DNA of 35,089 nt from an uncultured Muribaculaceae bacterium. GTDB taxonomy: Bacteria; Bacillota_I; Bacilli_A; RF39; UBA660. A program made the position numbers and the translations under genes. Below the pieces are notes generated by a model, which was not told where the DNA came from, made no database searches, and saw nothing but the letters and a program-made list of their open reading frames with translations. The first letter of the stretch is position 1. The number at the start of each line of letters is the position of its first letter. This document shows positions 1 through 35,089 of this stretch, piece by piece. Location of the stretch: positions 1 through 35,089 of the forward strand of contig CAZKKM010000002.1 in the NCBI GenBank assembly GCA_964553435.1. Direction: 5' to 3'.

Positions 1-1
1 G

Positions 2-1339
2 GAATACGACTCTTCCATCGAAGAGTATGCCAGCTACATAAATAGTTTAGGGCTTTCCGATCTCGAAGTGATAACCAAAGTCATGATCGATATTTGGGCA
101 AATATCTACGGTTATAATGGCAAAGTCGAAGGGTATAGTAACGACATAAACTACAGCCGCCTCGCCATTTACACTTATGGATATGGTGTCTGTAGACACT
201 TGGCTGACGATTTTACAGCACGCATGAATGCGATAAACCCGGAATATAAAGCTTTCAATATGTGTGTTTATATGCAAGACAGCTTTGAACTATCCAATAT
301 AGATCGTTTTTGGTTTCCTAAAGATCTTCCAAATGAAGAAGCAGATTTAGGTTTACCCAAACCAGTCAGAGAATTTATCAAAAGCAAAATTGGAAATCAT
401 ATGGTCACGTGCTTGACCATTCCGAATACGGACATTCATCTCGTAGTCGATGTGACTAATCCTTCTATTGGAGTTTTAAAAAACGGTCATATCGTCATGC
501 TCACAGAAAAAGATGTCGATCCTCTAGTGCCTATGCACGATTCGAACATTGGATACAAATGGAAAAATAAAGAAGAACTGCTGAGATATCTGGAATATTA
601 CTTGCAAAGTTTCTTATATTCACAAGATCTCGTTAAGTTAAAAGAAAAATACGGTACTTCTGCTCAAAATGAAGCGATAAAAAAAGTCTCTGTATACGGC
701 ACGTCGACCTATAAAATCGATCCTATCAACACCGATGAAACTCCGTTCAAAGGCAAATCACCTCTTTACTACGATGGCTACTGCCTCACCATTGATGACA
801 ATACTATCGAACTCTATAAAACGAACCTAACTGATGTAAAACCTCTCGAAGAAGTCTCCTACCGCGCGATAAATAACTTTTTAAGACGTCATCCTGAAGC
901 CACGAGAATTTTCATCAGTTACGATGATGATACGATAGATTTTTCTCAAATAGACTTCTCTGTACTGGATAATATCGAATATTTTAAAATTACCTGTACG
1001 AGTAGTAAAACCTCGGACAAAGTATTAAAATTAACCGGATCTATAGATAAACTTCTCGTTACATTCGATTCGCAAAAGACTGCCGAGGTAGGGCAGATTG
1101 CCGTTAGAGCTGATAATACTCGCGAGATGACCATAATACTCGCCAACGGCACCAAGTCTGAAAATATAGCCATCGAAGCCAACGACAATGCCGACTCCAT
1201 AACTATCAGTACAAAAGACAAAACAGACTATACCATCGACCGCCACTCGAAACAGGTAAAGATCATCTATTCCGTAGAGGGCAGAGTGATTGTCGAAGAA
1301 CTATCGTACGAAAAGCATCTCCAGAAAGTTTTAAATTAA
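2..1339 (+). CDS. Transglutaminase-like cysteine-protease-domain protein, 5'-partial (continues upstream of the window)
   Basis: Frame 2 has no stop from nt 2 to the GTG at 68, so the ORF runs off the left edge. Cys/His/Asp arrangement resembles a transglutaminase-like core: 'YGYGVCRHLADDF', then 'GNHMVTCL', then 'LVVDVTNP' 17 residues after the His. The C-terminal ~290 aa are unrecognised. Confidence 0.5.
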   Translation, partial: EYDSSIEEYASYINSLGLSDLEVITKVMIDIWANIYGYNGKVEGYSNDINYSRLAIYTYGYGVCRHLADDFTARMNAINPEYKAFNMCVYMQDSFELSNIDRFWFPKDLPNEEADLGLPKPVREFIKSKIGNHMVTCLTIPNTDIHLVVDVTNPSIGVLKNGHIVMLTEKDVDPLVPMHDSNIGYKWKNKEELLRYLEYYLQSFLYSQDLVKLKEKYGTSAQNEAIKKVSVYGTSTYKIDPINTDETPFKGKSPLYYDGYCLTIDDNTIELYKTNLTDVKPLEEVSYRAINNFLRRHPEATRIFISYDDDTIDFSQIDFSVLDNIEYFKITCTSSKTSDKVLKLTGSIDKLLVTFDSQKTAEVGQIAVRADNTREMTIILANGTKSENIAIEANDNADSITISTKDKTDYTIDRHSKQVKIIYSVEGRVIVEELSYEKHLQKVLN

Positions 1340-1409
1340 TCTTGGGAATCATACACCGTTCGTCAATTTTTGCACACCATTCGTGGTATGCTTTTTTCAG
1401 GTGATAAAG

Positions 1410-1814
1410 ATGCGAACATTCTATATTTTTAAGATCAATGATGCTTTCAAAACGATTACTCTCGATAAACCGTATAATCTATATCTGGCACTAGATAGCA
1501 TTCACTCGATGGGATCCGACGAAATTTCCTTGGCCATGAAACTCTTCGAAGAAATGTGCGACAAAAACGACGTAAGTTCGTTAAATTTGTCCATATTCAA
1601 TCTTTTGAGAGATTCCGATGCTTACACTAAATTCAACAACAATCACATCATCAACAATTACTTCACCGATGAATCATCGAAACTGACAGTCTATAAGACA
1701 TATCTCAAACTGAAAAGTTCCAAGAACAATCCGACTTTTTTCTCGACATTGCGTTACATCCCCAATCTCTTTGTCGTCGACTTCGTCGGCAAAGACTACT
1801 TTTGGTTGTCATAA
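1410..1814 (+). CDS. SirA (YneE)-like sporulation inhibitor of replication, tentative
   Basis: ATG at 1410 with SD AGGTGA 5 nt upstream. N-terminus 'MRTFYIFKINDAF' and C-terminus 'FFSTLRYIPNLFVVDFVGKDYFWL' resemble recalled B. subtilis SirA ('MERHYYTYLIKEEF', 'FFEVLRKVSPCFLAMDFNSKRYGWL'). It lies directly upstream of yneF, as sirA(yneE)-yneF does in B. subtilis. Confidence 0.5.
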   Translation: MRTFYIFKINDAFKTITLDKPYNLYLALDSIHSMGSDEISLAMKLFEEMCDKNDVSSLNLSIFNLLRDSDAYTKFNNNHIINNYFTDESSKLTVYKTYLKLKSSKNNPTFFSTLRYIPNLFVVDFVGKDYFWLS

Positions 1815-1858
1815 TTGCAAATTTTTAGTATAATCATCGTATAAAGGAGAGATAAAAC

Positions 1859-2071
1859 ATGTTACATGATATACTTATGATATTGTTGGGGTTAGTGATC
1901 GGCCTTGTCGCCGGTGTCCTGATTGCCCGCAAATTGATGAAAAAATACATGACAGAAAATCCACCGATCAATGAAAAGATGATCGAAACCCTCATGAGTG
2001 GTATGGGTAGAAAACCGAGCCAAAAACAAATCAACCAAATGATGAGAGAAATCAATAGACTACAAAAATAG
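1859..2071 (+). CDS. yneF: UPF0154 family small membrane protein YneF
   Basis: 70 aa with an N-terminal TM helix, followed by '[30 protein letters not shown]', which closely matches the YneF signature 'KNPPINEQM...MGxKPSQKKINQMM'. SD AAAGGAGA upstream. Confidence 0.75.
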
Positions 2072-2098
2072 TTTATTGCAAGTGAGGAGTACAAATTT

Positions 2099-2689
2099 AT
2101 GACTATAGCAATCGACATCGACAGTGTCTTGGTCGATACTGAAAAGTATATAAAAGAAAAAGGAGTGGGGTACTTTGGGAAAGAACCAGTAAACCAATCG
2201 GGGTTCAACGTCAGCGACATTTTTGCCGTTTCCAAAAGTGACGAACAAGCATTTTGGGATGTCTACTATCACGATTACATCACAAATGGTCCGATCTATG
2301 AAGGCGCTGCCGATGCGACAAAATCACTTCATGACTTGGGTCACCAGATTCTTCTCGTTTCTGCTCGTTATTATAGACCAGATAAAGGTTTCGCGACAGA
2401 GAAAGAATATCAAGATGTCATGAGAGCACACCTTCAAAAAAATGGCATTTACTTCGACGAAATCTATTCTGAACCGAGACCCAAAGTCCCGGCAGTGTCC
2501 AAATACAAAATAGACGTCTTCATCGAAGATGATCCCGTAAACGTAATAGCTCTTTCTGAACATACACATGTACTCATCAAAGATACGTCGTATAATAAAG
2601 ACATCCTTCTTCCCAATACTACACGTCTTAGTTCTTGGAATGATGTCGTCGATTTGATTCAAAAAAACAATTGGCCGTCTTGTCACTGA
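2099..2689 (+). CDS. HAD-superfamily nucleotidase (5'(3')-deoxyribonucleotidase/NT5C-like)
   Basis: N-terminal DxDxV motif 'IAIDIDSVLVDT', later 'LLVSAR' and 'DVFIEDDPVNV' fit HAD motifs I-IV. SD GAGGAG upstream of the ATG. Confidence 0.5.
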   Translation: MTIAIDIDSVLVDTEKYIKEKGVGYFGKEPVNQSGFNVSDIFAVSKSDEQAFWDVYYHDYITNGPIYEGAADATKSLHDLGHQILLVSARYYRPDKGFATEKEYQDVMRAHLQKNGIYFDEIYSEPRPKVPAVSKYKIDVFIEDDPVNVIALSEHTHVLIKDTSYNKDILLPNTTRLSSWNDVVDLIQKNNWPSCH

Positions 2690-2713
2690 CTCTCGTATCG
2701 AGAGTTTTTTTTT
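2689..2713 (+). terminator. Rho-independent terminator after the HAD gene
   Basis: Stem ACTCTCG / CGAGAGT (2689-2695 / 2699-2705) with a 3-nt loop, followed by a T9 run. Confidence 0.7.
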
Positions 2714-2739
2714 GAAAAAAAATACATCTTTCGATGTAT
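2714..2739 (-). terminator. Rho-independent terminator after add (minus strand)
   Basis: Stem ATACATC / GATGTAT (2722-2728 / 2733-2739) with a 4-nt loop. The A8 run on the plus strand is a U-run on the minus-strand transcript. It sits back to back with the plus-strand terminator. Confidence 0.6.
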
Positions 2740-3695
2740 CAGTCCAACATTGACAAAACCTCTTTTTTTTCTTTCTCACTCATGAAAGAGTGGGCTATTG
2801 CTGTTTTGTTCATGTCATTAAAATCTTTGATCGTGAAACCAAAATATTTATTCAACAAATTATATTCGTCTGTCAATGTAGTCTTATTTATCGTTCTATT
2901 ATCGGTGTTGATCGTCACTTCTACACCGGAATCGATCAATCTTTGAACAGGGTGATCGTTGTATCTTTCATATAACCCAGTTGCCATATTGGCCGTCAAA
3001 CAAATTTCCAAAGGTATGTGTAACTTCTTGAGCTTTTCCATCGTCTCGAAATTTGTAATTGCTTTGACACCGTGACCGACTCTTTTTGCTCCGAATGCGA
3101 TTGCCGTATCGATGCCTCGAAAATCTTCAAATTCTCCGGCATGAATGACATAAGGAACACCCAAGCTATTTGCATAGACGAACAACTCGCGGTAATTTCT
3201 AAGAGGATTATCTTTCTCATCACCGGCCAAATCGACCGCACAGACACCTTTTCTCAAATATTTTTTTGCAATATCGATGACTGCTTTGTTTGTTTCGAAG
3301 TCGTATTCTCTTTTCATCATCAAAATGAGTTTAGCACGTAAGGTACTGACTGCCATACCTTCTAAAGTTGCCTCGACGACATCCTTGAGTGTCAAGTCCT
3401 TCTCGAGATGAGCTGTGGGGTCGAGTCTTATCTCTGCATAGACGACATTCTCCATCTTCAAATCTTTACAAAGTTCCATAGCGGCTTCTTTGAGTCTAGC
3501 TTTTGTCTGTAAAAGACCGCTCGCATATCCTGCGACTTCTTTGTAATTTGCCATATCACCGGCTTTTTCCAAAATCAATGCTTTCTCCACTTCATCGACC
3601 GATTTTCTCGTCCACTTGGTCACTCTCACAGGGTTGAGTGATCCTTCCAAATGACAATGCAAATCCACCTTTTTTAAACTTTCATACTTCTTCAT
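2739..3695 (-). CDS. add: Adenosine deaminase
   Basis: 318 aa with N-terminal 'KVDLHCHLEGSL' metal-binding motif, 'HAGE' and a 'TINTDN' C-terminal motif typical of adenosine deaminases. Overlaps the deoD stop by 4 nt. Confidence 0.9.
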   Translation of the reverse strand: MKKYESLKKVDLHCHLEGSLNPVRVTKWTRKSVDEVEKALILEKAGDMANYKEVAGYASGLLQTKARLKEAAMELCKDLKMENVVYAEIRLDPTAHLEKDLTLKDVVEATLEGMAVSTLRAKLILMMKREYDFETNKAVIDIAKKYLRKGVCAVDLAGDEKDNPLRNYRELFVYANSLGVPYVIHAGEFEDFRGIDTAIAFGAKRVGHGVKAITNFETMEKLKKLHIPLEICLTANMATGLYERYNDHPVQRLIDSGVEVTINTDNRTINKTTLTDEYNLLNKYFGFTIKDFNDMNKTAIAHSFMSEKEKKEVLSMLD

Positions 3696-4408
3696 CTTAT
3701 AATTGCCTCCAACGCTAAAGTTATCATATCATTTAAGGATGTTTCTCGTTCCTCGCTCGTAAGTACGGCTTCGGGAGTATACTTCGAGTCGACGACCGTC
3801 ACTATTGCTGCGACGTCTATACCGGTTATTTTTCCTATGTAGTAAAGTCCGAATGCCTCCATCTCTACCGCGCTCGGATCAGTACAACCGACGAGCTTCA
3901 TCGTTCGCTCGATATCGCTGTAGACATCGAATATGTCGCTCGTCAAAATGTCATCGAATATGACATTGCTTTTCATAGAATCGGCACAAGCTCTGATGTC
4001 TTCTATGAGAGTAGGGGAAGCTAACATCTCGTTCGATTCATCCCCACCGAAACACAAGGCGAACGTACTGGCACTTTTGGCACTCGTTCCGACTACCAAA
4101 TCGCGCAACTTTACTTTCGGATTCATCGAACCTGCACTTCCTATTCTTATGATTTTCTTGACACCATAAAATTTGGCCAACTCGTAAGAATATATGCCCA
4201 TCGACGGTATGCCCATACCCGAGCCTATGACGGTTATTCTTTTTCCTTTGTAAAAACCGGTGAATCCCAACATATTGCGAACATCGTTTATCAAAGTAGC
4301 ATTCTCGAGAAAGTTATTTGCTATGTATTTTGCTCTCAAAGGATCGCCAGGCATCAAAACTAGTTCGCTCACATTCTCTTTGGCCGTCACAATGTGAACA
4401 GGCTCCAT
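3692..4408 (-). CDS. deoD: Purine nucleoside phosphorylase, DeoD type
   Basis: 'VHIVTAKENVSELVLMPGDPLRAKYIANNFLE...GFTGFYKGKRITVIGSGMGIPS' and 'VEMEAFGLY' match DeoD. Start set at ATG 4408 by comparison with the B. subtilis DeoD N-terminus; the ORF track begins at a TTG at 4432. Confidence 0.9.
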   Translation of the reverse strand: MEPVHIVTAKENVSELVLMPGDPLRAKYIANNFLENATLINDVRNMLGFTGFYKGKRITVIGSGMGIPSMGIYSYELAKFYGVKKIIRIGSAGSMNPKVKLRDLVVGTSAKSASTFALCFGGDESNEMLASPTLIEDIRACADSMKSNVIFDDILTSDIFDVYSDIERTMKLVGCTDPSAVEMEAFGLYYIGKITGIDVAAIVTVVDSKYTPEAVLTSEERETSLNDMITLALEAIIR

Positions 4409-4457
4409 ATAATCACATCCTATCATAAACAATTATAACAAAAAAGACTGGATAGTT

Positions 4458-5171
4458 CTAGTCTAAGTTGCAACTTTCCATAAAGTTCTTTACATATTCG
4501 CGATAAGCATCATATTCCCGTCCCGAATCGTCTTCCTTATACTCGAGTTTTAGACGATCGAAAAGTATCTTCAAAAGATAATCTGTAAAATAGGGATTCC
4601 TTATCAACAAGGGCCCGACAAAATTCATCGTAAAAAAATTGTTCAATCTGGCATTATCTTGAAATCCAAAAGGCCTCACTCCGTTGTTGTTTACAATATT
4701 CGAGTTCGTATTCCTAAAACCGATTATGTGTCGACCTTTGAATACTTCTAACTCTTCGAATTCATAAGTGATTTCTCCGACTTGTCGACCACTTTTGTAA
4801 ACGGCATCGTAATTGAAAAGAGCCAAGCCCGGGATGTCGTCGTGACCAGGTACGACGATTTTAGATCCGAACAGTTCCATCGCATTGCCGGTCACTAAAA
4901 ATATTTTGCCATTTTCGACGGCTTCGACGATTTCCTTTTTATACTTCATCAAATCGTCCAATACGAACAGTTCGTTCTCTTCACTGCCTGCTCCGAGATA
5001 ATATAAATCGTACTCTTCAAAATTCAACTTATCCCCGATGGAGAGATTGTCCGTTTGTACATCGACTCCCTGTTTTGTGATGAATTTTTCCAAAGCGAGA
5101 ATGTTCCCGTTCTCTCCATAGAGATTCATGATATCATAATAAAGATGTGCGATCTTAATCTTCTTTTTCAT
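4458..5171 (-). CDS. gatD: GatD-like (CobQ-type glutamine amidotransferase-like) subunit of lipid II isoglutaminyl synthase; active-site Cys and His absent
   Basis: Collinear with recalled S. aureus GatD: 'IAHLYYDIMNLYGENGNILAL', 'YLGAGSEENE', 'GPLLIRNPYFTDYLL'. Overlaps murT by 17 nt. The nucleophile elbow reads 'LVTGNAMELFG' and the His site reads 'NFVGP' (see findings). Confidence 0.75.
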   Translation of the reverse strand: MKKKIKIAHLYYDIMNLYGENGNILALEKFITKQGVDVQTDNLSIGDKLNFEEYDLYYLGAGSEENELFVLDDLMKYKKEIVEAVENGKIFLVTGNAMELFGSKIVVPGHDDIPGLALFNYDAVYKSGRQVGEITYEFEELEVFKGRHIIGFRNTNSNIVNNNGVRPFGFQDNARLNNFFTMNFVGPLLIRNPYFTDYLLKILFDRLKLEYKEDDSGREYDAYREYVKNFMESCNLD

Positions 5172-6516
5172 GTTCTCTTTCCTCCAATTTTTCTTTGATG
5201 ATGGCTGTCATGTCGAAGCAGACCATCGTATAAATATTCCCGGCACTATGCGATACGACATCTTCTAACAATTTGTCCATATCCTCGACGAGAAAAAGTT
5301 TATCATCGTCGAATCCCGCATATTCGAGACGCAAAGCTACGTCGTTTCTGAATCGACCGATCACGAATATTTTATCGACCGATTCATCGTTCAATCTTTC
5401 GAAGGGAACATCGTAAAGCCAAGATAAATCGTTGTGCTTATACCTGCGTGATACATTTTCAAATCCCAAGATGATCGTCTTTTTCCCATCTTGATTTCTT
5501 ATATAATCGATAGATTGTAAATACGAAAGAGAATTTTCATTCTTCGATTCTAACATTTCTATTCGTCGCCCAGCAAGAATATAACTTTTCCCACGTTTTG
5601 CTTCTTTTCTATCCTCATCTATTTCGTGTACTATCGTTTCTTTGTCTATACCCAATATATCACATATCGCATAAGAAAGCAGGGTATAATAAACGGCGAA
5701 GAACACTTTCTTATCTAAGACTAATCGGTTTCCTTGGACGACAAAGGAACCTTTTTTTATATCGACTTCGGTCGCTTCGTATTTGACTGATCCTCGTCCA
5801 AATGAACAGCGAGGACAATTGTAAACTCCCAAATGTCCGTAATGATATGCTTCATACTCGAGTTTGCCTCGACAACTCGGACAATAAGCCGCATCTATGG
5901 CATACTCGGGTCGCTCACCGGTTTCACCCTCGACTTTGGCAACTCCATAAGTGCTCTGTCTACCAAAGTGCCCAAAAGTCATTCTCATCGCTATTGGATC
6001 GTCCGCATTCAAAATGAGATGCATGCCATCATCTAAACTTTCCATTATTTTCTTTAAGATGACTTCCGGATGAGCATTTCTGGCAGGTTGATCTCTCGTG
6101 ATGTTCGTCACAGCCATATGTGTAATCACACCAGGCCTAAATGTACCGGCAATGTATCTTTCGTCCATTTCCAAAAGCAAGACATCGGCATCGACTTCGT
6201 GACTGAAAGCTTTGGTATTTGAAAGCACCAAAGTGACTATGGCCGTGAGTACATTCGATCCACTCGCATTGAAGACGACCTTTTTGCCGGCACCTTTCAA
6301 AATATGAGCTACCATCGAAACGGTAGAACCCTTGCCGGAAGAACCGGTCACGACGACGACCTGTTTTGGATAATGTATTTTATCCAAAACGTTTCTTTGC
6401 AATTTTAAAATGCATCTTCCTGGTAAAACACTTCCTTTTTTTTTGAAAAGAGGTCCGAATATTTTGCACCCCCAAGATATGAATTTACATAACAATATCG
6501 ATATTGTAGTTCGCAT
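5155..6516 (-). CDS. murT: MurT, Mur-ligase-family subunit of lipid II isoglutaminyl synthase
   Basis: 453 aa. P-loop 'VTGSSGKGST', Cys4 ribbon 'CPSCRGKLEYEAYHYGHLGVYNCPRC', and C-terminal 'NDLSWLYDVPFERL' matching the S. aureus MurT 'RDTSWIYDADFEKL' segment. Translationally coupled to gatD. Confidence 0.8.
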   Translation of the reverse strand: MRTTISILLCKFISWGCKIFGPLFKKKGSVLPGRCILKLQRNVLDKIHYPKQVVVVTGSSGKGSTVSMVAHILKGAGKKVVFNASGSNVLTAIVTLVLSNTKAFSHEVDADVLLLEMDERYIAGTFRPGVITHMAVTNITRDQPARNAHPEVILKKIMESLDDGMHLILNADDPIAMRMTFGHFGRQSTYGVAKVEGETGERPEYAIDAAYCPSCRGKLEYEAYHYGHLGVYNCPRCSFGRGSVKYEATEVDIKKGSFVVQGNRLVLDKKVFFAVYYTLLSYAICDILGIDKETIVHEIDEDRKEAKRGKSYILAGRRIEMLESKNENSLSYLQSIDYIRNQDGKKTIILGFENVSRRYKHNDLSWLYDVPFERLNDESVDKIFVIGRFRNDVALRLEYAGFDDDKLFLVEDMDKLLEDVVSHSAGNIYTMVCFDMTAIIKEKLEEREHEKED

Positions 6517-6780
6517 AATTTATCACCATACCAATTATAACATTTAACGAGACAAAATACTAGAAAAACGCAAAATATTCCACGGCGAGAATGTCCAATT
6601 CGAGTAAAGCATAATTCTACTAATAAAATCTATCTCGAATATTGCCAAAAACATGATTTACTAAAAAAAAACCATCCAAAAACAAATTTTGCCAAAAAAA
6701 GGCTCACATTTTTCTTTTTTATGAGAAAAAAACCGATTGTCCGGTATAATAATAAGTGAAGGGTATAGTAAAAAAAGAAA

Positions 6781-6797
6781 TTTGTTTGACAAACAAA
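6781..6797. repeat. Perfect 8-1-8 inverted repeat TTTGTTTG-A-CAAACAAA overlapping the recA -35 box
   Basis: Read directly. The reverse complement equals the sequence itself except for the central base. Function as an operator is only inferred. Confidence 0.6.
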
Positions 6798-6814
6798 AAG
6801 GGGTAGTTTAAAAT
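6786..6814 (+). promoter_or_regulatory. Putative sigma-A-type promoter of recA (TTGACA-17-TAAAAT)
   Basis: TTGACA at 6786-6791, a 17-nt spacer, TAAAAT at 6809-6814. SD AGGAGG at 6826-6831 and GTG start at 6838. Confidence 0.5.
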
Positions 6815-6837
6815 TAAATTCATATAGGAGGAATAAC

Positions 6838-7881
6838 GTGAAAAAAGAAACACAAAAAACTACAAACAAAGATAAAACATTGGAAGAAGTGATGGCTCAA
6901 ATTGAAAAACAATTCGGCAAAGGTGCCATCATGAAGTTGGGTAGCGAAGAACATATTCAAATCGAAACGACACCGTCTGGTTCACTTGCTCTCGACATAG
7001 CTCTAGGGGTGGGAGGATATCCGAAAGGCCGCATTATCGAAATATTTGGCCCCGAGTCGAGTGGTAAGACGACTTTTGCTCTCGAAGCTATAGCTGCTTG
7101 CCAAAGAGAAGGAGGACGTGCGGCATTTATCGATGCTGAGCATGCTCTCGATCCGGTATACAGTAAAAACCTAGGTGTAGATATCGACGAATTGCTGCTC
7201 AGTCAACCGGACACAGGAGAACAAGCTTTGGAAATAGTCGATGCTCTTGTCAAAAGTGAGGCGGTAAACCTCATCGTCATCGACTCGGTCGCCGCTTTAG
7301 TGCCTCAAGCCGAAATCGAAGGTGAAATGGGTGATTCGCACGTCGGACTACAGGCTCGCCTCATGAGTCAAGCCTTGAGAAAACTTTCCGGCAACATCAA
7401 CAAAACGAATACGACAGCCATCTTCATCAATCAGCTTCGTGAAAAAGTCGGAGTCATGTTCGGCAACCCCGAAACCACACCGGGAGGCCGAGCACTCAAA
7501 TTCTATTCGTCTGTCCGTCTCGATATCAGAAAAGGAGAAGCTATCAAAAACGGCGATCAAATCATCGGTAGCAAAGCTAAAGTCAAAGTCGTCAAAAACA
7601 AAGTGGCCCCTCCATTTAAGAGCATAGAAGTCGATATCATGTACGGACTAGGTATCTCGCGCGAAGGCGAACTTTTGGACATCGCTTCCGATATCGACGT
7701 CGTCGAAAAGAGCGGAGCTTGGTATGCTTACAATGGCGAAAAAATCGGCCAAGGGAAAGAAAATGCTAAAATTTTCTTGAAAGAAAATCCTTCTGTTGCC
7801 GACGAAATCGAAGAAAAGATAAGAGCCCACTACGATATCGGTATGACGAAGAAAACTTCGGCCGATGAACAAAACGAATAA
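6838..7881 (+). CDS. recA: Recombinase RecA
   Basis: 347 aa with '[15 protein letters not shown]' Walker A, '[11 protein letters not shown]', 'IVIDSVAAL' and '[28 protein letters not shown]'. This is the unmistakable RecA core. GTG start with a strong SD. Confidence 0.97.
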
Positions 7882-7883
7882 TT

Positions 7884-7908
7884 ATAGAGAATTGTTCTCT
7901 ATTTTTTT
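7884..7908 (+). terminator. Rho-independent terminator after recA
   Basis: Stem ATAGAGAA / TTCTCTAT (7884-7891 / 7895-7902) with a 3-nt loop, followed by a T-run. Confidence 0.7.
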
Positions 7909-7930
7909 GGTTTTTTCGCAAACAAAATAA

Positions 7931-7959
7931 TTGACTATCACACACGTTTATGTTAATAT
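7931..7959 (+). promoter_or_regulatory. Putative sigma-A-type promoter of the paralog triplet (TTGACT-17-TAATAT)
   Basis: TTGACT at 7931-7936, a 17-nt spacer, TAATAT at 7954-7959. It lies ~27 nt upstream of the ATG at 7986, which has SD AAAGGGGA. Confidence 0.55.
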
Positions 7960-7985
7960 ATCTACTCAAAAAGGGGAAATTTATT

Positions 7986-9002
7986 ATGAAAAAAGAAATC
8001 ACAGACACGAGTTTAAATTTTTATCGCGAACACGGCATAAACGAATGGCATGAAAAATGCCAAATTTTGGCACCTGAAGAAAAGATGCAAATCGAATTAG
8101 ATTTGGCCAACGGAAAATCGAGTGAACTTCTGGCACTCGTACGAACACCGTTCCCTTTTTTCGTCACTCGCTACTTCGCTCGTTTCCCACATGTCAAAAG
8201 TTATTTTCACGATCCAACATTTGCTTATAAATTATATCTTCTCGATGACAGCACCATGCGTTTTTTTGCTGTGACTGCCCGATGCCCCGAAATTCGCGAC
8301 ATCGATCTTCGCAGAGAAAAACATTTCAACAAACCAAACGAGTATCGCGAACGCATCGCAGATCTTTGCTATAGACGATTCGAGGATATACCATACATGA
8401 ACAGTGTCGCTTCTAAATCCAAAAGACAACTGATAAAGTATGCTTATCTCACTCAATACATCGATCTCCAAGAAGCTCAAAGATTGAACCTCTCGGTCGC
8501 ACCGACATTTGCTTACTATGGCTGCGACGGCTATGAACTTAAGACCAAGCTATCGTTTCTAAATCCGGCCGTTCGCAAGATAATAGAATTGTATTTGGGG
8601 CTTTCTAACGACGAGCGCCATACTATGAAGCAAATTGCCGAAGAATTGGGCTTGTATCTTACTCAAGTGAGTTCCATTCTTTCTATACTCTTTCCAATTA
8701 TAACTAAACCTCTTCCTGTATTTAAGTCTCATCTTGGTATCGATAAAAATTTAGAAGCCGACGGCAACATGTTCTTCTATGGAAACACTTCGTTCCAGGC
8801 CCTCGATTTCGAACTAGAATTAGCTTACATTTTCCATCAATTGCCTGCGCCTCAACGTGAATTTCTTCTTACAACTTTAGATCAAAAAACTCTAAAAGAA
8901 TATCTAGCTGCTAAATATGTGTACAAAACTCCTATCGCCTTTGCGCGTGCTTTCAATATAAATGCCGACGAAGCAGCCGAAAAGATATTACATCTTAAAT
9001 AA
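7986..9002 (+). CDS. Hypothetical protein, paralog A of the tandem triplet; sigma-70-like layout with region-4-like HTH (tentative)
   Basis: 338 aa from the ATG at 7986 (SD AAAGGGGA); the ORF-track start at 7950 lies inside the predicted promoter. Shares collinear blocks with the next two ORFs: 'EW.EK', 'PFP.FV..YF', 'SYF.DP.FAYK.Y.L', 'KYAYLTQYID..EA.RLNL', 'LNPAVRKIIELYLGLSNDERHTMKQIAEELGL'. Confidence 0.55.
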   Translation: MKKEITDTSLNFYREHGINEWHEKCQILAPEEKMQIELDLANGKSSELLALVRTPFPFFVTRYFARFPHVKSYFHDPTFAYKLYLLDDSTMRFFAVTARCPEIRDIDLRREKHFNKPNEYRERIADLCYRRFEDIPYMNSVASKSKRQLIKYAYLTQYIDLQEAQRLNLSVAPTFAYYGCDGYELKTKLSFLNPAVRKIIELYLGLSNDERHTMKQIAEELGLYLTQVSSILSILFPIITKPLPVFKSHLGIDKNLEADGNMFFYGNTSFQALDFELELAYIFHQLPAPQREFLLTTLDQKTLKEYLAAKYVYKTPIAFARAFNINADEAAEKILHLK

Positions 9003-9017
9003 CAGGAGAATTTCATC

Positions 9018-10019
9018 ATGATAACTGAAGAAGAAGAATTTAACTTATTCATGTATCGGCAACTAGGAATTGCCGAATGGAGAGAAAAGAAATCGATTCT
9101 TTCAAAAGAAGAAGTGACAGAAATTTTAAAAGCCATAAAAGCTGGGATTTCTAACGACCTTATCGATTTAGTAAAACTTCCTTTCCCAAAATTTGTCGAA
9201 GCATATTTTTCTTCCATTCCATCCGCCCAGAAGTCTTATTTCGTCGATCCTCAATTTGCCTATAAAATGTATTTTTTAAATGACTATACTCTGCAAATGT
9301 TCTGCGAAACTCTGAGACATCCCGAATATTCCGTAAAAAAACTCGCTCAGGCATTAGAATTGAAAACAAGCTACCGCTTTAGTGACAAAATAAAATCGTT
9401 GATCGACACTAAACTGGAAGATTTTTCTAAAATGGCGAGCTTTAAAAATCGCAAACACAATTATCGAACAAAGTACATCTATCTTACACAATATATAGAT
9501 ATAGATGAGGCTCGTCGTTTGAATTTGCCTGCTGTCTTGCGTTTTATTGGATGTCAAGTCGAAAACTTCGACTTAGAAGGTAAACTGAGACTCTTGAATC
9601 CGACTGTAGAAAAAATAGTTATTTTCTATTTCGGCTTGCACGGATATTATAGACATAGCATGGAAGATATTTGCCGTTTGATGAATTTTTCTTACAGAAC
9701 CGTTTGCGAGAATTTGGAAAATATATTGGATTTTTTCCTTCATAATCTCGAAAAAACACTGCCTGAATTTGCCATTGCCATAGGCTACGATGGAACTTTG
9801 CCAAACGGAATGAAAAGATACCGCAACGAAAAATTCGCAAACCTGGATGCATATTTCACAACGAAAGCGATTTTCAACACATTGCCTGAAGAAGAGCAAC
9901 AATTTTTAGAAAAACTTCCGTTCTATGCTATTCGCTCTTACATAGAGGATAGATACTTGTTTACTACCGTAACCCAATCTCAGCAAGAAGAAACTGAAGG
10001 TGCAAAAAACATCGATTAA
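9018..10019 (+). CDS. Hypothetical protein, paralog B of the tandem triplet; sigma-70-like layout (tentative)
   Basis: 333 aa. SD AGGAGA sits 8 nt before the ATG, 15 nt after the stop of paralog A. Same conserved blocks: 'MYRQLGIAEWREKKSILSKEEVTEILKAIKAG', 'LPFPKFVEAYF', 'FAYKMYFLN', 'KYIYLTQYIDIDEARRLNL', 'LNPTVEKIVIFYFGL'. Confidence 0.55.
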   Translation: MITEEEEFNLFMYRQLGIAEWREKKSILSKEEVTEILKAIKAGISNDLIDLVKLPFPKFVEAYFSSIPSAQKSYFVDPQFAYKMYFLNDYTLQMFCETLRHPEYSVKKLAQALELKTSYRFSDKIKSLIDTKLEDFSKMASFKNRKHNYRTKYIYLTQYIDIDEARRLNLPAVLRFIGCQVENFDLEGKLRLLNPTVEKIVIFYFGLHGYYRHSMEDICRLMNFSYRTVCENLENILDFFLHNLEKTLPEFAIAIGYDGTLPNGMKRYRNEKFANLDAYFTTKAIFNTLPEEEQQFLEKLPFYAIRSYIEDRYLFTTVTQSQQEETEGAKNID

Positions 10020-10048
10020 AATAAATATTAAAAATGGAAGTGATTATC

Positions 10049-11140
10049 ATGACTGAAATTTCATATCTCGAAAGTGCACATTTGTACGAGCATCACCGAA
10101 TAGCCGAATGGCCCGAAAAATGTTGTGTTTTGACTCCACAAGAACGCGACACAGTTCTTAGAGAAGTGAAAGAGGGAAAGAAAACACCACTAGTCGAAAT
10201 GGTTTCTTTGCCGTTTCCAGCCTTTGTTACCGTTTACTTCGAGAACATACCCCAAAGTCGAAGTTACTTTGAAGACCCATCTTTTGCCTATAAAATGTAT
10301 TTTTTAAATCCCAGCGAACTTCGTTATTTTACTGAAAAAATGCGTACACCAAAACGCCGAAGCAGTGAAATAATAGCAGAATATGCTCTACCATCACGTG
10401 TGTCTTCGAAATCACAATTGCCGATTATTCTCGAAACGAAACTTGAAAATATTCCCAAAATAAGAAGTGCAAATAATGCCAGCCGAATGCGAGAAGCAAA
10501 ATATGCCTATCTCACTCAATACATCGATCGCTCGGAAGCCGCGCGGTTACATATCCCGATAGCTGAAACTTTTGTTCGAGATGATGTCGACGGCTATGGT
10601 CTCGAAGAGAAGATGAGCATGTTAAATCCAGTCGCTCGAGCTATGATGGCACTTTATATCGGCCTTTATGGTCTTCCCCGCTTATCAAAAATAGAAATAT
10701 GCAAAAAGTTAGGCTTGCGTTTCGATTCCGACGGCATCTTCCGTATGAACGATGTCCTTGATCGCGTCATCGACAATTTTTTTCCGTTTTTCTTCAAAAC
10801 TGCCGGAGAATTTAAAAACTATTTGGGCTATGATGAAAACCGACAAATTAAGGGAAATATGATAGAATACTCATCCCAACTTGTTCGTGATCTCGATATC
10901 GAACTAGAAACACGTTTCATCATGACCCATTTATCTATCGAAACTAAAAAAGTTTTAGCTCAATATACGGCTAACGAACGCAGAATCTATGTTGCAGCTA
11001 AATATATGTTCAAAACACCAGAATCGCTTGCTCGCAACATTGTCGTTTCAAAATATCTTGCTAAAAAAATAATCGAATATTCTTCCGAAGAACCAGAAAA
11101 AGTTCTTTCCTTGATAAACAGGAATTCTATGGGTAAATAG
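10049..11140 (+). CDS. Hypothetical protein, paralog C of the tandem triplet; sigma-70-like layout (tentative)
   Basis: 363 aa from the ATG at 10049 (SD GGAAGTGA). This start puts the conserved Trp at residue 21 in all three paralogs; the ORF-track start is 10034. Blocks: 'LPFPAFVTVYF', 'FAYKMYFLN', 'KYAYLTQYIDRSEAARLHI', 'LNPVARAMMALYIGLYGLPRLSKIEICKKLGL'. Confidence 0.55.
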   Translation: MTEISYLESAHLYEHHRIAEWPEKCCVLTPQERDTVLREVKEGKKTPLVEMVSLPFPAFVTVYFENIPQSRSYFEDPSFAYKMYFLNPSELRYFTEKMRTPKRRSSEIIAEYALPSRVSSKSQLPIILETKLENIPKIRSANNASRMREAKYAYLTQYIDRSEAARLHIPIAETFVRDDVDGYGLEEKMSMLNPVARAMMALYIGLYGLPRLSKIEICKKLGLRFDSDGIFRMNDVLDRVIDNFFPFFFKTAGEFKNYLGYDENRQIKGNMIEYSSQLVRDLDIELETRFIMTHLSIETKKVLAQYTANERRIYVAAKYMFKTPESLARNIVVSKYLAKKIIEYSSEEPEKVLSLINRNSMGK

Positions 11141-11171
11141 AAGCATCGATTCTTTCTCGAGCATTTTAGGG

Positions 11172-11200
11172 TTGTAAAAACTGAAGAGAAATCGTATAAT
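11172..11200 (+). promoter_or_regulatory. Putative sigma-A-type promoter of yebC (TTGTAA-17-TATAAT)
   Basis: TTGTAA at 11172-11177, a 17-nt spacer, TATAAT at 11195-11200. Confidence 0.5.
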
Positions 11201-11229
11201 TAAAAGGCAATGAAAAGGAAGTGAGTCCC

Positions 11230-11949
11230 ATGGGTAGGGCATTTGAAGTGAGAAAGGCGAGCATTCAAAAAAACGGAGCCGCTCGCGGTAAAATTTACAC
11301 GACTTTCGCCAAAGAAATCTATTTGGCTTGTAAAAAAGGTTCGCCGGATATCGAGGCGAACGTCGAATTGAAACGGATCGTCAACAAGGCCAAAAAACAA
11401 CAGGTGCCTAACGATATCATCGACAGAGCCATCGCAAAAGCTAAAGGAGCAGGGCAAGAAGACTATAAAGAAGTCGTATACGAAGGTTTCGGACCTGGAG
11501 CATCGACTCTCATCATAAAGACACTCACCGACAATGTCAACAGAACCGTAGGCGAAGTCCGCGCTGCTTTCAATAAAGTTCATAAAAGCCTCGGTGTTAC
11601 GAACTCAGTCACCTATAACTACGACCATCTGAGTATCGTCGGAGTCAAAAGCGATTTGGAGTCCGAACTTTTTGAAGCTCTTTTAGATGCCGGAATAGAA
11701 ATTCACGATTTAGAAAACGAAGATGGACTTCTCATCGTGACTTCGGACGCAAAGGATTCTTCTCGTGTCAAAGATGTCATCGACACCCTGATTCCGAACG
11801 CCGATTTGGAAATAGATGAAACGGGCATGTATGCCAAGGAAAAAATCACTCTCGAAGGTGAAGATCTCGAAGTATTCGACAAACTTTACAAGATGCTCGA
11901 CGACATCGACGATGTTTCGGAAATTTATACCAATGTCGAAATGAGCTGA
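11230..11949 (+). CDS. yebC: YebC/PmpR-family DNA-binding regulatory/translation-associated protein
   Basis: 'MGRAFEVRKASIQKNGAARGKIYTTFAKEIYLACKKGSPDIEANVELKRIVNKAKKQQVPNDIIDRAI' is the typical YebC N-terminus. ATG at 11230 preceded by AAGGAAGTGA; the ORF-track GTG is at 11221. Confidence 0.9.
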   Translation: MGRAFEVRKASIQKNGAARGKIYTTFAKEIYLACKKGSPDIEANVELKRIVNKAKKQQVPNDIIDRAIAKAKGAGQEDYKEVVYEGFGPGASTLIIKTLTDNVNRTVGEVRAAFNKVHKSLGVTNSVTYNYDHLSIVGVKSDLESELFEALLDAGIEIHDLENEDGLLIVTSDAKDSSRVKDVIDTLIPNADLEIDETGMYAKEKITLEGEDLEVFDKLYKMLDDIDDVSEIYTNVEMS

Positions 11950-12013
11950 AGGCTAAATCCTTTGCTTTTTAAAAGACTTTATTACAACTTTCGAACCTTT
12001 ATGGAGGTATATT

Positions 12014-12532
12014 ATGGATACAGAAAAACCAATTTTTAAAATTGTCCCTTTCGAAAAAATATTGTCATTAGAAAATTCCGAAGAAATAGCCTTGATTCTC
12101 ATAACACCAAAGCAAACACTTTGTGCATTGCCAGCGACCCCCGAAATCGACCGACACCAATATCTCGTCACAGCACTCGATAAAAATATATTCGATGAAA
12201 ACATACGATTCCCTGAATACAATTGCATCGAAATTCGACTTTGTTCCACCCAAAAATTTGCCCATATCTACACACCATGCCTAATAACATCTCGCGAATT
12301 CGAGGATTTGCGAACGATCATCTCGAGACTCTGTTCATCCGATATCGATGTCACAACTTTTTTGACCGACGTCGATCCCACGAAGATCGTCTCTAAAATG
12401 AAATACGTCGACGAATTCGACGGTCTTGCCATTCTCGACTATTTCACAAAATCGAAAAAAATCGTCGAATATGAATTGCCATTCGAAGAAAGAACGGGGC
12501 TAGATTTCGAAAAAGGAAATGTACAATTATGA
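12014..12532 (+). CDS. Hypothetical protein (172 aa), no recognisable motifs
   Basis: Long ORF with SD GGAGGT before the ATG, coding-like composition, and five Cys. No family recognised. Confidence 0.55.
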   Translation: MDTEKPIFKIVPFEKILSLENSEEIALILITPKQTLCALPATPEIDRHQYLVTALDKNIFDENIRFPEYNCIEIRLCSTQKFAHIYTPCLITSREFEDLRTIISRLCSSDIDVTTFLTDVDPTKIVSKMKYVDEFDGLAILDYFTKSKKIVEYELPFEERTGLDFEKGNVQL

Positions 12533-12551
12533 GGAAAATATCCTCTTTTTC
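12531..12551 (+). terminator. Weak rho-independent terminator
   Basis: 5-bp stem GAGGA / TCCTC with a 5-nt loop, followed by TTTTTCTTT. Overlaps the stop codon of the 172-aa ORF. Confidence 0.4.
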
Positions 12552-12557
12552 TTTGAC

Positions 12558-12586
12558 TTGATTTATAGAACAAAATACATTATAAT
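12558..12586 (+). promoter_or_regulatory. Putative sigma-A-type promoter of rny (TTGATT-17-TATAAT)
   Basis: TTGATT at 12558-12563, a 17-nt spacer, TATAAT at 12581-12586. Confidence 0.4.
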
Positions 12587-12636
12587 TGAGGTGTAGATGC
12601 CCGAGAGCACTCTACAAATAGAAAGTGAAGGAAACT

Positions 12637-14190
12637 ATGGAAATTACTATGATATCCATCTTGTTTCTTATCATTGGATTGATCATCGGAGTAGGAGTGG
12701 CAATTGCCATCGTTCTATTCACAGGATTGGGCGCCGGCAAGAAAGCTGACGCGATAATTGCCTCCGCTAAAAAGGAAGCGGATAAGCACAAAAGAGATAC
12801 TCTTTTAGAATTGAAAGAGGAATCACACAAGTTGAAGTTAGAAACGGACAAAGAGATTAAAGAAAGAAAAAGTGAACTCTTGAACACTGAAAACCGCTTG
12901 TTAGAACGCGAGAAATCGTTGGATAAAAGGGAAGAACTCCTCCAAAACCGCGACAATGCTCTCGAGGAGAAGAACAACAACTTAAACTTGATGCAAAGTA
13001 AAATCCAAGAAAAAGAAACGAAGATGGATGAACTTTTGAAAAGCGAAATGGAGAAACTCGAAAACATATCCAAATTCTCTAAAGAAAAAGCTCGCAGTCT
13101 CATCATCGAACGTGTCGAAAGTGATATGGCTAAAGAAATATCGGAAATGATAAAAGAACGCGAACAAGAGGCTAAACTCGAAGCAGATAAAAAAGCCAAA
13201 GATTTGCTCGTCGAATCGATGCAAAAATACTCGAACGACGTGGCTACCGAGCAGACAGTTTCGACAATAACTTTGCCATCAGATGACATGAAAGGACGTC
13301 TAATCGGTCGAGAAGGACGTAACATCAGAACGATCGAATCGGTCACTGGTGTCGATCTCATCATCGATGATACCCCAGAAACCATAGTCATATCTTCGTT
13401 CGATCCATACCGAAGAGAGATCGCACGTATGACGATAGAAACACTGATAAAAGATGGACGAATTCATCCCGCACGCATCGAAGAAGTATATGATAAAATA
13501 TGTAAGGATATGAAAGCACGCATCCTATCGCTCGGGGCCGATGCTATTCAAGAATTGGGACTTGCGAAGTTCGACCCAGAATTAGTCGCCTTGATTGGAC
13601 GTTTACATTTCCGTACCAGTTTCGGTCAAAATGCTTTACAACATTCGATTGAGGTGGCACGTCTAACAGGCCTCATGGCTGGAGAGTTAGGAGAAAATGT
13701 AAATTTTGCCAAACGAGCTGGATTACTACACGACATCGGTAAATCGATCGATTTCGAAATAGAAGGAAGCCATGTCGAAATAGGTGCAAATATAGCCAAA
13801 AAATTCCACGAATCCGAAATAGTTTTGAATTCCATCATGTCTCACCATGGCGATTGTGAACCGACTAGCATAATCGCTTGGCTAGTCCAAATCGCGGACA
13901 CTCTAAGTGCGGCGAGACCTGGTGCGAGAAACGATTCTTTCGATAATTACATCCAAAGACTCGAAAACCTTGAAGCCATTGGAAACGGCATGGAAGGAGT
14001 AGACAAATCGTATGCCCTACAAGCCGGTCGCGAACTCCGCGTCATGGTCAAACCTGATGAAGTGGACGACCTTGCCAGTTTCAAACTCGCACGAGATATT
14101 AAAGAAAAAATCGAATCCGAACTTCAATACCCGGGAACGATCAAAATTACGGTCATTCGCGAGACTCGTGCTCAAGAAGAGGCCAAATAG
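12637..14190 (+). CDS. rny: Ribonuclease Y
   Basis: N-terminal TM helix, a long Lys/Glu coiled coil, a KH domain ('GRLIGREGRNIRTIESVTGVDLIIDD') and an HD domain ('LLHDIGKS', 'SHHG'). Start at ATG 12637 or GTG 12625. Confidence 0.93.
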   Translation: MEITMISILFLIIGLIIGVGVAIAIVLFTGLGAGKKADAIIASAKKEADKHKRDTLLELKEESHKLKLETDKEIKERKSELLNTENRLLEREKSLDKREELLQNRDNALEEKNNNLNLMQSKIQEKETKMDELLKSEMEKLENISKFSKEKARSLIIERVESDMAKEISEMIKEREQEAKLEADKKAKDLLVESMQKYSNDVATEQTVSTITLPSDDMKGRLIGREGRNIRTIESVTGVDLIIDDTPETIVISSFDPYRREIARMTIETLIKDGRIHPARIEEVYDKICKDMKARILSLGADAIQELGLAKFDPELVALIGRLHFRTSFGQNALQHSIEVARLTGLMAGELGENVNFAKRAGLLHDIGKSIDFEIEGSHVEIGANIAKKFHESEIVLNSIMSHHGDCEPTSIIAWLVQIADTLSAARPGARNDSFDNYIQRLENLEAIGNGMEGVDKSYALQAGRELRVMVKPDEVDDLASFKLARDIKEKIESELQYPGTIKITVIRETRAQEEAK

Positions 14191-14215
14191 AAGGACACAT
14201 GATTGTCCTTTTTTC
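14191..14215 (+). terminator. Rho-independent terminator after rny
   Basis: Stem AAGGACA / TGTCCTT (14191-14197 / 14204-14210) with a 6-nt loop, followed by a T-run. Confidence 0.7.
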
Positions 14216-14256
14216 GGTTTTTTAATATTATTTGGCATAAACGAGGAGGTTGTTAT

Positions 14257-14553
14257 ATGGGGAAATGGTCATTGTATATCGGTCTAGGACTTTACATGGT
14301 TTTGCTCATAATGTTGAGCTTTTGGCACGGCAAAAATGAGAATGAAGAATATAAAAAATGTGGAATAGGAGTATGGTTGAGTATCATATTCTCTTTCGGA
14401 ACAGTGATAGGTTTCTGCCAACCGACGACACCTTTGACCATACTAATCGGATGTGTATCCTTTGTCTTATTTATTATAGGTCTTTATTTGGTCATCAGAT
14501 ATAGAAAATATCTTCGCGCTTGGACTTCCCGTATGCGCAGTCCCCGACGATAA
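14257..14553 (+). CDS. Small integral membrane protein (98 aa), unknown function
   Basis: ATG at 14257 follows SD GAGGAGG. Three predicted hydrophobic helices and a basic C-terminal tail. Confidence 0.55.
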   Translation: MGKWSLYIGLGLYMVLLIMLSFWHGKNENEEYKKCGIGVWLSIIFSFGTVIGFCQPTTPLTILIGCVSFVLFIIGLYLVIRYRKYLRAWTSRMRSPRR

Positions 14554-14569
14554 AATAAGGACCCATCTA

Positions 14570-14593
14570 AAAAGTGCCTTCGGAGCACTTTTT
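14570..14593 (+). terminator. Rho-independent terminator
   Basis: Stem AAAAGTGC / GCACTTTT with a 7-nt loop CTTCGGA, followed by Ts. Confidence 0.7.
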
Positions 14594-14644
14594 CTATTGT
14601 CTTTTTGTTCGTCTTAATATAAAATATTTGTAGGTGGTGATAAG

Positions 14645-15943
14645 ATGGATTCGAAGACTATTTTACCGGCCGATACGTACACGGTCATAAACAGAACTAT
14701 CCTCACCGAATACGAAAGAAAGACGATCATCAGTCTGTATTCTCCCATCATCGGTTCCAATGCCACAAGCCTTTATTTTGCTCTTTGGCAAGACTTGGAT
14801 AGAAACATAAAATGTGACGAAAAATTCAACCATCATCATTTGATGAGCACACTAAAACTAGGTCTTTCTCCTCTCACGACGGCTCGCCGAGCCTTAGAAT
14901 CGATGGGCCTTTTGCGAGCTTATTACAAAGCTGGCGATTTGGGCGATTACTACTATGAAATTTTCAGTCCTTTGGAACCATACGAATTTTTCAATCATCC
15001 GATTTTTAGTGTCGTTCTTTACAACAATATCGGAAGTGCCGAGTATGCTAAACTCCAAAACTATTACAAAAGACAGGGAACTATACCTAAAGATTACGAG
15101 GAGATAACCGCTTCGCTCGATGCGAGTTTCAAATCTGTAAGTTCAGTCTCCGTTCCGATCGAAAGCGATCTCGAAGAATCGGAAAGTAGGGAAATTTCTA
15201 TCGACGACGGATACATCGATTTTGCTTTGCTGATAAGTGCTCTTCCGAAAGATTCCATAAGCGAGCGAACTTTCAACAAACGAACCCGTGCCCTCATCAA
15301 TTCTTTGGGCTTCGTCTACAATATCGACACCCTCAAAATGGTCGAACTTTTGAGAAAAGTTTTAAATGAAAATGGGGTGATCGACAAAGAAAATTTGCGT
15401 TTGAATGCCCGCAAATACTATCAATACAATAATTCTGGCTCCCTGCCCACACTCATCTATAGAACCCAGCCGGCTCACCTCAAGTCGCCAGAAGGGGATA
15501 TGTCCAATCGAGGGAAGATGCTCTATATCTTTGAAAACACGACTCCGTATGATTTTTTGCGCAACAAATATCATGGGGCCGATCCGACACCTCGCGACTT
15601 GAAGCTTTTGGAATACTTGGCCGCAGATTTACATCTGAACGCAAGTGTCATCAATGTTCTCATCGACTATGTTCTCAAAAGCAACGATAACAACCTATCC
15701 AAAGCTTACGTCGAAACCATCGCCGGTCAATGGTCGAGGCTCAAAATCGAGACGGCCGAACAGGCGATGAAGATAGCTGAAAAGGAGCACAAAAAAAATA
15801 AAGCTAAAGTCTTCACCGTCAAAGAAAAAAATTCTAAGGCAAATCCTACCACACCGATTTGGTTCAATGATACCAAAGATGCCGAAGAGATAAGTGACGA
15901 AGACAAGCGCGAACTTGAATCTATGTTAAAGGAGTTCAAATAA
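14645..15943 (+). CDS. dnaB: Replication initiation and membrane attachment protein (Bacillus-type DnaB, DnaD-domain family)
   Basis: The N-terminus 'YTVINRTILTEYERKTIISLYSPIIGSNATSLYFALW...' and 'YYEIFSPLEPYEFFNHPIFSVVLYNNIG' parallel recalled B. subtilis DnaB. Immediately followed by dnaI with a 1-nt gap. Confidence 0.85.
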   Translation: MDSKTILPADTYTVINRTILTEYERKTIISLYSPIIGSNATSLYFALWQDLDRNIKCDEKFNHHHLMSTLKLGLSPLTTARRALESMGLLRAYYKAGDLGDYYYEIFSPLEPYEFFNHPIFSVVLYNNIGSAEYAKLQNYYKRQGTIPKDYEEITASLDASFKSVSSVSVPIESDLEESESREISIDDGYIDFALLISALPKDSISERTFNKRTRALINSLGFVYNIDTLKMVELLRKVLNENGVIDKENLRLNARKYYQYNNSGSLPTLIYRTQPAHLKSPEGDMSNRGKMLYIFENTTPYDFLRNKYHGADPTPRDLKLLEYLAADLHLNASVINVLIDYVLKSNDNNLSKAYVETIAGQWSRLKIETAEQAMKIAEKEHKKNKAKVFTVKEKNSKANPTTPIWFNDTKDAEEISDEDKRELESMLKEFK

Positions 15944-15944
15944 A

Positions 15945-16835
15945 ATGAATAACTACAAATATGACAGAGACAGTCTCATTGCCTCTTACGAAAAAGCTTT
16001 AAAAGACCCATCATTTAAATATGTGGCCTCGTTAGTCGAAGTCGATGACGAGCATCTCATGCGCCACACGAGCAAACTGAAAGTCGCAGCCGCAGAACTC
16101 AAAAACTGCAAAACATGTAAGAGTTTACATGCCTGCCGCAACCGAGTTCGCGGATTCGTCTATTATCCAAAAAAAGTGGGATGTCGAGTCGATTTCAACT
16201 ATGTTGCGTGCAAGTACAAAAAGACCGAAATCGAATTTGAAGAAAAATCGTGCAATTATTATGAAATGCCATCATCGCTCAAGACGATTCGCATGGCCGA
16301 CATTGCCGTCGACGATGCTGCCCGCGTCGAGATAATCAAGTGGCTCAAAAATTTTTATGATACCTTCGAAGACGATCCTCACCAAAGAGGTCTATACTTG
16401 CATGGTTCCTTCGGTTCGGGCAAGACCTTTCTCATCTGTGCCATGCTCAACGAATTGGCCAAAAAAGGCATCGACATCTGTGTAGCTTACTATCCGAAGT
16501 TGCTTCGCAGTCTCAAAGATTCCTTCGATACGGATTTCTCTTCCAGAGTCGAAAAACTCGAAAAAGTGAGCATTCTCTTTTTGGACGACATCGGTGCCGA
16601 ATCGGTAACTCCTTGGAGTAGAGACGAAATATTGGGAACTATTCTTCAATATCGAATGGATGCCTCGCTTCCGACATTCTTCACTTCGAATTTGACCATC
16701 GAAGAACTCGAAACGAACTTAGCTTCGACCAAAAATGGTGTCGAAATGGTCAAAGCTCGGCGCATCATCGAACGGATAAAACAGCTGACAGATGACATGA
16801 CTCTCATAAGTAAAAGCAGAAGGAATAGGGGATAA
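15945..16835 (+). CDS. dnaI: Primosomal helicase loader DnaI
   Basis: N-terminal Cys-rich zinc module 'CKTCKSLHACRN', AAA+ Walker A 'GSFGSGKTFL', Walker B 'ILFLDDIGAE', and 'FFTSN'. Classic dnaB-dnaI pairing. Confidence 0.9.
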   Translation: MNNYKYDRDSLIASYEKALKDPSFKYVASLVEVDDEHLMRHTSKLKVAAAELKNCKTCKSLHACRNRVRGFVYYPKKVGCRVDFNYVACKYKKTEIEFEEKSCNYYEMPSSLKTIRMADIAVDDAARVEIIKWLKNFYDTFEDDPHQRGLYLHGSFGSGKTFLICAMLNELAKKGIDICVAYYPKLLRSLKDSFDTDFSSRVEKLEKVSILFLDDIGAESVTPWSRDEILGTILQYRMDASLPTFFTSNLTIEELETNLASTKNGVEMVKARRIIERIKQLTDDMTLISKSRRNRG

Positions 16836-16891
16836 AAACTAATAGAAAAGGGCAAATAGTGTGAACGCGAATTTGAAAGGATAAGATTACT

Positions 16892-18352
16892 TTGAAAGAA
16901 AAGATCACATCGACAGTTAAATGGTGCCGTACCATATTCGAAAAGAAAAAGATATTTCTGAGTTTAATAGGATTGGCGATCCTCATAATGGTGACGACTA
17001 TTTTACTTAGTTTATCGAATATAAATTCAAAGAGCGAACTTCTAAAATTGATTTTCGCTCCCGATAAACCTGTTGTCTACAAAGAGGATGATAATTATGG
17101 ATATCTCGATATCGATGGCAAAGTTCTCATAGAGGCAAACTATCACAGTGCCACCCCATTTTATGGCGAATATGCGCTCGTCTCTTTTTATGATGATGAA
17201 GATGAAATATATGAGATAATCGACAAAAAAGGGAAGACAATATTAAGAACTTCTCCGACAAGTCAACCACACTATTATGGCGAATACGGAGTATGGCTCA
17301 TCGACAATAAGATGTATACCTACGAAATGAAAGAAATTTCGTTGGGAAATTGTCACATCGAATACTTGGGGCATGGATTTTTTTCCTACCTCGATAACGA
17401 CTCATCTTCCTCTGGAATCGTCGACGCATCTGGCAAAAAAATTTTTACATGGGATGAAGATTACATCTCGGTGGACATCTCCGACGTGGATTATCCTACG
17501 AACGACTACTATGCCGGTGTGAGCAACTACGAAGAAAGAGAAGAAATCGTCTCCCTAGCCGACGGTAAAAGTGTGTACGTCTTAGATGATACCAAAAACC
17601 GTTATCTCGAGGTCGAAAGTGACAATGTCTTTCGTATCATCGACCGCTCCGACAATTATAAGACCGTCGAATGGCTCTACCTAGAAAAAGGTAAAGTGGC
17701 TTTTCGTACGACCGATGATATATACGAAATCACCATTGACGACTTCGGCCACGACATTCTCAAAATAGACTATGGAGTCAACTATGCAAATTCCAATCAT
17801 GACGAACGTTATGCTTATTACGACGTCCAAAACAACCGATACTTAGATGAAACTTACCTTAAAGAAGAAAACATCGACAAAAATGCCTGGATGGAAGACA
17901 TATATGATTACAAAATATATACTTGTGACAAACTCTATGGAATAATGCAAAAAAACAAAATCATCAAAGCCTGTGCTTACACATCGATAGATCTATTGGA
18001 TCGAAATACATACGAATATCTAAAAGAATATCATGCGCGACACCTCGCCATTCTTAAAGATAACTCGACCGTCGAAATCTACGATATGAAAAGAGGGCAA
18101 GTATTGCATAGTTACGAAATGTCATCCATAAAAGGAGAAAAAGACAGTTCTTTCTTCTTGATAACACAATTCGATGAAAGCGGATATACTGCTGCCAAAT
18201 ACATCGTATACAACGCGATAACAGATGAACAGATGGAATTCTCATCGCCAAGTCGCATTTCGCTTTACTCCAACTACATCACCGTCGAAGATAAAGATAC
18301 GACCACATATTACAATACAGATTTTACCAAAATATACGAAGTTTCAAATTGA
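16892..18352 (+). CDS. Membrane-anchored WG/KWG-repeat protein
   Basis: TTG start with GAAAGGA upstream. N-terminal TM 'IFLSLIGLAILIMVTTILLSL'. Repeats such as 'YGYLDIDGKVLIEANYHSATPFYGEYALV' resemble WG-containing beta repeats. No terminator between dnaI and this gene. Confidence 0.55.
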   Translation: MKEKITSTVKWCRTIFEKKKIFLSLIGLAILIMVTTILLSLSNINSKSELLKLIFAPDKPVVYKEDDNYGYLDIDGKVLIEANYHSATPFYGEYALVSFYDDEDEIYEIIDKKGKTILRTSPTSQPHYYGEYGVWLIDNKMYTYEMKEISLGNCHIEYLGHGFFSYLDNDSSSSGIVDASGKKIFTWDEDYISVDISDVDYPTNDYYAGVSNYEEREEIVSLADGKSVYVLDDTKNRYLEVESDNVFRIIDRSDNYKTVEWLYLEKGKVAFRTTDDIYEITIDDFGHDILKIDYGVNYANSNHDERYAYYDVQNNRYLDETYLKEENIDKNAWMEDIYDYKIYTCDKLYGIMQKNKIIKACAYTSIDLLDRNTYEYLKEYHARHLAILKDNSTVEIYDMKRGQVLHSYEMSSIKGEKDSSFFLITQFDESGYTAAKYIVYNAITDEQMEFSSPSRISLYSNYITVEDKDTTTYYNTDFTKIYEVSN

Positions 18353-18393
18353 CATTTTTTCGTTAGAAGACCATATAAAAAGGCTATCTCGAG

Positions 18394-18422
18394 TTTACAT
18401 TTGGCATATATTTTGCTATAAT
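18394..18422 (+). promoter_or_regulatory. Putative sigma-A-type promoter of miaB (TTTACA-17-TATAAT)
   Basis: TTTACA at 18394-18399, a 17-nt spacer, TATAAT at 18417-18422. Confidence 0.5.
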
Positions 18423-18445
18423 TACTCATGACAGGTGTGATGATT

Positions 18446-19852
18446 ATGAAGTTACCTAATTTACGAGAAGCAAAAGTTCGCGGCCAGAGCGAAGTCTCCT
18501 ATATCGAAGCCAAAATTAAAAGAGATTTATCTCTTTTTAAAGGCCGCAAATACTATTTGAAAACATATGGTTGTCAGATGAACGTCCACGATTCCGAGCT
18601 CATCGCCAATTTGCTCGAGGGAATCGGCTTTATCGAAACCGATAAAATGGAAGGTTCGGACTTAGTCATTTTGAATACGTGTGCTATTAGAGAAAATGCT
18701 CACGACAAAGTCTTCGGTTTTTTGGGACGTTGCAAACACGAAAAAGAGCTCAACCCCGAGATGATGATTTGTGTCTGTGGTTGCATGGCACAAGAACCTT
18801 CAGTTTGTGAAGAAATACTCTCAAAGCATCCATATATCGATCTCGTCTTCGGCACACACAACATACACGAACTACCTAATTTGCTCTTAAATTGCACAGG
18901 TAAAACCGAAATTGAAGTAGAATCTAAAGAAGGGGACGTCGTAGAAAATCTCGAATATACGCGCGATTCGAAGATAGAAGCTTGGGTCAACATCATGTAC
19001 GGGTGTGACAAATTTTGTACTTACTGCATCGTTCCATACACTCGTGGAAAACAACGTAGTCGCAAATCTTCGTGTATTTTGAGAGAAGTCGAGAATCTAG
19101 CAAAAGAAGGTTACAAAGAAGTTACTTTGCTCGGACAAAATGTCAATGCTTACGGCAAAGACTTGGAAGACGAACTATCATTTGCCGAATTACTTCTCAA
19201 GGTGAGCGATACGGGAATTCCACGAATTCGTTTTGTAACTAGCCATCCGTGGGACTTTTCGGACGAACTTATCGATACCATCGCGAGCCGCGACAACATC
19301 ATGCCATACATCCATCTACCATTGCAAAGTGGCTCGTCACGCATTTTAAAATTGATGGGAAGAAGATACACCAAAGAAGAATATTTGAATCTTTTCGAAA
19401 AAATAAAGACTCGCATTCCAAATGTTGCTGTCACAACAGATATCATCGTCGGTTTCCCAGGCGAAACAGAAAAAGATTTCGAAGACACCCTCGAGATGGT
19501 AAAACGTTGTAAATACGACAATGCTTTCACATTCATTTTCTCCCCTCGCATCGGAACACCGGCCGAAAACCTACCTGACGAGACACCGAAAGAGGAGAAA
19601 GAGCGCAGGCTTGCTCGTTTAAACGAGCTCGTAAACTTTTATAGTCTCGAAGCAAACAAAAAATATGTCGGCCGAACAGTAGATGTTTTGATAACCGGAA
19701 AAAGTGACCGCGGCAGCGATAAAATTGCCGGATACACCGATACGATGAAACTCGTTAATGTAACGGGCCCTGTCGATGCGATCGGCAAAACGATTGCCGT
19801 AAAAATTACCGAAGCAAAAAGCTTCAGTTTGAATGGAGAGGTGGAATTATGA
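18446..19852 (+). CDS. miaB: tRNA-2-methylthio-N6-dimethylallyladenosine synthase MiaB
   Basis: UPF0004 Cys residues ('YGCQMN', 'NTCAIRE', 'CGCMAQ'), radical-SAM 'CDKFCTYCIVP', and a C-terminal TRAM domain. The ATG at 18446 is 8 nt after AGGTG. Confidence 0.93.
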   Translation: MKLPNLREAKVRGQSEVSYIEAKIKRDLSLFKGRKYYLKTYGCQMNVHDSELIANLLEGIGFIETDKMEGSDLVILNTCAIRENAHDKVFGFLGRCKHEKELNPEMMICVCGCMAQEPSVCEEILSKHPYIDLVFGTHNIHELPNLLLNCTGKTEIEVESKEGDVVENLEYTRDSKIEAWVNIMYGCDKFCTYCIVPYTRGKQRSRKSSCILREVENLAKEGYKEVTLLGQNVNAYGKDLEDELSFAELLLKVSDTGIPRIRFVTSHPWDFSDELIDTIASRDNIMPYIHLPLQSGSSRILKLMGRRYTKEEYLNLFEKIKTRIPNVAVTTDIIVGFPGETEKDFEDTLEMVKRCKYDNAFTFIFSPRIGTPAENLPDETPKEEKERRLARLNELVNFYSLEANKKYVGRTVDVLITGKSDRGSDKIAGYTDTMKLVNVTGPVDAIGKTIAVKITEAKSFSLNGEVEL

Positions 19853-20337
19853 ATTTAAATTATGTCAAATTGGCAACTTTTATACCCTGGATTATATACT
19901 TTGTCGAAATAATGCTATACCGTATCGGAGTCATCGAAAATCAAGAGCTCGATAAGAAAAAATATTTTAAGTTTATCAATAAAAACTTTTTTGCTTCGAT
20001 CAACATGAAAGAAATTTTTTTGTTCGTCATCTTTGTCATCTTCTTACAGTACGAAAATACGACTGTATTGGAGTTACTCTTTCCAGCCATGTACATCTAC
20101 CTTCTCATCGATTTCTTTCATACGCGTGCCGCGGACTGTAAAAAAATCGAACATAAAAGTCTGATGGTTTTGAGCATTCTCTTGATAGTTCTGCTCGTCG
20201 GCTTCTTCATTTTACAAAATCGACTATATACGACTTACATATTCATGTTCTCCGTTTCAATTTTGAGTTCATTCATCATCTATCTTTTCAGCATTCCAAT
20301 CGATTTATTGATGCGAAAGAATAAAAAACGATCTTAA
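19849..20337 (+). CDS. Integral membrane protein (162 aa), unknown function
   Basis: ATGA overlap with the miaB stop, suggesting translational coupling. Several hydrophobic helices. No family recognised. Confidence 0.5.
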   Translation: MNLNYVKLATFIPWIIYFVEIMLYRIGVIENQELDKKKYFKFINKNFFASINMKEIFLFVIFVIFLQYENTTVLELLFPAMYIYLLIDFFHTRAADCKKIEHKSLMVLSILLIVLLVGFFILQNRLYTTYIFMFSVSILSSFIIYLFSIPIDLLMRKNKKRS

Positions 20338-20345
20338 ACAAAAGT

Positions 20346-20388
20346 AAAAATGCGAAAGTTTCTCTATGGAATTTTCGCATTTTTGTTT
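20346..20388 (+). terminator. Strong rho-independent terminator
   Basis: 12-bp stem AAAAATGCGAAA / TTTCGCATTTTT (20346-20357 / 20373-20384), followed by a T-run. It covers the ORF-track start at 20366, which argues for the downstream ATG at 20429. Confidence 0.75.
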
Positions 20389-20428
20389 AAACGATCGCTC
20401 TTCCGCCCATAATATAGACGGTGATTAT

Positions 20429-21085
20429 ATGAAAGAATTTTTGCTCGTACTTTTTAGAACTGTTTTCTTTTACTTCTTCGTCATGGCAATGTACAGAATG
20501 ATGGGTAAGCGCGAAGTAGGGCAATTGGGGGTCGTCGATTTGATAGTGTCTATTCTGATTGCTGAACTTGTCGCCATATCCATCGAAAATCTCGAAGATT
20601 CGATTTTCTTGACCATCATCCCCATCGCTCTACTAGTTGCCTTAGAAATCGGACTTGCTCGCTTGTCCTTGAAGTCCAAGCGCGTACGTACCTTCTTTGG
20701 TGGTAAGCCTTCGATAATCATCGATCGCGGTCGAGTAGATTACAAAGAGATGGTAAAACAAAGATACACGATGGATGACTTGTTGTTCGAACTTCGCCAA
20801 AAGAGCATCAAAAGTCTCGAATCTGTCGAATATGCTTTTTTGGAACCGAATGGGAAACTGTCAATTTTCGAAAAAAAACTGTTCGATAAAAACTATCCTT
20901 TGCCACTCATAGTCGATGGAGAAATTCAACTTAGTACCTTGCGACTCATCAAAAAGAGTAAATTGTGGCTTCATGAAAGCTTAAGAAAAAAGAACCTCGC
21001 TGTTCGAGACGTCTTCTACTGTTTTTATAAAGGAACCAATCTATATGTCGTCAAAAAAGATGAACTTGTAAGAGTCAATGACTAA
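20429..21085 (+). CDS. DUF421 (YetF/YrbG-like) membrane protein
   Basis: 'FFVMAMYRMMGKREVGQLGVVDLIVSILIAELVA' is the DUF421 N-terminal signature. The soluble C-terminal domain contains 'YAFLEPNGKLSIF'. Confidence 0.75.
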   Translation: MKEFLLVLFRTVFFYFFVMAMYRMMGKREVGQLGVVDLIVSILIAELVAISIENLEDSIFLTIIPIALLVALEIGLARLSLKSKRVRTFFGGKPSIIIDRGRVDYKEMVKQRYTMDDLLFELRQKSIKSLESVEYAFLEPNGKLSIFEKKLFDKNYPLPLIVDGEIQLSTLRLIKKSKLWLHESLRKKNLAVRDVFYCFYKGTNLYVVKKDELVRVND

Positions 21086-21395
21086 AAAACATTTTTGCCA
21101 TTTTTGCGGGGAAATGACAAATATGTAAATGTAAATCTTATTTCAGCTTAGTATTTGAGGGACATTTGAAAATACTGATAAATGATCATGGGGCTTTTTT
21201 GCTTCATTTAAATTGTCAAAAAAACGTACGCATGTTCTCTATTATGATCAAAAAAACCAAAAAAAATGAGAAAAATCCAAAATCCTCGGAATAATAATAG
21301 TAGAGGGTAATAATTCGGAAAAAAAACGATCTTTCCTCTCTCTTTCGACAAAATCATCGATCGATTAGTAGTAAAATCTTTGACGGTGATAAACT

Positions 21396-21821
21396 ATGGA
21401 AAGATTGAAACCAGTATTATTAGCTGTATTGGTAGGTTGTGGATGTGCCTTTTATCTCTTCAAAAACGTGGAGTCGAATACCTTAGAAGAGACGAAATAT
21501 AATGCCGTCGCAGTGCAAATAGGGGTATTTAAAGATGCAGATACCGCTCATTCTATGCAGGAAGCTTATGGTGGTCTCGTCGTCGAGGATGACGATTTAT
21601 ATCGCGTTTACTACTCGATATTGAACAAAGATGAGAATATCGAATTCATCACGAACTATTTGAACGATAAAGGCATCAACTACTACCTCAAAGATTTGCG
21701 ATTGTCCGATAAAGTAATCGCCGATAGCAAGGATTACGAAATGATGATGACGAAGACCAACGAAGAAAGCAAACTGGCCATCAATGAAGAACTCTTAAAC
21801 ATATATAAGGAAGTGATTTAA
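21396..21821 (+). CDS. SPOR-domain membrane protein (tentative)
   Basis: N-terminal TM helix, then 'AVAVQIGVFKDADTAHSMQEAYGGLVVEDDDLYRVYYSIL', which resembles a SPOR peptidoglycan-binding repeat. Its stop abuts the radC ATG. Confidence 0.5.
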   Translation: MERLKPVLLAVLVGCGCAFYLFKNVESNTLEETKYNAVAVQIGVFKDADTAHSMQEAYGGLVVEDDDLYRVYYSILNKDENIEFITNYLNDKGINYYLKDLRLSDKVIADSKDYEMMMTKTNEESKLAINEELLNIYKEVI

Positions 21822-22514
21822 ATGTCTACTATGCTAAAAGACATTCCCAAAAGTGAAAAACCTCGAGAGAGACTGCTCGCCTACGGAAGTACATCTCTAT
21901 CGAACGAAGAATTGCTCTCAATTCTCCTTAGAACCGGAGTCCAAGGTCGCTCGGTTTGTGAATTGAGTAGAGAAATTCTCTCAAAAATCGAAAGCATAAA
22001 AAGTCTTCGCGACATTCCTCTTTCGACTTTAAAATCGATTAAAGGTCTCGGTGAGACGAAGAGCATAACGATTCTGGCTGCTCTCGAACTAGGTCGAAGG
22101 GTTTACGATGAAGAAGAACCTCACAAAAAACTGCAAATAACTCAGCCAGTCGATGCTTATCGCTATTTTTCAAAATATATCGTTCGCGACAAACAAGAAA
22201 ATTTTATGGCCATCTTCGTCGACAAACACAGACACTATCTCAGTCACAAGATAATCTTCAAAGGAACTCTCGATGCAGCTATCGTTCACCCGAGAGAAGT
22301 ATTCAAACATGCGCTTTTAGAAAATGCCGCTGGCATAATCGTCATGCACAATCATCCAAGTGGCATCGCTACACCGAGCACGTCGGACGATGATACGACG
22401 AGATCGCTAGTCGAAGTTGGATCGAATCTCGGTATACCGCTTTTAGACCACTTGATCGTTGCTGAAAACAATTATTTCAGTTATGTGGAAGAGGGGAGAC
22501 TCGTTCATGAATAA
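21822..22514 (+). CDS. radC: RadC-like JAB-domain protein
   Basis: N-terminal 'KPRERLLAYGSTSLSNEELLSILLRTG', HhH 'LKSIKGLGETKSITILAALELGRR', and JAMM 'HNHPSGIATPSTSD'. Confidence 0.9.
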   Translation: MSTMLKDIPKSEKPRERLLAYGSTSLSNEELLSILLRTGVQGRSVCELSREILSKIESIKSLRDIPLSTLKSIKGLGETKSITILAALELGRRVYDEEEPHKKLQITQPVDAYRYFSKYIVRDKQENFMAIFVDKHRHYLSHKIIFKGTLDAAIVHPREVFKHALLENAAGIIVMHNHPSGIATPSTSDDDTTRSLVEVGSNLGIPLLDHLIVAENNYFSYVEEGRLVHE

Positions 22515-23178
22515 AATTCGTCCTGTTCTCCTCATAATTTTCGTTCTTGCAACCTATATGATACTATCTGATACAATCGTCAATCTGCTCGCCAACACAG
22601 GATCTTTCCTTCGCCACGACAACAAAGCTGAACTTTACGAATCCACTTTCAAAACGAAAATCGAAGAACTCGAAAAAGAAATCTTAGAATACGAAAGACA
22701 AACCGAAGGATTGAAAATTTACGAGGGAGAAAGTTATATTTTGGCCAAAACAGCCATAAGAAACATTTATGACATATACGATTACATCATCGTAAACACT
22801 GCTTCGAAAGTTTCGATCGGAGATGTTGCATTGAACGAAGCTGGTCTCGTCGGAATTGTCAGTGAAGCGACCACTTCTACAGCGAAAATATCCCTTTTGA
22901 CCGGCCAAAACAAAATGAGTGTCAAAATAGGGGAAAATTACGGAATACTTTCAAATTACGATCGTACCAAAAACGAGTTTTTGGTATCCAATATCGACAA
23001 TTATAAAGTCATAGAAACGGGAGCCCAAGTGACGACTAGTGGCTTTCAAGAAATTGCTCCAGGTTTGCCAATTGGAACTGTCACAGCTATAGAGACGAAA
23101 GGAGTCGAGAAAGTAATTAGAGTGAGACCTCATGTCGATTTTAAAAACATCAATTACCTTCTCATCGCAGCCAAATGA
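22507..23178 (+). CDS. mreC: Rod shape-determining protein MreC
   Basis: TM helix, coiled coil, 'GLVGIVSEATTSTAKISLL' and 'VTTSGFQEIAPGLPIGTV'. The ATG at 22507 overlaps the radC stop by 8 nt. Confidence 0.8.
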   Translation: MNKIRPVLLIIFVLATYMILSDTIVNLLANTGSFLRHDNKAELYESTFKTKIEELEKEILEYERQTEGLKIYEGESYILAKTAIRNIYDIYDYIIVNTASKVSIGDVALNEAGLVGIVSEATTSTAKISLLTGQNKMSVKIGENYGILSNYDRTKNEFLVSNIDNYKVIETGAQVTTSGFQEIAPGLPIGTVTAIETKGVEKVIRVRPHVDFKNINYLLIAAK

Positions 23179-23477
23179 TCGTTTTTGCACTTTTGATCGA
23201 CTTTTTCATGTCGTCATTTACTCATTTTACAACTCACTTGGCCATCGCAGCGATTCCCTTCATTCGCTCCTTCGTACCAGTCATCATTTACTTTCTCGTT
23301 TTATCCCTCTATGAACCTCGCTATGTGATCAATCTATCACTGTTCTACATTTTATATATGCTGAATAGACAAATCGACAAACACTTTCGTCAAACCGATC
23401 TCACATATGTTTTGAAAATATTCATTTTTTGTGCGATATACATGAGTTTATTGTACTTTATACGAAACATATTCTGA
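23175..23477 (+). CDS. mreD: MreD-like small membrane protein (short, 100 aa)
   Basis: ATGA overlap with mreC. Polytopic and hydrophobic. Assigned mainly by position; it is shorter than typical MreD. Confidence 0.5.
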   Translation: MIVFALLIDFFMSSFTHFTTHLAIAAIPFIRSFVPVIIYFLVLSLYEPRYVINLSLFYILYMLNRQIDKHFRQTDLTYVLKIFIFCAIYMSLLYFIRNIF

Positions 23478-23504
23478 CGAATTGTCAAAGATGAAACTTA
23501 CTGA

Positions 23505-23534
23505 TTGCGCCGAGATATGAAAATATGATATAAT
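23505..23534 (+). promoter_or_regulatory. Putative promoter with extended -10 (TTGCGC-18-TATAAT, with a TG dinucleotide one base upstream of the -10)
   Basis: TTGCGC at 23505-23510, TG at 23526-23527, TATAAT at 23529-23534. Confidence 0.45.
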
Positions 23535-23558
23535 ATACTCGTGAAAGTAGGGAAGCCT

Positions 23559-24146
23559 ATGAAAACTGAAAACTTACAACAAAAGCATGCCGACAAGAAA
23601 GTGAAGGTTGTAACCGGTATAGTCCTGGGAGTTACTGCTCTTTTAATTGTGGTGGGACTATCTTATGCGATGCTGCCAACAGACAATCTCCCCGTCGAGC
23701 CCTTGGACGTCACAGCCTCCACCGCGACAATGAAACTTCGTTATACGGACTGTAAAGAAAGTGACACGAGCACTTGTGCAGATATTTCGAAAGAATTGAA
23801 TCCTGGTGATAGCATTAGCAAAGAATTTAAAGTTTCGAACATCGGCGATAGCACAGCTCACTATGCAATTTACTTTCGCGAACTGACCAACACTTTCAAA
23901 CACGAAGAATTGGTATACAAACTGGAAAACTTGACGACTGGAGAAATCGTCGTACCCGATATGCCAGTTCCTACGTCCCTCACGGACAATTTGATCAAAT
24001 CTCCTATTGCCGCTACCGCAGGTTCGACAATCAGATATAAGTTGACAGTTACATTTATGAACACCGACCGCGATCAATTGGACAATTTGAACTCTGAATT
24101 CTCACTTAAAATAGCTATAAAAGATGTTCGTTCTCAGACATCTTAA
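23559..24146 (+). CDS. Secreted/membrane-anchored beta-rich protein, weakly TasA/camelysin-like (tentative)
   Basis: N-terminal anchor 'VVTGIVLGVTALLIVVGLSYAML'. The segment 'LNPGDSISKEFKVSNIGDSTAHYAIYF' resembles the PGD...N.G strand pattern of TasA/CalY-type proteins. No strong family call. Confidence 0.4.
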   Translation: MKTENLQQKHADKKVKVVTGIVLGVTALLIVVGLSYAMLPTDNLPVEPLDVTASTATMKLRYTDCKESDTSTCADISKELNPGDSISKEFKVSNIGDSTAHYAIYFRELTNTFKHEELVYKLENLTTGEIVVPDMPVPTSLTDNLIKSPIAATAGSTIRYKLTVTFMNTDRDQLDNLNSEFSLKIAIKDVRSQTS

Positions 24147-24239
24147 AAAAGTCATGGCGAAATGCCCAAGAAAGTGACAAAAAAAATTAAATTCGAATGA
24201 ATGCTCATTGCACATCAAAGAGAATTTCGCGAGCCCATG

Positions 24240-24264
24240 ATCGGTTCGTTTTTTCTCAAAATAC
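24240..24264 (+). terminator. Candidate rho-independent terminator (first of two)
   Basis: Stem CGAGCC / GGTTCG (one G-U pair) with a 7-nt loop, followed by T6. Confidence 0.45.
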
Positions 24265-24274
24265 CGCTCGACCT

Positions 24275-24298
24275 TTTGAGCGCTTTTTGATATAATTG
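24275..24298 (+). terminator. Candidate rho-independent terminator (second of two)
   Basis: Stem CGCTC / GAGCG with an 8-nt loop, followed by CTTTTT. Confidence 0.4.
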
Positions 24299-24339
24299 AT
24301 ACTGTAAATTATATGAAATTGCGTCGACATAAAAGAAAC

Positions 24340-24368
24340 TTGCAAGTATTTTCAAAAACGATTATACT
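24340..24368 (+). promoter_or_regulatory. Putative sigma-A-type promoter of the alaS-like gene (TTGCAA-17-TATACT)
   Basis: TTGCAA at 24340-24345, a 17-nt spacer, TATACT at 24363-24368. Confidence 0.5.
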
Positions 24369-24432
24369 ATTGGTGAAAACGGAATTTTAAATAATTTAAA
24401 TAAAAATGCCAAATGATAGGAGAATTAAAAAT

Positions 24433-26187
24433 ATGAAACTAAAAGACTTGTACATCGACTTCTTTTTGAGTAAAGGCCATGCCCAGATACCGAGCAGTCC
24501 TGTCGTACCGGAAAACGACAACACCGTTCTTTTCAATACTGCTGGCATGCAACCTCTGACACCATATTTGAAGGGCGAACCTCACCCCCTAGGTAAGAGG
24601 CTTTGCGACTACCAAAAATGTGTCCGTACGAACGATTTGGATGCCGTCGGTGATGCGACACACCATACATTTTTCGAAATGCTAGGTAACTGGAGTCTAG
24701 GCGACTATTTCAAAAAAGAGAGCATCACTTGGAGTTTTGAATTTTTAACGGAAGTCTTACATATTCCGATCGAAAAACTTGCAGTAACTGTCTTTGCTGG
24801 AAATGAACTCGTACCGCGCGACGATGAATCGGCAGAAATTTGGAAATCGCTCGGCATACCGAAAGAACGCATAAGTTATTTGGGTGTCGATGACAACTGG
24901 TGGCCAAACATGGAAATGCACGGACCTTGCGGACCGGATACTGAGATCTTTTATTGGCGAAGCGACGATCCCGTTCCTTTAAATCACGATCCTCAAGATG
25001 AGCGCTGGGTCGAAATTTGGAATAATGTCTTCATGCAATACAATCACGATGAAACTGGCTTCACTCCTCTCGATCACTGTAATGTCGATACGGGAATGGG
25101 AGTAGAGAGGACGACCGCCATCTTAGAAGGAGTGAATGACAACTATCTATCCAGTATATTTAAATCATACATCTCGCTCATCGAAGAATATAGTGGCAAG
25201 CCATACGAAGGCGATTACATGCCTTCAATGCGCATTATCGCTGACCATATAAGAGCCGTGACGATCATTATTGGAGAAAACTCGGGAGTAAAACCTTCCA
25301 ATACCGATCAGGGCTACATAGTAAGAAGACTCCTTCGTAGAGCTATTCGTCACGAAAACACCCTCGGCATCGATGTGAACGGAGATTTCCTCACCAAGTT
25401 AGTCGGAGCAATAATAGACGATTATAAGGAATATTACCCAGAACTTGAAATCAATCGTTCTTCAACTTTGAATATCATCGAGACGGAGAAAAACAAGTTC
25501 ACTCGAACACTGGAAAAGGGCCTGAAAGAATTCAATAAGGCGATCGCTCATGCGACAAATTGCCTCGATGGCGAAATAGCTTTCCATCTTTACGATACAT
25601 ACGGTTTCCCTATAGAACTGACCGTCGAACTAGCACAAGAAAAGGGACTCACAGTCGATGTTGCCGGCTTCGACGAAAAGTTTGCTGCTCACCAAGAGCT
25701 ATCCCGCGCAGGTGCTGAAGGAAAATTCAAAAGTGGACTTTCGGGAACAGGTGAAATACAAACTCGTTATCATACGGCAACTCATCTTCTCAATGCAGCT
25801 TTGAAAGCAGTTCTTAAAGATCCTAGCATTCATCAAATGGGAAGTAATATCACCGAAGAGAGAATGCGTTTCGATTTCAACTATGATCGCAAACTAACTG
25901 ATGAAGAAAAAAAGTCGATCGAGGATCTCATAAACACTTGGATAGAAGAAGATCTTACGGTCACCAAAGAAGAGATGAACAAACACGATGCTGTTGCCTC
26001 CGGAGCTGAAGCGATGTTCATAGAAAAATATCCGGATATCGTATCTGTTTACACGATCGGCACAGTCTCGAAAGAAATATGCACAGGACCGCACGTTGCT
26101 CACACTTCTGAACTTCACCACTTCAAGATAAAAAAAGAAGAGGCATCGAGTGCTGGTGTCCGTCGAATAAAGGCCATTTTAGACTGA
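24433..26187 (+). CDS. alaS: Alanine--tRNA ligase, short form (catalytic + tRNA-recognition + editing core; no C-Ala domain)
   Basis: 584 aa from the ATG at 24433 (SD AGGAGA). Class II motifs 'FNTAGMQPL', 'HHTFFEMLGNWSLGDYFK', 'DTGMGVERT'. Editing-site 'HTATHLL' and 'CTGPHV'. It ends about 20 aa after the editing core. Confidence 0.85.
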   Translation: MKLKDLYIDFFLSKGHAQIPSSPVVPENDNTVLFNTAGMQPLTPYLKGEPHPLGKRLCDYQKCVRTNDLDAVGDATHHTFFEMLGNWSLGDYFKKESITWSFEFLTEVLHIPIEKLAVTVFAGNELVPRDDESAEIWKSLGIPKERISYLGVDDNWWPNMEMHGPCGPDTEIFYWRSDDPVPLNHDPQDERWVEIWNNVFMQYNHDETGFTPLDHCNVDTGMGVERTTAILEGVNDNYLSSIFKSYISLIEEYSGKPYEGDYMPSMRIIADHIRAVTIIIGENSGVKPSNTDQGYIVRRLLRRAIRHENTLGIDVNGDFLTKLVGAIIDDYKEYYPELEINRSSTLNIIETEKNKFTRTLEKGLKEFNKAIAHATNCLDGEIAFHLYDTYGFPIELTVELAQEKGLTVDVAGFDEKFAAHQELSRAGAEGKFKSGLSGTGEIQTRYHTATHLLNAALKAVLKDPSIHQMGSNITEERMRFDFNYDRKLTDEEKKSIEDLINTWIEEDLTVTKEEMNKHDAVASGAEAMFIEKYPDIVSVYTIGTVSKEICTGPHVAHTSELHHFKIKKEEASSAGVRRIKAILD

Positions 26188-26205
26188 TCTAAAATGGCCT
26201 TTTTC
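26169..26205 (+). terminator. Rho-independent terminator after the alaS-like gene
   Basis: 13-bp stem AAAGGCCATTTTA / TAAAATGGCCTTT whose loop contains the stop codon, followed by a T-run. Confidence 0.8.
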
Positions 26206-26249
26206 TTTACACTGTCGAGTCTTTCACACATCGCAAATTACTCTTTGAA

Positions 26250-26278
26250 TTGACTTTGCCGAAGAGATTTGCTATCAT
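26250..26278 (+). promoter_or_regulatory. Putative promoter of the pilin gene (TTGACT-17-TATCAT)
   Basis: TTGACT at 26250-26255, a 17-nt spacer, TATCAT at 26273-26278. Confidence 0.45.
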
Positions 26279-26349
26279 TTTTATAGTAAAGACGAGTTGC
26301 AACACTCGCCAATTAAAATGTTTTTAAGCGAAAGGAATGATTGTAAAAG

Positions 26350-26871
26350 ATGAAAAACAAAAGAGGATTTACCTTGGTCGAATTGCTGACTGTCATAATG
26401 ATATTGGGTATACTCATGGCCGTGGCTGTGCCTAGTATCATGGGAATCAGTAAGAAACTTAAAAATAGGGGACTAGATAGCAAGATCGATGCCATCACGC
26501 AAGCAGCTGTCGTCTATGCTCAAGAAAATAGCAATAAAATAAAAGCTAAGCTCGGTGGTTCCTGCAAAGAGAATAACGACCACTGCGAATGTACCGAGAC
26601 AGATTCCGAAGGAAGACCGACCGATTGCAAATACGTCTTCACGATGACCGCGGACGACTTGATCTCGATAGGAGCTTACAAAAGCGAAAAATCGGATGAG
26701 TCTACCAATACATGCGACATCGAAGATCCGCGCAATAGTGGTTTTTGTCTCGACTGTGTCAAAATAACGGTCAAACTGGATGACGATTATAAAAATGCAA
26801 CTGCCGAAATAAACAAAGACGATGTCAAAGATGCCACGACGACATGCCAAAGAAGTGCCATTCTCAAATGA
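26350..26871 (+). CDS. Type IV pilin / pseudopilin-like protein with prepilin cleavage-methylation motif
   Basis: 'MKNKRGFTLVELLTVIMILGILMAVAVPS' has the G|FTLVE class III signal, with Glu at +5, and the hydrophobic alpha1 helix. The mature domain has 8 Cys. Confidence 0.8.
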   Translation: MKNKRGFTLVELLTVIMILGILMAVAVPSIMGISKKLKNRGLDSKIDAITQAAVVYAQENSNKIKAKLGGSCKENNDHCECTETDSEGRPTDCKYVFTMTADDLISIGAYKSEKSDESTNTCDIEDPRNSGFCLDCVKITVKLDDDYKNATAEINKDDVKDATTTCQRSAILK

Positions 26872-26885
26872 ATGGCACTTCTTTT
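26849..26885. terminator. Bidirectional rho-independent terminator between convergent genes
   Basis: 14-bp perfect stem AAAGAAGTGCCATT / AATGGCACTTCTTT (26849-26862 / 26871-26884). It has a T-run downstream and an A-rich 5' flank, and sits between the pilin stop and the minus-strand gene stop. Confidence 0.8.
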
Positions 26886-26886
26886 A

Positions 26887-27792
26887 TCATCGAACTTCGA
26901 CATAGACATTCTTATCGAAAGTATGCTCGAGTGTATCGTAAGAAAGCAATGTGTTCGTATCTATCATGTAAAATTTATGTCTGATGGTATCCGTGACTGT
27001 CGCTCCATCTTGCACGATCGGGTCATCCCAAGTGAGATCGATTTGACTCCATTCGCCATTTAAATATATCGCATTCCACACATGTTTGGAACTAGCTACT
27101 TTAAAATTTTTTACTCCAAGTTTCGATAGAGCTATGGCCATCGCATCGGCATATCCGGCACACTTCGATTTCCCATCGAGCAAAGTACCATACGCATTGC
27201 CCGAATTGTCTCCACCATTTTGATCGTAATATGTCGTATCTATGATATAATCGTGTATTTTTAAAATCTTATCTTCCAAAGCCATATCGGCCGTCAACTG
27301 CTCGGCAAATATCCTATTCAATTTGGCATTTATGGCTTCTATCATCTCATCCGTATAAGATTTAGTCACGACGACATTGACTCCTCCCAACGAATCTGTC
27401 GTCACTTTCAAATAAGTAAAATTGTTGAATGGGTGAACGAAATTGCCGATATCGGTTATGACCGTCTGATTGTTCGTCAAATCCTCGACATCTGCTAGAC
27501 AACTCGCATACTCGCTCGGACAATAGAAAGTGAATGTGTCATATCCGTTGTCAAAAATAGAATATAGAATATTCAACAAATCTTGCTTGCTATAAGGAAC
27601 GAAATCGTCAGATTTTTGAACATAGACATAATCGTTATTTTGAGCATAACTGTTTGCCGGCTCGATCATCACTTCCGGTTCAGAGCTGACTAAGTCTGCA
27701 GTATAATCGGTCAATTCCTCTAAATTTAAAACTATTGCACCCAACAAAACCAACAAAATGGTGGGGAAAATATAAGCTTTCATCTGTTTCAC
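26887..27792 (-). CDS. Secreted transglutaminase-like domain protein
   Basis: N-terminal signal/anchor 'AYIFPTILLVLLGAIVL'. The core 'GKSKCAGYADAMAIALSKLGV...HVWNAIYLNGEWSQIDLTWDD' gives the Cys, His and Asp of transglutaminase-like proteases. Confidence 0.8.
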   Translation of the reverse strand: MKQMKAYIFPTILLVLLGAIVLNLEELTDYTADLVSSEPEVMIEPANSYAQNNDYVYVQKSDDFVPYSKQDLLNILYSIFDNGYDTFTFYCPSEYASCLADVEDLTNNQTVITDIGNFVHPFNNFTYLKVTTDSLGGVNVVVTKSYTDEMIEAINAKLNRIFAEQLTADMALEDKILKIHDYIIDTTYYDQNGGDNSGNAYGTLLDGKSKCAGYADAMAIALSKLGVKNFKVASSKHVWNAIYLNGEWSQIDLTWDDPIVQDGATVTDTIRHKFYMIDTNTLLSYDTLEHTFDKNVYVEVR

Positions 27793-27850
27793 CTACTAAA
27801 GAGTATACCAAAATATCCTTTCATTTACTATATAATTATTTTACGGTTTA

Positions 27851-27884
27851 CAAAAAGAAAGATGACTAATTACTAGCCATCTCT
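27851..27884 (-). terminator. Candidate rho-independent terminator of rpsT (minus strand)
   Basis: On the minus-strand RNA, stem AGAGATG / CATCTTT includes one G-U (an A-C mismatch on the plus strand, so it is strand-specific), followed by a U-run. Overlaps the rpsT stop. Confidence 0.5.
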
Positions 27885-28135
27885 TTGACTTTCTTATTTA
27901 ATCTGCTCTTTTGACGAGCACACGTGTTTTTCTTTATTAAACCTTTACTGCAAGCCTTATCGATGGCCTTGACAGTATTTGCGTAGTTCGACTTAGCACC
28001 TTCGCTATCGTTGTTTTTGATGGCCTTTTCGGTGTTCTTGATCGCATTTTTGACTGTCTTCACATAGAAGTTATTGCTTTCTGTTTTAACTCTATCGGTT
28101 TTGACAGACTTTTTTGAACTTTTGATAATTGGCAT
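27866..28135 (-). CDS. rpsT: 30S ribosomal protein S20
   Basis: 'MPIIKSSKKSVKTDRVKTESNN...KAIDKACSKGLIKKNTCARQKSRL' is typical S20. ATG at 28135 with SD GAGGTG. Confidence 0.9.
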   Translation of the reverse strand: MPIIKSSKKSVKTDRVKTESNNFYVKTVKNAIKNTEKAIKNNDSEGAKSNYANTVKAIDKACSKGLIKKNTCARQKSRLNKKVKEMASN

Positions 28136-28252
28136 GGTTTCACCTCGTTTCACATTACAGACAGTATTTTATCAAAAAAACATGTAGTTTGCAACTAAAT
28201 TCTACAATTTTTGTGGGTTTGCTGTGGTATCTTTTACACGAGGAGTGATACT

Positions 28253-29170
28253 ATGTCTAAAAAATTCGTCACCAAAAAGAAAAACTTTGCTCTATCCATC
28301 TTCATTTGGATTCTCATCGCCACATTGGCACTCGTCGTCACCTTCAATATACTCATGAGAACTTCTATCGAAGGCCTCATGGGAGACGAAAAACTTTCCG
28401 ATAATCTCTTCACGATTGCAACTAATGAAAAAAAATTTTTGAATTTAGATCTTTTGAATCCGAGTGATCTTTTGAAATTTGGATTAGGCTACCATATCGA
28501 ATACGATTCGCCGTCTACCATACCGGATCTGACACTCATATCTGCTCATGAAAACTCTGAGCATCCTCGCATCTACATTTATAGTTCTCACGATACTGAG
28601 AGCTACGATAGTGCTTTAAAAGAAGCATACAGCATAAAATATAATGTGACTACCGGCGGATACATTTTGTCGGACCGACTAAAAGAACTCGGTGTGCCAT
28701 CATATGTCGAAAAGGAAAGTATGGTCGACTATCTGCGGGCTCACGGTCTCAACTACAACTACAGTTATTATGCGAGCAAATATTACATCGAGAAACGATT
28801 GATAGAATATCCGACGATCGAAATAATTTTGGATTTACATCGCGATGCCTTGCCTCGCTCGATGAGCATCACTACCATAGACGGCAAGCCTTGTGCCAAA
28901 GTCAGTTTTATCGTCGCAGTCGAATATCCGGGATATGAAAAAAATGTCGCCTTGGCTGAAAAAGTAAATGCCGCCTTGCCAGATGGGCTCTCTCGTGGTT
29001 TGTCCAAAGGAAACGGCTATGGTGCGAACGGTTACTTCAACCAAGAGATGAAAGAAGGTGCTTTGCTCATAGAAATAGGAGGACCAGAGAACACCATAGA
29101 AGAAGTGGCCAATACGGCATCATATATTGCCAAGGGGCTGAAATCTGCCCTCGATGAAGGAGATAGATAA
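28253..29170 (+). CDS. spoIIP: Stage II sporulation protein P (SpoIIP-family cell-wall hydrolase)
   Basis: 'IYIYSSHDTESY', 'ILDLHRDAL' and 'NQEMKEGALLIEIGGPENTIEEVANTA' match SpoIIP motifs. The context rpsT / spoIIP / yqxA-like / lepA matches B. subtilis. ATG at 28253 after AGGAG. Confidence 0.8.
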   Translation: MSKKFVTKKKNFALSIFIWILIATLALVVTFNILMRTSIEGLMGDEKLSDNLFTIATNEKKFLNLDLLNPSDLLKFGLGYHIEYDSPSTIPDLTLISAHENSEHPRIYIYSSHDTESYDSALKEAYSIKYNVTTGGYILSDRLKELGVPSYVEKESMVDYLRAHGLNYNYSYYASKYYIEKRLIEYPTIEIILDLHRDALPRSMSITTIDGKPCAKVSFIVAVEYPGYEKNVALAEKVNAALPDGLSRGLSKGNGYGANGYFNQEMKEGALLIEIGGPENTIEEVANTASYIAKGLKSALDEGDR

Positions 29171-29500
29171 ATGGAAAAGAAAAAGAAAACTAATTGGTTT
29201 AAAATAATCTTATCGGGGCTCTTCATCGTCTACATCTCTCTATATTTTCTAAATGTATCGGGTTACTATGACAGTCGTATTCGCCGCAAAGTAGAATTTA
29301 CCGAAGAACAAATAGAACAATTCGAGCGCGATGTAGCTTCCGGAGAAGCAGTCGACATCAAGGATTACCTCAAAGATCAAAACAAAGATTATACCAATAA
29401 AGCATCGAAATTCGGTTACAAACTGAGTACGGAAATCGACAAAATTGTAAACGGTACGATAGAGAACATCATAAACGTCCTTTCTAAACTGTTTACTTGA
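29171..29500 (+). CDS. YqxA-like small membrane protein (assignment mainly by synteny)
   Basis: 109 aa with an N-terminal TM helix. It starts immediately after the spoIIP stop and precedes lepA, where yqxA lies in B. subtilis. Confidence 0.4.
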   Translation: MEKKKKTNWFKIILSGLFIVYISLYFLNVSGYYDSRIRRKVEFTEEQIEQFERDVASGEAVDIKDYLKDQNKDYTNKASKFGYKLSTEIDKIVNGTIENIINVLSKLFT

Positions 29501-29549
29501 AATTGCCATATTTTTTTAAAAAGTTGCCATATCGCGTATGGTTTTTTAT

Positions 29550-29578
29550 TTGTCAAAAAGACAAAGAAAGTGTATAAT
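29550..29578 (+). promoter_or_regulatory. Putative sigma-A-type promoter of lepA (TTGTCA-17-TATAAT)
   Basis: TTGTCA at 29550-29555, a 17-nt spacer, TATAAT at 29573-29578. Confidence 0.55.
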
Positions 29579-29596
29579 GTTTCCTAGGTGAAAAAA

Positions 29597-31393
29597 ATGA
29601 AGCAGAAAAACATTCGAAATTTTTCTATCATCGCTCACATCGATCATGGTAAAAGCACCTTGGCCGACCGCATACTCGAAATTACGGGTGGAGTAGAGAA
29701 GCGAGAACTAAAAGCTCAAATGCTCGACAGCATGGATATCGAACGCGAAAGAGGCATCACCATCAAATTGAATGCCGTCGAACTAAAATACGAGTATCGC
29801 GGCGAAGAATACATTCTTCATCTCATCGATACTCCCGGTCACGTCGACTTTTCTTACGAAGTTAGTAGAAGTCTCGCCGCTTGCGAAGGAGCGATCCTCG
29901 TCGTCGATGCTGCTCAAGGCATCGAAGCTCAGACTCTAGCCAATCTCTATCTCGCTTTGGAAAACGATCTCACCATCATACCTGTCATCAACAAAATAGA
30001 TCTTCCGAATGCCGATATTCCTAAGGTCGAAGAAGAACTTTGCAATGTGCTCGGATTTAAAAAAGAGGAAATCATTCTCACGAGCGGCAAGACGGGTGAA
30101 GGAGTCGAACAATTGATACAAGCCATCATCGATCGCATCGACCCACCAAAAATAGATAACACATCCCCGACACGTGCTCTCATCTTCGATTCGCTCTACG
30201 ATGCCTATCGCGGAGTAATCGTTTCTCTGAAAGTCGTCGAAGGTTCCATTAAACTCAAAGATACGATCGAATTCTTGGCTACCGGCGAAGAGTACGAAGT
30301 CGTCGAACTCGGTAAAAATACTCCGAATATTTCTCTTCGGGATGAACTCGTTTCCGGCGAAGTAGGATGGATAAGTGCAGCCATCAAGAACATCGAAGGT
30401 GTCAAAGTCGGGGACACAGTTACAGTTAAAAGAAACGAAGCCCACGAACAATTGGATGGTTACAAACCGATGAAGCCGATGGTTTACTCGGGATTATTTC
30501 CGATAGAGCCAAACAAATACGACGCTCTCAAAGATGCCCTCGAAAAGCTCAAATTGAACGACGCGGCACTTTCCATCGATCCCGAAACCTCCGATGCCTT
30601 GGGTTTCGGTTTCCGATGCGGTTTTTTAGGACTTTTGCATATGGACGTCATCGAAGAGCGAATTCGCCGCGAATTCGGCATCGATATCATCGCCACCTCT
30701 CCATCCGTCATCTATAAAGTTACCCTCACGAATGGCGAAATTCTCGAAATAGACAGTCCGAACAAGATGCCAGAGCGGCAGATGATTTCTCTCATCGAAG
30801 AACCCTTCATCAAAACGAACATCCTCGTCCCGTCAGATTATATCGGAGCCATCATGAACCTCTGTCAAGATAAAAGGGGCATCTTCGATAACACCGAATA
30901 TATCGATCCGACGCGTGTCAACATACACTACTATCTGCCGTTATCTGAAATCGTCTACGACTTTTTCGATAAACTTAAAAGTTCGACCAAAGGTTACGCA
31001 TCCTTCGATTACGAACTAGCTGGCTATAGAGCCTCCGACCTCGTCAAAATGGATATTCTTTTAAACGGTGAACCGGTAGATGCCTTGAGCATCATAGTTC
31101 ACAAAGACTGCGCATATGCTCGAGGTCGAACGATAGTCGAGAATCTCAAAGAGATAATACCGAGACAGCTTTTCCAAGTTCCTATTCAGGCATCTATCGG
31201 TTCCAAAGTGATTGCACGCGAGACGATAAGCGCGATGAAAAAAAACGTCCTTGCCAAATGCTACGGAGGAGATATCTCTCGTAAAAGGAAACTCTTAGAA
31301 AAGCAAAAAGAAGGAAAAAAGCGCATGAAGATGGTCGGTCGTGTTGAACTTCCGAGTGAAGCCTTCTTGAGTGTTTTAAAATCTGACAAATGA
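29597..31393 (+). CDS. lepA: Elongation factor 4 (LepA)
   Basis: '[20 protein letters not shown]', '[10 protein letters not shown]', 'NKIDL', and the LepA-specific C-terminus '[26 protein letters not shown]'. ATG at 29597 is 6 nt after AGGTG; the ORF-track GTG is at 29588. Confidence 0.97.
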
Positions 31394-31415
31394 TAATAGA
31401 AAGAAGAGATTGAAT

Positions 31416-31997
31416 ATGGATACAAAAACTAAAAGTGACATCTTTGCCGTCGAACTAGCTCAAATAAAAGACCCAAAGATAAAAGCGAGTGCAACTACGA
31501 TAGTCGAGCTGCTACCCGATTACTATTTTCATGAGCCTGCCAGTTCCACTGGAAAATACCATCCGAGTTTTTCCTTGGGTGAAAGAGGCCTCGTTCGCCA
31601 CGTCAAAGTTGCGGTCAAGTATGCGACCGACCTTTTCAACATTTACAAATTCGACCAAGAGACGAAAGACCTCATCGTCTTTGCCCTGATCATTCACGAC
31701 GGCATCAAAAAGGGCATCCCCGAAAGCCGATATATGAAGTTCGATCATCCGCTTCTCATAGGTGCCTTTGTCAAAGAAAATGCCGATAAACTCGAACTTA
31801 CCGAAGAACAAGTCGACCGCATCGTCAAAATGACAGCCAGTCACATGGGAAAGTGGAATACCAACGAATACGAACCGAACATCGTTCTTCCTTTACCGAA
31901 GACAGTCGAAGAAAAATTTGTTCACATGTGCGATTATCTTTCTAGCAGAAAGTTCAACAATGTTTCCTTCGATAAAGACGATAACATACTTGAATAA
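31416..31997 (+). CDS. HD-domain phosphohydrolase-family protein
   Basis: 'GKYHPSFSLGERGLVRHVK' and 'ALIIHDGIKKG' give the H...HD...D pattern. Start is uncertain: ATG 31416 or TTG 31410. Confidence 0.65.
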   Translation: MDTKTKSDIFAVELAQIKDPKIKASATTIVELLPDYYFHEPASSTGKYHPSFSLGERGLVRHVKVAVKYATDLFNIYKFDQETKDLIVFALIIHDGIKKGIPESRYMKFDHPLLIGAFVKENADKLELTEEQVDRIVKMTASHMGKWNTNEYEPNIVLPLPKTVEEKFVHMCDYLSSRKFNNVSFDKDDNILE

Positions 31998-32046
31998 AAC
32001 CGTATAAAATGATATAATTGTCATATTCAGGGTAGAGGTGAAGTTT

Positions 32047-33129
32047 ATGGCTAGTATTTATATCCATATACCGTTCTGCAAGTCGATTTGTGCCTACTGC
32101 GACTTTACGAAGGTTTTCTACGACCGTGGCCTTGCCGTATCCTATTTGGATGCACTGGCCGGCGAGATAGAGGACTCTTATGACCAAGAAGAAGTAGAAA
32201 CTCTCTATGTTGGAGGCGGAACACCATCTTGTCTTTCAGATTATGAAAGGGAACGATTGAAAGAAATAATCGGAACCTTTAAAATGGCTACTAACTACGA
32301 ATTTACCTTTGAATGTAACATCGAAGACATCGATAGAAGTCTTCTCTTCGACCTGAAAGAGATGGGGGTCAATCGGCTGTCCATCGGCATCGAATCGTTC
32401 GACACCGATAAGCTCGAATTTATGAATCGCACGGCAGACTTTAAAGATGCCCAGGAAAAGATGCAATTGATGAGAGAAGCGGGGTTCGAAAACATAAACG
32501 TCGACCTCATGTACGGCATTCCATATGAACGACTTCGCGATCTGAAAAGAGATTTGAGTCTCTTTCTGAAACTAAAGCCGGATCATATCAGCACATACTC
32601 GCTCATCATCGAAGATCATACGATGTGTAAAATCAGGGAAGATGAAAATATTGCCGAAGAGGAAGAAAGTAAGATGTACTCTTACATCGAAAGGGAGCTT
32701 GCCAAAAATGGCTATCGCCATTATGAAATATCGAATTTTGCACTGCCTGGCCGAGAATCTCGACACAATCTTCGATATTGGAACAATCGAGAGTATTATG
32801 GCTTTGGTCTCGGTGCATCGGGATTCATCAAAGGGTTTCGCTACGAAAACACGAAGAATTTTGACGATTATCTCCTCGGCAACTATAAAAGCGACGAACA
32901 TTTGGTCAGTCGAACCGAAATGATGGAAAACGAAGTGATGCTCGGTTTGCGAAAGACGGAAGGTATCAATCTACAAGAGTTCTTCGATAAATACGAAGTT
33001 AACCTCCAAGATGTTTTCCCCGTAAAACCCCTTGTCAAATCGAAAGAACTGATTTACAAGGATGGTTATATTTTCATAAATCCAAAATATATTTATGTGA
33101 TGAACGAAATTTTATTGAAATTGATTTAA
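32047..33129 (+). CDS. hemW: Radical SAM heme chaperone HemW (HemN-like, oxygen-independent coproporphyrinogen oxidase family)
   Basis: 'IYIHIPFCKSICAYCDF' CxxxCxxC, 'LYVGGGTPS', 'NRLSIGIESF', 'HYEISNFA', 'SRHNLRYW'. It follows lepA as in Bacillus. ATG at 32047 after GAGGTG. Confidence 0.9.
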   Translation: MASIYIHIPFCKSICAYCDFTKVFYDRGLAVSYLDALAGEIEDSYDQEEVETLYVGGGTPSCLSDYERERLKEIIGTFKMATNYEFTFECNIEDIDRSLLFDLKEMGVNRLSIGIESFDTDKLEFMNRTADFKDAQEKMQLMREAGFENINVDLMYGIPYERLRDLKRDLSLFLKLKPDHISTYSLIIEDHTMCKIREDENIAEEEESKMYSYIERELAKNGYRHYEISNFALPGRESRHNLRYWNNREYYGFGLGASGFIKGFRYENTKNFDDYLLGNYKSDEHLVSRTEMMENEVMLGLRKTEGINLQEFFDKYEVNLQDVFPVKPLVKSKELIYKDGYIFINPKYIYVMNEILLKLI

Positions 33130-33144
33130 AAGGAGAATTAAAAA

Positions 33145-34641
33145 ATGAAGACATTCAAAAGTCTATTACTTGTAGCAGCCACATCGGCATGCTTTGTTGC
33201 GGGAGTCGATGCCGCCTCACTGAAGGTTGGCGATGCTCAGGCCATGGCCGGTACCGAAAAAAATGCGATCAAAATAACGATTTCAGACGATGATCTCGTT
33301 TCTTATAATAAAGTGGAGTTTCAATTGAGCATATCGAACACTTTCTATGCTCAGATCGAAAATGTCCAACCGGCTTCTGGTACTGGTCTCGCATATACTC
33401 CGACGACTCTGAACGACATCACCACCTATGCTTTCGATGCTGGAGAAGCCACACTCAACGAAGGAGAACTCGGAACGATCACATTCAAGACGAGTGTATC
33501 GATGGATAACAACGTACAGATTACACCTGTCAATGTCAAGTTTTATAAAAAAGAGGATGGTTCTTTCGCTTCTCCCGGCGACTCTGGAGTCAAAGCTATA
33601 GCGGGAACGATCAAATACGAGCGCCCCAAATCCTCAGAAGCTGCACTGACTGGTCTCGTACCGAGTGCCGGAACATTGAGCCCAGCTTTCGATAGTACGA
33701 TCACCGAATATAAAATACAAATCAAAGATACGTTGAACACTTTGCGTTTCACAGCCACACCGTGCACTGGAGCTCAAGTTTCGGGCGATACAGTCTTGAG
33801 AGATATCAAAATGGGGGAGACGACTGCAGAAATTACAGTCACTGCCGAAGATGGAGAGACGACTAACAAATATAAAATAACTGTCGTTCGCGGAGAAATA
33901 GCCGAACCGAGTGCCTATCTCAAGGACCTTTTAATAAACAACGTCGGCATGACTCTAAGTCCTACATTCGATTCCAAGAACAACAAATACACAGTTCAAG
34001 TGGGCAAAGACATAGATAAACTCGACTTCAAATACGAGCTCGAAGATCCCATGGCCAATGTCGAAATCGCCGGCAACGAAGCATTCGCAATAGGAAAGAA
34101 CATTGTCACGATTACAGTTACGAGTTCCGATGAAAAAGAAACTCAAGTATACGAAGTAGCCGTCATCAAAGAAGATAAAGACGACTCTGCCGCACCGACC
34201 ACACCAGAAAATCCGAGCGACGATAAAGACAAGAAAAATAACGTTTGGTTGATCGTCATCATAGTCGCAGTTATATTGGCCATCGTCACGGGAGTGACAA
34301 TCGTACTTTTCAAAAAGAAAAAGAAAAAATCATCTAAAAAAGACGACGAAACCAAATTGCCGTTAAAGAGGAGAGCTGGTTCTGAGAAGACCGTCGAAAT
34401 CGACACAGTTGCCGAAAGACCACGTCATGCGGCCATAGAGGAAACACCGGAAGAAAAATCACCTGCCGGAAAAGATTATGACGACGATGAAAGTATCACA
34501 GAAATACTCAAATCGGAACTCTACGAAGATGACAAAACTCAACGGTTCGATCGCGATGAATTCGAAGATTTGAAGCATAAAATCTACGATGAAGAAGAAC
34601 TCGATCAAACTAAAGAATTCAATTTCAAAGATTTCGAATAA
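33145..34641 (+). CDS. Type I membrane surface protein: signal peptide, cohesin-like N-domain (tentative), two cadherin-like beta-sandwich repeats, TM helix, poly-Lys stop-transfer, acidic cytoplasmic tail
   Basis: Signal 'LLLVAATSACFVAGVDA'. Repeats 'LTGLVPSAGTLSPAFDSTITEYKIQI...TNKYKITVVR' and 'LKDLLINNVGMTLSPTFDSKNNKYTVQV...TQVYEVAVIK'. TM 'VWLIVIIVAVILAIVTGVTIVLF' followed by KKKKKK. Confidence 0.6.
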   Translation: MKTFKSLLLVAATSACFVAGVDAASLKVGDAQAMAGTEKNAIKITISDDDLVSYNKVEFQLSISNTFYAQIENVQPASGTGLAYTPTTLNDITTYAFDAGEATLNEGELGTITFKTSVSMDNNVQITPVNVKFYKKEDGSFASPGDSGVKAIAGTIKYERPKSSEAALTGLVPSAGTLSPAFDSTITEYKIQIKDTLNTLRFTATPCTGAQVSGDTVLRDIKMGETTAEITVTAEDGETTNKYKITVVRGEIAEPSAYLKDLLINNVGMTLSPTFDSKNNKYTVQVGKDIDKLDFKYELEDPMANVEIAGNEAFAIGKNIVTITVTSSDEKETQVYEVAVIKEDKDDSAAPTTPENPSDDKDKKNNVWLIVIIVAVILAIVTGVTIVLFKKKKKKSSKKDDETKLPLKRRAGSEKTVEIDTVAERPRHAAIEETPEEKSPAGKDYDDDESITEILKSELYEDDKTQRFDRDEFEDLKHKIYDEEELDQTKEFNFKDFE

Positions 34642-34645
34642 TACT

Positions 34646-34673
34646 GAAACTTTCTATCACAGAAAGTTTTTTC
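34646..34673 (+). terminator. Rho-independent terminator after the surface-protein gene
   Basis: Stem of 9-10 bp, GAAACTTTCT / AGAAAGTTTT, with a 5-nt loop, followed by a T-run. Confidence 0.75.
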
Positions 34674-34694
34674 TTGTTCGATTTCTATGAACAA

Positions 34695-34725
34695 TAAAAC
34701 TTCGCCTATAAAGGACGAAGTATTT
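34695..34725 (-). terminator. Candidate terminator of the XRE-family gene (minus strand)
   Basis: 6-bp stem ACTTCG / CGAAGT (34699-34704 / 34716-34721) with an 11-nt loop and an A/T-rich flank that gives a U-run on the minus-strand RNA. Confidence 0.4.
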
Positions 34726-34734
34726 TATTATGTG

Positions 34735-35031
34735 CTATTCTTCGATGCCCATTTCCTCGAGTTCCTTGCTGATATCCTCTTTGACGAACAATTCTATCGG
34801 TATATCGAGTCTCAAAGACAGATAATAAAGTACACCCAAAGAGAAAGTTTGATTGACCTTTTCGGACTCGATATTTGCGATGAATCCTCTCGAAAATGTG
34901 GAATCTGTGCTCAATTGCTCTTGAGTAATATGTCTGTATTTTCTAAAAAGTTTGAGTCTCTTAGAAGCTAGTTTATATATATAACTGATATCGTTCTTAT
35001 CCATGAGATTAGCCCGCTTTCTATCATTCAT
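34735..35031 (-). CDS. XRE-family helix-turn-helix transcriptional regulator
   Basis: 'RLKLFRKYRHITQEQLSTDSTFSRGFIANIESEKVNQTFSLGVLYYLSLRLDIPIELF' is a Cro/C1-type HTH. Start is ATG 35031 or ATG 35004; neither has a clear SD. Confidence 0.7.
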   Translation of the reverse strand: MNDRKRANLMDKNDISYIYKLASKRLKLFRKYRHITQEQLSTDSTFSRGFIANIESEKVNQTFSLGVLYYLSLRLDIPIELFVKEDISKELEEMGIEE

Positions 35032-35089
35032 TTTAACAGTAAAGCCTCGCGAAATATGTCAGTATATAGTTGCATTTTTGGAAATTGTA

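Follow-up and report, generated by a model that had tools for sequence, protein, structure and literature searches.

The three consecutive genes that follow recA in the window (the whole analysed stretch of 35,089 nucleotides), designated paralogs A, B and C, encode members of a protein family for which no curated library has a name. We consider it about an even call that they represent a new family of regulators with a sigma-70 region 4 (sigma4) type of helix-turn-helix (HTH), encoded in one operon, and not canonical sigma factors; as far as their sequences indicate, the proteins are probably transcription-related regulators rather than true sigma factors. According to the profile comparisons, the one robust homology of the family is that of residues ~181–245 to sigma-70 region 4. 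As a previous sequence-only reading had anticipated, no named family could be assigned, since Pfam, NCBIfam, PHROG, PADLOC and the PDB claim none of A, B and C. Scans of the three proteins against Pfam, NCBIfam, PHROGs and PADLOC, and a Pfam scan of 60 relatives, yielded only sub-threshold sigma4/HTH matches, and the PADLOC-DB models gave no match to A, B or C at E ≤ 1.

The layout described in the sequence-only reading was recovered from the ORF list and the sequence. With that reading's starts, three same-strand ORFs of 338, 333 and 363 aa are separated by gaps of 15 and 29 nt, and each is preceded by a Shine-Dalgarno (SD)-like purine run of its own (AAAGGGGA at 7970–7977 for A, AGGAG at 9004–9008 for B and GGAAGTGA at 10036–10043 for C). 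The products are collinear paralogs with identities of 32–35%, the alignment giving 35–36% to A; the tryptophan at residue 21 and the shared blocks that had been singled out are invariant across the alignment of A, B and C, and a recount for B and C over their first 103 aligned columns gave exactly the 44 identities counted before. Between strains, pN/pS values of 0.27–0.48 (from few substitutions) pointed to purifying, but relaxed, selection on the array genes, which, together with the ~65 conserved relatives, showed that the array ORFs are real genes. The GC content of the array is slightly below that of its flanks, and Rfam and tRNA scans of the window returned no match.

With regard to the surroundings of the array, its position behind the recA terminator was corroborated, the latter being a weak AT-rich hairpin with a T-run (centroid of the RNA fold −6.4 kcal/mol, z −1.8), found at the same place in the comparison loci L001, L002 and L010. 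The housekeeping-type promoter that had been called near-consensus does exist; however, with a score of 9/12 this wording was generous. The promoter-led operon layout is phylogenetically conserved: a TTGACx-17-TGnTAnnAT architecture is kept after the recA terminator hairpin and upstream of the array in L001, L002 and L010, and the same architecture stands upstream of the single family copy in L014 and L016. No convincing terminator hairpin was present in the intergenic gaps, in keeping with the previous claim, and the sole + strand terminator match inside the array (8493–8505) has a 5-bp stem and a poor T tail. No terminator was found between paralog C and yebC either, and a promoter scan placed a promoter-like site of yebC's own at 11172–11200, between both genes. 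The flanking genes recA, yebC, a hypothetical gene and rny were correctly named. The interval between yebC and rny is hypervariable across loci and holds a HipA_C kinase in L001.

Table 1. Coordinates of the array, its predicted domains and its flanks within the window.
Feature	Position	Strand	Remarks
recA	6838–7881		Upstream flank
recA intrinsic terminator	7884–7909	+	Hairpin ATAGAGAA-TTG-TTCTCTAT, then T-run
Sigma-A-type promoter	7931–7959	+	TTGACT-17-(TG)TTAATAT, extended -10; pattern scan 9/12 + TG
Paralog A	7986–9002	+	338 aa; first-position copy; ORF list, alignment
Sigma-70 region 4-like HTH domain of A	8523–8702	+	Family sigma4 HMM, i-E 1.9e-22
Paralog B	9018–10019	+	333 aa; ORF list
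Sigma-70 region 4-like HTH domain of B	9561–9749	+	hhalign, PDB profile search, Foldseek
Paralog C	10049–11140	+	363 aa; ORF list; alternative ATG start at 10034 without SD
Sigma-70 region 4-like HTH domain of C	10589–10795	+	Family sigma4 HMM, i-E 1.6e-21
yebC (TACO1/YebC family)	11221–11949	+	Pfam E 2.9e-37
Hypothetical gene	12014–12532		Between yebC and rny
rny	12625–14190		Downstream flank

The earlier suggestion of a putative transcription factor gained support from the homology of residues ~181–245. Family columns 181–245 aligned with the sigma4 of SigH-like sigma factors in hhalign (97.8%, E 8.5e-13), a PDB profile search matched region 4 of SigA (E 0.0019) as well as that of RpoS, and Foldseek of the model of B retrieved isolated SigA region 4 (TMt 0.67–0.68; for 6onu_H, TMt 0.68 and rmsd 2.3). 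Paralog A matched Pfam Sigma70_r4 over residues 192–232 (E 3.4e-4) with 20.5 bits, below the gathering score of 24.1, and NCBIfam models at region 4 of SigK/SigE/RpoD; B and C gave no match to the Pfam model, which was matched at E ≤ 0.01 in four of 60 family members. Proteins carrying both Sigma70_r2 and Sigma70_r4 were recovered by the exhaustive HMM search through their region-4 segment only. An HTH fold is predicted to be present in the family from both model and sequence. Like sigma-70 region 4 (PF04545; SigH-like/group-3 and group-1), the family domain has a 4.1 helix, an (R/L)Y(F/L)GLxG loop and the helix-turn-helix. It differs in being internal and not C-terminal, placed mid-protein after 180 residues that are neither sigma2 nor sigma3 and before an extra domain of 70–90 aa, in that the -35-reading residues (TRERIRQ) are not conserved, and in that A, B and C fall below the Pfam threshold. 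Apart from matches put down to chance, the PDB sequence-profile searches brought out sigma region 4 only. The functional assignment as a whole draws on this single domain of ~65 residues.

Conservation along the family is concentrated in residues 12–90, 152–170 and 183–212, and the most variable parts are residues 91–140 and the predicted recognition helix (222–245), which is hydrophobic or neutral, not basic, with a median net charge of 0. The AF2 model of B (pLDDT 84.7, pTM 0.78) is all-alpha with short helices, and its high pTM points to a compact fold, with the HTH perhaps packed against the other domains, so that DNA binding is not assured. A separate model of the N-terminal part reached pLDDT 86 and pTM 0.83, and its Foldseek search of the PDB returned neither sigma2 nor any analogue (top match T4 lysozyme, E 1.8; TM ≤ 0.23). 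Sigma70_r2 gave no Pfam match in A, B or C at E ≤ 1, and none of 60 family members matched Sigma70_r2 or Sigma70_r3 at E ≤ 0.01. In hhalign, the N-terminal part reached probabilities of 1.5–5% against sigma2 profiles of 6 and 38 sequences, within control noise, and the N-terminal, middle and C-terminal segments stayed at ≤15% against sigma2/sigma3 profiles built from the search matches; in a control, the segment expected to fit a sigma3 template scored lower with it than the wrong segments did. The N-terminal 180 aa gave chance-level matches only in Pfam/NCBIfam/PHROG (SNF5, E 0.03; Lrs14, E 0.03) and nothing in the PDB profile search, and hhalign detected no internal repeats or degenerate sigma4 copies in the N-terminus. 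Matches of uL29 to the C-terminal part in the PDB profile search were weak (E > 0.01) and judged to be due to chance. Among the residues that are invariant or nearly so, aromatic and aliphatic ones predominate, a few are charged, and nothing resembles a catalytic motif; this pattern suggests proteins of non-enzymatic character.

With no detectable sigma2 (regions 2.1–2.4), the domain by which sigma-70 factors bind the beta-prime clamp helices and the -10 element, the family proteins are not sigma factors by definition. It is unlikely that they are genuine, extremely divergent alternative sigma factors, in which core RNA polymerase would still be bound by the N-terminal half as a degenerate sigma2(/sigma3), with a separate promoter class for each paralog. 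Their nearest sigma4 relatives are indeed SigH-like sigma factors, and a sigma-A-like protein (P0151) is collinear with profile positions 91–245. Full-length sigma factors also headed the Foldseek results of the full-length model in both libraries (PDB and BFVD) over 280–340 columns, but at E 0.3–1.5, with no match below E 0.3, and these long alignments (TM ~0.16) are not evidence on their own. An N-terminal 'LS.EE...L..lk.G....L' pattern stands in register with sigma region 1.2/2.1 (hhalign P 0.008–0.03); this likeness was discarded, as the control showed such weak hhalign matches to be non-specific. Besides the missing Sigma70_r2 and Sigma70_r3 and the low hhalign values for sigma2, the confident N-terminal model is without a sigma2 match in the PDB and, in contrast to sigma2, is built of short helices, and a domain of 70–90 aa after sigma4 is atypical.

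We also find it quite unlikely that the proteins are sigma4 decoys or RNA polymerase modulators that occupy the beta-flap tip, or mimic region 4, without reading -35 DNA, and thereby turn transcription towards extended -10 promoters independent of a -35 element, or else block certain sigma factors. This proposal is purely inferential, although it would accommodate a conserved sigma4 core (4.1 helix, YLGLxG loop) beside an unconserved, non-basic DNA-reading helix, the absence of sigma2 and the TG extended -10 in all of the family's own promoters. The latter feature is not specific, extended -10 promoters being common in low-GC Bacillota, and rapid divergence of positional orthologs would be unexpected for docking on a highly conserved RNA polymerase, though the conserved blocks could dock.

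Two other kinds of sigma-related proteins invite comparison. A precedent for dividing sigma functions among polypeptides is SigO-RsoA (YvrI-YvrHa) of Bacillus subtilis, a two-subunit sigma factor whose heteromer is encoded by adjacent genes: one subunit has region 4 but lacks a canonical region 2, and its partner supplies a recognisable region 2. Compared by description only, the family differs in that its paralogs are all of one architecture, none with region 2. Outside the family, its profile was matched best by multi-sigma4 proteins, found in the exhaustive search and composed of a SigH-like Sigma70_r2 plus 2–12 tandem Sigma70_r4 repeats (P0071, P0075, P0113, P0149 and others). Each repeat fits positions ~180–250, including the short lead-in helix, and their low-GC-type composition is similar; however, many have a recognisable sigma2 (38 sigma2 segments were recovered), and they are without the N- and C-terminal domains of the family. 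None is encoded in the window or the fetched loci. A literature search on multi-region-4 or similar proteins returned nothing relevant, and these proteins also appear to be undescribed in the literature searched.

The exhaustive HMM search, across 1.84 billion representatives, yielded only ~65 full-length relatives, and those of known origin all come from uncultured gut Bacilli/"Tenericutes" assemblies, none from a phage or plasmid. No match was obtained by tblastn against phage and plasmid collections, no relatives by the IMG/VR scan and a first JGI metagenome scan, one partial member (L018) by a second JGI scan, and almost nothing new by a homologous-protein search from the family alignment. 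As judged from these searches, the family is rare, undescribed and confined to a narrow lineage.

Genomes carry one to four family genes. Paralog A clusters with the copies at the first position in L001 and L002, B with L001 copies 2 and 4, and C with L001 copy 3 and, at 49% identity, the last copy of L007; this grouping by position across genomes indicated that the duplications are older than these species. The lineage-specific expansion previously claimed therefore holds in that the family is limited to a narrow lineage, but it is neither recent nor specific to this genome. Position-specific orthologs are 34–49% identical, compared to roughly 80–93% for the flanking recA, yebC and rny, so that the copies are fast-evolving. 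In L008, two units are fused in a single ORF of 687 aa, and two further representatives are double-length (644 and 602 aa), with the profile matching at more than one stretch, which suggests the same two-unit fusion; an assembly or frameshift error could in principle lie behind such fusions, L008 alone having been inspected at the DNA level.

In the survey of the recA-adjacent location, the array was directly downstream of recA in every window-clade locus that included the upstream flank (the window, L001/L004, L002/L003/L005, L006, L008, L009 and L010). This location was absent from the divergent clade, in which a single family copy comes straight after yebC, recA is missing and a YbbR-like gene stands upstream of yebC. 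Gene order is opposite, from family to yebC in the window's clade and from yebC to family in L015 and L016, and yebC adjoins family genes in all fetched loci with neighbouring sequence present. Hence, it is the adjacency to yebC, and not that to recA, that is common to both clades, and the recA link is probably synteny by descent and not function.

A role as functional partners of YebC, or in the same process (translation of difficult motifs, or the older proposed regulatory role of YebC), would explain this adjacency, which persists despite the opposite gene order and with no terminator between family genes and yebC. We nevertheless hold it to be improbable, given that only two independent arrangements exist and the adjacency may be inherited synteny, that yebC has a candidate promoter of its own and that the family proteins bear no ribosome-linking feature. 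Members of the YebC family work on ribosomes that have stalled at proline-rich stretches (PMC11990639, PMC12234827); the idea that the array's protein family consists of polyproline clients of YebC was rejected, as a PP dipeptide occurs in only three of 60 members. It is very improbable that the genes are carried by a defence island or mobile element (e.g., toxin-antitoxin-like or anti-phage) and evolve fast under conflict: the divergent orthologs, variable copy number, relaxed pN/pS and adjoining hypervariable interval with its HipA_C kinase would suit it, but there are no PADLOC matches, no phage, plasmid or IMG/VR relatives and no integrase or repeats flanking the array, GC content is only slightly under that of the flanks, and the syntenic position is fixed through speciation, with positional orthology. 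RecX, a helical-repeat inhibitor of RecA with three tandem three-helix repeats, is often encoded just downstream of recA. RecX-like modulation of RecA or recombination is the faintest of prospects, as the position just 3' of recA in the window's clade and the all-helical fold of short helices are met by no Pfam RecX match even at E ≤ 1, no RecX among the Foldseek PDB matches, no resemblance in sequence or fold, no repeats within the protein according to hhalign, a terminator and separate promoter between recA and the array, and no recA at the divergent-clade locus.

In the reading that we prefer, that of new sigma4-HTH regulators, the three genes would be transcribed as a single operon from the promoter ahead of A, with probable read-through into yebC. 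Each protein comprises a conserved, all-helical N-terminal half of ~180 aa that is rich in aromatic residues and resembles no known protein, a ~65 aa sigma-70 region 4 homologue (helices 4.1–4.2) with the YLGLxG loop typical of SigH-like/group-3 factors, and a C-terminal domain of 70–90 aa. This anatomy is shown by the analysis, as are the sigma4 homology, the lack of detectable sigma2, the conserved housekeeping-type promoter, the old duplications with their rapid divergence and one verified two-unit fusion. The HTH may serve to bind DNA, the beta-flap of RNA polymerase or both. Contact with a conserved partner, or assembly, may be the task of the conserved N-terminal half and of the KYxYLTQYIDxxEAxRLGL block, and the hypervariable predicted recognition helix could confer a different specificity on each copy. 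The positional grouping of copies, the fused L008 ORF and the two double-length representatives make it probable that the paralogs work jointly as a hetero-oligomer.

A bolder version, which we regard as quite doubtful, is a new class of sigma-derived specificity factor that associates with RNA polymerase, with region 4 kept, sigma2 replaced by a novel helical domain and two to four fast-diverging subunits (sometimes fused) encoded with yebC. If true, it would be a multi-subunit sigma-like promoter-selection system unique to an uncultured, Mollicutes-like clade of gut Bacilli, with an N-terminal domain of previously unseen fold. At present the practical value is small, since the hosts are uncultured and everything beyond the domain assignment is inference. 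If the preferred reading of sigma4-HTH regulators is right, the array would represent an unnamed transcription-related family that pairs a region-4 module with a confident, unmatched 180-residue N-terminal model, a new architecture among bacterial reuses of sigma domains beside the undescribed multi-sigma4 proteins, and would offer a handle on gene regulation in a lineage without a cultured representative.

Between recA and yebC, the window carries three consecutive plus-strand ORFs (A, B and C), exactly as the sequence-only reading had described them, with gaps of 15 nt (A–B) and 29 nt (B–C) and a purine-rich Shine-Dalgarno sequence ahead of each. Their products aligned end to end at 32–36% pairwise identity. 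Of the alignment columns, 77 are invariant, among them Trp21 and all of the shared blocks quoted in that reading; its count of 44 identities between B and C within the first 103 columns was reproduced exactly. As in the sequence-only reading, no credible terminator was found in the gaps between the three genes, nor was one found between C and yebC. Upstream of A, recA is followed by a weak, AT-rich hairpin and a T-run, and then by TTGACT-17-TAATAT with a TG extended -10. This promoter match (9/12) is unremarkable when taken alone. The same order of terminator, TTGACx-17-TGnTAnnAT and AAAAAGGGG Shine-Dalgarno sequence was observed upstream of homologous arrays in three other genomes, and the same promoter and Shine-Dalgarno sequence also precede single-copy genes in two more distant ones. 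Because this architecture recurs, the promoter upstream of A is probably real.

Coordinates of the ORFs considered in the window
Feature	Coordinates	Strand	Remarks
A	7986-9002	+	338 aa ORF
B	9018-10019	+	333 aa ORF
C	10049-11140	+	363 aa ORF
172-aa protein	12014-12532		no Pfam match
423-aa ORF	68-1339	+	no Pfam match at E <= 0.001

Profile scans of A, B and C with Pfam, NCBIfam, PHROG and PADLOC models gave no significant match, in line with the earlier reading, which could not assign them to a named family; for A, the matches to Sigma70_r4 and to SigK/SigE/RpoD region 4 were all sub-threshold. The sole robust homology of the family lies in residues ~181–245, to sigma-70 region 4. A profile built from 60 family members matched region 4 of SigA and RpoS in the PDB, the family pattern LxxLNPxxRxIxxxYLGLxGxxxxSxxEI being aligned with LxxLSxRERxVLxLRYGLxDGxxxTLEEI. 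With hhalign, this segment matched the sigma4 domain of SigH-like sigma factors (97.8% probability, E 8.5e-13), and Foldseek superposed it on isolated SigA region 4 with a TMt of 0.67–0.68 and an rmsd of 2.3–3.0 Å. The AlphaFold2 model of B was confident, compact and all-helical (pLDDT 84.7, pTM 0.78), and in so compact a model the helix-turn-helix (HTH) may be used structurally.

With regard to the remainder of the protein, the possibility of a degenerate sigma2/sigma3 was probed in several ways. Sigma70_r2 and Sigma70_r3 were matched by none of the 60 family members, and the N-terminal part, compared with sigma2 profiles by hhalign, reached probabilities of just 1.5–5%. In a control, a sigma3 profile scored higher on segments other than the expected one, which marks the weak sigma2/sigma3 P-values as noise. 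Residues 1–181, predicted separately (pLDDT 86.2, pTM 0.83), retrieved nothing from the PDB with Foldseek (best E 1.8, TM <= 0.23). Full-length Foldseek searches of both libraries ranked sigma factors top, but with E values of 0.3–1.5 and a TM of ~0.16, and these model-based matches may be taken as a lead only. No internal repeats were found. On this evidence, the architecture is a novel N-terminal helical half, followed by a sigma4-type HTH and an extra C-terminal domain. The family proteins are not sigma factors, because sigma2, a defining domain, was searched for and not found; true but degenerate sigma factors are a less likely explanation. The same grade applies to sigma4 decoys acting on the beta-flap. 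Of the earlier interpretation, the unnamed family and a plausible transcription factor stand, the latter in view of the sigma4-type HTH, with the correction that the proteins are not sigma factors.

The number of copies per array is four in L001 (one of the homologous loci from other genomes), three in the window and two in both L002 and L008. Across genomes, copies cluster by position, A with the first copies and C with the last copy of L007 and copy 3 of L001; the duplications are therefore older than these species, and a lineage-specific expansion, understood as recent and genome-specific, is not upheld. Positional orthologs share only 34–49% identity, against 80–93% for recA, yebC and rny and 53–66% even for MurT/GatD. 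Comparison with a 98.8%-identical strain yielded pN/pS values of 0.48 (A), 0.32 (B), 0.27 (C) and 0 (yebC) from few substitutions, which indicates that A, B and C are constrained but fast-evolving. Residues 12–90, the block KYxYLTQYIDxxEAxRLGL (152–170) and the first half of the sigma4 domain (183–212) are the most conserved; residues 91–140 and the predicted recognition helix (222–245) are the most variable. In L008 (8132–10195), a 687-aa ORF comprises two family units fused with no stop between, and two double-length cluster representatives (P0009, 644 aa; P0016, 602 aa) contain more than one stretch matching the profile; by the gene-fusion argument, this suggests that the paralogs act together. 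Another representative, P0045 (565 aa), combines one family unit with an unrelated C-terminal extension of ~240 aa. P0002 (293 aa; 1.1-kb ENA contig) is a variant of B with an in-frame internal deletion of 40 residues (~117–156), in which most of the variable middle segment is lost together with the first part of the conserved KYxYLTQYID block. Either a deletion allele that occurs naturally or an artefact of assembly could account for it.

All window-clade loci that extend into the flanks show one gene order: murT/gatD (divergent), recA, family array, yebC, variable genes, rny and dnaB/dnaI. The recA-adjacent location proposed earlier thus holds within this clade and fails in the divergent clade (L014, L015, L016, L018; single family copy), where the family gene lies directly downstream of yebC in L015 and L016, for which the flank is present, and the gene upstream of yebC in L016 is YbbR-like rather than recA. 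Hence, yebC adjacency, not recA adjacency, is the feature common to the whole family. Partners of YebC are a less likely reading: proteins of the YebC family serve as translation factors at proline-rich stretches (PMC11990639, PMC12234827), and the products of the genes described here are not rich in proline. RecX-like modulators of RecA are also less likely. In L014 and L016, the family gene is preceded by its own TTGACA/extended -10 promoter. Downstream of the family gene, a conserved small membrane protein of 156–163 aa (MK.FYKENRVF...) is encoded in the regions L014 1178–3690, L016 3001–5946 and L018 742–1212. Its gene comes directly next in L014 and L018; in L016 a 179-aa ORF intervenes. 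In L014 and L016 it is followed in turn by the gene of a large protein with a GGDEF domain, and this region may represent a second conserved neighbourhood. The yebC-rny interval is hypervariable in otherwise syntenic genomes (window 11950–12624, L001 6838–10508, L002 12424–15966, L008 11517–16953). It encodes the 172-aa protein in the window, two paralogs of that protein plus one with a HipA_C domain in L001, a 660-aa protein with the domain of the 172-aa protein as its C-terminus in L002, and a 1336-aa ORF in L008.

The family is rare. A word-indexed search among 5.8 billion proteins yielded 8 relatives. Across 1.84 billion cluster representatives, an exhaustive HMM search gave 192 matches, ~65 of them full-length members (300–390 aa). 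Only 7 loci were retrieved from 185,579 species (one genome per species); all belong to MAGs whose titles read uncultured Bacilli or Tenericutes, save two with the title Muribaculaceae, which are evidently mislabelled. L004, L007 and L010 (CAYYLF010000026.1, CAZLNI010000101.1, CAZLNI010000053.1) carry the MAG title 'uncultured Muribaculaceae' (Bacteroidota). Because they share 85–93% identity in recA, yebC, rny and dnaB-like genes with the window and with MAGs titled uncultured Bacilli/Tenericutes, this taxonomic assignment is probably an error, unless the contigs were mis-binned. JGI metagenomes yielded one partial member; no relatives were found by pattern scan of IMG/VR or by tblastn against INPHARED phages and PLSDB plasmids, and defence or mobile cargo is a less likely role. 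Among the matches of the HMM search, P0071, P0075–P0082 and P0084–P0156 form a large set of long (~260–1720 aa), K/N-rich proteins. These 'multi-sigma4' proteins consist of one SigH-like Sigma70_r2 domain and 2–12 tandem Sigma70_r4 repeats (e.g., P0075, 1722 aa; P0071, 940 aa), and no description of them was found in the literature searched. Some of the set (P0113, P0122, P0123, P0130 and P0149) are SigH-like sigma factors of ordinary length that have one to three sigma4 units in addition.

Taken together, the reading with the best support is that of a new protein family, related to transcription, with a sigma4-type HTH at its core. The genes would be expressed from a housekeeping-type promoter and the proteins would probably act as a hetero-oligomer. 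Contact with a conserved partner, or assembly itself, is a plausible role for the conserved N-terminal half and the central block, and through the variable recognition helix each paralog could have a specificity of its own. The function proposed here depends on one ~65-residue domain, whose predicted recognition helix is not basic. The architecture is undescribed and unusual, and the family is one among the many from MAGs that are uncharacterised, with hosts that are uncultured.
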